From positions 1 to 60,388 of the forward strand of contig CAMCZA010000001.1 of assembly GCA_945885515.1 (NCBI GenBank): 60,388 bases of DNA, in the 5' to 3' direction. The notes under the pieces are model-generated. The model worked only from the letters and a program-made list of their open reading frames with translations, was not told where the DNA came from and did not search any database. This document shows positions 1-60,388 of this stretch, in pieces. Numbering within the stretch: position 1 is the stretch's first letter; each line of letters begins with the position of its first letter. The stretch comes from Ferrithrix thermotolerans DSM 19514. GTDB taxonomy: Bacteria > Actinomycetota > Acidimicrobiia > Acidimicrobiales > Ilumatobacteraceae. Made by a program: the position numbers and the translations under genes.

Positions 1-12
1 AAATATTTAACT

Positions 13-870
13 TTGTTAGAAGTTTCTAAACTTCTAGGTGTTCATTACATGACGGTTTATCGTTATGTTCGCGAGGGAATGTTGCCGGCGGTTCGCGTTG
101 ATCGTGGTTGGCAAGTTGATAAAACTGTGTTAAAAGATTTTCAATTAGCTAAAAAATCAAGCGGCAAAGGAGAATCTAAAGCCCGTCATGGTGGACGTGA
201 TTCGGCAGATTGGGTTGATCGCATTGTTGGGCGGTTGATTGACGGCGATGAGGTGGGTTCAGCGAATATCTTAAATTCGGCACTTCGTAGTGGCCATGAT
301 CTTCAGTTTATTTATGTGGATATTTTGATCCCGGCACTAGTGGATATCGGCGCTCAATGGGAATCTGGCAAGATAGATATTTATGTTGAGCATCGCTCAT
401 CTGAAATTGTTTTTCGTTTGATTGTTCAACTGAGTTTAAAATTTAAGCGTCGTGGACTTGATCGAGGCACGGTAGTTGTTGGAGCGCCAAAGGGAGAACT
501 GCATTCGCTGACAATTGCAATGATCACACATTTATTGCGCTACGAAGGTTGGAATGTTTCTAATCTCGGGGCCGATCTTCCGGCTGATGAGTTTGGCAAA
601 GCGGTAAAGAATCTTCAAAATGTGGTTGGTGTTTGTGTGGTTACGACGATGTCTAGTTCGCTTTCTGAAGCCGCTAAATCAATTTCAGCCGTGCGAAAAG
701 TTTCTAAATCAAATGGTGATAAATCCGCTAAACCGATGGTCAAATGTTTTGTTGGTGGATCAGCGATTCGATCTGATGATCATGCTCAAGAACTTGGCGC
801 TGATAAATGGGTCAAAGACCCTCGAGAGTTGATTGCCGTTCTAGATTCAGTGCTTAGCAAAGCTAGTTAA
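13..870 (+). CDS. HTH (excisionase/MerR-type) plus cobalamin-binding domain regulator, CarH/LitR-like; probably 5' partial
   Basis: N-terminal HTH LLEVSKLLGVHYMTVYRYVREGMLPAVRV. W-x9-EH motif WESGKIDIYVEH at nt 358-393. E-L-H-S-L-T at the ExHxxG/DxHxxG position (nt 496-513). The frame stays open from nt 1 to 13, so the true start may lie left of the window. Confidence 0.7.
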   Translation: MLEVSKLLGVHYMTVYRYVREGMLPAVRVDRGWQVDKTVLKDFQLAKKSSGKGESKARHGGRDSADWVDRIVGRLIDGDEVGSANILNSALRSGHDLQFIYVDILIPALVDIGAQWESGKIDIYVEHRSSEIVFRLIVQLSLKFKRRGLDRGTVVVGAPKGELHSLTIAMITHLLRYEGWNVSNLGADLPADEFGKAVKNLQNVVGVCVVTTMSSSLSEAAKSISAVRKVSKSNGDKSAKPMVKCFVGGSAIRSDDHAQELGADKWVKDPRELIAVLDSVLSKAS

Positions 871-895
871 CAGCGCTAGTTAGCGAGTAGTTACT

Positions 896-911
896 ACGAA
901 CAGGTGTTCGC
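896..911. promoter_or_regulatory. LexA (SOS/Cheo-type) box aCGAACaggtGTTCGc upstream of imuA', abutting a TACAGT -10-like hexamer (912-917) that lies 6 nt before the ATG
   Basis: Palindrome CGAAC-N4-GTTCG at 897-910 matches the Gram-positive/actinobacterial LexA consensus. TANNNT lies 6 nt before ATG 924, which suggests a leaderless transcript. Confidence 0.75.
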
Positions 912-923
912 TACAGTGCTGGT

Positions 924-1598
924 ATGCAACTAGACACTAAACAACGAGTCACAGAACTTCTAGTAAAAAATCAGTTAGTAACAAAACCGCCGGTTGTAGA
1001 GCGCTTAGCTGTTGGCGACAATGTTCGAGACTTGTTGCCCGATTCAGGGTTGGTGCGCGGGCGCATCGTGCGTTGCAGTGGTGACGCAGGTTTATCGCTG
1101 GCGCTTTCACTTTGCTCGCGCGCAACGCAACAAGGTTCGTGGCTCGGTGTTGTCGGTGTAGATCACCTTGGCGTGCTTGCCGCTGTTGAGCATGGTGTCG
1201 CTCTAGAACGAACAGTGTTGGTGCATCCACCTCAGACATCGCGCGAATGGTCGGTCACGGTTGCTGCAGCGATAGAAGGTTTTGATCTATTAATTGTTGC
1301 CGTGCCGGCTCGACTGTCGGCCAACGATGCCAGACGAGTACAGACACGATTGCAGTCTCGTCGTGCAGTGATGATCATTGTCGACAATGCGACGATCTCA
1401 CAATCTGCTGCCAGATCAATTGATGACATAAATCGTTCAAATACATTTCTTGCTGATGTTGTTTTAGATACCAAAACAAAAAGTTGGACTGGTGCTGACA
1501 ATGGTTCTGGATATTTGCAATATCGCGATGTTCATATCAGGGTTAGCGGGCGTCGAGTGGCTCGCGAACGTGAATGTTTGGTTACCCGACCGTGCTAA
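924..1598 (+). CDS. imuA: ImuA'-like SOS mutasome accessory protein (RecA-fold, cell-division-inhibitor-like)
   Basis: 224-aa ORF directly upstream of imuB and dnaE2 and behind a LexA box. Size and position fit the actinobacterial imuA' gene. Confidence 0.65.
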   Translation: MQLDTKQRVTELLVKNQLVTKPPVVERLAVGDNVRDLLPDSGLVRGRIVRCSGDAGLSLALSLCSRATQQGSWLGVVGVDHLGVLAAVEHGVALERTVLVHPPQTSREWSVTVAAAIEGFDLLIVAVPARLSANDARRVQTRLQSRRAVMIIVDNATISQSAARSIDDINRSNTFLADVVLDTKTKSWTGADNGSGYLQYRDVHIRVSGRRVARERECLVTRPC

Positions 1599-1649
1599 CT
1601 AGATAAACGCGACCGTGCCAACCAGATAAATCAGCCAAAAATTATCAGT

Positions 1650-3341
1650 ATGTTCGCATCTCGGCGATTAGCGGTACTGCAATGTCTTGATTGGTCTGCA
1701 GTTGTCGCGGCGAAAAGTTCAAATAAACCGTGTGCAGTCGTGCATGCACAAAGAGTCATATCGCGTACTCCTGGTGCGATGCGTTATGGCGTACAGGTTG
1801 GCATGCGTCGTCGACATGCTCAAGCATTGTGTCCAGATATAGAAATCGTTGCACATCAGCCAAATCGCGATCGTAATGCGTTTGATGCAGTTGTTCGCAA
1901 AGTTAACGAACTTGTACCGCTGATCGAAGTCAGCGAGCCAGGCTTAATTGTGTTCGCCGCGCGAGGTCCATCTAGATATATGGGTGGTGACGAGATGATG
2001 GCATCAAAAATAGTTGAAGCGCTCAAGACTTTGGTTGCCAGCGAGTTATTGATTGGTGTGGGCGTTGCTGACAGTCGTTTGGCTGCGCATATTGCTGCGA
2101 GCGCCAGTGCCAGCAATAGTGCTAGCAGTAACTCAAATTTATTTGCGCCGTATGTAGTTGAGCCAAATAAAACTAGTGAGTGGCTTGCCCCGCAATCTGT
2201 GCGGGTACTCAGCGAATTCGCAAACGTTAATCGTGAAACTGTTTCACTGCTTGAGCGACTCGGGCTCAACACGCTGCGAGATGTCTGTGCTCTCAGCGAG
2301 TCTGTTTTGGCGGGCCGATTTGGTGAGTTAGGTTTTGAACTGCATCGGCTTGCGCGGGGCGACGAGCAACATCAACTTGTTGTGGTAGCGCCGCCACCAG
2401 AGCATCTTTGTGTCGAGAAGTTTGATCAGCCAGTTAGCGATCAACAAATCGTAATCAACAGCGTGCAGAGGATGGCCAGCGCATTTACCGAGTATTTTTC
2501 GGTTAATGGCGCTGTTTGCGTGCGAATTGTCATCGCATTCGAATTAGAAAACGGCAAGCGTTTTGAGCGACTGTGGTATCGCCAGCAAGGATTAACCGCA
2601 AGCGCGATTGTCGAGAGCGCAAAGTGGCAACTTGAAGCATCGCTGACTAGCAAATTCGCTAGTGAACTTGCTAGTGAACTCGCCAGCAACGGCCTAGTTC
2701 GCGTGCAGTTAATTGCCGATGAAGTGCGTGTCGATACAGCGCGTCAACTTAAGTTGTGGGGTGGCAGCACGCAAACTGACGAAACAGCAACACAGGCAAT
2801 TGGTCGATTAAGCGAATTGCTGGGTTCTGCTGCTGTGCAAGTTTTTAAGTGGCAAGGTGGACGCGATCTGTTAGATAGCTATCAACTTGTTTCAGCAACG
2901 CACACTCAAACTATCGGCAGTAGTGACAACACTGAACAACCAGCAGTGTCAAAATGGCGTGGTGCGTTGCCTACGCCGTCACCGAGCGTTGTTTATCCTG
3001 AGCCAGTTCAAGCCCAGATAAATGACCAATTCGGAAAGTTGTTAAGTGTCAGCGCACGCCATGAGTTAAGCGCATCGCCAGTCACTGTAATTATCGGCGC
3101 GACACACTACAAAGTAAATTCATGGGCAGGGCCTTGGCCAGTTGAAGAGCACTGGTGGGATATTGCTCGCAATCGGCGATTAGTGAGGCTGCAATTAGTC
3201 TGCGAAAAAATTCAATCAAAGAAAACCGCGACAGAAAATACTGCGACGGGCAAAGTCTCAATAGATAGCGCGGCACAAGTTTTAGCAATGTTGGTAATAC
3301 TTGAACACGGCGAGTGGACAGTTGCAGCAATATACAACTAG
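1650..3341 (+). CDS. imuB: ImuB, catalytically inactive Y-family polymerase-like mutasome subunit
   Basis: The N-terminus LAVLQCLDWSAV resembles ImuB LWCPDWP rather than the DinB catalytic DMD motif. Beta-clamp motif QLKLWG at nt 2745-2762. Located between imuA' and dnaE2. Confidence 0.8.
   Translation: MFASRRLAVLQCLDWSAVVAAKSSNKPCAVVHAQRVISRTPGAMRYGVQVGMRRRHAQALCPDIEIVAHQPNRDRNAFDAVVRKVNELVPLIEVSEPGLIVFAARGPSRYMGGDEMMASKIVEALKTLVASELLIGVGVADSRLAAHIAASASASNSASSNSNLFAPYVVEPNKTSEWLAPQSVRVLSEFANVNRETVSLLERLGLNTLRDVCALSESVLAGRFGELGFELHRLARGDEQHQLVVVAPPPEHLCVEKFDQPVSDQQIVINSVQRMASAFTEYFSVNGAVCVRIVIAFELENGKRFERLWYRQQGLTASAIVESAKWQLEASLTSKFASELASELASNGLVRVQLIADEVRVDTARQLKLWGGSTQTDETATQAIGRLSELLGSAAVQVFKWQGGRDLLDSYQLVSATHTQTIGSSDNTEQPAVSKWRGALPTPSPSVVYPEPVQAQINDQFGKLLSVSARHELSASPVTVIIGATHYKVNSWAGPWPVEEHWWDIARNRRLVRLQLVCEKIQSKKTATENTATGKVSIDSAAQVLAMLVILEHGEWTVAAIYN
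2658..2687 (+). repeat. In-frame 12-bp tandem repeat (gctagtgaactt x2.5) encoding ASEL-ASEL-AS inside imuB
   Basis: Direct reading: gctagtgaactt gctagtgaactc gccagc. Confidence 0.8.
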
Positions 3342-3916
3342 TTGTATCAAGCGATATTGTGCAGTTGATGGTTCTTGACGCAGGCATTGAATTTGTGGCT
3401 AAGTTTTGTGCAGATCTGGCAACACACACACCAATAGACGATCGTGAGCGAGAGTCAATCAAAGTATTTCGCGAACTTGCTCCATTGTTGAGCGCACCAT
3501 TTGATGAACACAGCGACACAACACATGTGACTGGCTCGGCGATTGTTGTTGGCGCACCAGGTGTGGTGTTGCATTTGCACAAACGCTTGAACATGTGGCT
3601 GCAACCAGGTGGACACATTGATGCCAGCGAATCAGTTGATCAAGCAGCAATGCGCGAAGCCCGTGAAGAAACTGGTTTACAGTTGCAACACTTTTTAGGC
3701 TTGCCCAAATTTATTCATCTTGATGTTCACCCCGGCCCACGCGGACACACTCATTTAGATGTTCGATTTTTATTGATTGCCGACAACGAAACTTTTGCTC
3801 CAGCCGAAGGCGAAAGTCAGCAAGTTAAATGGTTTAGTTTTGACGAGGCATTGCAGGCCTCTGAAGACGGGGCTCGTGGGGCGATTCGTGTTGCCCGCCA
3901 AATCGTCAATAGATAA
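3314..3916 (+). CDS. Nudix hydrolase (MutT-like); start uncertain (GTG 3314 overlapping the imuB stop, or ATG 3368)
   Basis: Nudix box GGHIDASESVDQAAMREAREETGL (G-x5-E-x7-REUxEExGU). Confidence 0.8.
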   Translation: MDSCSNIQLVVSSDIVQLMVLDAGIEFVAKFCADLATHTPIDDRERESIKVFRELAPLLSAPFDEHSDTTHVTGSAIVVGAPGVVLHLHKRLNMWLQPGGHIDASESVDQAAMREAREETGLQLQHFLGLPKFIHLDVHPGPRGHTHLDVRFLLIADNETFAPAEGESQQVKWFSFDEALQASEDGARGAIRVARQIVNR

Positions 3917-3939
3917 GCGGTTTACACTCGCTGGTTAGT

Positions 3940-3955
3940 ACGAACATATGTTCGC
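3940..3955. promoter_or_regulatory. Second LexA box aCGAACatatGTTCGc upstream of dnaE2, abutting a TACGAT -10-like hexamer (3956-3961) that lies 6 nt before the ATG
   Basis: CGAAC-N4-GTTCG at 3941-3954. Spacing to the start codon is identical to the imuA' module. Confidence 0.75.
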
Positions 3956-3967
3956 TACGATAAGCCA

Positions 3968-6900
3968 ATGGTTGATTATGCCGAATTGCATTGTCGATCA
4001 AACTTTTCGTTTTTATACGGGGCTTCACATCCTGAGCAACTTGTCGAGTCGGCAGTTGATAATCAGTTGAGTGCGCTTGCGCTGACCGATCGCAACGGAT
4101 TTTATGGTGTCGTAAAGTTCGCCCAAGCGGCTCGCGGGTTTGGGCTGCCAACTTTGTTTGGTGTTGAACTGACTTGTTCTAATCAGCACAGTGATACCAG
4201 CAGCAGTGATCCACAAATTGTTTTGATCGCTGATGGTCAATCTGGTTATTCGCGACTATCGCATGCGATAACTATTGGCCAGTTAGCGGGCTCAAAGTCT
4301 GCACCTGTTTTTGATACGGCAAAAATCGCCGAAGATGTGGCTGGTCAATGTTGGGTCTTGACGGGAGCAAGTAGTGGCATAGTCAATCAAGCGCTCGAAC
4401 AACACGGACCAGAGGCGGCTTCGCGTCGGTTGCAAAAACTCGTTAGCGAATTCGGTCGCGACCGAGTGTTGGTCGAATTATGTGATCATGGCGACCCACT
4501 TGATTCAACACGCAACGATGCACTCGTGCAGTTGGCGATGCGAAATAATTTGCAGTGTGTTGCCACTAACGATGTCAGTTATGCATCGCTACGTGAGTAT
4601 CGGCTAGCAGTTGCGCTGGCAGCAGTTAGGCAACGCGCAAGTCTTGACGAGATTGATATTCATTTGCCCCCTGCTCCAAGTGCATATATTCGTAGCGGCA
4701 AAGAGCAGCTTCGGCGGTTTCGTCGGTATCCGGGGGTCATCGAACTGACAGGCGAGATAGCAAAATTATCGGCGTTTGATTTGTCTTTAGTTGCGCCGAA
4801 ACTTCCACCGTTTATTTGCCCAGATGGATTAGATGAAATTTCATATTTGCGTTTACTCGCCGAACAAGGAGCAACTCGCAGATATGGGTCGCGACCTGTG
4901 AGCAACATTGAAGATCTTTCGTTGCGCGCCAGAGCATGGAAGACGATTGATAACGAACTAAATGTCATTGAGCGACTTGGGTTTGCCGGCTATTTCTTGG
5001 TCGTTTGGGACATCGTGCGGTTTTGTCAGCGTTCAAATATATTTTGTCAAGGTCGGGGAAGCGCGGCCAACAGCGCGGTTTGCTTTGCCCTAGATATAAC
5101 CAAAGCCGATGCCGTTTCGCTGGGTTTGTTGTTTGAGCGATTCTTATCGACTGAGCGTGATGGCCCACCAGATATCGATATAGATATTGAAAGCGGACGG
5201 CGAGAAGAAGTTATTCAATATGTTTTCAACCGCTACGACCGACATCATGCCGCACAAGTTGCCAATGTGATCACATATCGCTCACGCTCGGCAATTCGCG
5301 ATATGGCCAGGGCGCTTGGTTTTGCTCCGGGTCAGCAAGACGCATGGAGCAAGCAAGTCGGAATGTTTGGCTCACTGTCAAACTCTGAAAACACACAACA
5401 TGAAATACCGACCCAAGTAGTAGATCTTGCTCGCCAAGTTTTAGACGCACCACGACATTTAGGCGTTCACTCTGGGGGCATGGTGATTTGTGATCGCCCC
5501 GTCAGTGAAGTTTGTCCTGTTGAGTGGGCACGAATGAAAGATCGCAGTGTGTTGCAATGGGATAAAGACGACTGCGCAACGATTGGTCTTGTCAAGTTCG
5601 ATTTACTCGGTCTAGGAATGCTTTCTGCGCTACATAACGCGGTTGATTTAATTGCCGAATTTCGTGGTGAAAAAATTGATTTGGCAACGATTCCACAAGA
5701 AGACGAGGTCTATTCAATGTTGTGTCGTGCTGACACAGTTGGCGTTTTTCAAATCGAGTCGCGCGCCCAAATGGCAACACTGCCAAGACTCAAACCAAGA
5801 AGGTTTTATGACCTGGTCGTTGAAGTCGCGCTAATTCGTCCTGGCCCAATTCAGGGAGGTTCAGTTCATCCATATATTCGTCGTCGCAATGGTCAAGAAC
5901 CAGTGACTTATTTACATCCACTATTAGAAAACAGTTTAGGAAAAACACTGGGCGTGCCGTTGTTTCAAGAACAGTTAATGCAAATGGCAATTGACGTCGC
6001 AGGTTTCACTGCTACTCAAGCCGACGAGTTGCGTCAAGCGATGGGTTCAAAGCGTTCGCAGGTGCGCATGGAGCGACTTCGTCAGCGACTATATGACGGC
6101 ATGTCAAAACATGGGATCATTGGCACGGTTGCCGATGAGATTTTTGAAAAAATGCAAGCGTTTTCTAGTTATGGGTTTCCTGAAAGTCATTCTGTTTCGT
6201 TTGCATATCTTGTTTATGCCTCTTCATGGATCAAATATCACGAACCTGCTGCGTTTTATGCGGCACTATTAAATTCGCAACCGATGGGTTTTTGGTCGCC
6301 GCATTCGCTTGTGCAAGATGCTCGCCGACATGGTGTTGTAGTTCATGGCCCAGATTTAAATGCATCCAAAGCCGGCGCAACTTTAGAACCGTGTCACGAG
6401 TCAACTGGCGGGTTCGCGGTGCGACTCGGAATCTCCGGTGTGCGTGGTGTTGGCTACGAACTGGCATGCACAATAGAAACAGCGCGGCCTTTTGCAAATA
6501 TGGAAGACCTCGTGCGTCGAGTACCGCAACTGAATCTCTCACAGATTGAAACACTGGCAACAGCAGGTGTCTATACACAATGTTTTGGCATATCTCGGCG
6601 AGATGCATTGTGGTCAGCAGGTGCAGTAATCCAAAGTCGCCCAGATCGTCTTGCTGGGGTTACTACGGGCAGCGATTCACCCCAATTGCCTGGCATGCAA
6701 CCAATTGAAGAGTCAATTTGTGATCTTTGGTCAACAGGTATTTCTGTTGATGGGCATCCAACTCAGTTCGTGCGCAGTCAGTTGAGCAAACTTGGTGTGC
6801 TTACGGCGAGCGAACTGCCAAATGTCGAAAATGGCTCACGAATATTTATAGGTGGTGTTGTTACGCATCGACAACGCCCGTCAACTGCACGGGGTGTGAC

Positions 6901-7108
6901 ATTCATAAGTCTTGAAGACGAAACTGGCCTAATAAATGTGATTGTCTCACAAGGTTGTTGGCGACGCTTTCGTCACGCTGCAATTAACGCATCAGCACTA
7001 GTAGTTCGAGGGAGAATCGAATCTGCTCACGGAGTAGTAAATATCGTCGCCGAACATTTAAGCGAACTAAATATTGTTGTTGGCGTCAGTTCAAGAGATT
7101 TTCGCTGA
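3968..7108 (+). CDS. dnaE2: Error-prone DNA polymerase III alpha-like DnaE2 (ImuC)
   Basis: 1046 aa. PHP N-terminus YAELHCRSNFSFLYGAS, a Pol III alpha core and a C-terminal OB fold. Sits in the SOS-box and imuA'B context. Confidence 0.9.
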   Translation: MVDYAELHCRSNFSFLYGASHPEQLVESAVDNQLSALALTDRNGFYGVVKFAQAARGFGLPTLFGVELTCSNQHSDTSSSDPQIVLIADGQSGYSRLSHAITIGQLAGSKSAPVFDTAKIAEDVAGQCWVLTGASSGIVNQALEQHGPEAASRRLQKLVSEFGRDRVLVELCDHGDPLDSTRNDALVQLAMRNNLQCVATNDVSYASLREYRLAVALAAVRQRASLDEIDIHLPPAPSAYIRSGKEQLRRFRRYPGVIELTGEIAKLSAFDLSLVAPKLPPFICPDGLDEISYLRLLAEQGATRRYGSRPVSNIEDLSLRARAWKTIDNELNVIERLGFAGYFLVVWDIVRFCQRSNIFCQGRGSAANSAVCFALDITKADAVSLGLLFERFLSTERDGPPDIDIDIESGRREEVIQYVFNRYDRHHAAQVANVITYRSRSAIRDMARALGFAPGQQDAWSKQVGMFGSLSNSENTQHEIPTQVVDLARQVLDAPRHLGVHSGGMVICDRPVSEVCPVEWARMKDRSVLQWDKDDCATIGLVKFDLLGLGMLSALHNAVDLIAEFRGEKIDLATIPQEDEVYSMLCRADTVGVFQIESRAQMATLPRLKPRRFYDLVVEVALIRPGPIQGGSVHPYIRRRNGQEPVTYLHPLLENSLGKTLGVPLFQEQLMQMAIDVAGFTATQADELRQAMGSKRSQVRMERLRQRLYDGMSKHGIIGTVADEIFEKMQAFSSYGFPESHSVSFAYLVYASSWIKYHEPAAFYAALLNSQPMGFWSPHSLVQDARRHGVVVHGPDLNASKAGATLEPCHESTGGFAVRLGISGVRGVGYELACTIETARPFANMEDLVRRVPQLNLSQIETLATAGVYTQCFGISRRDALWSAGAVIQSRPDRLAGVTTGSDSPQLPGMQPIEESICDLWSTGISVDGHPTQFVRSQLSKLGVLTASELPNVENGSRIFIGGVVTHRQRPSTARGVTFISLEDETGLINVIVSQGCWRRFRHAAINASALVVRGRIESAHGVVNIVAEHLSELNIVVGVSSRDFR

Positions 7109-7717
7109 AGCAGCAACTACTCCAAGCATGACAAACACGACCCCAGCGATGTATCGCTGAATAAATGGCAGTGTTTTCCCCCTGACAAGTATTTCGCGAA
7201 GTGAACTTGCGGTAAGTGCGTAGGTTCCGTCGGTGATGAACCCGCAAATCACGAACACGGCACCAAGTATCAGTGCTTGAAGTGCACTCGAACTTTTGTC
7301 TTGGTCAATAAACTGCGGAAGAAATGAAATAAAGAACAGCGCAACTTTTGGGTTGAGAGTGTTGATAATAAAACCTTGACGGAATGCCTGAAAATTGGTC
7401 ATCGAACTAGCCAGTGAGGCAATCGCCGCAGGCTGACGCAGCAGCGTGCGCAAACCGACAGATATTAGGTACAACGCACCAAGATATTTGACGGCATTGA
7501 ACGCACTGGGTGATGCAGCAAGAATTGCTGAAAGTCCGGCGGTGGCCGCCAACACGTGCATAAATGTGCCAAGTTCGATACCCGCTACGGCCGCAAGTCC
7601 GATAGACCGACCATCCGAAACGCTGCGATTGACAATGTATAAAACTGCGGGACCAGGAATAACAAGTAATGCAAAAGATGCAATTGCAAACGAGATGAGA
7701 GAGTTGCTGTCGGGCAT
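7091..7717 (-). CDS. LysE/RhtB family amino-acid exporter
   Basis: 208 aa with about 6 TM segments. The N-terminus FALLVIPGPAVLYIV is typical of the LysE family. It overlaps the dnaE2 3' end convergently by 18 nt. Confidence 0.75.
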   Translation of the reverse strand: MPDSNSLISFAIASFALLVIPGPAVLYIVNRSVSDGRSIGLAAVAGIELGTFMHVLAATAGLSAILAASPSAFNAVKYLGALYLISVGLRTLLRQPAAIASLASSMTNFQAFRQGFIINTLNPKVALFFISFLPQFIDQDKSSSALQALILGAVFVICGFITDGTYALTASSLREILVRGKTLPFIQRYIAGVVFVMLGVVAASAKIS

Positions 7718-8059
7718 CTATTCGTCTGGCTGTTCGTTCAAACCGTCGTTGAAGCCTCGGTACATTTCGTAAATTTCTTTGCAAGCCTGACACATCGGCA
7801 ATTGTTTTGGATCGCGCGATGGCACCCAGACATGTCCGCATAGTGCTTCAACTGGCGTGCCATTAATTCGGGCTTCAAGAACTTTGGCTGCAGCCGACTC
7901 GTCGCCTTCTGTTTTAACAATATGGGCCACCAATGGTTTGCCGGTTTGCAAAACATGTTCGGTTTGACGATCAATGACCGTGCTCGGTGATGTCTCAATC
8001 GAAGATAACGGCGCTGATAACGGCACTGATAACACGGTTAATTTTACGGCTGAGTGCAC
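7718..8059 (-). CDS. DUF3039-type conserved actinobacterial protein (start uncertain, GTG)
   Basis: The C-terminal signature ALCGHVWVPSRDPKQLPMCQACKEIYEMY is typical of DUF3039. Confidence 0.6.
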   Translation of the reverse strand: MHSAVKLTVLSVPLSAPLSSIETSPSTVIDRQTEHVLQTGKPLVAHIVKTEGDESAAAKVLEARINGTPVEALCGHVWVPSRDPKQLPMCQACKEIYEMYRGFNDGLNEQPDE

Positions 8060-8099
8060 GATTCATTAAACCATGTTTGCTCGCATCTAGACTGTGATT

Positions 8100-8327
8100 A
8101 TGCCCGTGTATGAGTTTCGATGCCGAACATGTGACGAGACTTTTGAAGAGCGTCGCGCAATGTCGCAGGCCAACGAGCCAGCAAAGTGCGCGCAAGGCCA
8201 CGAGAACTCTGTACGTCTACTTTCGGTCTTCGCCTCTGTTGGTGGCGGATCTAGTGCCAGCGCGGCGCCGTCAATGCCAGCGCCAAAAATGGGTGGTTGC
8301 GGTTCTGGCTGCGGCTGCCATAGCTAA
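8100..8327 (+). CDS. FmdB-family zinc-ribbon putative regulatory protein
   Basis: MPVYEFRCRTCDETFE ... KCAQGH (CxxC zinc ribbon) with a Gly/Cys-rich tail. ATG 8100 is preferred over the upstream GTG 8094. Confidence 0.75.
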   Translation: MPVYEFRCRTCDETFEERRAMSQANEPAKCAQGHENSVRLLSVFASVGGGSSASAAPSMPAPKMGGCGSGCGCHS

Positions 8328-8726
8328 TCAATTTAGACAGTACACATTGCCTTTGGCGACGATGAACCAATCAACTAGTGCGATGCCTGCATCTTGACAG
8401 CGAGTCTTTGCCAACTTGAATTGAACTTCGTCCGTCAATTGTTGACCAAGACCAGATCGACAAGTACACAAGCAAATTGTCACAACTGACTCGATGTTGA
8501 TCGCCGAGCCAATAACTCGATCAATTATTGCGGTGAGTTGAAGTTTCGAGTCGAAGGCGAAAATGCCGACGCCTCGTTGAAGTTCGTCGCAACAAAGGAT
8601 GATTGTTTCGTCTCGCAGTGGCCGCATCAACGCCAACGAAAACACGGATAACTTCTCGGACTGGGTCAAAATTGGGTCTAGTTGCGCGCGTGGCACATCG
8701 ATTGGTGGTGTAATTGTTTCAAGCAT
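8328..8726 (-). CDS. RadC/JAB(MPN)-like domain protein with a degenerate metal motif
   Basis: The pattern ETIILCCDELQRG...VVTICLCTCRSGLGQQLTDE...GIALVDWFIVAKGNVYC runs parallel to the RadC pattern REvf.v.LD...aliLaHNHPSG..ePS..D...gi.vlDHiiv..g.y.Sf. This alignment was made by eye only. Confidence 0.4.
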   Translation of the reverse strand: MLETITPPIDVPRAQLDPILTQSEKLSVFSLALMRPLRDETIILCCDELQRGVGIFAFDSKLQLTAIIDRVIGSAINIESVVTICLCTCRSGLGQQLTDEVQFKLAKTRCQDAGIALVDWFIVAKGNVYCLN

Positions 8727-8749
8727 TGCCCAACAGTAACGCGAGGGTG

Positions 8750-9487
8750 TTACGCGTTAACAAAAATCACGGCACCGTAAATCAGTGCAGCGCTGATCAC
8801 GATTGGCACGACTACGCCGAGCAACTTGGGTCTCAACCGATTATTTGGCGCAAGCACGACGGCGCCACAGATGGCGCCAACCGCAGCCCCACCAAAGTGT
8901 CCGCCAATTGAAATTCCGGGAATTGTCAAAGTGATAACAATATTGATGACAAAAGTAAGACCCAGTCCACTGCTCATCGGGTTTTGCCCTGCTTGTCGCA
9001 TGCCGACAACTGCTGCGGCCATCAAGCCAAAGACAGCACCCGACGCCCCACCAGTCAAACTGTTTGGGCTGAGTATCAGCGCGCCAACAGAGCCACCTAG
9101 CAGCGAAGCAAAGTAGAGCAATCCAAAACGCAACGAGCCGATCTGGGGCTCGAACATTTGACCCAATTGAAAAGCCAGCAACATATTCATCGCCACATGA
9201 AAAAGTCCAAAGTGTACAAAACCGCAACTTATTAATCTGTACCACTCACCTTGTTCAAGAAAGTATTTTGCAATTACAAAATTGTCAGACGCGGTTGAAA
9301 AATTTGTAATTATCATCCAAAGATATAGGCCGACATTTATTGAGACGATCGCATTGGTAAAACTTGTTTTGCTAGTAGAGGACTTTCGAAAATCAGGTCT
9401 TCGGTTGTTGAATCGTTTTTTACTTTCTGGCGCAGACTGCGTCGCGCGTGGAAGCGGGGGAGGAATTTGTGGTGGAGGAAAACTCAC
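8750..9487 (-). CDS. Rhomboid family intramembrane serine protease
   Basis: Multi-TM protein. Contains FHVAMNM, the GxSG motif GGASGAVFGL and a downstream IGGHFGG histidine. Confidence 0.8.
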   Translation of the reverse strand: MSFPPPQIPPPLPRATQSAPESKKRFNNRRPDFRKSSTSKTSFTNAIVSINVGLYLWMIITNFSTASDNFVIAKYFLEQGEWYRLISCGFVHFGLFHVAMNMLLAFQLGQMFEPQIGSLRFGLLYFASLLGGSVGALILSPNSLTGGASGAVFGLMAAAVVGMRQAGQNPMSSGLGLTFVINIVITLTIPGISIGGHFGGAAVGAICGAVVLAPNNRLRPKLLGVVVPIVISAALIYGAVIFVNA

Positions 9488-9491
9488 GATT

Positions 9492-10469
9492 TTAAGCGGG
9501 TAAAAGTAGCGCTTCTTGGCGATTTGCGATGAACCACTTAATTGTTTCGCCTAGACCTTCTTCAAAATTCATTGTCGCACGCCATCCAAGTTCGCGCTCG
9601 GCACGAGACGCATCGACGCGTCGTCGGGGTTGACCGTCTGGTCGTGATGAATCCCAAACGAGTTCACCTGTAAACCCGACGATACGAGCAATCGTCTCGG
9701 CAGTTTCGCGAATCGTAATTTCGCGGTTGTTGCCAAGATTCAGTGGCTCACTCGAGTCGTGCAGTTCTGCTGCCAACAAAATTGCTCGTGCGGCATCTTT
9801 GACATATAAATAGTCTCGACTCGCCGAGCCAGTGCCCCAAACATCAATTTTCTCAAGGCCTTGTTCTTTTGCTTCCACACATTTTTTGATCAGCGCCGGA
9901 ATCACATGTGAGACATCCGGATGGAATTTATCTCCTGGTCCAAATAAATTCGTCGGAATCAAAAATGCAAAACGCTGACCATATTGTTGGGCGTTCACTT
10001 GTGCGTGAACAAGCAACGCTTTTTTGGCGATGCCGTATGGGGCATTCGTTTCTTCCGGGTAGCCGTCCCAAATTGATTCTTCCCGAAACGGCACCGGAGT
10101 AAATTTTGGATAACTGCACACGGTGCCGAGTAGAACTGTTTTTTCAACACCGGTCATGCGGGCTGCTTCGATTGTGTTGGTTCCCATCATCAAGTTGTCA
10201 AGATAAAGCGGAGCAGGAGCAATTTGGTTGTAGCCGATTCCGCCGACTCGCGCCGCCAGATGTACGACGTGACTTGGTTTATGTTTCGCAAATAGCTCAA
10301 GGGCAACGCCAGGCTGAGTTAGATCTGCTTCGCTTCGACGGGGCGCAATAACTTTGGCGCCTGCTTGGTTGAAAGCATCCACAACATTTCGTCCGAGAAA
10401 CCCGTTTCCACCAGTTACGACGACGACACGATCATTCCAAAATTTCGTAAATGAAGATCTTTCACTCAT
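9492..10469 (-). CDS. fcl: GDP-L-fucose synthase (GDP-4-keto-6-deoxymannose 3,5-epimerase/4-reductase)
   Basis: VVVTGGNGFLGRNV Rossmann motif and YGIAKK (YxxxK). A gmd gene is in the same region. Confidence 0.8.
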   Translation of the reverse strand: MSERSSFTKFWNDRVVVVTGGNGFLGRNVVDAFNQAGAKVIAPRRSEADLTQPGVALELFAKHKPSHVVHLAARVGGIGYNQIAPAPLYLDNLMMGTNTIEAARMTGVEKTVLLGTVCSYPKFTPVPFREESIWDGYPEETNAPYGIAKKALLVHAQVNAQQYGQRFAFLIPTNLFGPGDKFHPDVSHVIPALIKKCVEAKEQGLEKIDVWGTGSASRDYLYVKDAARAILLAAELHDSSEPLNLGNNREITIRETAETIARIVGFTGELVWDSSRPDGQPRRRVDASRAERELGWRATMNFEEGLGETIKWFIANRQEALLLPA

Positions 10470-10518
10470 ACAGGTAACATCGTACGCTTCAAATTACTGT
10501 GACTAGCAGTACGGCTTT

Positions 10519-10549
10519 TAACGCCATGTGTTTGGCAATATTGGCGTTA
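10519..10549. promoter_or_regulatory. Perfect 8-bp inverted repeat TAACGCCA-N15-TGGCGTTA in the fcl/GT4 divergent promoter region; candidate operator
   Basis: Read directly from the sequence. It lies in the 117-nt divergent gap at 10470-10586. Confidence 0.3.
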
Positions 10550-10586
10550 CACCCGATACGAAGCTAAGGCGGGCAGAATAGAAGGT

Positions 10587-11681
10587 GTGCGCGTGGCTTA
10601 CTCTTTAGAGCAGTGTTGGCATCGCGTGCCAGGTGGGACAGCAACTTCGGCAATTGAAGTTGCTAAAGCGATGTCGGGTGCGCGACCAGATGTGAATTTT
10701 GTAGGGGTTTCAGGGCGCCATAAACATCAACCTGACTCGTTAGTTTTACCTTCAATTGAAGTGAATCAACTCGCCATGAGTAGTGCATTGCTTTATGAAA
10801 CTTTGCTTCGACTTGGTTGGCCAAATGTCGAGCGGGCGACTGGCGATGTTGACTTGTTGCATTGCACTTCGATTATTCCGTTTGTATCTCGCGCAAAAAT
10901 GGTCGCGACGGTTCATGATTTGGCATTTTTAAAGTATCCAGAATTCTTTAGCCGTCGTGGTAACTCAGTATTTCGGCGAAGTTTGAAAGTTTTATTGAAG
11001 CGTGCAGAAATTTTGCTGTGTTCATCGCAAGCAACGCTCAATGACTGTCTCGAATTTGGTTTCTCGGCTGATCGATTGCGCCATGTTCCGCTCGGGGTAA
11101 ATGCGCCGGTGATTGCACCGAACGCAGTGCAAGTTCTTGATCGCTTGGGTTTATCGGGTGAGTATCTTTTGTTTGTCGGCACCTTGGAGCCACGGAAAAA
11201 CCTTTCTCGGCTGGTGGCTGCGCTCGAAACTCTTGGTGACTCGGCGCCACAACTAGTTGTCGTAGGCGCAACCGGTTGGGGAGATTTAGAACTTGATTCG
11301 ACAACAAACGATAAATCAAAAACTTCAACTCGCGTCAAATTTCTAGGTTTCGTCGCGGCTAGTGATCTGAGCGTTCTATATTCAAACACCATCGCATTTT
11401 GTTATCCGTCAATAATGGAAGGCTTTGGATTGCCAATTCTTGAAGCGATGAGTTTTGGCGTTCCAGTCGTGACCAGTCGTGGTTCATCAACACAAGAAGT
11501 TGCTGGTGGCGCAGCGGTACTTGTGGATCCATTTGATATTGCCAATATTGCCAGTGGAGTAACTGAGGCAATGACTCGTCGAGACGAACTTGTATCACTT
11601 GGGCGAAAACGGGCTGGCGAGATGACATGGCACCAAACAGCAGTGCGCACTGCGGCAGTTTATGACGAGGTGCTCAAGTGA
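10587..11681 (+). CDS. Glycosyltransferase family 4
   Basis: E-x7-E region EGFGLPILEAMSFGVPVVTS. GTGA overlap with the next gene. Confidence 0.8.
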   Translation: MRVAYSLEQCWHRVPGGTATSAIEVAKAMSGARPDVNFVGVSGRHKHQPDSLVLPSIEVNQLAMSSALLYETLLRLGWPNVERATGDVDLLHCTSIIPFVSRAKMVATVHDLAFLKYPEFFSRRGNSVFRRSLKVLLKRAEILLCSSQATLNDCLEFGFSADRLRHVPLGVNAPVIAPNAVQVLDRLGLSGEYLLFVGTLEPRKNLSRLVAALETLGDSAPQLVVVGATGWGDLELDSTTNDKSKTSTRVKFLGFVAASDLSVLYSNTIAFCYPSIMEGFGLPILEAMSFGVPVVTSRGSSTQEVAGGAAVLVDPFDIANIASGVTEAMTRRDELVSLGRKRAGEMTWHQTAVRTAAVYDEVLK

Positions 11682-12796
11682 AATCAAAACAGATCGGCGT
11701 TAATTTATTGTGGTTGCGCACCGGTCAAGTAGGTGGCTCGCAAGAATATTTGATCCGCCAATTGGTGGGTGCGTCATTAAACGAGAAACCCAATCTTGAC
11801 TGCAAAATTACGCTGTTCACACAGCCAGGTTTTGCGCTACATCACCCTGAAATAGCAAATATATATAAGTGCATCGAGGCCCCAGCGCACCGTGGAAATC
11901 GTGCAGCGCGAATCGCGCTTGAACAAACTTGGCTTGTAAATAAATCTCGCAAGTTTGATCTGATGCACCATGGTGGTGGAACTTTGCCGAGGTTCGGTGT
12001 GTCACGCTCAGTCTTGACTATGCACGATGTGCAATATCTTTCGTTTCCTGAAAATTTTAGTCGTGTGCGACTGGCGTATCTGCGGAAAGTTATTCCGAGT
12101 TCGCTGACTCGAGCATCAATTGTCACGACGCCAACCGAGTATGTGCGGCAACGATTAGTTGAGTCATTTGGTTTGAAAGCCAACAAGATTTGTGTTGTTC
12201 GCCATGGCGTCGATGAGACTGTCGGCAAAAATGCGACAACCGAGGCCGAATTACGACATCGGCTTCGACTGACGGATAAAAGAGTAATTTTTCTGCCAGC
12301 GATTACTCATCCACATAAAAATCACAAATTTTTATTGCTGCTGATGAAATCTCATTGGACCGACAAAGACCTCGTGCTTGTTTGTGCTGGTGGACGAGGT
12401 CGAGCAGAAGAAGACTTCATGCGCGAAGCTCGTCGCCTGAATTTAGACGAACGAGTTGTGCGAATCGGTCGCGTTAGTGATGACGACCGAGATGGATTGA
12501 TGAAATTGGCGAGTGCACTCGTGTTTCCGAGTTTGTACGAAGGTTTTGGGGCACCTGTGATCGAAGCAATGACTCTTGGTACACCAGTTATTGCCAGCAA
12601 TTGTGCATCGCTACCTGAAGTCATCGGCGATGCTGGTTTAGTTTTGCCACTTGAGATAGATGCCTGGGCCGATGCTCTACAAGTTGTTGACGCAAAGCGT
12701 GAAAAATTTGTCATGGCTGGCAAACTTCGGGCGATGCATTATTCGGTCAGAAACTCTGGCAGTGATCTGCTGAGTGCATATGAAGCGGCGTTGTGA
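11678..12796 (+). CDS. Glycosyltransferase family 4
   Basis: EGFGAPVIEAMTLGTPVIAS. Translationally coupled to both neighbours. Confidence 0.8.
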   Translation: MKSKQIGVNLLWLRTGQVGGSQEYLIRQLVGASLNEKPNLDCKITLFTQPGFALHHPEIANIYKCIEAPAHRGNRAARIALEQTWLVNKSRKFDLMHHGGGTLPRFGVSRSVLTMHDVQYLSFPENFSRVRLAYLRKVIPSSLTRASIVTTPTEYVRQRLVESFGLKANKICVVRHGVDETVGKNATTEAELRHRLRLTDKRVIFLPAITHPHKNHKFLLLLMKSHWTDKDLVLVCAGGRGRAEEDFMREARRLNLDERVVRIGRVSDDDRDGLMKLASALVFPSLYEGFGAPVIEAMTLGTPVIASNCASLPEVIGDAGLVLPLEIDAWADALQVVDAKREKFVMAGKLRAMHYSVRNSGSDLLSAYEAAL

Positions 12797-14028
12797 TGTC
12801 TAATAAATTGCGACTCGTAGTTTTATGCCCGCATTTTGAGCCTGATATGGCGCCGACTGGTGTCGTGATGACACGAATTGTCCACGAACTAGCAAATCTT
12901 GGCCACGAGATACATGTGGTCACATCGCTGCCGTGGTACCGCAAACATCAAGTTGAACAAGGCTGGGCAGGAGCATTATGGAGAGTTGAAAAGACTCAGT
13001 GGGGCTCGATCACCCGTGTTCAGCCATTCGCCGGCAAGACAAAATTAAATTTACTGCGACGTGCAGTCGGCTTTATTTTATTCAGCGCAATCGTTGGTTT
13101 GCGCAGCATTGTTGCCGGAGGATTACCGCGTCGGATTGACGGAGTACTGGCGATGTCGCCACCGCTGACACTCGGTCTCACCGGCCGACTAACAAAGTTG
13201 TTTCGTGGAGGGAAACTAGTTTTTAATATTCAAGATATTTTTCCAGATGCCGCAATTGAAACTGGTGCGATCTCAAATAAAATAATTATTAAAGCAGCCA
13301 GATGGCTTGAGCGAGTCAGTTATCAGAACTCCGACTTGGTTGTTTTGCTGTCCGATGACCTAGCCAACAATGTGCAAAGAAAGTTAGACCAGCGCATTCA
13401 TAATCGTGTGCGAGTAATTCCGAACTTTGTGGACACGCAAGCAATAACGCCAATGTCGCGGATGACTAACTACAGAACCGAACTCGGCATCGACGACTCG
13501 CTGATTGTGATGTATGCCGGAAATGTTGGGTTTTCGCAATCACTTGAGATGATGATTGCGGCTGCAAAAGAGTTGCCACATTTATTTTTTGTTATCAATG
13601 GTGAAGGCGCGGCTCGCGAATCGTTAATTAGTTCTGCTGTCGGACTAAGCAACTTAAAATTCGGTGACTACCAAGATGTCTCGCGGCTAAGTGAAGTGCT
13701 GGCTACTGGAGATATCCATGTTGTTGCGCTAAAGCGCGGTCTTGGTTCGGTGAGTGTGCCATCCAAAACATATTCAGTTCTTGCGGCAGGCCGATCTGTT
13801 TGTGCAGCCGTTGATTTAGATACAGAAGTGCCGAGGATTTTGGCGGCGGCACAAGCAGGGGTTTGCGTTGAGCCAGATGACTCGGCGGCATTTATATCCG
13901 CTTTAAAAACAATGGCTCAAGACCATAAATTACTAAGCCAAATGGGTGAGCGTGGACGAATTTGGGTCGAGGGCCACGCGTCTGCTGGCTCGGTGGCGCA
14001 ACGTTATGAAGCCTTGTACGCGCGCTGA
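12793..14028 (+). CDS. Glycosyltransferase family 4 (WcaI-like)
   Basis: GT-B architecture with the VPSKTYSVLAAGRSV region. Member of the GT4 operon. Confidence 0.7.
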   Translation: MMSNKLRLVVLCPHFEPDMAPTGVVMTRIVHELANLGHEIHVVTSLPWYRKHQVEQGWAGALWRVEKTQWGSITRVQPFAGKTKLNLLRRAVGFILFSAIVGLRSIVAGGLPRRIDGVLAMSPPLTLGLTGRLTKLFRGGKLVFNIQDIFPDAAIETGAISNKIIIKAARWLERVSYQNSDLVVLLSDDLANNVQRKLDQRIHNRVRVIPNFVDTQAITPMSRMTNYRTELGIDDSLIVMYAGNVGFSQSLEMMIAAAKELPHLFFVINGEGAARESLISSAVGLSNLKFGDYQDVSRLSEVLATGDIHVVALKRGLGSVSVPSKTYSVLAAGRSVCAAVDLDTEVPRILAAAQAGVCVEPDDSAAFISALKTMAQDHKLLSQMGERGRIWVEGHASAGSVAQRYEALYAR

Positions 14029-14048
14029 GACGGTAGCCTTTCTTCTTC

Positions 14049-14723
14049 GTGAGTACATCATCTTCTGCCAAAAAAATCGCGCGTCTTGCGGCTGTAAGTA
14101 AAAACCGTAAGGGCCGAAAGGTTCGAATGCAGGGCGGGACATTGTTTCCGACTGTGATTCTTGTGATCTGCGTTCTTGGTGTGGCCCTAATCGCTTACGC
14201 GCGACAGAGTCAACCGCAAGTAAGTGCACTTGACACTGCAAAACAAAACTATTACACCGCTTTTGGTATTTATAAATGTGATCAGTTCATTGATTCTTTG
14301 CCAGCGGGCCAAGATGTCGGCGCTGATGCGGCGACGCTAAAAGCGGGTGCATACATCGAGTCACAAGGAGTTGTTCGTTGGGAGCCACAAGTTCTTTCTG
14401 GCGAGCGCCGTGCAAACTTGCAAACAATTTTTGATCTTTACGGGATAGAAGTAAATAATGATTCAATAAAATTTCCGGCATCAATCAATAACGGTGAGAC
14501 GATCACAGAGTCCGACACAAAGTGCGGCGACAAAGAAGCATCGGTTCAGGTTTCAGTTTGGGACACTGAAGTTTCGTCATCAAAGATTTCGATTGCAGAC
14601 CTCGGCAAGGTTCGACTCTCGGGCAACGGCATGGCAATCACACTTGCGTTTGTTGCAAAAGGCATAGAGGCACCGCAACCCGTTACAACATCTGATCTAA
14701 AACTACTAACACTCAACCCTTAG
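14049..14723 (+). CDS. Membrane-anchored hypothetical protein (basic N-terminus, one TM, extracytoplasmic domain)
   Basis: KKIARLAAVSKNRKGRKVR followed by the TM segment FPTVILVICVLGVALIAY. No motif recognised. Confidence 0.5.
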   Translation: MSTSSSAKKIARLAAVSKNRKGRKVRMQGGTLFPTVILVICVLGVALIAYARQSQPQVSALDTAKQNYYTAFGIYKCDQFIDSLPAGQDVGADAATLKAGAYIESQGVVRWEPQVLSGERRANLQTIFDLYGIEVNNDSIKFPASINNGETITESDTKCGDKEASVQVSVWDTEVSSSKISIADLGKVRLSGNGMAITLAFVAKGIEAPQPVTTSDLKLLTLNP

Positions 14724-14734
14724 AAAGATTAGGC

Positions 14735-15739
14735 ATGCACGCAGTTGTGCTAGTCGGCGGTTTTGGTACTCGACTTCGGCCACTGACTTTTAAAACGCCA
14801 AAGCCGTTGTTGCCAGTTGGCAATCTTGCACTTCTTGAACGACTGATGATGTCGTTGGCAAAAGGCGGCGTAACGCATGCAGTTTTGTCACTTGGTTTTA
14901 AACCTGAACCATTTTTGAATGCATTTCCGACAAATCAATGTGCCGGAGTTGAATTAAGTTACGCCGTAGAAGACCGTCCGCTTGATACTTCAGGCGCAAT
15001 CGGGTTCGCGGCAAGACAAGCGGGTATTTACAGCCGCGGTGAAACTTTCGTCGTGGCTAACGGGGACATTCTGACTGATTTAGATGTTGCAAAACTGATT
15101 TCATTTCATCGCTCGGCAAAAGCCAAGGGCACGATTCATCTGACGCCCGTCGCAGACCCGTCGCAATACGGTGTCGTTGAAACCGAAACTTCCGGCAAAG
15201 TAATTCGATTCGTTGAAAAACCTGGTGCCGGAGAAACACTGTCGCGCCATGTGAACGGTGGTACATATATTTTTGAGGCCTCCGCATTAGAGCGAATGCC
15301 AGGGACTGCACCACTTTCAATTGAGCGAGAGACGTTTCCTGAAATGGTTCGTCATGGTGAGCTTTTTGCATATCCGACGGATGATTATTGGATTGATGCA
15401 GGTCGTCCAGATACTTATGTGCGAAGCAATGTAGAACTACTTTCGCGAAAGAGTATTTATCAGGTGACACCAATTGATTCAACGGCGAGAATTGATCAGA
15501 GTGCGATTATTACACAGAGCACTATCGGCCCTGGTTGCGTTGTCGGTGCGCGTGCCCAAATCGTGCGCAGCGTATTAATTGCAGGTGCGAAAGTTGATGC
15601 AGATGCGGTTGTGATAGACAGTGCAGTTATGGGACATATCGCCACATTTGCACAGATTTCTTCTTGTTTGATCGGTGCGGACGGCGAAGTAGGTTCTGGG
15701 GCGGTACTGCGAGATGCGAAAATACCTGATCCGAACTGA
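14735..15739 (+). CDS. manC: Mannose-1-phosphate guanylyltransferase (NTP-transferase plus left-handed beta-helix)
   Basis: N-terminus VVLVGGFGTRLRPLTFKTPKPLLPV. C-terminal hexapeptide-repeat region. Confidence 0.8.
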   Translation: MHAVVLVGGFGTRLRPLTFKTPKPLLPVGNLALLERLMMSLAKGGVTHAVLSLGFKPEPFLNAFPTNQCAGVELSYAVEDRPLDTSGAIGFAARQAGIYSRGETFVVANGDILTDLDVAKLISFHRSAKAKGTIHLTPVADPSQYGVVETETSGKVIRFVEKPGAGETLSRHVNGGTYIFEASALERMPGTAPLSIERETFPEMVRHGELFAYPTDDYWIDAGRPDTYVRSNVELLSRKSIYQVTPIDSTARIDQSAIITQSTIGPGCVVGARAQIVRSVLIAGAKVDADAVVIDSAVMGHIATFAQISSCLIGADGEVGSGAVLRDAKIPDPN

Positions 15740-15814
15740 ACGACTGGCAAATGATTAACTGTTCGCTGATCAACTGGCCGCGAATCGACTAGCCGAAAAG
15801 TGAACAACTATTAG

Positions 15815-16738
15815 ATGGCTATTCAAAATAGTGCCCTAGTTTGCGGTGGTGCAGGTTTTATTGGATCTCACTTGGTTGATCGACTGCTTGCTGATGGTCA
15901 CAATGTTGAAGTTGTGGATAATTTGTCCACTGGAACTCTCGCAAATCTTGGCGACGCCAGGTCGAGCGGTGGAGATTTGAGGTTTCATCACCTGGATGTT
16001 TTGGCGCCAGAGTTTTCTGACCTGATCGAATTGCGTCGCCCGGCGATTATTTATCACCTTGCTCTGCTTCCGCCGGGGGTGACTCAAACCAGTGAAATTC
16101 TTTCGTCGGCAAGTTCGCTGCTTGCGGTACTCAGTGCTGCTCAAAAACATAAAATTAAAAAAGTAGTCGTAGCGATACCAGCAGGTTTGTTATATGGCGA
16201 AGTTCCCGCGCGGCAATTGCCGGTCAAAGAAGGTCGTGAGCCAGACCCGATGAGCGTTGCGCATGTGATGGCAAACGCACTTCTTGATTTTTTGATCGTT
16301 TATCGTGAAAGTTACGATGTTGAATTTACAGCTTTAGCAATGACCAATGTTTACGGCACGCGACAACGCCCGAGTGACGGAGTAGTAGCCGCGTTCGCAG
16401 ATGCAATTCTTGGTCATACTGATCCCGTGATTTTTGGCAGTGGGCGCCAGACTCGAGATTTTTTGTTCATTGATGACGCAGTCGATGCACTTTCGCGCGC
16501 AACAACAAAAGGTGGTGGGTTGCTGATCAACATTGGTACTGGAGTTCAAACAACAATCCAGGATTTATGGGCGCTGATGGGTGAACCAACAACTTTGAAG
16601 GCCAAGTCAGTTGCGGCGCGCCATGGCGAGTTGCAGCGCAACGCCGTCAACTCAACGCGAGCGCGAATTCAACTGGGCTGGTCGCATTGGACTTCGGTTC
16701 GCTCTGGTATTGCCGAACTAATGGAAGAGTTAACTTAG
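15815..16738 (+). CDS. NAD-binding epimerase/dehydratase-fold protein lacking the canonical S/T-Y-K catalytic triad
   Basis: The GGAGFIGSHLVDRL Rossmann motif is intact. IPAGLLYGE replaces the SS.vYG serine site. PMSVAHVMANA replaces P.SPYgaSK. Confidence 0.7.
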   Translation: MAIQNSALVCGGAGFIGSHLVDRLLADGHNVEVVDNLSTGTLANLGDARSSGGDLRFHHLDVLAPEFSDLIELRRPAIIYHLALLPPGVTQTSEILSSASSLLAVLSAAQKHKIKKVVVAIPAGLLYGEVPARQLPVKEGREPDPMSVAHVMANALLDFLIVYRESYDVEFTALAMTNVYGTRQRPSDGVVAAFADAILGHTDPVIFGSGRQTRDFLFIDDAVDALSRATTKGGGLLINIGTGVQTTIQDLWALMGEPTTLKAKSVAARHGELQRNAVNSTRARIQLGWSHWTSVRSGIAELMEELT

Positions 16739-16789
16739 AAACCTTGCGACGAATCTAACTAGTTATAGGTAATTTCTGATCGCGAAAGA

Positions 16790-17503
16790 TCAGCGAAACA
16801 GATCTTCTTGTGGTGGCCTGACTAATTCACTGATATCTGAATCTCGAAGCCACGATTCTTCAACTCCTCGAACTACGGCAACTGGCACACCGGAAGATTT
16901 GCCCATTACAAGTTCTGCAGCGCTCGCTAGTTCATCGGCAACGGCAACTTCTGTCACTTGCATAATTCTGCCGAGCGAGTCCGGTGTCCCACGCAAGTCG
17001 ACTACTCCGGCGACTCCGGCCACGCCAATTGCGACATCTGTGAGTCCTTTTCGCCACGGTCGACCAAAAGTGTCGCTAATGATTACACCAACTTTTACGC
17101 CAAGTGTTGCACTGATGATGTCACGAATTCGGCGCGCAGATTTGTCGCTGTCAATTGGAAGCAATGCCGCATATCCGCGTTCAACATTTGACAAGTCAAT
17201 ACCGCTGTTGGCACAAATAAACCCGTGCTTGGTTTCGGTGATTATTAGATCTCCCCGCCGTCGCACGATGCGCACAGCTTCATCTTCGACCAGTTGCTTG
17301 TGACTTAGGGGGTCACTTGCATCAATGGCAACCAAACGACCTTCGGCTTTTGAGACAATTTTCTGCGTCACAACCAGGACATCACCATTTTCTAATGGTC
17401 CGTTTGGTTCTTGGCGACATGCATCAACAATGATTTTGCCGAGTTGATCTTGCGGATTTATTTCGCCGATACCTTGCACGCCCCAAATTGTCAGGCGACT
17501 CAT
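16790..17503 (-). CDS. cofE: Coenzyme F420-0:L-glutamate ligase, single-domain CofE type (no FbiB C-terminal domain)
   Basis: VVTQKIVSKAEGR, ICANSGID and DTFGRPWR motifs. Only 237 aa. Overlaps the cofD stop. Confidence 0.8.
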   Translation of the reverse strand: MSRLTIWGVQGIGEINPQDQLGKIIVDACRQEPNGPLENGDVLVVTQKIVSKAEGRLVAIDASDPLSHKQLVEDEAVRIVRRRGDLIITETKHGFICANSGIDLSNVERGYAALLPIDSDKSARRIRDIISATLGVKVGVIISDTFGRPWRKGLTDVAIGVAGVAGVVDLRGTPDSLGRIMQVTEVAVADELASAAELVMGKSSGVPVAVVRGVEESWLRDSDISELVRPPQEDLFR

Positions 17504-18522
17504 TTTTGTTGTCCCGAAATGCTGGCAAGAGTTGTCTTGGCAAGTTCACCAGCAACGACTTGAGTTGACATCACCGTGTTTGTGACCACGCAGCGTAAAC
17601 CTTCGCGCTCGATGGCATCTTTCAGATCGGCATCCACCGTATCAATAATAATTGTTGAAGCGATAGTTGCATACAGTCTTGCTACACCAAGTGCCGAAGA
17701 CTCATGCCCGAGTTCTGTGAGCATTCGGTCGGCCGGTCCTTTGAGTGCGCGACCGCCAACGATCGGTGAAATCGCAACTACCTTGTTTCGATTTGTCGAC
17801 AACAAGTCGTTGATACCTGCGAGTGCGCGAATTGGGCCAATTGAAACAATTGGATTCGATGGCGCAATAACTATTATTTCGGATTGCTGCAGTTCATTGA
17901 TGCAGTTTGGTTTGGCATTTTCTGCGCCCTGAAAGTGCACTGATTTCACTGCAACGCTGTGCTGATGCTTTACGAAATATTCCTGAAAGCTGATTTGCGT
18001 TCCTGCTTTTCCTGCTGGGCAATCTTGACTGAGCTCAACCAAAGTGGCGACGTCGCTGTTGGTCATCGGCACAATTCGTTGTGCAACTTTCCAGGCAGTG
18101 GCAATTTCTTGGGTGATCAAAGAAGCATCGGCACCTTCACCTCGCCGTGCTGTGCGATAAAAATGGGTCGCAAGATCTTGGTCGCCAAGGCTGAACCACT
18201 CGGGTGCGGCGACCGAGCCGGCTGGTCGCACATCCACATATCTTTTGAGAGAAGCCATTGCCCGCCATGTTTCATCGGCGAGTCCCCATCCGCGTTGCTG
18301 ATCAATCGCCTCGCTGAGTGTGTAAATCACGGTGTCAATATCGGGCGAGATATTTAAACCGTGCAAGACAGTGTCGTCACCTGTGTTGACCAGAGCGATT
18401 GTTTGTTGCGGGCTGTGGACTTGTGCAAGTCCGCGAAGAAATCGAGCGGCACCGACGCCACCAGCGAGAACCACAACTGAACTTGATTTTTCAACCATGT
18501 TCATAGAGCGTACGGCTCGCAA
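17500..18522 (-). CDS. cofD: 2-phospho-L-lactate (or EPPG) transferase CofD/FbiA; start uncertain (TTG 18522 or ATG 18504/18498)
   Basis: VVVLAGGVGAARFLRGL and the C-terminal SPIVGGRALKGPA are typical of CofD. Confidence 0.8.
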   Translation of the reverse strand: MRAVRSMNMVEKSSSVVVLAGGVGAARFLRGLAQVHSPQQTIALVNTGDDTVLHGLNISPDIDTVIYTLSEAIDQQRGWGLADETWRAMASLKRYVDVRPAGSVAAPEWFSLGDQDLATHFYRTARRGEGADASLITQEIATAWKVAQRIVPMTNSDVATLVELSQDCPAGKAGTQISFQEYFVKHQHSVAVKSVHFQGAENAKPNCINELQQSEIIVIAPSNPIVSIGPIRALAGINDLLSTNRNKVVAISPIVGGRALKGPADRMLTELGHESSALGVARLYATIASTIIIDTVDADLKDAIEREGLRCVVTNTVMSTQVVAGELAKTTLASISGQQK

Positions 18523-18575
18523 AGAAACTTAAGCGACTCGCTGTTGATGACTGGCTAGTAGATTAGTTAGTCGTT

Positions 18576-19559
18576 ATGACGCGCGCATTAATCACGGGCA
18601 TTACCGGACAAGACGGTCGCCACCTCGCTGAATTTTTGAACACCAAGGGATACGAAGTTTTCGGACTAGTCAAGGGTCAGAATAATCCAAAAGCCGAGTC
18701 AATTCGCGATGAGTTTCCGTTTGTTCAACTCGTGCCGGGCGACCTTGCAGATTTTTCAAGTCTGGTCAGCGCTCTTGAGATTTCGCAACCGGATGAGGTT
18801 TATAACCTCGGTGCAATTTCGTTCGTGGCGATGTCGTTTAATCAAGCCGAACTTACTGGCAACATAACTGGGCTCGGCGTTTTGCGAATGCTTGAAGCGA
18901 TTCGCCTGGTCGGTGGGTCTAGAAAGAGTCCAATCAGGTTTTATCAAGCGTCATCATCTGAGATGTTCGGCAAAGTTCGTGAAACTCCGCAAACAGAATT
19001 GACACCCTTCCATCCTCGTTCGCCATACGGAGTTGCAAAAGTTTTTGCACACGACATCACGGTGAACTATCGCGAAAGTTACGATATGTTCGCTTGCTCT
19101 GGAATTTTGTTTAATCACGAAGGTCCGCGGCGTGGACTTGAATTTGTCACGCGCAAAATAACAAACTCGGTTGCTCGCATCAAATTGGGTTTACAAAGTG
19201 AACTCGTGCTCGGAAATCTCGAGGCTAAGCGCGATTGGGGTTTTGCCGGCGACTATGTCGAGGCGATGTGGATGATGTTGCAACAGCCAACACCAGACGA
19301 TTTCGTGATTGCTACCGGCAAAGCGCATTCGATAGAGCAATTACTTGAGGTCGCGTTTGCTGCCGCCGAACTTGGTGACTGGCGACAATTCGTTCGCCAA
19401 GACCAGCGATTTTTTCGCCCTGCCGAAGTTGATTTGTTGATCGGCGATGCGACGAAAGCAAGAACGAAACTCGGCTGGACACCAAAAGTGGGTTTTGAGA
19501 GTTTGATTCAAATGATGGTTGTCAACGATTTAGATTACGAGTCAAAGCGCCGGAGATAG
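18576..19559 (+). CDS. gmd: GDP-mannose 4,6-dehydratase
   Basis: [26 protein letters not shown] and [10 protein letters not shown]. Confidence 0.9.
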
Positions 19560-20843
19560 CGAGCGCAACTGTGAGCGCAAACTTACAGCAAACGAAATTA
19601 GTCCAACCATAGAACTAATGACGAGCGCGACTTCGACGCGCAAAAATAAGTCATCGCTAACTTGCCACACGGTCAAAATATATGCGGCGAACGCAAGCGA
19701 CCATCCGAGAGCAACATGTTTGTGTCCGTTGAGTGCAATTACCGCCTGAGCAATCGCCAACGCCATCATGTAGATTCCGCTTGCAATTGCGAGCAGCGTG
19801 ATTGTTCGACGATCAATGCTTCCGCCGTAAACAAGGTCGAGCACATTTGGGCCGATTGTAAATGCACCGACTGCGCCGAGGACTCCAACACCAATAACCA
19901 AAATTACAAGTTGACGAAACCCAGTCTTAAATTCTTTGATGTCACCACGGGCCGCAAGTCTTGTCAGTCGTGGTAGCAACGCTGCCTGAACTGCTTGAAA
20001 TAAAAATAGAGGCACGCGAGTCAACAGCACTGCGTTGCCAAACAAAGTTACATTTTCAGCCGGGGCGGTTTCCCCGAGAAGCGCAACGGTGATCGGGCCC
20101 GCGTTGACCAATGCTGCAGCAAAAATTGATCCACCTAATAGCAGTCCAAGGTTTGGTGTGATCTCAGACCACGATGCTGGTGGGCCATCTTGCAGAGTTA
20201 ATTGACCAGAAAATAATATGATCAGCAACCCAACGAGTGGAGTGAGCACAACTGCAAGTGAGTAGGCGCCAAGTTGTGTTACACCTACTATCAATAAACC
20301 GAGACAGACCATGACCCGAACTGCACCATCTGCACCGACCGCAAAACCATAAGAATTAAATTTTCCGAGTCCCGAGCACAGGCCCTTGACCATATAAAAA
20401 GCACCGTAGACAACTATTGCAATTATCAAGCTGGCAGTAACGATTCCGTTTCCTTCAAATAAATTTTTGGTGATGAACGGGGCGAGAGCAATAATCGATC
20501 CGACCAAGCCGACGACGATTGCTCCACAAAGTATTGCAACTTTTTTAATGACTGGCGCTGCACCTTGACCGAGTGCACGACGATGAGAGATTGCGCGACT
20601 GATTTCTTGTTCAACCGGCAAAAAGAATCCGGGCGCAAGCGCAAACATTACAAACCAAAGTGAGACCAGAGGTTTAAAACCATCTTGGCCGAGTGCCTGT
20701 TGTCCAATTTTGAAAAACGCGTAGATAGTCAAGCCGGCGATTAGTAAGCCAATCGAGATCGAGATCGTGCCTTCTGGTAAGTCAACGCGCTTTCGTTGAG
20801 GAGACAGCGAAGAACTTGACGAACTCTCAGGTTGTCTTGCCAC
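19542..20843 (-). CDS. Polysaccharide flippase / MOP-superfamily membrane protein
   Basis: 433 aa with about 12 TM segments, inside a glycan gene cluster. Overlaps the gmd 3' end by 18 nt. Confidence 0.6.
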
Positions 20844-20859
20844 TTGTTAAATAGATTGC

Positions 20860-21042
20860 TTAGAACTGCTTGGCAATTTGATCTTTGAACTTTGTCATTG
20901 CTTCGCGACGGCAGACCTGTGTTTTTTGAAATGTCAGAATTCCAAATCCCACCGCTATATAAGTTGCATCTTTGGCGAATGCCAGAACATCCGCAGCTTT
21001 TACTGGTCCAAGTTTTAGGTCGTTCAAATTGATGTCGCGCAT
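20860..21042 (-). CDS. Small hypothetical protein (60 aa, one hydrophobic segment)
   Basis: The ORF fills the gap between the flippase and the GT2 gene. No motif recognised. Coding status is uncertain. Confidence 0.4.
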   Translation of the reverse strand: MRDINLNDLKLGPVKAADVLAFAKDATYIAVGFGILTFQKTQVCRREAMTKFKDQIAKQF

Positions 21043-21112
21043 GTTGTCTCCGATACTCGTTTAGTTTATAGAGATCTATCCAATAAATTGCCGCAAGTAG
21101 TCTTAGAACGCC

Positions 21113-24100
21113 ATGAGTTTTACTAGATCACGAGACGCCGGGTTGCAGGGGAATGCTGCTCCTCCCGTAGTGACAGCGATGGTGGTTCACGAACCAGGAC
21201 CATGGTTTGACGAAGTCCTCAACTCGATAGTCAGCCAAGATTATCCGGAGGTTCGCAATATATTTTTTATTACGACACCATCAACAACTGACCCGGCAGT
21301 AAAGCAAGTATCACAGCAGTTGGCAAACAGAATTCAAACTGTTCTGCCAAATGCGATCATCAGAATTGTTGAGGGCAACCCAGGCTTTGGTCCGCTAATT
21401 AATGAGATTCAGCGAATTGTTGAGGGTGATGGCGGTCTGTTTTGTGTGATGCATGACGATGTTGCGCTAAGTTCATCTGCTCTCAGCCAGTTAGTGCATG
21501 AACTTTTTGTTTCAAATGCCGCGGTAGTTGGTCCGAAACTTGTCGAATGGGAAAACACAGCAATCTTAAAATCTGTCGGATTCGGAATAGATCGAAGTGG
21601 TGAAGTTGACACTTTCATCGAACCCAACGAACGCGATCAAGAGCAACATGACTCGATCAGAGATGTTTTTTACATCAGCTCTGCGTGCATGCTGGTTCGC
21701 TCAGATTTGTTTCGTGAACTAAATGGATTTTGTCCCGAAATTCCATTTTTTGGCGAAGACCTAGAGTTTTGTTGGCGGGCTCACCTGAGTGGCGCGCGAG
21801 TAATTATCGTTCCTACAGCCGTTGCCCGACATCGAGAGCAGTTCGCGAGCCGCTCACCGAATATTGCAAGAAGTGCGCTAACAGCAAGGCATAGAGCGCG
21901 AACGGTCGCAACGCTGACATGGCGGTTTGAACTCCTGATCGTGTGGTTGCAGATGGTCTTGACTTCGCTCGCTGAGACAGTCGTCGGGTTATTCAGAGGT
22001 ACTTTTAGAGAGTCATTGTTAAACCTTCGAGCATCTCTGTCGTTATTGGTCGACACTGCTTATATTTTGCGTCGTCGCCGTCAGGTTCGGCCGGTTCGCC
22101 GAGTTCGAGCAAGTGAAATAAGCAAATTACAAATAAAAGGTTCGGCGCGGATCACAAGGTTTATTCGTCGCCGTCAATCATTTGATTCATCTAGTTCATC
22201 TCGGTTATCGCCGACTGACTTGGTAACTGAATCGAGAAAAGTCAGTCGTGAAAGTTCGACGCGTGAGTCAGCGATCGTAACACTTGTTGTGTTTGCATTG
22301 ATCGTTGTCGGCAGTCGTGGAATTATTAGTAGTGGTACTCAAACCATTGGCGAGTTTTTGCCGTTCGAGGGTGGAACAAATACCCCGGCTTCGTTATTCG
22401 ATCTGTTTCGTTCGGGTTGGTGGGCAAGTGGCTTTGGTCAGGCGGCCTCGAATCCAACCGGAATTGGAATTCTCGCACTATTGGGGTACTTGTTTTTAGG
22501 CAAATTAGCCGCACTTCAAACTTGGATGATTGTCGGTTCATTATTTGTTGGTTTTTTTGGAATGTGGCGTCTATGTGGTGTTTTTTTCAACAGTCGCGCC
22601 CGTTTGGTTGGGGCAACGGTGTATGTTGCTTTGCCACTTTCACATGACGCAATTGCTCGTGGTCGGTTCTCGGCATTGTTGACGATTGCCGCGCTGCCGT
22701 GGGTCTTTGATCTATTGCGACGCGCAGGAGGTCTACAGCCGGCACTTCGAGTTGACCCCGCAACAAATTTGCCGATTGATAATTCTGAAAAATCAATCGA
22801 AATTGGCATATCGCGTCGGACACAGCTGATTGCTGGTTTGGTTTTAATTCTCGGGATTGTCAGTGCGTTTGCTTCGGCCCTTTTAATCGCAACTCTGATC
22901 GGTGTCGTCTTATGGTCGGTCGCATCAATGTTCGGCGGCACTTCGCTGAGAACTGTTGGCATGATGCTTGCAGTTGGTGTTATCGGTGTTGTTGGTTCGT
23001 TGTTGATAAATCTTCCATGGTCGATGCATTTTGTTTCAGCGCAGTGGTGGCAGTTGCTTGCAAGCGATCAACTAATCAGCGAAAGAAATTTGGGGTTGGT
23101 TGCTCTTGCGAGTATGAACTTCGGCGATCTAAGTGGCGTATCACTTGTGCTCGCCAGTTATTTTTGTGTGGCGTGTGCATTATTGATCGCCAATAGTTGG
23201 CGGTTTGTTTGGGCGTTGCGCTCAGCATTTTTGGTAATTGGCGGATTACTAATGGCAATTTTGGACGATCGCGGATTACTGCCATTTCAGATGCCAGAAC
23301 CCACGGTTCTTTTGGCTTTAGTTGCTTGCGGTGTGGCGTTAGCAAGCGCAACTTGTGCCAGTGTTTTTTCTGAAACTTCCACCAAGAAATATTCTGACTG
23401 GCGAAGATCGGTTGTGATACTTGTGCCCGTGGCACTCGTGATTGCGGTTTTGCCTACTTTGTTGAATGTCGCCGATGGTCGCTGGCATCAGCCTGCCTCT
23501 ACCGTGTCGCAACTATTTACGCAGATGCCTGATAATCCACCAGAAGGAAACTACCGAATATTATTTGTCGGCGAAAGTGATTTGTTGCCAGTTTCGACGA
23601 ATGCGATCACCAACAAAATTTCGTACGGAGTTTCTGACGATGGCCCCGTGAATATTATTTCGCACTGGGCACCGCAATATACGACAATGAACTCATCTGC
23701 CGATCGTGCGCTAAAAACATTGTTGGATCGCCACACCGTTCGGTTGGGCAGACTAGTTGCGCCTCTGGCAATTCGTTATGTTGTCGTGCCGCTTGGGTTT
23801 GCCCCGAGTGATTCGGCAACTGCGCTTGTTGATTCGCTGTCGAATCAAATTGATCTTCGGCGCTTGTACTTTGCACAGGATCTGGTGATTTTCGAAAACG
23901 CCGCTTGGCTGCCGATCGTTAGTTTGTTGGATGAAGAGTCGTCAGTTGGCAGTCAAAAAGATGGTGACCCAGCATTGATCATGCAAGAGCTTCAATCGAT
24001 CAAGCCACTGTTCGTAGATGGAAATAGTGTTTCAAATAAAGCCGCGGCGAGTTCGTTTGAAGGCGGAACCGTGCATTTGTCTGTACCTTTTGACGAAAAT

Positions 24101-24394
24101 TGGCGTCTCTTGGTTGATGGCGCTCGACTGATTCCGCGTGCGGCATTTGGTGCGACGACTGGTTTTGATGCACCCGTCAAGGGCGTCGCCGAATTGAGCT
24201 TTCATACATCGTCACTGCGTTTTCTATTCTTACTAATTCAAGGTTTGGTTTGGTTTGCATTGCTGATCATTGCAGCAAACTTCTCCCGGTTTAGAAGTCG
24301 AGCGCGTGGTGTTTCTGGTCAGACCGTGCGTGTGATCGGCGACGATACTGACAAGGTCTTAAAACTAGATCGAATCAATAAAAGTAATAGTTGA
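21113..24394 (+). CDS. Glycosyltransferase family 2 domain fused to a large polytopic membrane/extracytoplasmic region
   Basis: N-terminal GT-A domain (VVHEPGPWFDEVLNSIVSQDYP, MHDDV, FFGEDLEFCWR) followed by many TM segments. 1093 aa. Confidence 0.75.
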   Translation: MSFTRSRDAGLQGNAAPPVVTAMVVHEPGPWFDEVLNSIVSQDYPEVRNIFFITTPSTTDPAVKQVSQQLANRIQTVLPNAIIRIVEGNPGFGPLINEIQRIVEGDGGLFCVMHDDVALSSSALSQLVHELFVSNAAVVGPKLVEWENTAILKSVGFGIDRSGEVDTFIEPNERDQEQHDSIRDVFYISSACMLVRSDLFRELNGFCPEIPFFGEDLEFCWRAHLSGARVIIVPTAVARHREQFASRSPNIARSALTARHRARTVATLTWRFELLIVWLQMVLTSLAETVVGLFRGTFRESLLNLRASLSLLVDTAYILRRRRQVRPVRRVRASEISKLQIKGSARITRFIRRRQSFDSSSSSRLSPTDLVTESRKVSRESSTRESAIVTLVVFALIVVGSRGIISSGTQTIGEFLPFEGGTNTPASLFDLFRSGWWASGFGQAASNPTGIGILALLGYLFLGKLAALQTWMIVGSLFVGFFGMWRLCGVFFNSRARLVGATVYVALPLSHDAIARGRFSALLTIAALPWVFDLLRRAGGLQPALRVDPATNLPIDNSEKSIEIGISRRTQLIAGLVLILGIVSAFASALLIATLIGVVLWSVASMFGGTSLRTVGMMLAVGVIGVVGSLLINLPWSMHFVSAQWWQLLASDQLISERNLGLVALASMNFGDLSGVSLVLASYFCVACALLIANSWRFVWALRSAFLVIGGLLMAILDDRGLLPFQMPEPTVLLALVACGVALASATCASVFSETSTKKYSDWRRSVVILVPVALVIAVLPTLLNVADGRWHQPASTVSQLFTQMPDNPPEGNYRILFVGESDLLPVSTNAITNKISYGVSDDGPVNIISHWAPQYTTMNSSADRALKTLLDRHTVRLGRLVAPLAIRYVVVPLGFAPSDSATALVDSLSNQIDLRRLYFAQDLVIFENAAWLPIVSLLDEESSVGSQKDGDPALIMQELQSIKPLFVDGNSVSNKAAASSFEGGTVHLSVPFDENWRLLVDGARLIPRAAFGATTGFDAPVKGVAELSFHTSSLRFLFLLIQGLVWFALLIIAANFSRFRSRARGVSGQTVRVIGDDTDKVLKLDRINKSNS

Positions 24395-25911
24395 TCATGC
24401 AAATCTTGATTAAAAATACTCGCAGACTTGCTGTTGTTTTAATTTTGCTCGGGGCGACGGCTTCAATAGTTCTGCTCAGCAGAGTTTCGCTGACCACTGA
24501 AGACCCAGCGCGCGCAGTTATTGCCAATTCGAAACTTGCGATGCCAAGTGTTGTTGGCAACTCGCCAACATCATCTTGGTTTTGCCCTGGTGCGCCAGGT
24601 CGAGACAAAAACATTAAGAGCGAAATTGTTGTTGCGAACCCAACACAAGTGCCGATCACCGGGACGATCAGCGTTTTGTCAAACGAGGAACCAGCATTTT
24701 CTACAACCGTGATAATTGCACCCTTAACTCGTGGCGTCTTCGACGCTACGCAGGGGCGCAAAAGTCAATACATGAGCGCAATAATTGAACTTGACAGTGG
24801 TCAAGCGAGTGTTGAACAGCGAATCGTTCATCCTGCTGGAGATTCAATTTCTTTGTGCGCAAACCAAACCTCGGACCGCTGGTTTTTTGCCGATGGATTT
24901 ACTGGTGCAGAAAGTTCCTTTGAAATCTTGTTAACGAATCCGTTCCCAGATGCGACCGTGGTTGATTTGAGTTTCGTGACAATTGAGGGAAGCCGTCAAC
25001 CCGCAGCGCTAAAAGGAATTGTCCTACCTGGTCGCAGTGTGACTGGTATTTCAATGGGCGATCAAGGTGCGCGCAATGAAGCAACCCTTGCAGTAAGTGT
25101 TCGTGCGACCTCTGGTCGTTTTATTGCAGGTAAGTTGCAACACTTTCTGGGCCGTGGTCGTCTCGGTTTTGCTTCTGCTTTGGGGGCCTCTTCAACGAGT
25201 CGACAGTGGTGGTTTGCGTCAGGCGAAAAAGGACCAGGCATTGATGAGCAACTTGTCGTCTTTAACCCAACGCAAATTGATCAAACTGTCAGCGTCGCAT
25301 TTCTTACTGGTGCAGCAGAAGCCTTGCTTCGAGAGCCGCTTGTCCTCAATGTCCCTGCGGGAAGAGTGACGACGCTTTCAACTTCGAATCTTCCGGCGAT
25401 CACCGATGGGCGGTACGGAATATTTATTTCAAGCGTGACCAATGATTTCATAACTTCGGCCGACAACGCTCTTGCTGAATTTGTTGTAGTTGAGCAAGTA
25501 GTGACTAAAACTATTGAAAAGAAAACTGGAACCTCTGTGATTTTGGGTGCTCCATCTGGCTCTCCATCTCGAACATGGACATCCCCGAGCGGTCTTGTTG
25601 TTGGAGATGTCGGTTCACTTGTAATCGCCAATACAACTTCGCTAGATGCCACATTGCGTGTTTCAACAGTTGGTCCATCGGGAGCAGCACCGATCGTCGG
25701 GCTTGAACAAGTTGCCCTTGCAGGAGCGGCCGTCCTCTCAATTCAAATACCTTTGGCTATTGCCCAACTTCAGATTCTCGTCGAGTCAGATACAGAAGTA
25801 GTCGTGCAACGCGAAGTCGCGCGAGGTCATCAACTTCTTGGATCAAGTGCGGTGATGGCATTGCCATATCGTCTGTTGTTAAATTCAAACAACAATTCGG
25901 GCGACAAATAG
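24391..25911 (+). CDS. Secreted/membrane-anchored conserved protein, DUF5719-like (assigned by position after the large GT2)
   Basis: N-terminal TM/signal segment LAVVLILLGATASIVLL. Coupled to the GT2 stop. The family assignment comes from remembered synteny and was not tested. Confidence 0.45.
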   Translation: MIMQILIKNTRRLAVVLILLGATASIVLLSRVSLTTEDPARAVIANSKLAMPSVVGNSPTSSWFCPGAPGRDKNIKSEIVVANPTQVPITGTISVLSNEEPAFSTTVIIAPLTRGVFDATQGRKSQYMSAIIELDSGQASVEQRIVHPAGDSISLCANQTSDRWFFADGFTGAESSFEILLTNPFPDATVVDLSFVTIEGSRQPAALKGIVLPGRSVTGISMGDQGARNEATLAVSVRATSGRFIAGKLQHFLGRGRLGFASALGASSTSRQWWFASGEKGPGIDEQLVVFNPTQIDQTVSVAFLTGAAEALLREPLVLNVPAGRVTTLSTSNLPAITDGRYGIFISSVTNDFITSADNALAEFVVVEQVVTKTIEKKTGTSVILGAPSGSPSRTWTSPSGLVVGDVGSLVIANTTSLDATLRVSTVGPSGAAPIVGLEQVALAGAAVLSIQIPLAIAQLQILVESDTEVVVQREVARGHQLLGSSAVMALPYRLLLNSNNNSGDK

Positions 25912-26342
25912 TGGAAAAAATTGTTGCTTCGATAATTTTATTGATTGCCGCAATATTGAGTTTTATTGTTCGTAGGCGCAAGCCAGACGCCCCATCGCAA
26001 ACATCGCATGTCGTGCCGCAACAACTAAGTAGAAAAGATTTCGAGCACAGTCAAAAGCCGTGGTTACTTGCAGTGTTCACTTCGTCGACTTGTGATGCGT
26101 GTCAAGATGTGGCGACCAAAGCAAAAGTTCTCGCGAGCAAAGATGTTGTGGTACAGATTATTGATTATCTAGATAGGCGAGACCTTCATGCGCGGTATTC
26201 AATTGATGCAGTACCAACGACGGTGATCGCCGATCATCTTGGAGTTGTGAGATTTGGGGTACTTGGGCCAATTACTGCGACAGATTTATGGGCGGCAATG
26301 GCGCGATGTCGAGATCCGCAAACCTCGGCAGAACTTTGTTGA
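25911..26342 (+). CDS. Membrane-anchored thioredoxin-fold protein (CxxC)
   Basis: N-terminal TM segment. FTSSTCDACQ CxxC motif and a cis-Pro-like AVPTT motif. Confidence 0.6.
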   Translation: MEKIVASIILLIAAILSFIVRRRKPDAPSQTSHVVPQQLSRKDFEHSQKPWLLAVFTSSTCDACQDVATKAKVLASKDVVVQIIDYLDRRDLHARYSIDAVPTTVIADHLGVVRFGVLGPITATDLWAAMARCRDPQTSAELC

Positions 26343-26354
26343 AGCCCAATTTTT

Positions 26355-28433
26355 TTATTCGTTAATTTCGCTTGGCTTTACTCCGGGTGATGGTTCAACA
26401 ATTTGTGGTCGGCCCAAGCCTTGTTGAACGAGCCGCGAAACCGTAGCGCCGTCAATCGTCTCTTGTTCGAGCAACAGTTCGGCAACGAGATCTAACCCAG
26501 CACGATTCTTTTCGAGCAGGACACCTGCTCGAACTTCTTGTTGACGAAGAATCAAACCGATCTCAGAGTCGATCATTCGTGCTGTCTCATCTGAGTATTC
26601 ACGACCACTTGTCATTAGATCTTCCCCAAGAAATACCTGTTGTTGTCCACTCCAGGCCATTGGTCCGACTGCGTCGCTCATGCCCCACTCGCGAACCATT
26701 CGCCGGGCAATTGAAGTTGCCTGTTCGAGGTCGTTGGCTGCACCACTATTGAGATGGCCAAACACAATCATTTCAGCGACTCGACCGCCCATGGCTTTGC
26801 AAATCATGTCGTTGAAATATTCTCGCGAATATGTGTGACGTTCTTCGGGAAGTGTCCAAGTGATTCCGAGTGCTAACCCGCGCGGCAAAATTGTTACTTT
26901 GTGCAACGGATCGCTATTTGGCAAAACGGTCGCCAGCACCGCATGGCCACTCTCGTGATATGCAGTTGCCCGTTTCTCTTCGGCGTTTAACACGAGACTC
27001 TCACGGCGAGCACCCATGATCACGCGATCGCGCGCATTTTCAAAGTCGATGTGTTCAATAATTTTTGAACCACGACGAACCGCAAGAAGCGCAGCCTCGT
27101 TAATTAGGTTCGCAAGGTCTGCACCACTCATTCCAGGTGTTGCTTTAGCAATCGTTTCGAGCACGATGTCTGTGCCCATTCGCTTGCCTTTTGAGTGAAC
27201 TCGCAGAATCGCCAATCGCTCTTCACACTCTGGCAGTGGCATTATCACTTGACGATCAAATCGACCAGGGCGCAGCAACGCAGCATCCAAAATGTCGGGG
27301 CGATTAGTTGCCGCCATGACGATGACGCCTTCGGTTGTTTCAAAGCCGTCCATTTCGGCGAGCAATTGATTAAGCGTCTGCTCGCGCTCATCGTGTCCGC
27401 CACCGAGACCGGCGCCACGCTTGCGACCGATTGAGTCGATTTCGTCAACGAAGATAATTGCTCGTCCCATTTTTCGTGCCTGCTGAAACAGGTCGCGCAC
27501 TCGGCTTGCGCCAACACCAACGAACATCTCCATGAAGTCAGAACCTGTTACCGATAAGAACCCGACTCCAGCTTCGCCAGCAACTGCCCTTGCAAAAAGT
27601 GTCTTGCCTGTTCCGGGGGGACCAACTAGCAGCACACCTTTTGGCACTCGCGCACCAATCTCTTTGAAACTTTCAGGCATCTTCAAGAAGTCAACAACCT
27701 CTTTAATTTCTTGCTTCACACCGTCGTATCCGGCGACATCAGCAAAAGTTGTTGCCGGCTTATCGGCATTGTAATTTTTTGCACGACTGCGACCAATTGA
27801 CATGATGCTGCCCGCTTGGCCCATTGCACGTTTTTGCATCCATAGGAAAAAACCCATGATCAGAAAAAATGGCAACAACAATGGAATCAAATTGGTGAGG
27901 AAGTTTCCTTGAGGGGTTGAATAGTCGTAGTCAACACCTTTTTCTTTGAGCAAGGTTTCGTCGCTTGCAGAGAGTGCGACTGCGCCAGTTGTTCTGAACT
28001 CGCCACCGTCTTTAAGTTTTCCGCTGATGACATTCGACAAATTATTGATCTCGACACTTGAGACTTGGTTTTGCTTAACGCGGTCTAAAAACTCGGTGTA
28101 GCTCAGTTTGGTTGCAGTTGAACTTGGCCAAATACGTGGACCGACAACCAACAACACCATGACCGCAACGATCGCCCAAGTTGCCCACTTTGGCATCGCT
28201 GATTTTTGATTGTCTCCTGCTGTGGCACCACTATTGCCGGTGTTCTTGGTTGAACTTTTGCCAGTGAAGTTGCCGAACTTGCTACCTGATTTTTTTTGCT
28301 TTCCAGAATTGCGTTTTGGAGATGGCTTTGATGGTGGTGGAGGCGGGGGGAGTTTTGTCACGAGTCCAATGATACGACCAGCCTGTGTTTCGCAACACGG
28401 GCAGAACATGAACTGAGGCATCTGCTTATCCAC
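26355..28433 (-). CDS. ftsH: ATP-dependent zinc metalloprotease FtsH; N-terminus uncertain (GTG 28433, or ATG 28196 just before TM1)
   Basis: Walker A GPPGTGKT, Walker [32 protein letters not shown], and HEXXH as YHESGHAV. Confidence 0.9.
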
Positions 28434-28468
28434 CTAGTTGATGCGCTGGTGAATTACCGTAGTGATAT

Positions 28469-28699
28469 ATGGCTCGTCGGTGTTCTCGTTCTACTTGCAG
28501 TGAACTCGCAACAATTACTCTGACATATCAATACAGTCGCGCACTTATTTGGGTGGATGATTTAACCAATGATCGTGACCCGCATGCATACGATCTGTGC
28601 GAGCGTCACGGTGCGCGAATTACGGCGCCATCTGGTTGGCGTCTTGAAGATCGTCGAAGTCGCTTTCGAGTTGCTGAGCCAAACCGCCTGGCGGGATGA
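28469..28699 (+). CDS. DUF3499 family protein
   Basis: CSRSTCSELATITLTY...DPHAYDLCERHGARITAPSGWRLEDRR is a typical DUF3499 signature. Confidence 0.7.
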   Translation: MARRCSRSTCSELATITLTYQYSRALIWVDDLTNDRDPHAYDLCERHGARITAPSGWRLEDRRSRFRVAEPNRLAG

Positions 28700-29457
28700 G
28701 TCAGGCGCCATGGGCCCCACCATTCGGGCAGGAGCCTGCTAGCCAGACAGAACAAGAGTCGGCTACAAAATTTTCAATTCGCATCGTGTTGGGTGTGTGG
28801 ACAGCAAGTTATGCGATCGCAATAATTCTTACGTCTCTGATTTTGGTGCTGACCGGCAACACCGATAAACCAAGTGGCGCCGAACCGAATTGGTTTCTCG
28901 GAGTCACGGCAGTTTTTTTGTGGGGGCCGTTTGTTGGTGGATTAATTATGGTTTCCCGTCGAGTTGGTAGTGGCAGCTTGATGAAAGATTTTTTTGTGAG
29001 TTTTCGATTGGTTGACCTGGTCGGTGTGCCGATCGGTGTGATTAGTCAAGTTTTTTTAGTTGGTCTGGTTACTTGGCCATTTAGAGTTTTGTTTCCCGAA
29101 AAATTCGATGTAGAAAATGTCGAGAAGCGGGCTCGAGATCTTTTCAACAATGCTCAAGGGGTCTGGCTTGGCGTGCTGATTATCGTTGTTGTTTTTGGTG
29201 CGCCAGTTGTCGAAGAACTCGTGTATCGCGGATTAATTCAAGGACACCTGCGCAGGTCAATCAATCAATACGCTGCGCTGCTAATTACCGCAGTTTGGTT
29301 TGCTGGCATTCATTTGCAAGTTGTCGAGTTTCCTGGTTTGTTTGCGTTTGCACTGGTTCTTGGAACTTGTTTTCATTTTACAAAACGGCTCGGCATGTCG
29401 GTTTTGGCTCACGTTGCTTTTAATGCAACCGGGCTTGTGCTTGTTGCATTTCTGTGA
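28696..29457 (+). CDS. CPBP (CAAX) family intramembrane glutamic endopeptidase
   Basis: EELVYRG, FAGIH and HVAFN motifs in a multi-TM protein. Confidence 0.8.
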   Translation: MSQAPWAPPFGQEPASQTEQESATKFSIRIVLGVWTASYAIAIILTSLILVLTGNTDKPSGAEPNWFLGVTAVFLWGPFVGGLIMVSRRVGSGSLMKDFFVSFRLVDLVGVPIGVISQVFLVGLVTWPFRVLFPEKFDVENVEKRARDLFNNAQGVWLGVLIIVVVFGAPVVEELVYRGLIQGHLRRSINQYAALLITAVWFAGIHLQVVEFPGLFAFALVLGTCFHFTKRLGMSVLAHVAFNATGLVLVAFL

Positions 29458-29493
29458 GTGTTAAATTTGTTTTAAGACTAGAGTTTTAAAATC

Positions 29494-31911
29494 GTGAGGA
29501 TTAAACCAATCAACAGCTGGAGTGCCCAGCAAGTTATCTCGGCGCTCATTATTAGCGGCTCAACCTTGATGCTCTTTTTAACAATGCATCCAGAACTAAT
29601 TTTTGCAAATAACACTCCAACGGGCGGCGACATGGGCGCTCACGTCTATGGGCCAGCGTTTCTTCGAGATTTTCTTTTGCCCAATTTTCGACTTACAGGA
29701 TGGAGCAATGATTGGTACGCGGGCTTCCCGATGTATCGGTTTTACATGCTGATCCCGGCCCTTTTGGTTGTTGCTGTTGATCTACTCGTGCCGTACGGAG
29801 TCGCTTTAAAAATCATCGCTGTGATCGGCATTTTGACGCTGCCATTGTGCGCATGGTTATTCGGCAAGTTTTCTCGAATGTTGTTTCCAATTCCCGAGGT
29901 TTTGGCGCTTGCAACGGTCGTGTTTTTATACGACGAGAGTTTCACGATTTATGGTGGAAACATCGCGTCGACGATGGCTGGCGAGTTCTCTTTCTCGATT
30001 TCGCTTTCGCTTGCCGTTCTCACATTCGGATTATTTATTCGTGCTATTGATGAGCAGCGCGGCCGAATGGTTACTGCGGTGGTGCTCGCGCTAAGCGCTC
30101 TAAGTCACGGCATTGTTTTGTTGTTTGTTTTTGGTGGTGTTGCTCTGATTGCTGTGGTCTGGCAGGCGCTTAACACTTCGCGCAAAATTCTCAACACGGC
30201 AAGTCTGATTATCGGTACCGCTATTTTGCTGTCAGCATTTTGGGTTTTTCCATTTCTAACCGATCACGCATATATGACCGACATGAAGTACGAGCCTCGC
30301 CCGAGCGGCGCCACTGATTCATTTTGGAAGATGTTTTTTCCGTTGCCAATTTATTGGAATATTTTTATCACTTTGTTTGCAATCGTCGGTCTGGTGGCCT
30401 GTGTGCTGCGCCGCAACCGTGTCGGCATTTGGATGGGTATTTACTGCGTTGTAATCGCAGTTGGCGTTTTTGTTGGAAGAGGCAGTTTGCCCATAATTGG
30501 TTTGCTGTGGAATCCACGACTCTTGCCGTTTTTATATTTGCTTCGATACATGCTGATGATGATTGGACTTTACGAACTTGTTGTCGGAGCAATTCGAGTG
30601 AAACATTTACTTCGAATAGCAAAACATGCCCTCGGCGCAGAATCACTTGAGCGAGTTGGGCCAATTCCTTCATTGCGAAACAATCTTCAATTTAATTTGT
30701 CATGGGCAACAGCGATGCTGATCGTGGTTTTTGGCGTGATCGGGTTTAGGTTTCAAGAACTTCCTTTTGGAAAAATAGTTCAAAGCGAAGCTGGAGTGGT
30801 GCAATACAAGTGGGGTCCATTTTCAACGAACGCTTCAAATGATGGATTTGTAGACGGTTGGTCGCGATGGAACTTCACAGGGTATGAAGGCAAGAGCGCA
30901 TACGCCGAATACCGCAATTTGGTCGAGACGATGAAGTCTCTTGGCGAAAATTCGACGCACGGTTGTGGCCGCGCACTTTGGGAGAGCAGTGGAGAACTCA
31001 ATAAGTACGGCACGACGATGTCATTGATGCTTTTGCCGCACTGGACAAAGGGTTGTATTGGTTCGATGGAAGGATTGAATTTTGAGGCCGCTGGAACGAC
31101 GCCGTATCACTTCATAACTTCGGCCGCGATGTCAAAGCAAAGTAGCAACCCTGTTCGCGAGTTGCGTTACGACGACAACAATGCTGGTTTGGGCGTTCGT
31201 TACATGCAAGAACTTGGCATCAAATATTTCATGGCGTTCACGAAAGAAGCAATCGACCAAGCAAATCTGCAATCTTCGCTTGTTGTTGTTGGACGTAGTG
31301 GCCCGTGGGTGGTTTATGAAGTCAGCAATACCGAATTAGTCGTGCCACTTGAAGTACAGCCTGTGATTGTTAACTCAAGAAGTGGTGACGCAAAAGAGCG
31401 CTGGCTAGAGATCGGTACGAGCTGGTTTCAGCACCCCGAAGATTGGTCGGCAATACCTGTTGCCAGTGGACCAGAAAATTGGCAGCGCATTGATGTCGAA
31501 GTTGATTTAAATCGACGCGAAGGCGAACCCGATAAACCAAATCGTCGTGTCGATATTGTCAAGCCAACGCAGGCAATTGATGTTGTTGCAACTAAGACTA
31601 TAAAAATTTCAAATGTAGTTCTTGAAGACTCTTCGATTTCTTTCAGCGTTGACGAAATTGGTCAGCCGGTTCTCGTGCGGATGAGCTACTTTCCTAATTG
31701 GAAAATCTCTGGAGCCGAGGGCCCTTACCGTGTCGCACCAAACTTGATGGTGGTTGTACCGACACAAAATGAAGTGCGATTAAATTATGGTTACACGAAG
31801 TTTGAATTGTTCGCATACCTATTAACTGCAGCAGGTATTGCAATCGTAATTATGCGCTGGCGTCGAAAAACTAATTTGGGTGCCGAAACTATTGAGGCTT
31901 CAATCAACTAG
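29494..31911 (+). CDS. Large polytopic membrane protein with an extracytoplasmic C-terminal domain (possible GT-C-type glycosyltransferase; function unproven)
   Basis: 805 aa. More than 10 TM segments in the first ~420 aa, a soluble domain, then a C-terminal TM segment. Lies next to phosphomannomutase. Confidence 0.5.
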   Translation: MRIKPINSWSAQQVISALIISGSTLMLFLTMHPELIFANNTPTGGDMGAHVYGPAFLRDFLLPNFRLTGWSNDWYAGFPMYRFYMLIPALLVVAVDLLVPYGVALKIIAVIGILTLPLCAWLFGKFSRMLFPIPEVLALATVVFLYDESFTIYGGNIASTMAGEFSFSISLSLAVLTFGLFIRAIDEQRGRMVTAVVLALSALSHGIVLLFVFGGVALIAVVWQALNTSRKILNTASLIIGTAILLSAFWVFPFLTDHAYMTDMKYEPRPSGATDSFWKMFFPLPIYWNIFITLFAIVGLVACVLRRNRVGIWMGIYCVVIAVGVFVGRGSLPIIGLLWNPRLLPFLYLLRYMLMMIGLYELVVGAIRVKHLLRIAKHALGAESLERVGPIPSLRNNLQFNLSWATAMLIVVFGVIGFRFQELPFGKIVQSEAGVVQYKWGPFSTNASNDGFVDGWSRWNFTGYEGKSAYAEYRNLVETMKSLGENSTHGCGRALWESSGELNKYGTTMSLMLLPHWTKGCIGSMEGLNFEAAGTTPYHFITSAAMSKQSSNPVRELRYDDNNAGLGVRYMQELGIKYFMAFTKEAIDQANLQSSLVVVGRSGPWVVYEVSNTELVVPLEVQPVIVNSRSGDAKERWLEIGTSWFQHPEDWSAIPVASGPENWQRIDVEVDLNRREGEPDKPNRRVDIVKPTQAIDVVATKTIKISNVVLEDSSISFSVDEIGQPVLVRMSYFPNWKISGAEGPYRVAPNLMVVVPTQNEVRLNYGYTKFELFAYLLTAAGIAIVIMRWRRKTNLGAETIEASIN

Positions 31912-31916
31912 AATCG

Positions 31917-33275
31917 TTGGTCGTGCCAAACTTAGATGCGATCGTCAAGGCCTATGACATTCGGGGTACTGTGCCCGATCAACTTGACCCACAAGTTGCA
32001 CATGCGCTCGGTGTTGCTTTTGCCAAATTTTCAAATGCCAAACTAATTGTCGTTGCATTTGATATGCGTCCGAGCGGGCCTGATTTAGCCGACGCGTTTC
32101 AGCAAGGATTGACAGAACAAGGCGTGGATGTGATTAATTTAGGTCTGGCTAGCACAGACTTGTTGTACTTTGCATCAGGAAAACTTGACGCGCCAGGCGC
32201 AATGTTCACTGCTTCACATAATCCCGCGCAGTACAACGGCATCAAATGTTGTTTGTCGGGTGCGCGTTCTATTGGCATCGATAATGGTCTTCGTGAAATG
32301 AAGGCAATTGCTCAAGATGTCCTTGACGGCAAAGGTCCGGAAATTGCAAAGAAACTTGGCGAAGTCACCAAGAAGAATATGCTGGGCGAATTTGTTGATC
32401 ATGTCGTGAGTTTCATTGACATAAAGTCTCTTCGCAAGTTAAAAATCGTGGCTGACACAGCCAACGGCATGGGCGGACTCGTTGCCCCGGCGGTATTTGA
32501 CCGTCTCAACGAATTCGAACTTGAGGTGATGTACGGCGAACTCGATGGAACTTTTCCGAATCACCCAGCCGACCCAATTCAGCCCGCTAATCAACGCGAT
32601 CTTCAGGCCCGAGTGATTGCGGGCAAATTTGATGTGGGTTTGGCGTTTGACGGTGATGCTGATCGCGTGTTCTTGGTCGATGAGAACGGCAACAGTGTTT
32701 CAGGCAGCACTACAACAGCGTTACTTGCATCTGTTTTCTTGAGGACACACCCAGAGTCGACAATTCTTTATAACTTAATTTGTTCACGAGTGGTGCCAGA
32801 AACAATTGCAAACCTTGGTGGTACTCCGGTTCGTACGAAAAATGGCCATAGTTATATGAAACAAGTGATGGCACAAACGGGTGCGGTATTTGCCGGAGAG
32901 CACTCTGGCCACTATTACTTCGCCGACAACTACCGAGCCGATAGTGGTCTGATTGCAACGATGGTCGTGCTCGGCGAGATGAGTCGAACGGGTAAGTCGC
33001 TCTCGCAATTGCGAGCCCCTTTCGAAAAGTATGCCGGCAGTGGAGAAATCAATACTCAAGTAACAGATATTGCAGTTGTTATAGACCGAGTGGCCAAACA
33101 GTTTGAGGCTTATCCACAAGATCATTTAGATGGACTGACTGTTGATTGTGGCTCGTGGTGGTTCAATGTCCGATCATCAAATACCGAGCCGTTGTTGAGA
33201 TTGAATCTTGAGGCAGCAACTCGTGAAGAGTGTGATCAACATGTCGCCGAATTATTGATGTTAATCACCAGCTAA
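31917..33275 (+). CDS. manB: Phosphomannomutase/phosphoglucomutase
   Basis: Phosphoserine loop FTASHNPAQYNGIK and metal loop FDGDADRVF. Confidence 0.85.
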   Translation: MVVPNLDAIVKAYDIRGTVPDQLDPQVAHALGVAFAKFSNAKLIVVAFDMRPSGPDLADAFQQGLTEQGVDVINLGLASTDLLYFASGKLDAPGAMFTASHNPAQYNGIKCCLSGARSIGIDNGLREMKAIAQDVLDGKGPEIAKKLGEVTKKNMLGEFVDHVVSFIDIKSLRKLKIVADTANGMGGLVAPAVFDRLNEFELEVMYGELDGTFPNHPADPIQPANQRDLQARVIAGKFDVGLAFDGDADRVFLVDENGNSVSGSTTTALLASVFLRTHPESTILYNLICSRVVPETIANLGGTPVRTKNGHSYMKQVMAQTGAVFAGEHSGHYYFADNYRADSGLIATMVVLGEMSRTGKSLSQLRAPFEKYAGSGEINTQVTDIAVVIDRVAKQFEAYPQDHLDGLTVDCGSWWFNVRSSNTEPLLRLNLEAATREECDQHVAELLMLITS

Positions 33276-33301
33276 CTCGTGCAAGTGTTAAAGTCTTAGC
33301 C

Positions 33302-33547
33302 GTGGGTAACAGTGCTGTTGGCTTGAATCCGCGATTGCTTGAAATCTTGGCATGCCCAAAAGATAAAGGAAGTTTGATTTATTACGAGGATGAACAATTT
33401 CTTTATAACCCCCGTTTGCAGATGCGTTATGAAATTCGCCAAGGAATACCGGTGATGCTGATTAACGAAGCAAAAACTGTCAACCAACTTGAGCATGAGC
33501 GACTTGCAACCAAGGCCCAAAAGCTTGGTCTCAAACCAACTTTCTAA
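33302..33547 (+). CDS. Trm112 family protein
   Basis: LLEILACPKDKGSL ... IPVMLINEA. Confidence 0.7.
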   Translation: MGNSAVGLNPRLLEILACPKDKGSLIYYEDEQFLYNPRLQMRYEIRQGIPVMLINEAKTVNQLEHERLATKAQKLGLKPTF

Positions 33548-33553
33548 CTAACA

Positions 33554-33574
33554 AACTATTAACTATTAACTATT
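33554..33574 (+). repeat. Three perfect tandem copies of AACTATT in the 44-nt trm112-ahcY spacer
   Basis: Direct reading aactattaactattaactatt, followed by an A-run and the GGAG RBS. Confidence 0.8.
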
Positions 33575-33591
33575 AAAAAACTGGAGTAAAA

Positions 33592-35046
33592 ATGTCATCG
33601 TCAAGTTTCGCCGCACGCAAAGATTACCGAGTTGCCGATCTCTCAATGGCCCCGTTCGGTCGCAAAGAGATCCACTTGGCTGAGCATGAGATGCCAGGCT
33701 TGCGCGCACTGCGCAAAGAATTCGGTGCATCACAGCCGCTTAAGGGTGCCCGCATCTCTGGTTCGTTACACATGACGATTCAAACTGCGGTGCTGATCGA
33801 GACTCTCGTTCAACTCGGCGCAGAAGTTCGTTGGGCTAGTTGCAATATTTTCTCGACACAAGATCATGCGGCCGCCGCAGTTGTCGTTGGGCCAAATGGA
33901 ACGGCAGAAAATCCACAGGGTGTTCCTGTTTATGCGTGGAAGGGCGAAACACTCGAAGAATATTGGTGGGCAACTGATCAGATGATGACATGGCCAGACG
34001 GTGATGGCCCAAACATGATTCTTGATGATGGTGGCGACGCCACAATGTTGTTGCACAAAGGTGTTGAATACGAAAAAGCCGGTGCGGTTCCAGATCCGAC
34101 GACGGCGTCTAATCCTGAACTTGCAATCGTGCTCGGCTTATTGCAACGCGGTCTAAAAACAAGCCCAACGCGTTGGACGAAGATGTCGAAACTCATCAAA
34201 GGCGTAACCGAAGAAACAACAACCGGCGTCAAGCGTCTTTACAAGATGGCTCAAGACAAAGAGTTGTTGTTTCCGGCAATCAACGTCAATGACAGCGTTA
34301 CAAAAAGTAAGTTCGACAATCTCTATGGATGTCGACACTCGTTGATCGACGCGCTTAATCGTGCAACTGATGTGATGATTGCCGGCAAGATGGCAGTTGT
34401 TTGCGGATACGGCGACGTCGGCAAGGGATGTGCACAAAGCCTTCGTGGCCAAGGCGCCCGAGTTGTTGTGACCGAGATTGATCCGATTAATGCATTGCAG
34501 GCAGCGATGGAGGGTTACATCGTTAACACCCTCGAAAATGTTCTGAATGTCGCAGATATTTTTGTGACCGCAACTGGTAACGAAGCAATCGTGACCGCAG
34601 AGCACATGTCAAAAATGAAGCACAACGCAATTGTTTGCAACATTGGTCACTTCGATAACGAAATTGATATGGCTGGTTTGGCACGCAGTGGCGCGACTCG
34701 CGATGAGCTAAAGACTGGCACTGACCTTTGGACATTTGCCGACGGCCACGCCGTGATAGTTCTTGCCGAGGGACGCCTCGTGAACCTTGGTTGCGCTACT
34801 GGTCACCCCAGTTTCGTGATGAGTTGTTCGTTTACGAATCAAGTGATTGCGCAGATTGAGCTGTTCAACAACACCAAGAATTATCCACTCGGCGTTTATG
34901 TGTTGCCAAAACATCTTGATGAGAAAGTTGCGTTACTTCACTTAGATGCACTCGGCGCAATTTTGACGAAACTTTCAGACGAGCAATCTGAATATCTTGG
35001 CATTGAACCAAGTGGTCCGTTCAAGGCTGAGCGGTATCGCTACTAG
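33592..35046 (+). CDS. ahcY: Adenosylhomocysteinase
   Basis: 484 aa. NAD site [36 protein letters not shown], and C-terminal [17 protein letters not shown]. Confidence 0.95.
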
Positions 35047-35664
35047 TTAACGAGCAAGTTTTTTTACTGCAAGGCGCGGTAAAAAAAACTGCACGAGTGG
35101 CCCGACACCAAAAGCAAAAGCAAAAGTTGCGACACCAACTTGGCCACCAAGCAGCCAACCAGTTACGAGAACGATTACTTCTAACACGGTGCGACCAACG
35201 CGAATTGGTATTCCGCGCTTGGCGAGACCAGTCATCAAACCGTCACGCGGTCCAGGTCCGAGTGCGCTACCAATGTAGAGACCTGATCCAATTGCGACTA
35301 CGACGATTCCAAGCAACGCCATTGGGACTTGAATAAAAATACTTGATGGCTCGGGTATGGCTCCTAAAGCGATATCGGCGACCAAACCAATTTCAAGAGC
35401 ATTAAGAATGGTGCCAAGACCGGGTTTTTGTTTGAGCGGGATCCAAAGTAGGAGCAAAAAGCAGCCCGTGACCACGATGATCTTGCCAATCGTGATATCG
35501 GTTTGGTTGGCAACACCTTGATGAAACACATCCCACGGTGGTGCGCCGATGTTGGCGTTCATTTGAAGCGAAATGCCAACGGCGAATAGCGCCAGACCCA
35601 GTACGCATCGAATCAGTCGCCGACCAAGCCGATCACGAAATTCAAGGGTTTCTAAACCGTTCAC
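35047..35664 (-). CDS. Integral membrane protein (YczE/DUF6198-like)
   Basis: 205 aa with about 5-6 TM segments. NIGAPPWDVFHQG near TM1. Confidence 0.45.
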   Translation of the reverse strand: MNGLETLEFRDRLGRRLIRCVLGLALFAVGISLQMNANIGAPPWDVFHQGVANQTDITIGKIIVVTGCFLLLLWIPLKQKPGLGTILNALEIGLVADIALGAIPEPSSIFIQVPMALLGIVVVAIGSGLYIGSALGPGPRDGLMTGLAKRGIPIRVGRTVLEVIVLVTGWLLGGQVGVATFAFAFGVGPLVQFFLPRLAVKKLAR

Positions 35665-35748
35665 CGGCTCAGGCTATCGGTCGCGCACTATTTCTGATGC
35701 CATAGCCGTGCGCAATCTTCAGACACCCCGGCGACATAATTTCAAAAC

Positions 35749-36492
35749 ATGTTTAAAACTGCTTTTAAAAATTTAGTCGGGGAAGTTTTCGCAAACAAGT
35801 GTCCCGGGTGTCAACAAGTTTGTTCTTCTGTCTGCGAAAACTGTGTTACACAACTTTCGCAATTGACTTGTTCGACTAGTTCACCAAAGTTTCACAGCGC
35901 TAATTTGCACAGTACTAATTTGCACAGTACTAATTTATACAGCGCCCCAAATCAGCAAGTGATTGTCGCCTTCGGCTACAGCACCGTCGTGCGCAAAATG
36001 ATTCTGGCGATTAAATATCGTAATATGCGGTCATCCATTGCGCTGTTAGGTGAGTCTTTGGCTGATCGAATTCTTGATGAGACTTCAAAAACTAAACAGA
36101 TAATTAGTTTCATCACCTGGGCTCCGACAACCGCTCAGCGAAAACTTGAGCGCGGGCATGATCACGCCGAAATTCTTGCTCGGTTTATTGCCAGAGAGTT
36201 GAAGCTTCCATGTCGCGGTGTGTTGCGTCGGTTCTCTGACCAACCGCAAACTGGTCGATCCCGCGAACAGCGACTTGAGGCCCCACAGTTCATTTCTCGC
36301 GCGATAAATAATCAATGCGTTGTTGTAATCGATGATGTCGTGACAACAGGAGCAACGCTTAAAGGCGCATCACAAGCGCTTTACAAAGCGGGCGCCAATC
36401 TAGTTATCTGTGCGGCTGTAGCATCTACTGTCTTATGGCAATCCTCGACCGAGTCCTACGAGCTGGAGAAGGCAAGAAAGTCAAGGCGCTAG
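35749..36492 (+). CDS. comF: ComF-family phosphoribosyltransferase-domain protein
   Basis: N-terminal Cys4 (CPGCQQ...CENC). PRPP loop [14 protein letters not shown]. The 3' end overlaps secA by 58 nt. Confidence 0.8.
35893..35941 (+). repeat. In-frame 15-bp tandem repeat (cacagYRctaattWR, about 3.2 copies) encoding [17 protein letters not shown] in comF
   Basis: Direct reading cacagcgctaatttg cacagtactaatttg cacagtactaattta tacag. Confidence 0.85.
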
Positions 36493-39170
36493 CCGACATC
36501 TTGCCAGATATCAATGCGTTGGCGGCCCAAATGTCGGCAATGTCCGAAGCTGAACTGCGCGGCAAAACTGGTGAGTTCAAGTCTCGACTAGACCGCGGCG
36601 AAACACTTGAAGACTTATTGATCGAGTCATTTGCGGTGGTGCGTGAAGCGGCCACTCGTGTCATCGGGCAGCGACATTACGACGTGCAACTCATGGGAGG
36701 TGCAGCTTTGCACGCTGGTTGGGTTGCCGAAATGAAAACCGGCGAAGGTAAAACACTCGTTTCAACTTTGCCTGCTTACCTCAACGGGCTTTCAGGCAAT
36801 GGTGTCCATCAAATCACCACCAACGACTATTTAGCGCAACGAGATGCCGAGTGGATGGGGCAGATTCATAGGTGGCTTGGCTTGTCGGTGGGTCTAGTAA
36901 TTGCTGGTCGACGCACGAGTCCAGCAGAAAAGCGTGTTGACTATGCATCAGACATCACTTTTGGAACGAACAACGAATTTGGTTTTGATTATCTGCGCGA
37001 CAACATGGCCGGCACGCTGGATGAGAAAGTTCAGCGTGGTTTTAATTTTGCGATAGTCGACGAAGTCGACTCAATTCTGATTGACGAGGCTCGAACACCT
37101 TTAATTATTTCTGGTCGTGTCGCCGACGCAGCAAAGTTGTACTACCGATTTGCATCGATTGTTCGCACGATGGTTCGTGATGTTGACTATGACGTCGAAG
37201 AAGATAAACGAATCGTCGTACCAACAGAGATTGGCATCGAAAAAGTCGAGTCACAACTTGGTATCGACAATCTTTATGATGAAGTTCAGCAGAACTTCGT
37301 GCACCAGTTGCAAGTTGCCCTTAAAGCCGCCGTGCTGTATCACCGCGACAAGGATTACATCATTCAAGATGGTGAGATCAAAATTGTTGATGAGTTCACT
37401 GGCCGAGTTCTTGAAGGTCGACGATGGAGTGAGGGCATCCATCAGGCTGTTGAGGCAAAAGAAGGCGTAAAAATAAAAGAAGAAAACCAAACCTTGGCGA
37501 CAATCACTTTGCAGAATTATTTCAGAATGTACGACAAACTTTCCGGCATGACAGGAACCGCCCAAACTGAGGCTGCAGAACTAATGAATACCTACGACTT
37601 GCAAGTTGTGCCGATTCCAACCAATCGCGAAATGGTGCGACTTGATCAGGCCGATCTAATATTCAAGACCGAGGCAGCAAAGTTCGAGGCTGTGGTTAAA
37701 GATCTTGAAGAACGGCATGAAAAGGGCCAGCCAGTTCTAGTGGGCACTGTCAGCGTCGAGAAGAGTGAGCAGCTATCGCAGAAATTAAAACAGCGCGGAA
37801 TTCCTCACGAGGTTTTGAATGCCAAGCAACATACGCGCGAAGCAATGGTTGTGACACAGGCAGGTCGGCTCGGCTCGATAACCGTGGCGACAAATATGGC
37901 GGGTCGCGGTGTCGATATTTTGCTCGGTGGAAACCCGGAGGGTTTGGCCCGACAAGATGTGCTGAAAGCTGGGCACACTCCTGAAACATTGATGGATGAG
38001 TTCGCGTTGCCCGTTGAACTTGAGTTGATGCCACCAGATTTCTTGAAGGCTCGCGAACAAGCGCAAGATTTGTATCACGATTTGCTCAAAAAATATACGA
38101 CTGAATGCAAAGTCGAAGGAGACAAAGTTCGCGAATTAGGTGGACTATATGTTCTTGGCACCGAGCGACATGAAAGTCGCCGCATCGACAACCAATTACG
38201 AGGTCGTTCAGGTCGCCAAGGCGACTTAGGCGAGAGCCGTTTTTATTTAAGTCTTGATGACGAACTTATGCGTCTGTTTGCAACGGGTGCGTTGTCGTGG
38301 GTGATGGGTCGTGCATTGCCTGATGATGAAGCAATTGAAGCCAAGATGGTGACCAAAGCAATTGAGCGTGCGCAATCTACGGTTGAGCAACGCAACGGCG
38401 AAATTCGAAAAAATGTTCTGAAATACGACGAAGTGATGAACGAACAGCGCAAAATTATTTACCAGCGCCGAGATCAAATTTTGCAAGGACTAGACCTGAA
38501 GTCGGCGGCAATGGAGTATTTGGCTGAGGCTGTTGACGCATTGATTGAGGCACATTGCGTCGCTGAAGTTGACGACGAATGGGATGTCACAGGTTTAGCT
38601 TTGGAACTTGTCACTTTTTGGCCAACAAAAATCGTTGCGGCAAATCTTGCGAATTGTGATTCAACCGATGAAATGTACGACCTGGTGATGTTGGATGCCA
38701 GCGGATATTACGCCCAGCGTGAATCAGAGATGGGCGAGTCTGTGATGCGCGAAGTTGAGCGTCAAGTGATGTTGCGAATCATTGATCAAAGATGGCGCGA
38801 GCATCTTGAAGAGATGGACTATTTGCAAGAGGGCATCAACCTGCGTGCAGTTGGACAAAAAGATCCACTGATCGAATGGCAGCGCGAAGGCTTCGAGATG
38901 TTTGGATCGCTGATGAAGGGAATCGCCCAGGACTTTGTCAAATATGTAATGCATGTGCAAGTAGTCAACGAGAGTTCAGCGAGTACCGCGTTGAGTAATA
39001 TTCAGCAAACATCCGACGAAAATGTAGATGACCAGCCAAGCCAAGTTTCTAAATCTGGCGCTAGTTCAGGTGTTTTTGGTGCACCCGATTGGTCAAAGAC
39101 ACCGCGAAACTCTCCGTGCCCATGTGGTTCTAGCAAAAAATACAAGATGTGCCACGGTCGCGTAAATTAA
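36435..39170 (+). CDS. secA: Preprotein translocase ATPase SecA
   Basis: The N-terminus [19 protein letters not shown] aligns with SecA starts. MKTGEGKTL Walker A. C-terminal zinc finger [14 protein letters not shown]. Confidence 0.95.
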
Positions 39171-39200
39171 TTCAGTCTCTAAATACGACGCTGACATCTA

Positions 39201-40319
39201 ATGAAAGATTTTTCAACAGAACTCAATGAACTACGCAAGCGAGTTGCTGAAGCATCGGAATATCTAAATGTTGTCGCATCTCGTGGGCTGTTAGTTGAAC
39301 TAGAAGTCGAGGTCGCAAAGCCAGATTTGTGGAACGATCAAAATCATGCAAAGAAGATCAATTCGCAATATGTCGCACTTAAATCTGACTTAGATCAATT
39401 TGACGGACTGTCAAGCACGGTTGAAGACTTGTTCGTCTTGCATGAACTTGCTCGCGAGGCCGACGATGCGACACAAGAGCCCGAGCTTGAGCGAGGTGCG
39501 CTCGCGTGTCGATCTCAACTTGATTCGCTAGAAATGCGAAGCATGTTCACCGGAGAGCACGATGACTGCGATGCGATTTTGCAAATCAACGCTAAAGACG
39601 GAGGTGTTGATGCTCAAGACTGGAGCGAGATGCTGCTGCGGATGTATCGGCGTTGGGCAGAGCTAAAAGGATTCGGTTTTGAAATTGGCGACATCTCAAT
39701 TGGCACCGAGGCAGGAATCCTCTCTGCTGATGTGACAATTCGCGGCAGATATGTTTACGGGTTTTTAACCAGCGAGCGTGGTACGCACCGACTCGTGAGA
39801 ATTAGTCCGTTTGATAATCAAGGCAGGCGACAAACGAGTTTTGCGCTCGTGCAGATTTGGCCAATTTTAGATCAGGCTGAACTTGAGATCAACGAGACCG
39901 ATATTCGCATGGAAGTATTTCGCGCATCTGGCGCCGGTGGACAACATGTCAACAAAACTTCTTCGGCAGTGCGATTGATTCATGAACCAACCGGACTTGT
40001 TGCGTCATCTCAGCAAGAGCGAAGTCAATTGCAAAATCGCGAAAGTGCACTCAAGCGACTCAAGGCAATGGTTATTGCGCAAGACGAAGAAGAGCGTGCT
40101 GCGGCACTTGCTCAAATTGCCGGCAAACAAGCGCAAGTCGGCTGGGGCAGTCAAATTCGCTCATATGTTTTACAGCCGTATCAGATGGTCAAAGATCTTC
40201 GAACAAATGTTGAAACCGGCAATGTCACCGCGGTTTTAGACGGCGAACTTGATCAGTTCATGGAGGGCTACCTGAGATGGCGCCGTTCTGACAAAGAGGC
40301 GACCAATAGCGCACAATAA
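39201..40319 (+). CDS. prfB: Peptide chain release factor 2, encoded in a single frame with no programmed +1 frameshift
   Basis: SPF (RISPFD) and GGQ (SGAGGQHVNKT) motifs. TAT CTA AAT occupies the position of the E. coli CTT TGA C shift site. Confidence 0.95.
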   Translation: MKDFSTELNELRKRVAEASEYLNVVASRGLLVELEVEVAKPDLWNDQNHAKKINSQYVALKSDLDQFDGLSSTVEDLFVLHELAREADDATQEPELERGALACRSQLDSLEMRSMFTGEHDDCDAILQINAKDGGVDAQDWSEMLLRMYRRWAELKGFGFEIGDISIGTEAGILSADVTIRGRYVYGFLTSERGTHRLVRISPFDNQGRRQTSFALVQIWPILDQAELEINETDIRMEVFRASGAGGQHVNKTSSAVRLIHEPTGLVASSQQERSQLQNRESALKRLKAMVIAQDEEERAAALAQIAGKQAQVGWGSQIRSYVLQPYQMVKDLRTNVETGNVTAVLDGELDQFMEGYLRWRRSDKEATNSAQ

Positions 40320-40364
40320 TTCGGTCATCGTCGGTGTGCGCCGTGCGCTGGTAAGTTAGTCGCG

Positions 40365-41042
40365 ATGATTCGTCTAGAAAATGTGACGAAGATTTATGGC
40401 AGTGAGACAGTTGCCGTAAGAGATGCTTCGTTCGACATACCCAAGGGCCAATTCGTGTTTTTGGTCGGGCCATCAGGTTCTGGCAAGTCAACTCTGCTCA
40501 GACTGATAAATCGACAAGAGCAACCCGAGCGCGGAGATGTGTGGGTTGCGGGCCGCAATATCAATGACCTTCCTGCCTCACGGGTGCCAATTTTGCGACG
40601 AAGCATGGGCAATGTTTTTCAGGACTACAAGCTTTTACTGAATAAAACAGTTTTTGAAAATGTCGCTTTTTCTCTTGAGGTGATCGGCAAGCCACGACAT
40701 GTGATTGAGCGCCAAGTGCCTGCCGTTTTAGAGCTTGTTGGTTTGGCTGATAAACAAGGCCGTTTTCCTGAACAGTTGTCGGGTGGCGAGCAACAACGAG
40801 TTTCGATCGCCCGCGCCTTCGTTAATCGCCCATTGATTCTGTTGGCCGACGAGCCGACCGGAAACCTTGACCCAACAACCAGCGAAGGCATCATGGGCTT
40901 GCTCGACAAGATCAACGAAACCGGCACAACAGTAGTAATGGCGACTCATGACCACCGAGTTGTCAATGCAATGCGTCGTCGAGTTATTCAAATGGATCAC
41001 GGAGTTATTGTTCGTGACCAAGAGCGCGGAGTTTACGAGTAA
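40365..41042 (+). CDS. ftsE: Cell-division ABC ATPase FtsE
   Basis: GPSGSGKST and LSGGEQQR motifs. Immediately followed by ftsX. Confidence 0.9.
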
Positions 41043-41948
41043 ATGTTTTCGCGAATTGGTTATGCGCTGCGTGAAACTTGGGCGAGTTTTCGTCGCAACC
41101 TGACGCTCACTGCTGCGGCGATTTTGACATCTGCTGTTTCGCTTTTGCTCGTGGGTACAACATTTTTGATTCAACGTGCATTCGAGAACTTGCTCGTGCA
41201 ATGGCGCGGAGATGTCGAGATGATCGTGTTCGTACGCAGTGACGCATCTGCGGAGCAAATTGGTTTGATCGATTCCGTGTTGCGGTCAGCACCAACAATT
41301 ATTGATGTAAACAAATTGGCGTATTTGAACAAGACCGAAAGTTACGAAGAAGCAAAGAGGATTTTTGTTGGCGATCCGGTGACGCTGAGCCTGTTGTCGC
41401 CCGAGTCGATCCCGACGCAGTTTAAAGTCGTGCCACTTTCCGATGACCCGCAACTTGTGCGGTCACTGAGCGATCAATACCGAACACTGCCAGGGGTTGA
41501 AGCAGTGGCGCTGGCGGAAGATGAGTTTGAGGTGATCTCAACTCTTTCTAATTTCATTCGTGTCGTAACCTTGGTGATGTCACTTGTGTTGTTGGCAGTT
41601 GCCGTTGGTTTGATTTGGAACACAATTCGCACAGCGATGTTTGCTCGACGACGAGAAATCGAAGTTATGAAACTTGTGGGTGCGACAAACTGGTTCATCC
41701 GAGTGCCATTTATGTTGGAAGGTTTGTTGCAGGGATTACTCGGCGGGGTTGTTTCTTGTGGTGGTCTGTGGGCGTTGAATTCGGCCTGGACAAACGGTGT
41801 TGCCGGATTTAAACCTGGTACGGGTATCAGTTCGTTGATCGTTCCAAGTAGTTATTTGACTTCGGTAATGTTGATTCTTCTCGGCATCGGTGCAGTAGTC
41901 GGGGCTGTCGGCTCTGCGATTGCAGCAACGCGCTTTCTTGATGTTTAA
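41043..41948 (+). CDS. ftsX: Cell-division permease-like protein FtsX
   Basis: TM1, an extracytoplasmic domain and three C-terminal TM segments. The start abuts the ftsE stop. Confidence 0.9.
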   Translation: MFSRIGYALRETWASFRRNLTLTAAAILTSAVSLLLVGTTFLIQRAFENLLVQWRGDVEMIVFVRSDASAEQIGLIDSVLRSAPTIIDVNKLAYLNKTESYEEAKRIFVGDPVTLSLLSPESIPTQFKVVPLSDDPQLVRSLSDQYRTLPGVEAVALAEDEFEVISTLSNFIRVVTLVMSLVLLAVAVGLIWNTIRTAMFARRREIEVMKLVGATNWFIRVPFMLEGLLQGLLGGVVSCGGLWALNSAWTNGVAGFKPGTGISSLIVPSSYLTSVMLILLGIGAVVGAVGSAIAATRFLDV

Positions 41949-41956
41949 ATAATCTC

Positions 41957-42829
41957 ATGGCAGATACGAACGAGTTTTCGCAAATTCAATACAGCGTCAG
42001 TGAGAACATCGCAACGATCACACTTAATCGTCCAGAAAAGTTGAACGCGTTTACAAACAAAATGTTGCATGAAATTATTGCCGCGTTTGATTTGACTGAC
42101 GCAGACGATTCTGTTCGCGCCGTAATTATGACGGGTGCCGGACGTGCTTTTTGTGCGGGTGCAGATCTTTCTTCTGGTGGAGAAACTTTCAGTCGCGGGG
42201 GTAGTGATGTGCAAGGTGTGCGCGGTGTCCCGCGTGATGGTGGTGGGCTTGTTTCGCTGCGAATTTTTAATAGTAAGAAGCCCGTGATTGGCGCAATCAA
42301 CGGCCCAGCCGTCGGAGTCGGTGTGACAATGACTTTGCCAATGGACATTCGCTTGGCCAGCAACACATCAAAGTTTGGTTTCGTATTCACGCGTCGCGGA
42401 ATTGTGACTGAGGCGTGTTCGTCTTGGTTTTTGCCGCGTGTAGTGGGTATCTCTCGAGCAACAGAGTGGGTTTTTACCGGACGCATGGTCAGCCCTGATG
42501 AAGCCAAAGAGTCTGGGCTAGTGCGAAGTGTTCATGCGCCGCAAGATTTGCTGGTTGCTGCCCGCGCGATTGCATCCGAAATTGCCTTAAATACTGCACC
42601 AGTGTCAGTATCGATGTCACGACAAATGTTGTGGCGGATGCTCGGGGCATCTCATCCAATGGAGGCTCATCGTGCAGAATCGCGGGGCATAATGCAGCGC
42701 GGAAACTCTGCTGATGCTCGCGAAGGTGTTACTAGTTTTCTAGAAAAGCGCGCTGCGAATTTTACGATGAAGGTTTCGAGTGATATGCCGGAGATTTTTC
42801 CAGAATGGCAAGATCCTGAGTTCAAGTAA
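41957..42829 (+). CDS. Enoyl-CoA hydratase/isomerase (crotonase) family protein
   Basis: ITLNRPEKLNAF and GAGRAFCAGADL. Confidence 0.8.
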   Translation: MADTNEFSQIQYSVSENIATITLNRPEKLNAFTNKMLHEIIAAFDLTDADDSVRAVIMTGAGRAFCAGADLSSGGETFSRGGSDVQGVRGVPRDGGGLVSLRIFNSKKPVIGAINGPAVGVGVTMTLPMDIRLASNTSKFGFVFTRRGIVTEACSSWFLPRVVGISRATEWVFTGRMVSPDEAKESGLVRSVHAPQDLLVAARAIASEIALNTAPVSVSMSRQMLWRMLGASHPMEAHRAESRGIMQRGNSADAREGVTSFLEKRAANFTMKVSSDMPEIFPEWQDPEFK

Positions 42830-43232
42830 TTCGCTGTTCGAACGCGTTGGTGGTCTGCCTTTCTTCGAACGGCTGGTTGATCGTTTTTATGAAGGGGTCG
42901 CAGTTGATCCGGTGTTAATAGTTTTGTACGCAGAACCAAATGATTTAGAAAAGTCGCGGCTTCATCTCACTTGGTTTCTCGCGCAATATTGGGGTGGACC
43001 ACCGATGTTTAACGAAAATCGGGGTGATCCAAAATTGCGAATGCGACATATGCCTTTTCGAATCGGTCCTGTTGAGCGCGACCAATGGTTGCTCCACATG
43101 TTGGCAGCAGTGAATGAATTGTCTAGTGACGATCTAATTCGTGGCGAACTCACAGACTATTTCGTCAAGGCTGCCGAGCATTTGCGTAACGACACCGGGT
43201 TACCCATTTCGTCGGCAGATTATCCGCGCTAA
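42780..43232 (+). CDS. glbO: Group II truncated haemoglobin (trHbO); start uncertain (GTG 42780 would overlap the crotonase gene by 50 nt)
   Basis: LFERVGGLPFFERLVDRFYEGVAVDPVL, and proximal-His region LRMRHMPFRI. Confidence 0.75.
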   Translation: MICRRFFQNGKILSSSNSLFERVGGLPFFERLVDRFYEGVAVDPVLIVLYAEPNDLEKSRLHLTWFLAQYWGGPPMFNENRGDPKLRMRHMPFRIGPVERDQWLLHMLAAVNELSSDDLIRGELTDYFVKAAEHLRNDTGLPISSADYPR

Positions 43233-43245
43233 CGCAAATTAGCGC
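43226..43245. other. 7-bp hairpin GCGCTAA-cgcaaa-TTAGCGC spanning both stop codons of the convergent glbO and trmH-like genes; possible weak bidirectional terminator, no U-tract
   Basis: Direct reading. TAA at 43230-43232 and the complementary TAA at 43239-43241 lie in the two stem arms. Confidence 0.25.
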
Positions 43246-44042
43246 AGTGCGTAACAAGCAATTGCCGCCGCTGCGGCAACATTCAGTGAGTCAACCGCCA
43301 AATCCATTTCAATTCGTACTTGAAAGTCAGCAGCCTCAAGTGCTTGGTGGCTGAGTCCGGCCCGCTCCGAGCCAAACACGAGTGCTCGTGGCGTATTTTG
43401 CTGGAGCAAAACTTTGGTTAGATCAGTCGCCGAATTATTGGGGGTGAGTGCAAGAACCGTGTAACCGCGGTTGCGCAAAGTTTTTAAGGTTTCAGAGATG
43501 TCGTTGCTTCGGGCGAATCGAAGATTAAATGCTGCACCCATTGAGACTCGAAGCGCTCGCCGAGACAACGGGTCGGCGCTGGTGGTGTCGCAGATCAAAC
43601 CATTCCACCCCAGCCCGGTCGCACATCGCACGATTGCACCGATGTTGCTTGGGTTGTCGATTGCCTCAGCAACAATCACCCGATTCGCATCTGCAAGAAC
43701 CTCGTCTTGCGTCAGCGGAGTTGGGCGAAAAAAAACTCCAAGCGCACTAAGTGGCACACCGAGTCCTGTTGCTTCACGTCGAATATCAATGTCGGCAGTC
43801 AGGCACTCTCCGCCCAAAGTTTGAATATCTTTGGCGAAACGATTGGCTTGTTCGTTGTCGCACAGAACAACTTCTGGTTTGTAACCTGCTGCAAGTGCTC
43901 GGGCAACCACTAAATCACCTTCTGCGATAAATCGCCCCGCGGCGAGTGTTGATCGACGCTGGGCAATTGTCGTAAGTTGCCGCTCACCCAGTCGTAACGG
44001 GTCAAGTCGTGGATCTTGACTAGAGGTGACAGTTGTAATCAT
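43239..44042 (-). CDS. TrmH/SpoU family RNA 2'-O-methyltransferase
   Basis: SPOUT C-terminal motifs (GSERAGLS, LNVAAAAAIACY). Confidence 0.8.
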   Translation of the reverse strand: MITTVTSSQDPRLDPLRLGERQLTTIAQRRSTLAAGRFIAEGDLVVARALAAGYKPEVVLCDNEQANRFAKDIQTLGGECLTADIDIRREATGLGVPLSALGVFFRPTPLTQDEVLADANRVIVAEAIDNPSNIGAIVRCATGLGWNGLICDTTSADPLSRRALRVSMGAAFNLRFARSNDISETLKTLRNRGYTVLALTPNNSATDLTKVLLQQNTPRALVFGSERAGLSHQALEAADFQVRIEMDLAVDSLNVAAAAAIACYALR

Positions 44043-44066
44043 TGCGATGCAAACTAGTTCGCAAAT

Positions 44067-44969
44067 TTAGAAATGCCAGGGAAATTCAGACCAATCAGCG
44101 TCGCGCTTTTCAAGAAATGAATCGCGACCTTCGGTTGCTTCGGTTGTCATGTATGCAAGTCGGGTTGCTTCACCGGCAAAAATTTGTTGACCGATAAGTC
44201 CGTCGTCGATCGCATTGAATGCGAACTTGAGCATCCGTTGAGCCATTGGACTCTTGGCATTTATTTCGCCAGCCCACTCAAGTGCAACTTTCTCCAGATC
44301 GGCGTGGGGTACGACTGCGTTAACCATCCCCATTCGGTGGGCGTCATCTGCCGAATACTCGCGTCCAAGAAAGAAAATTTCGCGTGCGAACTTCTGGCCG
44401 ACTTGTTTGGCAAGATATGCCGAACCGAAGCCACCATCAAAACTTGCAACATCTGCATCGGTTTGTTTAAACCTTGCGTGTTCTTTGCTTGCCAAAGTTA
44501 AATCGCTGACAACATGCAAACTATGTCCGCCACCTGCCGCCCAACCTGGAACGACGCAGATAACAACTTTTGGCATAAAACGTATTAACCGCTGAACTTC
44601 AAGAATGTGCAATCGACCAGTACTCGCACTATTTTTATTTTCATCGCCATCACCATCTTCGTATTTGTAGCCGTCAGTGCCGCGAATTCGTTGATCGCCA
44701 CCACTGCAAAATGCCCAACCTCCATCTTTTGGTGATGGCCCGTTGCCGGTTAACAGAACACATCCAACATCGGTTGTTTGTCGAGCATGATCAAGTGCGC
44801 GATACAACTCGTCGACGGTGTTTGGTCGAAATGCGTTGCGAACTTCGGGGCGGTTAAACGCAACTCTTACCGTGCCGTGCGCCTTGGCGCGGTGGTAAGT
44901 GATATCGCGAAATGAAAAACCCTGAACTTGTGTCCACTGGGTTTGATCAAAAATTGTAGAAACGCTCAC
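44067..44969 (-). CDS. menB: 1,4-dihydroxy-2-naphthoyl-CoA synthase
   Basis: VRVAFNRPEVRNAF, FCSGGDQR, PGWAAGGGHSLHVV, and the characteristic C-terminal tail. Confidence 0.9.
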   Translation of the reverse strand: MSVSTIFDQTQWTQVQGFSFRDITYHRAKAHGTVRVAFNRPEVRNAFRPNTVDELYRALDHARQTTDVGCVLLTGNGPSPKDGGWAFCSGGDQRIRGTDGYKYEDGDGDENKNSASTGRLHILEVQRLIRFMPKVVICVVPGWAAGGGHSLHVVSDLTLASKEHARFKQTDADVASFDGGFGSAYLAKQVGQKFAREIFFLGREYSADDAHRMGMVNAVVPHADLEKVALEWAGEINAKSPMAQRMLKFAFNAIDDGLIGQQIFAGEATRLAYMTTEATEGRDSFLEKRDADWSEFPWHF

Positions 44970-45832
44970 CGTTCTATTGTGGCAGCGCGAGACTCAAATT
45001 CGGGTCGTGCATCTAGAAATTTGCGCTCCCATTGAGCACTTGCATCATCAGACTGGCGTTTGGTTTGAGGGGCAGGCACAGTTTCTATTGGAGTATCGAT
45101 GTGGCTCATTATTCGACGAACAGTGACATCCATGTCTCGGGTCAGTTGCTCGTAAGTGACATGTAACGGGACTATTTGATGTTCTGAGAAGTACTTGTCC
45201 CAACTTAGATTTGCATTCTGAATTGTTTGCAGGGCTGCAACGATTTCTTGCTCACTATAAATTGGTTCGGAACGAGCCGACATGTTGCTGTTCCATTGGT
45301 TTGATTGCTCGGCGCGAACCAATGAAATTGCTTGGCGCACTTCGTTATCGCGCGAGATTCGCACCCATTTGATCGGTGCATTCCAATGGTCGGCTGTTAG
45401 CCCGCGTTGCAACATATGTTCGTCGTATTGGTTCCAGTGCATTTTGATTCCGAACACGCCATTTGGCGTCGTGTTCAATTCGGCCGCACAATTTAGATAT
45501 GAACGCCATGACGAGTCTGAAAAATAGTCAATATTGCGCCACGCACTACGCCTCAACAGTCTGCGCAACGAACCGATGACTTTGCCCCGTGTGTTGAGCT
45601 TGGGTAACCCATTTTCATTGCGAAAGTTCGTGAAATTCTTGGTGTGAATATTTAGGTACTCCATTGGCATGCCAGCCATTCCGGTGGCGCGAAGAATCGA
45701 ACACAGAAGTGTTGATCCAGTTCGATGCACAGATGCGATTGCCAACAAGCATGTTGTCTCTGTTTGGTTCGCTTGTGATACTGGCACGGCTATATTCTGG
45801 CAGGTCGCACTGATAGCGTCGTGGCTTGACAA
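44966..45832 (-). CDS. Stf0-like (trehalose 2-sulfotransferase family) sulfotransferase; TTG start uncertain
   Basis: PAPS 5'-phosphosulfate-binding loop HRTGSTLL. The size and overall pattern fit the Stf0 family. Its stop overlaps the menB GTG (GTGA). Confidence 0.6.
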   Translation of the reverse strand: MSSHDAISATCQNIAVPVSQANQTETTCLLAIASVHRTGSTLLCSILRATGMAGMPMEYLNIHTKNFTNFRNENGLPKLNTRGKVIGSLRRLLRRSAWRNIDYFSDSSWRSYLNCAAELNTTPNGVFGIKMHWNQYDEHMLQRGLTADHWNAPIKWVRISRDNEVRQAISLVRAEQSNQWNSNMSARSEPIYSEQEIVAALQTIQNANLSWDKYFSEHQIVPLHVTYEQLTRDMDVTVRRIMSHIDTPIETVPAPQTKRQSDDASAQWERKFLDARPEFESRAATIER

Positions 45833-45860
45833 TAAGACGAGAAAGTAATGGAGTGAAAAG

Positions 45861-47357
45861 ATGACCGACCTACTCAGCCGTGAAGAGTGGATAAAACGCT
45901 CATCTCAAAAAGTTGCCCGCACCAAACTATTCATCGATGGCAAATTTGTAGACGCCGCGAGTGGCAAGACTTTTGAATCAATTAATCCTCGAGATAATTC
46001 TGTTGTTGCAAATGTCGCTGAAGGTGACTCGGTAGATATCGACCGCGCAGTTGCGGCAGCAAGAAAAAGTTTTACTTCTGGCGTTTGGAGCGAAATGGCG
46101 CCAGTTGATCGCAAAAATATTATGTTGCGTTGGGCGCAATTGTTGCGTGACAATGTAAATGAACTTGCGTTGCTCGAGACGATGGATGTTGGCAAACCGA
46201 TTGGCGATTCAGTGAATGTAGATATGGCGTCTGCTGCGGGCAACTTGCAATGGTTCGCCGAGACGATCGACAAAATGTACGGGCAGATTGCGCCGGTTCC
46301 GCGTGATGCGTTAGCGCTTATCGAAAGAGAGCCACTCGGTGTTGTCGGTGCTGTTGTGCCGTGGAACTATCCGTTAATTATTTCTTCATGGAAGGTTGGT
46401 GCTGCGCTGGCTGCCGGAAACTCAGTTGTCTTAAAGCCTGCCGAGCAGTCGCCGTTGTCGGCATTATTTTTTGCCGAACTTGGTGTGCAAGCTGGTTTAC
46501 CTGAGGGCGTATTCAATGTTGTGCCGGGTTACGGACCAACGGCAGGTGCGGCACTCGGTCTGCACATGGATGTTGACAAACTTGCGTTTACTGGTTCGAC
46601 AGAAGTCGGACGATATTTTTTGAAATATGCCGCCGAGAGTAATGGCAAATCAGTTTCACTCGAACTGGGTGGCAAGACTCCACAAATTGTTTTGAGTGAT
46701 TGCTCTGATCTTGATGCGGCAGCATCGGCAATTGCGTGGGGAGTGTTTTATAACTCAGGGCAAACATGTCACGCAGGAACTCGCTTAGTTGTCGAAAAAT
46801 CAGTTGAAGACGAACTCTTGGAGAAAATTGTAAAAGTCGGCGAGACAATTCAACCAGGTGATCCATATGATCCAAAAACTGCAATGGGAACGATTGTCGA
46901 TAAAACACAGTTTGATCGGGTGCTTAATTACATCGACATCGGCAAGCAAGAAGGTGCAAAAGTTTTCTCAGGTGGCAGTCGTGTTGAGCCGGTCAAAGGT
47001 GGCGTGTTCATTCCACCAACTGTGTTTAGAGATGTAAAGCCTGGAATGCGGATTGAATGCGAAGAAATCTTTGGTCCAGTATTGGTTTCTGTTGCTGTGC
47101 AAAGTGCCGATGAGGCAGTGCATGTCGCCAACGACACTCAATATGGTTTGGCGTCATCAATTTGGACTCGAGACATCACAAAAGCTCACCGAATTGCTCG
47201 CAAGTTGCGAACCGGCACTGTTTGGGTTAATACTTTCGATAAGGGTTCAATCACGACACCGTTTGGCGGATTCAAACAATCTGGCACTGGTCGTGATCGT
47301 TCGATGTATTCAATAGAGGGATACACAAACCTTAAGACGACTTGGATTCAATTATGA
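45861..47357 (+). CDS. NAD(P)+-dependent aldehyde dehydrogenase
   Basis: FTGSTEVGR, LELGGK (catalytic Glu), GQTCHAGTR (catalytic Cys) and EEIFGPV. Confidence 0.9.
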   Translation: MTDLLSREEWIKRSSQKVARTKLFIDGKFVDAASGKTFESINPRDNSVVANVAEGDSVDIDRAVAAARKSFTSGVWSEMAPVDRKNIMLRWAQLLRDNVNELALLETMDVGKPIGDSVNVDMASAAGNLQWFAETIDKMYGQIAPVPRDALALIEREPLGVVGAVVPWNYPLIISSWKVGAALAAGNSVVLKPAEQSPLSALFFAELGVQAGLPEGVFNVVPGYGPTAGAALGLHMDVDKLAFTGSTEVGRYFLKYAAESNGKSVSLELGGKTPQIVLSDCSDLDAAASAIAWGVFYNSGQTCHAGTRLVVEKSVEDELLEKIVKVGETIQPGDPYDPKTAMGTIVDKTQFDRVLNYIDIGKQEGAKVFSGGSRVEPVKGGVFIPPTVFRDVKPGMRIECEEIFGPVLVSVAVQSADEAVHVANDTQYGLASSIWTRDITKAHRIARKLRTGTVWVNTFDKGSITTPFGGFKQSGTGRDRSMYSIEGYTNLKTTWIQL

Positions 47358-48292
47358 GCAAAACTATGAACACAGTTACGCCACGCAATTGCGGTTTCAT
47401 TGGCCTTGGTCACCTTGGTGTTTATTTGGCAGCGAGCTTGATTCGCGCCGGACACAATGTCACGATTCACGATTTAAACAAATCTCTTGGTGACGGGCTG
47501 GTCGCCAAGGGTGCAAAGTGGGCGAACTCGTCGCGTGAAGTAGCGCAAGCCTGTGATGTCGTGTTCACTTGTCTGCCATCGCCCCGTGCAATCGACGCTG
47601 TAGTCAACGGTGAAAACGGTGTGCTCGCTGGTCTTGCCAAGGGTGGGACATGGGTTGATATGAGCACGAATGATCGCAGTGAAACTTTGCGCCTCGGAGA
47701 AATCGCTGCGAAGTTGGGCATCAGCACACTTGAGTCGCCGGTAACTGGCGGCGTGCATAAAGCAGCCGAAGGCGACATCACGGTTTTGGTGGGTGGCGAC
47801 GAAAAGATTTTCGCGGCCCATAAAGATTTGCTTGAGGCGATGGGCAAGCCCGTTATTTATGTTGGCGAACTTGGCAGTGCTGCAGTTATCAAAGTGATCA
47901 CGAACATGTTGGCGTTCATTCATCTCGTGGCATGTGGTGAAGCACTGATGCTCGCCAAAAAAGGCGGAATTGATTTGGGCGTTGCGTATGAAGTCATCAA
48001 AAACAGTTCGGGCAATAGCTTTGTCCATGAAACCGAAGGTCAAGTTATTCTCAACGGAAGTTACGACATCGGCTTCACGATGGATCTTGCGCTTAAAGAC
48101 ATGGGATTCGCGATGGAGTACGGTCGGAAGTTTGGTGTGCCACTAGATGTGGCAAGCACAGTTCAACAAGCATTTGTGCGCGCCAAATCGCAATACGGCG
48201 GTGAAGTGTGGTCGACTCAAGTCGTCAAACTTCTTGAAGATGCGCTCGGCACAGATCTGCGCGCACCGGGGTTTCCTGCCAGGTTGCAATAA
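47354..48292 (+). CDS. 3-hydroxyisobutyrate dehydrogenase family NAD(P)-dependent oxidoreductase
   Basis: GFIGLGHLGVYLA Rossmann motif. ATGA overlap with the ALDH stop. The ORF track extends the frame back to 47342. Confidence 0.8.
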   Translation: MSKTMNTVTPRNCGFIGLGHLGVYLAASLIRAGHNVTIHDLNKSLGDGLVAKGAKWANSSREVAQACDVVFTCLPSPRAIDAVVNGENGVLAGLAKGGTWVDMSTNDRSETLRLGEIAAKLGISTLESPVTGGVHKAAEGDITVLVGGDEKIFAAHKDLLEAMGKPVIYVGELGSAAVIKVITNMLAFIHLVACGEALMLAKKGGIDLGVAYEVIKNSSGNSFVHETEGQVILNGSYDIGFTMDLALKDMGFAMEYGRKFGVPLDVASTVQQAFVRAKSQYGGEVWSTQVVKLLEDALGTDLRAPGFPARLQ

Positions 48293-48302
48293 GATTTAGA
48301 GA

Positions 48303-49037
48303 ATGAACACAGAGCAGTCTGCTCGACGCGATCTTGCAGTTGCATTTCGCTTCGCAGCAAGACTCAATATTCACGAGGCAACAGCGAACCATTTCAGCGT
48401 CGTTGCTTCGCAAGACTCGAATGACTTTTTAATTAACCCGGCGGGTCGACACTTTTCGCTCGTGCGGGCAAGTGATCTCATATTGATTGATCTGAATGCA
48501 AAAAGCTTTGGCATCGCCGAAAATCAATTAGTTGACCCAACGGCGATAAATCTGCATGGCCAGTTGCATAAACTTTTGCCACATGCCAAGTGCATTTTGC
48601 ACACTCACATGCCTTATACAACTGCTCTGGCGTGCCTGCGCGATTTTGAATTCTTAATGTTGGACCAAAATGCGTGTCGTTTTTATCAACGCATCGCCTA
48701 TGACCGCGACTATGCAGGAATGGCTCTCGAGCAAAGTGAGGGTGAGCGGGTTGCAAAAATCATGAGTAAATCAAAGAGCGTATTATTTCTAGCCAATCAC
48801 GGCGTGATAGTTGTCGGCAACTCGGTGGCTGAAGCATTTGATGAGTTGTACTATTTAGAAAAAGCAGCACAGTTGCAGGTGCTGGCGCTTTCAACGGGTC
48901 GTGAACTATCGATCATCGAAGACGAAATAGCAGCTTTGGTTTGTAAACAATGGCTAGAGTATCCAAAGTCCGCAGAGCATCACTTTGCGGCCTTGATTGA
49001 GATTCTTGATCAACAATCCCCTGAATACAAAAACTGA
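48303..49037 (+). CDS. Class II aldolase/adducin-domain protein
   Basis: 244 aa. Metal-site histidines in ILHTHMPYTTAL and a later NHG. Confidence 0.75.
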   Translation: MNTEQSARRDLAVAFRFAARLNIHEATANHFSVVASQDSNDFLINPAGRHFSLVRASDLILIDLNAKSFGIAENQLVDPTAINLHGQLHKLLPHAKCILHTHMPYTTALACLRDFEFLMLDQNACRFYQRIAYDRDYAGMALEQSEGERVAKIMSKSKSVLFLANHGVIVVGNSVAEAFDELYYLEKAAQLQVLALSTGRELSIIEDEIAALVCKQWLEYPKSAEHHFAALIEILDQQSPEYKN

Positions 49038-49057
49038 ATACTTGAAAGGCAAGAGAA

Positions 49058-50137
49058 ATGAAAGCTGCAGTCTGTCGCGAGTTTGGCAAGCCACTTGTAA
49101 TTGAAGAAGTCACATTAGCTAAACCGCAGGCAGGTGAGCTACGAATAAAAATTTTGGCGACGGCTATTTGCCACAGTGATATTTCCTACGCCGATGGTGC
49201 GTGGGGTGGAACCTTGCCGGCAATTTTTGGCCATGAAAGCGTAGGCATTGTTGAAGAAATTGGCGCTGGTGTAACTCATGTAAAAGTTGGCGACCAAGTC
49301 GTCGTGACCCTGATTCGTTCATGCGGCCATTGTCGGGGTTGCTCTCGTGGAATGCCGGTTACTTGTGAGACTTCGTTTCCGCTTGACGCCAAGAGCCCGC
49401 TTACTTCAAAATCAGGTGAGTCGATTGTTCAAGCAATGCGCACGGGCAGTTTTGCCGAGTATGTCGTTGTTGAAAGTTCGCAAGTTGTCGTTATCTCGAA
49501 AGATATTAAAGCCGCGAGTGGATCGCTACTTGCATGTGGTGTGATCACAGGTTTTGGGGCGGTTACGAATACCGCAAAAGTTGAAGCCGGGAGTCATGTT
49601 GTCGTAATTGGTGCAGGTGGAGTCGGGCTCAACTCGGTGCAGGGCGCACGCATCAGTGGTGCACGATCAATTATTGCTGTTGACTTGTCGGATACAAAAA
49701 TCGAAGCGGCTAAAAGCTTCGGCGCAACTCACGGCATTAACTCCGGCAAAGAAGATGTTGCAAAGCGCGTTTTGAGCATTACCGATGGTCGTGGTGCTGA
49801 TTATGTATTCGTAACGGTTGGCGCCAAGCAAGCATTCGACTCGTCGTATGGTTTGCTCGCCAAATCTGGCACGGTCGTTTTGGTTGGTATGCCTGCCAAC
49901 GGTGTGATGTCAGAGATCGACCCAGGAACGATGGCGGCATATAGCCAAAATATTCTTGGCTCAAAAATGGGCTCAGCACGTATTCAGGTCGATATCCCGA
50001 ACTTGATTTCGCTATACGAGCAAGGTCGACTCAAACTAGATGAACTAGTGACCAAGACTTATAAGTTAGAAGAAATCAATGAAGCAATTGCTGCTGTCAA
50101 GCGTGGCGATGCATTACGAAATGTGATTGTTTTCTAG
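49058..50137 (+). CDS. Zinc-dependent alcohol dehydrogenase (class III-like MDR)
   Basis: CHSD, GHESVG, structural-zinc CGHCRGCSRG, and GAGGVGL. Confidence 0.85.
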   Translation: MKAAVCREFGKPLVIEEVTLAKPQAGELRIKILATAICHSDISYADGAWGGTLPAIFGHESVGIVEEIGAGVTHVKVGDQVVVTLIRSCGHCRGCSRGMPVTCETSFPLDAKSPLTSKSGESIVQAMRTGSFAEYVVVESSQVVVISKDIKAASGSLLACGVITGFGAVTNTAKVEAGSHVVVIGAGGVGLNSVQGARISGARSIIAVDLSDTKIEAAKSFGATHGINSGKEDVAKRVLSITDGRGADYVFVTVGAKQAFDSSYGLLAKSGTVVLVGMPANGVMSEIDPGTMAAYSQNILGSKMGSARIQVDIPNLISLYEQGRLKLDELVTKTYKLEEINEAIAAVKRGDALRNVIVF

Positions 50138-50170
50138 AGATATAAGAAACATAAATAGATCGGCGGGGTC

Positions 50171-51376
50171 ATGAAAATAGAAAAAATTCAAACGTTTGTT
50201 GTCGGCAATCCACCACCGCGCACAGGTGGTCGTTATTTTATTTTCGTAAAATTAACAACTGATACTGGCGTCACCGGTATTGGTGAGATTTATACCGCGA
50301 CTTACTCGCCGCAAATTGTTTGCAAAGTCGCAGAAGATATGTTTGCTCGTTACATTTTTGGCACCGATCCATTTCATATCGAAAAAATGTGGCGTCGAAC
50401 TTATGGTTCGGGTTTCGCGCACCGCCCAGACTTCAGCACGGCTGGCGTCGTCAGCGGTTTAGAAATGGCGATGTGGGATATTTGTGGCAAAGACACCGGC
50501 AAGCCTGTTTACGAGTTGCTCGGCGGTCAAGTTCACGACCGGTTGCGTTGCTATACGTATTTATATCCATCACATGAGTTTGATGCGCACTCTGATCATC
50601 CGCTTTACACCGATCCAGATCTTGCCGCTGAGGCTGCCGTTCGCGAAGTTGAGCGAGGTTTTACCGCGGTAAAACTAGACCCTGCTGGGCCGTATTCGGT
50701 TTTTGATGGACGTCAGCCGTCGCTTGCAACGATTGATCGTAGCGTGCGAATGGTTGCTGCAATTCGCAAAGCAGTTGGCAATCGCGCCGATATTTTGTTT
50801 GGCACGCACGGTCAGTTCACGGCTTCTGGTGCGATTCGTTTGGCAAAACAACTTGAGCCTTACGACCCGATGTGGTTCGAAGAGCCGATTCCACCTGACG
50901 CCCCAGAAGAAATGGCCAAAGTCGCAGCGCATACAAGTATTCCGATTGCAACTGGTGAACGGCTCACTTCAAAGTACGAGTTCGCACATTTGTTGCGCGT
51001 CGGCGGTGCGTCGATTATTCAGTTGGCGACTGGGCGTTGCGGTGGAATTCTTGAAGGCAAAAAGATTGCATCAATTGCCGAGACATATCATGCGCAAATT
51101 GCTCCGCATCTTTACTGCGGACCGATTGAAGGTGCGGCGAATATTCAATTGAGTACTTGCACACCAAACTTTTTGATTCTTGAGAGCATTCAAGACTGGG
51201 GTGGTTTTCACGCCAAGATTTTAAAGAAGCCGATTCAATTTGAAAACGGTTATGTCATCCCGTCTAAAGAACCTGGACTCGGCGTCGAGTTGAATGAAGA
51301 AGTCGCACTCGCACATCCATACACGGGCACTGATCTGCATCTCAACGAGCGTCAAACCCCTGCCGACCTAAGTTAA
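50171..51376 (+). CDS. Enolase-superfamily sugar-acid dehydratase (galactonate dehydratase/mandelate racemase-like)
   Basis: GIGEIY..., MAMWDICGKDTGKPVYELLGG, WFEEP, ATGER. 401 aa. Confidence 0.8.
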   Translation: MKIEKIQTFVVGNPPPRTGGRYFIFVKLTTDTGVTGIGEIYTATYSPQIVCKVAEDMFARYIFGTDPFHIEKMWRRTYGSGFAHRPDFSTAGVVSGLEMAMWDICGKDTGKPVYELLGGQVHDRLRCYTYLYPSHEFDAHSDHPLYTDPDLAAEAAVREVERGFTAVKLDPAGPYSVFDGRQPSLATIDRSVRMVAAIRKAVGNRADILFGTHGQFTASGAIRLAKQLEPYDPMWFEEPIPPDAPEEMAKVAAHTSIPIATGERLTSKYEFAHLLRVGGASIIQLATGRCGGILEGKKIASIAETYHAQIAPHLYCGPIEGAANIQLSTCTPNFLILESIQDWGGFHAKILKKPIQFENGYVIPSKEPGLGVELNEEVALAHPYTGTDLHLNERQTPADLS

Positions 51377-51399
51377 CTCCACACACTTTGGCGTCTGAC

Positions 51400-53037
51400 T
51401 TATAAGACTTTTATTGTCCTGGTGTGATAGCCAGTTGCGCCGTCTGGGTCTGGTCGACTGACTTCCTGCGTTTGAGTTGCGCCAGTTTTGTCGGTAGCGC
51501 GAACTTGAATTTCGTATTCACCCGGTTGGAGATTTGATTCATATTTCCATTGCCGCCAGGTGTCAATATTCAAGTCGAGTGCAAGAGTTGCAAGTTTCCA
51601 TTCTCCAGCATCAATTCGTACTTCAACTTTTTCGATTCCGCGCTGTTGTGCCCAGGCGACACCGGCAATTGCAATCTTTCCTGCGACGACATTCTCGTCT
51701 CGGCGGGGCACATCAATTCGTGACTGTGTTTTGATCGGCGCATCACGCGACCATCCGAGCGGAATCCAATATCCTTCGGCTTGGTTCCACATCGTCAAGT
51801 CGATGCTCTTGAGCCACTTAGTTGCACTGACATACCCATAAAGTCCAGGGACAATTAATCGCACAGGGTACCCGTGTTCAAGGGGCAGTGCAGTACCGTT
51901 CATGCCGATCGCGATCATCGCATCGCGTCCATCAACTGCTGCACCAACCGGGAACCCGCAAGTCCAGCCATCAACGCTGGTGTTGAAGATTTGTTCTGCT
52001 CGCGAGTCGACACCTGCTTCGTCGAGTAAATCGGCTAGAAGTACACCTTGCCAAATCGCATTACCGATATATGGTCCACCGACTTCATTAGAAACACAAC
52101 AGATAGTTATTGTGCGCTCGACCATTGGTCGTGCAAGCAAGTCTTGATAAGACAGCGTCAGCGGTGTTTTAACCATTCCGCCAATTTCAAGTTTCCAAGT
52201 GTTGATATCAACTCTTGGTAATGACAATGCCGTATCAATTCGATAAAAATCTTTATTTGGCGTCACAAATGGCGTTTGCTCAAAAATCTGTGTCGCGGAA
52301 GGAATCTTCGTAGTCGGCAGAACCGTGTTGTTGCCTATTGGTGGCAACGACTGCGGTGCTGCATCACGAACCTGAGAAATTTTTTTACTGCTAACTACGC
52401 TGGCCGTGCCAGCCAATGCCGTTGAGATGATGGCGACTTTTCCTGTTGTGGACAAGAATCGTCGGCGATCCCACCCGAGTGGCGCGCGAGATGTGGTGGG
52501 TGTTTCAAGGGGTTTGCTATTTTCATTAATCACGCAAATTAATTTTGTGAGCAACCAGCATCCCGCAAGTGCGCCAACGAGACTGGGCAATAGCGCGGCA
52601 GCGTTTTGTGACGGTCGAAGCAGAGAAATTATTGCTCCGACGACACCGAATCCTGCGATGATGCTGGCACCAGCGATTCTTCGACGCCTTGCAATTGAGC
52701 CGGCTAAAAGTGCGAGACACGAGACAGTTAGCAGCATGCCTGTTTTGAGTGCGGCCTTATTGTTTGTGGCAAAAATACGGATGGCGAAATTTTTCAACCA
52801 CTTTGGCGTGTGATCAATGAACTCACCACCGATGGCATTTAATGGTGTCTCGACATTGATAATCACTGCGATAAGAGTGGCAATAGATAAAGCAAAGAGC
52901 GCCGAAATGAGCCCCGCAATAGGTGCTGTCCAAATTGGTGCTTGAAAACTTTGTTTTTGTGGGGCAGATCGGTCAATCTCGGGTTGATAAACCGCACTGC
53001 TCGGCACTTTATTGAAAATGTTTATAGAACGAAGCAT
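51400..53037 (-). CDS. Membrane-anchored molybdopterin-dependent (sulfite-oxidase-fold) oxidoreductase
   Basis: About 5 N-terminal TM segments, then a SUOX-like domain with TICCVSNEVGG (candidate Mo-ligand Cys) and a C-terminal Ig-like domain. Confidence 0.7.
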   Translation of the reverse strand: MLRSINIFNKVPSSAVYQPEIDRSAPQKQSFQAPIWTAPIAGLISALFALSIATLIAVIINVETPLNAIGGEFIDHTPKWLKNFAIRIFATNNKAALKTGMLLTVSCLALLAGSIARRRRIAGASIIAGFGVVGAIISLLRPSQNAAALLPSLVGALAGCWLLTKLICVINENSKPLETPTTSRAPLGWDRRRFLSTTGKVAIISTALAGTASVVSSKKISQVRDAAPQSLPPIGNNTVLPTTKIPSATQIFEQTPFVTPNKDFYRIDTALSLPRVDINTWKLEIGGMVKTPLTLSYQDLLARPMVERTITICCVSNEVGGPYIGNAIWQGVLLADLLDEAGVDSRAEQIFNTSVDGWTCGFPVGAAVDGRDAMIAIGMNGTALPLEHGYPVRLIVPGLYGYVSATKWLKSIDLTMWNQAEGYWIPLGWSRDAPIKTQSRIDVPRRDENVVAGKIAIAGVAWAQQRGIEKVEVRIDAGEWKLATLALDLNIDTWRQWKYESNLQPGEYEIQVRATDKTGATQTQEVSRPDPDGATGYHTRTIKVL

Positions 53038-53070
53038 AGTTAGTTGGCGATTGATCAGCCAAGGGATACC

Positions 53071-53154
53071 GTGCAGTCAGTGAATAACTTTGCAATCGTT
53101 GCCCATCACACTCATCATCACGTGCATCACGTGACACGACGGGCTCATTTGTAA
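53071..53154 (+). CDS. His-rich leader peptide ORF VQSVNNFAIVAHHTHHHVHHVTRRAHL (alternative start GTG 53080)
   Basis: AAGGGA at 53061-53066. Seven His codons fall within nine codons at 53104-53130. Stop TAA at 53152-53154. The ORF is too short for the supplied track. Confidence 0.6.
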   Translation: MQSVNNFAIVAHHTHHHVHHVTRRAHL

Positions 53155-53188
53155 CGCTTCAAATTTAATTTCGAAGTTCAGCCCGTCG
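53137..53188 (+). promoter_or_regulatory. Candidate antiterminator: CGACGGGCT (53137-53145) pairs perfectly with AGCCCGTCG (53180-53188)
   Basis: 9/9 Watson-Crick complementarity read directly. The 3' arm overlaps the terminator 5' arm. Confidence 0.55.
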
Positions 53189-53208
53189 GTTCGCCCGGCG
53201 GGTTTTTT
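53182..53208 (+). terminator. Intrinsic terminator: CCCGTCGG-ttcgc-CCGGCGGG followed by TTTTTT
   Basis: 8-bp GC-rich stem with one G-U pair, a 5-nt loop and a U6 tract at 53203-53208. Confidence 0.7.
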
Positions 53209-53240
53209 ATTTATACCCACTTTTGATCAGGAGATATCCA

Positions 53241-53321
53241 ATGAAAACAGAGAAAGCACAAGAAATTGATTTTGAGAAACTAAATGGCTTGGTGCCCGCA
53301 GTAATTCAAGATTCAAAATAG
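53241..53321 (+). pseudogene. hisI: hisI (phosphoribosyl-AMP cyclohydrolase) 5' remnant: 26 codons then TAG
   Basis: AGGAG lies 7 nt upstream. MKTEKAQEIDFEKLNGLVPAVIQDSK matches the conserved HisI N-terminus (ELDWEKtDGLmPvIVQ...). No continuation appears in any frame, and a convergent SDR gene follows. Confidence 0.65.
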
Positions 53322-53339
53322 TCTTTTCGGTCGCAAGAT

Positions 53340-54125
53340 CTAACGGGGAATTGTCGACATCACCATGTCGACAATTCTTTGTGGTGCCCCGCTAAGAATT
53401 GGATAGATCTTTCCACGAAGCGGCAGGCAAACATGTCTACGATTTTTTTCTATCGCACGACGAACATTGCGTGCCACCCGCTCGCGAGAAACCTCCGGCA
53501 GTAATTGTAATTTTTGTAGTCGCTTAAACATTTTGAATGTTGCTTCAACTTGATACACACCGGCCAACATGTCTGTTGGTATCGGACCAATTTCAACTAG
53601 CGTCATGCCTATTGGGGTGCCGTGCAGTTCGTGGCGTAATACGCGATGAAAACCCGATAGCCCAGACTTTGAGGATGAATAGAGAGTCATACCAACAAAT
53701 CCACCACTTGCGGCCAAAGAAGAAATATTAACAATGTGGCCATTTTGCCGTTGGCGCATACCAACCAGAACTTGACGAGTTAAGTCAATTGGCGTGATTT
53801 GGTTAGTAATAATTACTTGGCGAATATCGTCGCTCGTTGCGTCTTGCAATAATCCAGTGTGGTCGACGCCTGCATTATTTATAAGTACATCAATTGGCCC
53901 GTGCTCTGATTCAATTTTTTTAATCAACGACGAGACCGCGTTCAAATCAGACAAGTCACAACATACACAGGTGCCACCAATTGGGTGCATGGCTAGTTCT
54001 AATCGTTGAATATCACGGGCAACACCAATTATCTTTGCCCCTGCACGAGACAGCTCAATTGCGATCGCTTCGCCAATTCCGCGTGAAGCGCCAGTGACAA
54101 GAACGGTTTTATTTTTTAAATCCAT
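53340..54125 (-). CDS. Short-chain dehydrogenase/reductase (start taken at ATG 54125; the ORF track extends to 54209)
   Basis: MDLKNKTVLVTGASRGIGEAIA, NNAG, and YSSSK (YxxxK). Confidence 0.85.
   Translation of the reverse strand: MDLKNKTVLVTGASRGIGEAIAIELSRAGAKIIGVARDIQRLELAMHPIGGTCVCCDLSDLNAVSSLIKKIESEHGPIDVLINNAGVDHTGLLQDATSDDIRQVIITNQITPIDLTRQVLVGMRQRQNGHIVNISSLAASGGFVGMTLYSSSKSGLSGFHRVLRHELHGTPIGMTLVEIGPIPTDMLAGVYQVEATFKMFKRLQKLQLLPEVSRERVARNVRRAIEKNRRHVCLPLRGKIYPILSGAPQRIVDMVMSTIPR
53348..53377. repeat. Perfect 13-bp palindromic hairpin GAATTGTCGACAT-cacc-ATGTCGACAATTC inside the last codons of the SDR gene
   Basis: Read directly. It starts 27 nt after the hisI-stub stop and is followed by TTTGT on the plus strand. 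Confidence 0.85.
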
Positions 54126-54140
54126 ACTTTTGAATCGTAT

Positions 54141-55472
54141 ATGGCTAAAGATGAGCCATCGTGCCCCCGTTGTATATCTGACCGTGAGTCTGCAGTTCGT
54201 TGCTGGCATCTGATTGGTGTAACACTCGTATCGGTGAATTCTTCAATCCAAACGAGTGGAATTCGACCGAGTGAACTTCTTGCGATCCGACCGTTTCGTC
54301 TGCTGTGGATCAACAGTTTTCTGTTCATACTTGTGCAGAGCACCCAGCGTTTCGCATTTGTCTGGTTAGCACTTGAATTAGGCGCCAAGTCAGACATCAG
54401 TGGACTGATTCTTTTCGTCATGGGTATTCCGGTGTTATTAATTTCTTTACCGATAGGCGTGATGAGCGATCACATGAATCGGCGCACGCTACTTATGGTC
54501 AGCCAACTTGGTGCGTTGGTAATCACAACTGTGGTTGCAGTAATGGTGACGGCCCAGCAGATGACGGTCAACCGGGCGATCATCGGATCATTTATTGCTG
54601 GCATATTTATCGCAATCGGTTCGCCGGTGCGTTCGGCAATTGTTCCAACGGTTGTGCCCCAAGACAAACTTGTCGGCGCAATTGCGGTCAATACAATCGG
54701 CAGCAATCTTGGGCTAATGATTGGTCCTGCAACTGCGGGCCCGGCGATTGCGATTTGGGGGATTGAAGGCGCATTCTGGATTCAAGCACTATTGAACCTT
54801 TTTGGGTTTTTTGCTTTGATCAATTTAAAACTTCCAGCGACTCTGAATACACAGCGTCGGCGACTGCGCGAAGAAATATTTGGTGGGCTCACATTTATTG
54901 GTGGGCATGCAGAAGTGCGATCGTTTTATGTCTTACTCAGTGGTTCGATTTTATTTATGATGGCGCCGTGGATCGTTCTTGGTCCGCAGCTTGCCAAAGA
55001 ACAAGTAGGCGCGACGGGCAGTCAGACGACATATATGTTTGCGATGCTTGGGCTGGGTCAGTTCGTTACATCTATCGGAATTCTGCGGTACAACCACAAA
55101 ATGGTGCAAAAAGGAATGTGGTTTATTGGTGGTTTGTGTTGGGGGTCGTTGGTGCAAATCGTGCTCGGTCAGTCAAGTTCGCTCCTGATGATGAGTGTGC
55201 TGTTGTTTGCGTGGGGAGTGGGCGGTGGTTTCTATATGAATTTGAGTCAGACTCTGATTCAGAACAACACACCACCACAAGTAATGGGACGCGTTATGGC
55301 GGTGCACTCACTAATAATGTCCGGGCTTGCGCCGATCGGTGCCCTCATTGTTGGAGTGATTGCGCGTCGAGTTGATTCTGCTCCGATGACATTTTCAGTT
55401 ACTGGTTTATTGATGTTGGTGACGGCGGTTTATTTCTTGGTTGTCAAGAAAAATCTGCGAGCAATGTCGTAA
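54141..55472 (+). CDS. MFS transporter (EntS/MFS_3-like); the true start is possibly GTG 54234
   Basis: RPFRLLWINSFL at the N-terminus and about 12 TM segments. Confidence 0.75.
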   Translation: MAKDEPSCPRCISDRESAVRCWHLIGVTLVSVNSSIQTSGIRPSELLAIRPFRLLWINSFLFILVQSTQRFAFVWLALELGAKSDISGLILFVMGIPVLLISLPIGVMSDHMNRRTLLMVSQLGALVITTVVAVMVTAQQMTVNRAIIGSFIAGIFIAIGSPVRSAIVPTVVPQDKLVGAIAVNTIGSNLGLMIGPATAGPAIAIWGIEGAFWIQALLNLFGFFALINLKLPATLNTQRRRLREEIFGGLTFIGGHAEVRSFYVLLSGSILFMMAPWIVLGPQLAKEQVGATGSQTTYMFAMLGLGQFVTSIGILRYNHKMVQKGMWFIGGLCWGSLVQIVLGQSSSLLMMSVLLFAWGVGGGFYMNLSQTLIQNNTPPQVMGRVMAVHSLIMSGLAPIGALIVGVIARRVDSAPMTFSVTGLLMLVTAVYFLVVKKNLRAMS

Positions 55473-55482
55473 ACTCATCGTC

Positions 55483-55842
55483 ATGACAATTTCATTTAGG
55501 GCAGGCGAAATCTCCGCGGCAGAACTTGCTGCAAAACCACTCGGACAACCATCGGCAGAGCCGCTGACTGGCGAGATCATGACACGAGCGAAAGTTTTTT
55601 TAGACAATGAAACTGTCACGGCTGGTACATGGGAGTGTGAAGTCGGTGCGTCTCGCTGGGAGTTCACCACACGCGGCGAAGTTATTTATGTTCTATCGGG
55701 CCGGATGACAGTGCATGAAGACGGTGGAGATGCCGTTGAACTCACTGCTGGTTCGAGTTGCATCTTTCCGATTGGATGGAAAGGCAAGTGGACCGTTCAC
55801 GAAACTCTACGAAAAGTTTTCGTCGTCTACCGTACGAACTAG
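55483..55842 (+). CDS. Cupin_3 (DUF861) domain protein
   Basis: GTWECEVGASRWEFTTRGEVIYVLSGRMTV...AGSSCIFPIGWKGKWTVHETLRKVFVVY. ATG 55483 follows the MFS stop. Confidence 0.7.
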   Translation: MTISFRAGEISAAELAAKPLGQPSAEPLTGEIMTRAKVFLDNETVTAGTWECEVGASRWEFTTRGEVIYVLSGRMTVHEDGGDAVELTAGSSCIFPIGWKGKWTVHETLRKVFVVYRTN

Positions 55843-55850
55843 CTTTTTAT

Positions 55851-57434
55851 TTAATCAACGAGTACGCGGATGAATTGTGGTCCACCGTGCGAAAATGCAG
55901 TTCGCAAAGCATCTGATAGTTGTTGCGGAGTTTTCACTTCGGTAGCAGTCCAGCCAAAACCACGGGCGATTGCAGATGGATCATGCGACGAAACATTGAC
56001 ACCAATTTGTGGTGCTTGAACCTCATCGAATGATTCGCGGATTTGTTCGTAACCGCTGTTGTCCCACAACACAAGGACAATGTTGCAGTTCATGTCTTGC
56101 GCTGCCGCCATCTCGGCAACCGTAAATAGCCAACCGCCATCGCCAGCGATTACTAAAACTGGTCGCTGTGGTGCTGCGATGCTTGCACCAATCGCCATTG
56201 GTAGTGCACAGCCCAAAGTGCCGAACCCATATGGGGCGAGCCACGACCGAGACTGCGTTGCTGGCAACCACCAATGCGCGCTATAACCCAATTGCGTTGA
56301 GTCAAGTGCGACGATTGCGTCAGTCGGCAGTTCATTTTCGATTGCTATTAGCCACGGTACAAAACTTTGACTCGTTTTTTTGCGCGCATGTTCACGCCAA
56401 GTGTGGGCACGAGTTGCCCCTTCTTGACGCGCGTGCGACTTAATTCCGATAGTCAGCGCCTGCATCGTAAGTGCCGCATCGCCAACAAGTCCAACTTTCG
56501 GGGTAGTTCGTCGCGTCATTTGTTGCGGATCAATATCGATGCGAATCACTTTCCCAGAAAAGTTTAAAGCCCGACCATTGTTGTAAAGATCTGTATCCGA
56601 GAGCTCTGTGCCGACAACCAATACGACATCTGATGCTTCAACATCGCGTTGGACTCGACCGAACACAAGACAGTTGCCTGCACATAACTGGTGAGACGAT
56701 GAGATCACACCTTTGGCATTGCCCGTTAGAAGTACTGGCGCATTCAAAGCTTCAGCTAGCGCTATTAGTTGTGTCGCCGCGTCAATGGTGCCACCGCCAG
56801 CGATTATCACGGGACTCTGTGCAGAGTTAAAAATTTCAAGTGCTTGCGAAATCTCTGTTGTTGCTGCTGCTGTGCGCTTTAGAGATGTATCAACGCGAGT
56901 AAATATCTCGCAAGTTTGAGCAAGAATATCCATCGGAATCGCAATGTGTACTGGCCGAGGTCGCGCAGAAGTAAAAACATTCCATGCACGCTCAATTAGC
57001 GCCGGTAACTGAGTTATATCGGTGACAGTTTCGCTGAACGCGCAAATAGATCTGACAAGTTCTGCTTGATCAGGTAAATCGTGCAACGGACCAAAACTTT
57101 TTCCGAGCGCATCAGTCGGGGTGGTTGATGCCAACACGAGCATCGCTCGCGAGTCGTGATACGCCTGAGCGATTGGCGTCATCACATTGGTGATTCCTGG
57201 TCCACTAATTAAAACGCAGACTCCAGGTCGACCAGTGACGATCGACCAACCGTCGGCCATGAACCCAGCACCTTGCTCGTGTCGTGGCGAAACTGCGCGC
57301 ACACCCGAGCGATGCAGACCGCGATAAAGCTCGATGTTGTGCACCCCCGGTATGCCAAAAACAACATCAACCCCGTATTCGCAGGCGAGCAATTCAACAA
57401 TCGCCTCGCCAACTCGAAGTTGTGGGCTAGACAT
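55851..57434 (-). CDS. Thiamine-diphosphate-dependent 2-oxoacid decarboxylase/acetolactate-synthase-like enzyme (possibly the AruI-like 5-guanidino-2-oxopentanoate decarboxylase family)
   Basis: FGIPGVHNIELY, PRHEQGAGFMADGW, and ThDP motif GDGGWLF...NIVLVLWDNSGY. 527 aa. Confidence 0.75.
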   Translation of the reverse strand: MSSPQLRVGEAIVELLACEYGVDVVFGIPGVHNIELYRGLHRSGVRAVSPRHEQGAGFMADGWSIVTGRPGVCVLISGPGITNVMTPIAQAYHDSRAMLVLASTTPTDALGKSFGPLHDLPDQAELVRSICAFSETVTDITQLPALIERAWNVFTSARPRPVHIAIPMDILAQTCEIFTRVDTSLKRTAAATTEISQALEIFNSAQSPVIIAGGGTIDAATQLIALAEALNAPVLLTGNAKGVISSSHQLCAGNCLVFGRVQRDVEASDVVLVVGTELSDTDLYNNGRALNFSGKVIRIDIDPQQMTRRTTPKVGLVGDAALTMQALTIGIKSHARQEGATRAHTWREHARKKTSQSFVPWLIAIENELPTDAIVALDSTQLGYSAHWWLPATQSRSWLAPYGFGTLGCALPMAIGASIAAPQRPVLVIAGDGGWLFTVAEMAAAQDMNCNIVLVLWDNSGYEQIRESFDEVQAPQIGVNVSSHDPSAIARGFGWTATEVKTPQQLSDALRTAFSHGGPQFIRVLVD

Positions 57435-57439
57435 CTGAA

Positions 57440-58624
57440 TTAATTCGCAGTCGCAATTAGTTTTTCGGCTAGTTGCCGGATGCGGCTACATGCATCTTTT
57501 AAAATTTCAGATTCAACTGTTAGTGCGATCCGAATATGTCCGGCACCACCATTACCAAAACTTTCGCCAGGCATCACACTGACATTATGTTGATTTAGAA
57601 GTTGCCATGCAAATTCTTCGCCGGATAATTTTGTCTTGCGCACGTCAAGCATCACGAACATACCGCCCTCGGGCATACGTGCGCTGATCACTTTTGACCC
57701 AGCGAAAGACTTGATTAATGTTTCTGCGCGTTCACGAAATGCAAGACGCAATCGTTCAACCTCTGGATGTTGCTCATTTAATGCGACCGCGAGCGCGTCT
57801 TCTAAGAACGGTTGTGATCCAAATAACATCGCTTCTGCCACCAGAGTCAGTCGTGGAATCACATCTTGGTGACACGCAACCCAACCTGCGCGAAAACCTG
57901 GCAGGGCATGCGATTTAGAGATAGACGACACCGCAAGTGTGCGATCACGCAGGTGCGGTCGATCAAACGGCGAGCAAAATGGGGCGTCGTAAGTCATGTC
58001 TGCGTATACCTCATCGCAGATGATCCATAAATCATGGCGTTCGCAGACCTCGCCGATCGCGTCTATCTCACTGACTGATAACACAGCACCTGTCGGATTA
58101 CTTGGCGTGTTAAGCAGCAGAACTTTCGTACGTGAAGTAATTGCGTTTTCAATTGATTGTGCTGTGACGTGAAAATTATTTTCAGGCAATGTTGCGACTG
58201 ATACAAAAGTTGCGCCAGATGCCGCAACCAGGCCTTCGTAAGTTGCATAATACGGATCGGGAACGAGTACTTCATCGCCAACTTGTACGAGCGTCAGCAA
58301 CGCGGTGCACAATCCATTTTGTGTGCCAGCTGTGTATAGAACTTGTTCGGGTGTGACGAGAAGCCCGGAGCGTTTGGTTAAGTGATTTGCGATTGCCTGC
58401 AATGCTTCGGGTTCGCCCTGACCGTGTGCATAGCGAGTGCGACCTTGACGCATCGCAGTTGCGGCTTTGTTGATCACACTTGCTGGTGGTGGCAAATCAG
58501 GTTCGCCGATTGATAAAAGAATTATTTCTTCACCTAAACCTGAACGGCGTAAACCTTCGGCATGAACAGCCCATTTAGCCGCACCCAATCCTGCGAGTCG
58601 ATCAGTGATTGGCGCAAACTTCAT
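57440..58624 (-). CDS. Class I/II pyridoxal-phosphate aminotransferase (AspC/AruH-like)
   Basis: NTPSNPTG, and SISKSHALPGFRAG (PLP lysine). 394 aa. Lies 5 nt upstream of the ThDP enzyme gene. Confidence 0.85.
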   Translation of the reverse strand: MKFAPITDRLAGLGAAKWAVHAEGLRRSGLGEEIILLSIGEPDLPPPASVINKAATAMRQGRTRYAHGQGEPEALQAIANHLTKRSGLLVTPEQVLYTAGTQNGLCTALLTLVQVGDEVLVPDPYYATYEGLVAASGATFVSVATLPENNFHVTAQSIENAITSRTKVLLLNTPSNPTGAVLSVSEIDAIGEVCERHDLWIICDEVYADMTYDAPFCSPFDRPHLRDRTLAVSSISKSHALPGFRAGWVACHQDVIPRLTLVAEAMLFGSQPFLEDALAVALNEQHPEVERLRLAFRERAETLIKSFAGSKVISARMPEGGMFVMLDVRKTKLSGEEFAWQLLNQHNVSVMPGESFGNGGAGHIRIALTVESEILKDACSRIRQLAEKLIATAN

Positions 58625-58677
58625 AGCGCTATAAATATACGTTCTACAGCACTGTTTAAAAGTTGTCTACGGATTGA

Positions 58678-59169
58678 TTATTTGGGTTCGCTGATGCGCT
58701 CAAGAACCACACGAACGCCACCCATGTCTGGGCGGGTCCAGATCATGTGGCCTTCGCTATCTAAGTGACGACGAACTTCGATTCCAGGCATGCCGACCGG
58801 TCGGAGAACAAATGAATTGTCTTCGTAGGTAGCAACAACATAAATTGGTGTTTTAAAATCAAAAACTGAAACATCGTGCACGCCGTTTTCTTCGGTGCCA
58901 TCAGCACGAGCATCGGCGATTGTTCCGCCGCCACAGTCGACAATTCGATTTCCGCATTGCTCGATGCGTTCGGTGTACGACATCAATCGATCATCGGAAG
59001 GCACCGGTTGGCCACCACGAGTTGCACTAATCGTTTTCCAAATGCCGCGCAGATCAGGTGCACCAGTTACGAGAGGCTCGGTACATCCAGAAAGAATCAG
59101 TGGTGGAAAAGATGGGCCGTATCCACCAGCAGGGGTGTGCGCAACAGGAATTTCGTTTGCAAGTGTCAT
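58678..59169 (-). CDS. Hypothetical protein (163 aa, no motif recognised)
   Basis: The ORF fills the gap between the ATP-grasp and aminotransferase genes on the same strand. Confidence 0.6.
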   Translation of the reverse strand: MTLANEIPVAHTPAGGYGPSFPPLILSGCTEPLVTGAPDLRGIWKTISATRGGQPVPSDDRLMSYTERIEQCGNRIVDCGGGTIADARADGTEENGVHDVSVFDFKTPIYVVATYEDNSFVLRPVGMPGIEVRRHLDSEGHMIWTRPDMGGVRVVLERISEPK

Positions 59170-59205
59170 CTATGGACAGATTACTGCAAGATCGTGTTGG
59201 CTAAT

Positions 59206-60063
59206 TTACTGGATCAGTGCTTCTACAAAAGAGTGAGTGCATTTAGCGTCTGCGTAGTACAAGAACAGCGAAGGCTCAATTAATTCGAGTTCAAGTACGC
59301 AGTCGCTGCCCTGATTGTCGAGAACTAAATCAACTCGGGCGTAAGTTGTCGTTCCAAATTTTGATGATACAAAATCAATTGCTGCTTGGGCAACTTTGAG
59401 TTGATTAGTTGTAGGGGTGTGGGGCGAATTTGTTTCGGGAGCAAATAAGTCGTCCACCGAGCCCGCGCGGGGCAAAGTAACTCGTTTGTTTGCAGCGTGA
59501 CTGAATTTTCCATTAAAAAAGACCATCGGCCATTCACCATCTCTTGCAATTGAATTCAAAAGTGGCTGCACCAACACTGTTTGACCAGACGTATGCAGCC
59601 GAGCGACATGACGCGTTGCAATCTCGTGTTGTTTGGAGTCGTAAGACGCGGCGTCGCGACTGCCAGCCCCGATTGCGGGCTTGATAACAAATTCGCTAAC
59701 TGGAAATTCGTACACGTCACCAGGCTTTACAAAAACAGTTGGTGTAATCGCAATTCCAGCATCTGCTAATTCGTTCAAATAATTCTTGTCAAGATTCCAG
59801 TGAATAATTGCTGGAGAGTTGACAATTTCAGTGATCCCCGAAACGCTGTCAAACCAAATTAGAAAATCCTTCAATCGTTCGGGGTAGTCCCACGCCGAGC
59901 GCAACACAACTCGGTCAAACTTCGACCAGGTGACAGCTTTGTTATCCCAATTGACGATTTCAACTGTGCAACCAGCAACACCAAGTGCTGCAACTACTGC
60001 TGTTTCATCTTCATCTCGACCGTGTGCTGCTTGCGTTGTGACCCATGCCAAGTTTTTAATCAC
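59206..60063 (-). CDS. ATP-grasp fold ligase, substrate unknown (GTG start)
   Basis: Pre-ATP-grasp plus ATP-grasp layout (NSPAIIHWNLDKNYL, FVIKPAIGAGSRD, VLVQPLL, ARVDLV...ELELIEPSLF). Confidence 0.65.
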   Translation of the reverse strand: MIKNLAWVTTQAAHGRDEDETAVVAALGVAGCTVEIVNWDNKAVTWSKFDRVVLRSAWDYPERLKDFLIWFDSVSGITEIVNSPAIIHWNLDKNYLNELADAGIAITPTVFVKPGDVYEFPVSEFVIKPAIGAGSRDAASYDSKQHEIATRHVARLHTSGQTVLVQPLLNSIARDGEWPMVFFNGKFSHAANKRVTLPRAGSVDDLFAPETNSPHTPTTNQLKVAQAAIDFVSSKFGTTTYARVDLVLDNQGSDCVLELELIEPSLFLYYADAKCTHSFVEALIQ

Positions 60064-60121
60064 TGCGCGAAGTTACCAGAATTCTCATAAATAATTTGAT
60101 GTGTTAATAGATTGCAATCAA

Positions 60122-60388
60122 GTGGAGCTGGGGGGAATCGAACCCCCGTCCATCAGCCGTTGAGCGCCCGTGATACGACCATTCCCACTTCGTTGCTACG
60201 CAGCAACACCGGCGGGTCGATTACAAGTGCACTAGGTGCACAAGTCGCGGAATGACTTTCCATTCGGTCATCGGTCTTTCTCGACGTCAGCATTCTTTCT
60301 TGCTGTCATTCCCCGCTTCTGTTGCCGGGCTGCGGTGAATTGGCCCCGTGCGACCTTGCGGCTCACGGTTGCTCTCCTACCGCAATTA
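60122..60388 (-). ncRNA. ssrA: tmRNA (ssrA), 3' portion only; the 5' part and tag ORF lie beyond the window edge
   Basis: The reverse complement of 60123-60151 is GGACGGGGGTTCGATTCCCCCCAGCTCCA, which is the tRNA-like T-arm plus the acceptor 3' strand. No CDS covers this stretch. Confidence 0.85.

Follow-up and report, generated by a model that had tools for sequence, protein, structure and literature searches.

The hisL leader of Salmonella and E. coli lies at the 5′ end of the histidine biosynthetic operon and combines a short ORF containing seven consecutive His codons with mutually exclusive antiterminator and terminator structures, the choice between which follows from ribosome stalling versus run-through and which are described by a six-segment (A–F) scheme. 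The corresponding Rfam family, RF00514 (His_leader), precedes hisG at the head of hisGDCBHAFI. In a study of histidine regulation, T-boxes were assigned to Actinobacteria and attenuators to Proteobacteria, new attenuators were placed in Firmicutes only, with candidate His attenuators in the Bacillus cereus group, Peptostreptococcaceae and Erysipelotrichales, and a transfer of the operon together with its attenuator was proposed (Ashniev et al., 2022; PMC9413887); the terms Acidobacteria and Acidimicrobiia have zero occurrences in that paper. The his regulation known in Actinobacteria is a T-box in Corynebacterium (PMC9413887). Leader-peptide attenuators have been described in Actinobacteria for trp, ilv, leu, trpS and leuS, and no conserved RNA structure was reported upstream of the histidine operons of this phylum (Seliverstov et al., 2005; PMC1262725). 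The attenuators predicted in Acidobacteria are mostly without assigned functions (Naville and Gautheret; PMC2965389).

The element described here lies in a 60,388-nucleotide stretch of DNA (the window) from a freshwater member of the Acidimicrobiia of Ilumatobacteraceae type, in agreement with the actinobacterial context proposed in an earlier note on this DNA that was made from the sequence alone. Like hisL, it consists of a short ORF rich in His codons followed by exclusive antiterminator and terminator structures, with the same predicted stalling versus run-through logic and the same location at the head of a his biosynthetic operon. However, it has no detectable sequence or structure homology to hisL or RF00514, it precedes hisI rather than hisG, its His codons are interrupted (HHTHHHVHH), it is compact with four segments and its hosts are Acidobacteriota and Acidimicrobiia. 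It resembles the candidate His attenuators of Firmicutes in being lineage-specific, undetected by RF00514 and found by comparing the regions upstream of his operons, but it occurs in other phyla and has other sequences. The known attenuators of Actinobacteria (PMC1262725) are likewise cases of classical attenuation within the phylum, but not for his, and the hisDCB T-box of Corynebacterium glutamicum likewise acts in an actinobacterium by transcription attenuation in response to His-tRNA charging, but it contacts the tRNA directly, a leader ORF being absent. The element is very probably a classical histidine leader-peptide attenuator of an uncatalogued family, which persists at this locus as an intact orphan after deletion of an operon of ∼6.2 kb. 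The features of the locus are listed in Table 1.

Table 1. Features of the leader element, the operon remnant and the flanking genes, in positions of the window.
Feature	Position	Strand	Remarks
Divergent membrane-anchored molybdopterin oxidoreductase, 545 aa	51400–53037	−	Pfam Oxidored_molyb, E = 3e-43
Putative promoter TTGAAA-17-CATAGT, weak	53012–53040	+	9/12 consensus match
Shine–Dalgarno-like AAGGGA of leader ORF	53061–53066	+	Purine-rich block conserved in the clade
Leader ORF	53071–53154	+	27 codons + TAA, 8 His; 7 His within 9 codons at 53104–53130
Segment 1, GCCC (Ala-His codons), proposed anti-antiterminator	53101–53104	+	In the MFE structure pairs with GGGC of segment 2, enclosing the His codons
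Hairpin of His/Val codons CACGUG-CAU-CACGUG, possible pause hairpin	53118–53134	+	About −8 kcal/mol
Segment 2, antiterminator 5′ arm CGACGGGCU (Arg-Arg-Ala codons)	53137–53145	+	Exact complement of 53180–53188
Segments 3 + 4, intrinsic terminator AGCCCGUCGG-UUCGC-CCGGCGGGUU	53180–53208	+	5′ arm common to the antiterminator
Shine–Dalgarno AGGAGA of former hisI	53229–53234	+	Conserved in relatives
hisI stub, 26 codons (MKTEKAQEIDFEKLNGLVPAVIQDSK) + TAG	53241–53321	+	TAG at 53319–53321 is the former hisA stop
Deletion junction, 7-nt microhomology TTCAAAA	53312–53318	+	Common to hisI codons 24–26 and the last hisA codons
Retained hisA–SDR intergenic spacer	53322–53339		Aligns with L086 directly 3′ of hisA
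Convergent short-chain dehydrogenase, right flank	53340–54209	−	Pfam adh_short; directly after hisA in L086/L087

The leader ORF reads VQSVNNFAIVAHHTHHHVHHVTRRAHL, with candidate GTG starts at 53071 and 53080 and a TAA stop at 53152–53154. A density of seven His per nine codons occurs once in the 60 kb when all six frames are scanned, and the densest His run in Markov-1 random windows (n = 100) reached four to five per nine codons; the His run of the leader is beyond chance. The ribosome-binding site, the two GTG starts, the stop codon and the seven His in nine codons plus one more had all been read correctly in the earlier note. The possible promoter that it had placed upstream, TTGAAA-17-CATAGT, is indeed present at 53012–53040, but seven matches of this 9/12 type were found versus 7.9 expected from shuffles, so that there is no enrichment in its favor. 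The CAT of the putative −10 hexamer is also the start codon of the divergent oxidoreductase gene, and the invariance of CATAGT across the clade is confounded by coding on the opposite strand.

In the transcript, CGACGGGCT (53137–53145) is the exact reverse complement of AGCCCGTCG (53180–53188), giving a perfect 9-bp helix. AGCCCGTCG doubles as the 5′ arm of a GC terminator hairpin, making the antiterminator and the terminator mutually exclusive. The terminator stem CCCGTCGG/CCGGCGGG is followed by TTTTTT at 53203–53208, the first two T of which are also the last two bases of the stem. Both the complementarity and the GC hairpin with T6 had been claimed from the sequence and are exact. The further claim that this is the only canonical intrinsic terminator in the 60 kb agrees with our own scan, in which it was the sole perfect compact GC stem with T6 in the window and the remaining candidates were imperfect. 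The MFE of 53090–53215 is −38.3 kcal/mol (z = −4.0), and none of 200 shuffles was equally stable. Folding of the two exclusive structures, a comparison which had been suggested earlier, showed that both are stable and comparably so (−16.7 kcal/mol for the terminator hairpin versus −19.4 kcal/mol for the antiterminator region 53134–53191), and when the 3′ arm is withheld or untranscribed the MFE structure is the 53137–53145/53180–53188 helix. The pairing of segments 1 and 2 is short in Acidimicrobiia, consisting of 4 bp and the His-codon hairpin, and is clearer in acidobacterial members, which have longer equivalents of segment 1 (GYCGCCCG); a check of its conservation gave 96% paired versus 84% in shuffled controls, which does not set the pairing apart from chance. 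The 9-nt unit of the His/Val hairpin is present in one additional copy in two members of the family described below (L002 and L009).

No family in Rfam 15 matches the element. At gathering score, RF00514 matched neither the window nor any of 20 related loci, and the cmsearch with this family that had been recommended in the earlier note produced no match in 52900–53400 even at E ≤ 10. A T-box was considered and rejected, as RF00230 has no match in the window. Weak matches to sroD, anti-hemB and RybB at a permissive Rfam threshold are terminator look-alikes. No description of an element of this kind upstream of hisI was found in the searchable literature, a negative that does not extend to the content of a 2015 conference paper by Korolev et al., the topic of which is reportedly His leader peptides in Actinobacteria.

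From this anatomy and the trp/his attenuation model, we infer the ribosome positions, the His-dependence and the promoter of the following scheme. Transcription would start shortly upstream of 53071, and the leader would be translated by a ribosome. When His-tRNA is scarce, the ribosome would stall at 53104–53130 and cover segment 1 (53101–53104) and the His-codon hairpin, leaving segment 2 (53137–53145) free to pair with segment 3 (53180–53188); the terminator would then not form and RNA polymerase would read through. When His-tRNA is plentiful, the ribosome would reach the TAA at 53152–53154, 7 nt past segment 2, and mask segment 2, which without a ribosome would instead pair with segment 1. 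With segment 2 either masked or paired in this way, segments 3 and 4 would form the terminator and transcription would stop at about 53208.

A scan with the HisI of relatives, taking one genome per species, covered 8 freshwater Acidimicrobiia and 72 Acidobacteriota, the latter belonging to Bryobacteraceae, Solibacter and Terriglobia. His-rich leaders were present upstream of hisI in 75 of the 80 regions scanned. By simple criteria, 73 of the 80 combine a His-rich short ORF with a GCCCGYCG...CGGYGGGC hairpin and U-run between the preceding gene and hisI, and a covariance model recovered several regions that these criteria missed. In a structure alignment of 69 elements (66 distinct), 86% of the cells of the terminator helix are paired, and the same stem was predicted independently by RNAalifold. 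The antiterminator helix is 71% paired among the 66 sequences versus 28–49% in registers slid by 1–3 columns, and its covariation score of 0.142 was reached by one of 500 shuffles, with covariation at columns 67/113 (U-A versus G-C) and at columns 61/119 (A-U or G-C). An A·C mismatch occupies the middle of the antiterminator in most acidobacterial members; in Acidimicrobiia, C in segment 3 has changed to U, which replaces an A·C mismatch of the antiterminator with A-U and preserves a U·G pair in the terminator. Comparison of relatives, which had also been suggested in the earlier note, thus finds the His run conserved and the alternative pairings covarying across the 66 distinct sequences.

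The leader stop codon lies −13 to +7 nt from the CGGGC core of the antiterminator in 69 of 69 members, which supports the earlier argument that a ribosome at the stop would mask this arm. The core is read as Arg-Arg-Ala in 56 members and as Thr-Gly-stop in five, and overlaps or follows the stop in eight. Because it is kept in three frame relations, the constraint acts on the RNA and the ribosome geometry and not on the peptide. An ORF that is conserved and rich in His could also be explained by a functional peptide, such as one that binds metal, the RNA pairings being incidental. This is very improbable, however, given that the core stands in other frames or after the stop in 13 of the 69 members, that the peptide is free to vary in length and sequence beyond its His run and that the element is always directly upstream of the his operon with the terminator in between.

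The attenuator reading is further consistent with the behavior of a covariance model built here (R1, uncurated), which comprises the His codons, a CGRCGGGC core near the stop and the GCCCGYCG...CGGYGGGC terminator with its U-run. R1 has a single match in the 60 kb, at 53110–53212 with 73.1 bits, the window being a seed sequence. Members outside the seed (L078, L089, L092, L093 and L095) scored 54–76 bits, with L078, L093 and L095 at 54–63 bits. L093 and L095/L096 (GCA_007279905.1, leader VKSFAHNSHHHVHHVSRRALV) represent further Acidimicrobiia lineages, in which hisD and hisC are separate. As judged from these alignments, the element is a member of a conserved leader/antiterminator/terminator family that precedes hisI-first his operons, both in freshwater relatives among the Acidimicrobiia and in about 70 acidobacterial genomes at the species level. 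The anatomy of a his-type ribosome-mediated attenuator that had been recognized in the single sequence, with leader ORF, terminator and exclusive antiterminator, is present in full and conserved.

In the relatives that are intact at this locus, a complete operon with the order hisI-hisG-hisD::hisC-hisB-hisH-hisF-hisA lies between the oxidoreductase and dehydrogenase genes (gene names were checked with NCBIfam), hisD::hisC being a 768-aa fusion. The oxidoreductase gene is a conserved synteny anchor, with orthologues of 72–75% identity adjoining the intact operon; submitters named the sources of its homologues as Ilumatobacteraceae, Acidimicrobiaceae or Actinobacteria MAGs. As in the window, one flank of the operon carries an MR_MLE enolase-family gene and a zinc-type alcohol dehydrogenase gene (ADH_N/ADH_zinc_N), among others, and the opposite flank carries the dehydrogenase, an MFS transporter and a TPP enzyme. 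The same leader is found in the intergenic region of these relatives (e.g. VQAVNNFAIVAHHNHHHVHHVTRRAQL), and they keep CGACGGGCU...AGCCCGUCGG...CCGGCGGGU-U6, the core being nearly invariant and the flanking DNA just 70–80% identical. The cognate biosynthetic operon follows the element directly in the relatives but not in the window.

Readthrough toward hisI at 53241, as envisaged in the earlier note, would here lead into a remnant. Only 26 hisI codons are left, 85% identical to residues 1–26 of the 132-aa HisI of relatives, and the remaining operon is deleted. In blastn comparisons, window positions 50003–53317 align to one side of the operon of relatives and 53312–55472 to the other, and these overlapping segments, together with a three-way alignment with L086, locate the junction. 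The window reads ...CAAGATTCAAAA joined to TAGTCTTTTCGG; at the breakpoint the hisI of a relative reads ...CAAGATTCGAAGACTCGCC and the end of its hisA reads ...CTCAGTTCAAAATAAGTTTTGCG. Comparison of these three sequences at the junction indicates a deletion between the 7-nt direct repeats TTCAAAA. About 6.2 kb is absent from the window, from hisI codon 27 through the last codon of hisA, and hisI codon 26 is joined in frame to the hisA stop codon. With the proteins of relatives as queries, no further HisI-like sequence or other his gene was found in the 60-kb window, and tblastn with E. coli and M. tuberculosis HisI sequences, which is too insensitive to detect even the stub, gave no further hisI.

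A working attenuator controlling an intact hisI from 53241 would fit the presence of an ATG, the AGGAGA Shine–Dalgarno sequence and a HisI-like N-terminus, as well as the intact leader and alternative structures. It is scarcely credible, however, as the ORF ends after 26 codons with the 3′ end of the convergent dehydrogenase gene 18 nt beyond the stub TAG, relatives have the 132-aa HisI and six more genes at the same place, the window contains no more HisI-like sequence and the same truncation occurs in four other assemblies. The source is a metagenome assembly, and a junction that is an assembly artefact or chimera, with the full operon present in the real genome, was therefore also weighed. 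The identical junction is present in L001 (ERZ27280301), L088 (ERZ27247897) and L090 (JGI Ga0208960), and since these contigs come from three other samples the junction is not an artefact of assembly. A further contig (P0004), on which the small gene runs up against the end of the contig, was uninformative. Furthermore, the 7-nt repeat is far shorter than assembler k-mers and both flanks are syntenic with relatives, making such an artefact extremely unlikely. On the sequence comparisons, the histidine operon that this intact-looking switch formerly controlled has been deleted, leaving a 26-codon gene stub, and the switch is an orphan that evidently regulates nothing biosynthetic at this locus. 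The earlier note was right about the nature of the element and its expected working and wrong about its target here.

In L092, a JGI contig of a sister lineage, a different deletion has joined hisI codons 1–27 in frame to the last 37 hisA codons. The contig lacks the dehydrogenase gene and, like the window, retains an intact leader and terminator. On the left, the breakpoints of the window and L092 deletions are 3–5 nt apart; on the right, they differ. The L092 deletion is read as a second, independent operon loss. The left flank of L092 shares 77% identity with the window and the right flank 93%, and this mosaic similarity indicates that recombination occurs in the clade.

The relic itself shows no decay. 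L090 and L088 diverge from the window by 2–2.7% in neighboring genes, with 6.4% at third codon positions, and have zero differences from it in 52997–53369, a tract for which the average rate predicts ∼9–11 differences and the third-position rate ∼20 or more. This could arise from constraint, acting on the promoter of the divergent gene or on a retained role of the switch, or from a recent recombination tract. An element under selection, with a function retained or acquired since the deletion, might serve as a histidine-starvation-responsive small transcript, through conditional antisense readthrough into the dehydrogenase/MFS genes, as an insulating terminator or as a promoter/operator of the divergent gene. 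The invariance of 52997–53369 among L090, L088 and the window, the intactness of all structural parts of the relic and the survival of leader, terminator and a 27-codon stub in the L092 deletion speak in favor of such a function. We nevertheless regard it as unlikely, since the comparison spans just ∼2 independent strain lineages, the same pattern would follow from a recent recombination tract or from a sweep of the deletion allele, a promoter of the divergent gene within the invariant tract explains the constraint without a role for the attenuator, and there is an ascertainment bias in that the pattern search is blind to deletions lacking the leader. More doubtful still is the stronger proposal that the orphan has been kept by selection as a His-tRNA-sensing switch and that a recurrent deletion hot spot inside hisI spares the sensor; if this were true, the orphan switch could gate antisense transcription into the dehydrogenase/transporter genes or give rise to a regulatory small RNA.

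The hisI-hisG-hisD order and the attenuator are common to the Acidimicrobiia and the Acidobacteriota. The HisG of the Acidimicrobiia is 77.7% (median) to 82.6% identical to acidobacterial HisG over 287 residues, and matches M. tuberculosis HisG (1NH7) with 80 bits only. A search for HisG homologues was filled with matches of at least 86% identity from the same actinobacterial group and was uninformative across phyla. Horizontal transfer probably carried operon and switch from one phylum to the other, and the greater diversity of the Acidobacteriota suggests that they were the donors, a direction which is tentative. The novelty for Actinobacteria surmised in the earlier note thus holds in part: no published description was found, but the operon and its attenuator are of acidobacterial type.

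The uncatalogued family of His attenuators spans a large part of the Acidobacteriota together with a group of Acidimicrobiia that are abundant in freshwater, and in these phyla hardly any attenuator has an assigned function. It provides a clear example of a biosynthetic operon and its cis-regulatory switch that apparently moved together between phyla. The locus is also a warning for annotation, as an attenuator that looks intact need not have an intact gene under its control. As in the gene loss of streamlined freshwater bacterioplankton, a whole biosynthetic operon is gone, apparently more than once in the clade; what sets this locus apart is that the scar of the deletion, its microhomology and the regulatory element that survived are directly legible. 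The result is a base-by-base record of the loss of an amino-acid pathway operon in a planktonic lineage, on at least two independent occasions, and this loss is relevant to the streamlining of genomes and to dependencies driven by auxotrophy in lakes.

A second his-operon deletion, independent of that in the window, was observed in a sister lineage (L092; JGI Ga0194035_1008619). Here, hisI codons 1-27 are joined in frame to the final 37 codons of hisA, giving a 64-residue open reading frame. The leader and terminator are intact and score 76 bits against R1, the covariance model of the His leader family; the dehydrogenase gene is absent and an MFS gene comes directly next. The left breakpoints of the two deletions (after hisI codon 26 in the window and codon 27 in L092) lie 3-5 nt apart; the right breakpoints are not the same. 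The chance of such proximity is ∼0.002, assuming a uniform spread over about 6.2 kb. Relatives carry TTCGAA and GAAGAC at this left-breakpoint site, and the close spacing may reflect either a hot spot or the outcome of selection.

Coordinates of the features compared in the window and in related loci
Feature	Window	Related loci
L092 deletion locus		L092 355-680
Left-breakpoint sites	53310-53321	L092 about 555-570
Left of his locus, compared	52781-53317	L092 19-562
Right of his locus, compared	54196-57840	L092 699-4343
Invariant tract (373 nt)	52997-53369	
Putative -10 hexamer CATAGT	53035-53040	
Leaders with extra unit		L002 about 5750-5790; L009 about 1036-1080
Alignment A1 columns 119/142 and 61/119	53186, 53139, 53198	
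hisI-first operon		L086 3642-9888; L013 and L015-L085 from about 3001 onward
hisD-hisC fusion		L086 6285-8591; L002 2039-4345

Similarity between the window and L092 is mosaic, with 93% identity on the right-hand side of the his locus and only 77% on the left, which indicates recombination between the lineages around the locus. Between the window and the two strains sharing its deletion, L090 (97.4% identity) and L088 (98%), a tract spanning the attenuator relic, the hisI stub and the deletion junction shows no differences. The flanking genes diverge by 2-2.7% (6.4% at third codon positions). This invariance may arise from constraint or from a recent recombination tract, either of which fits.

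An additional 9-nt unit, CATCACGTG (His-His-Val), is present in the leaders of L002 and L009, contributing two further His codons and a further arm to the hairpin formed by the CACGUG palindrome. Copy number in the sensor region is therefore variable. L009, like L006 and L007, is among several lake metagenome-assembled genomes carrying this locus that are recorded as 'Ferrithrix thermotolerans DSM 19514'. Since these three cluster with freshwater genomes of Ilumatobacteraceae type, the title is probably a submission labelling artefact.

In A1, an alignment of 69 such leader elements, segment 3, which is shared by the antiterminator and the terminator stem, carries U in Acidimicrobiia versus C in Acidobacteria. 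The U replaces an A·C mismatch in the antiterminator with an A-U pair and retains a U·G wobble in the terminator, so this one substitution is predicted to tip the balance toward antitermination. The putative -10 hexamer includes the start codon of the divergent molybdoenzyme gene (CAT on this strand). On the opposite strand, the leader/attenuator DNA must therefore overlap with that gene's own promoter and 5' region.

The hisI-first operon of these Acidimicrobiia is of the acidobacterial type. In the closest relatives hisD and hisC are fused into a single 768-residue gene; they are separate genes in two other Acidimicrobiia (L093 and L095). HisG from this operon is 78-83% identical to HisG of Bryobacteraceae/Terriglobia and scores just 80 bits against that of M. 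tuberculosis, suggesting that the operon and its attenuator moved jointly across phyla.
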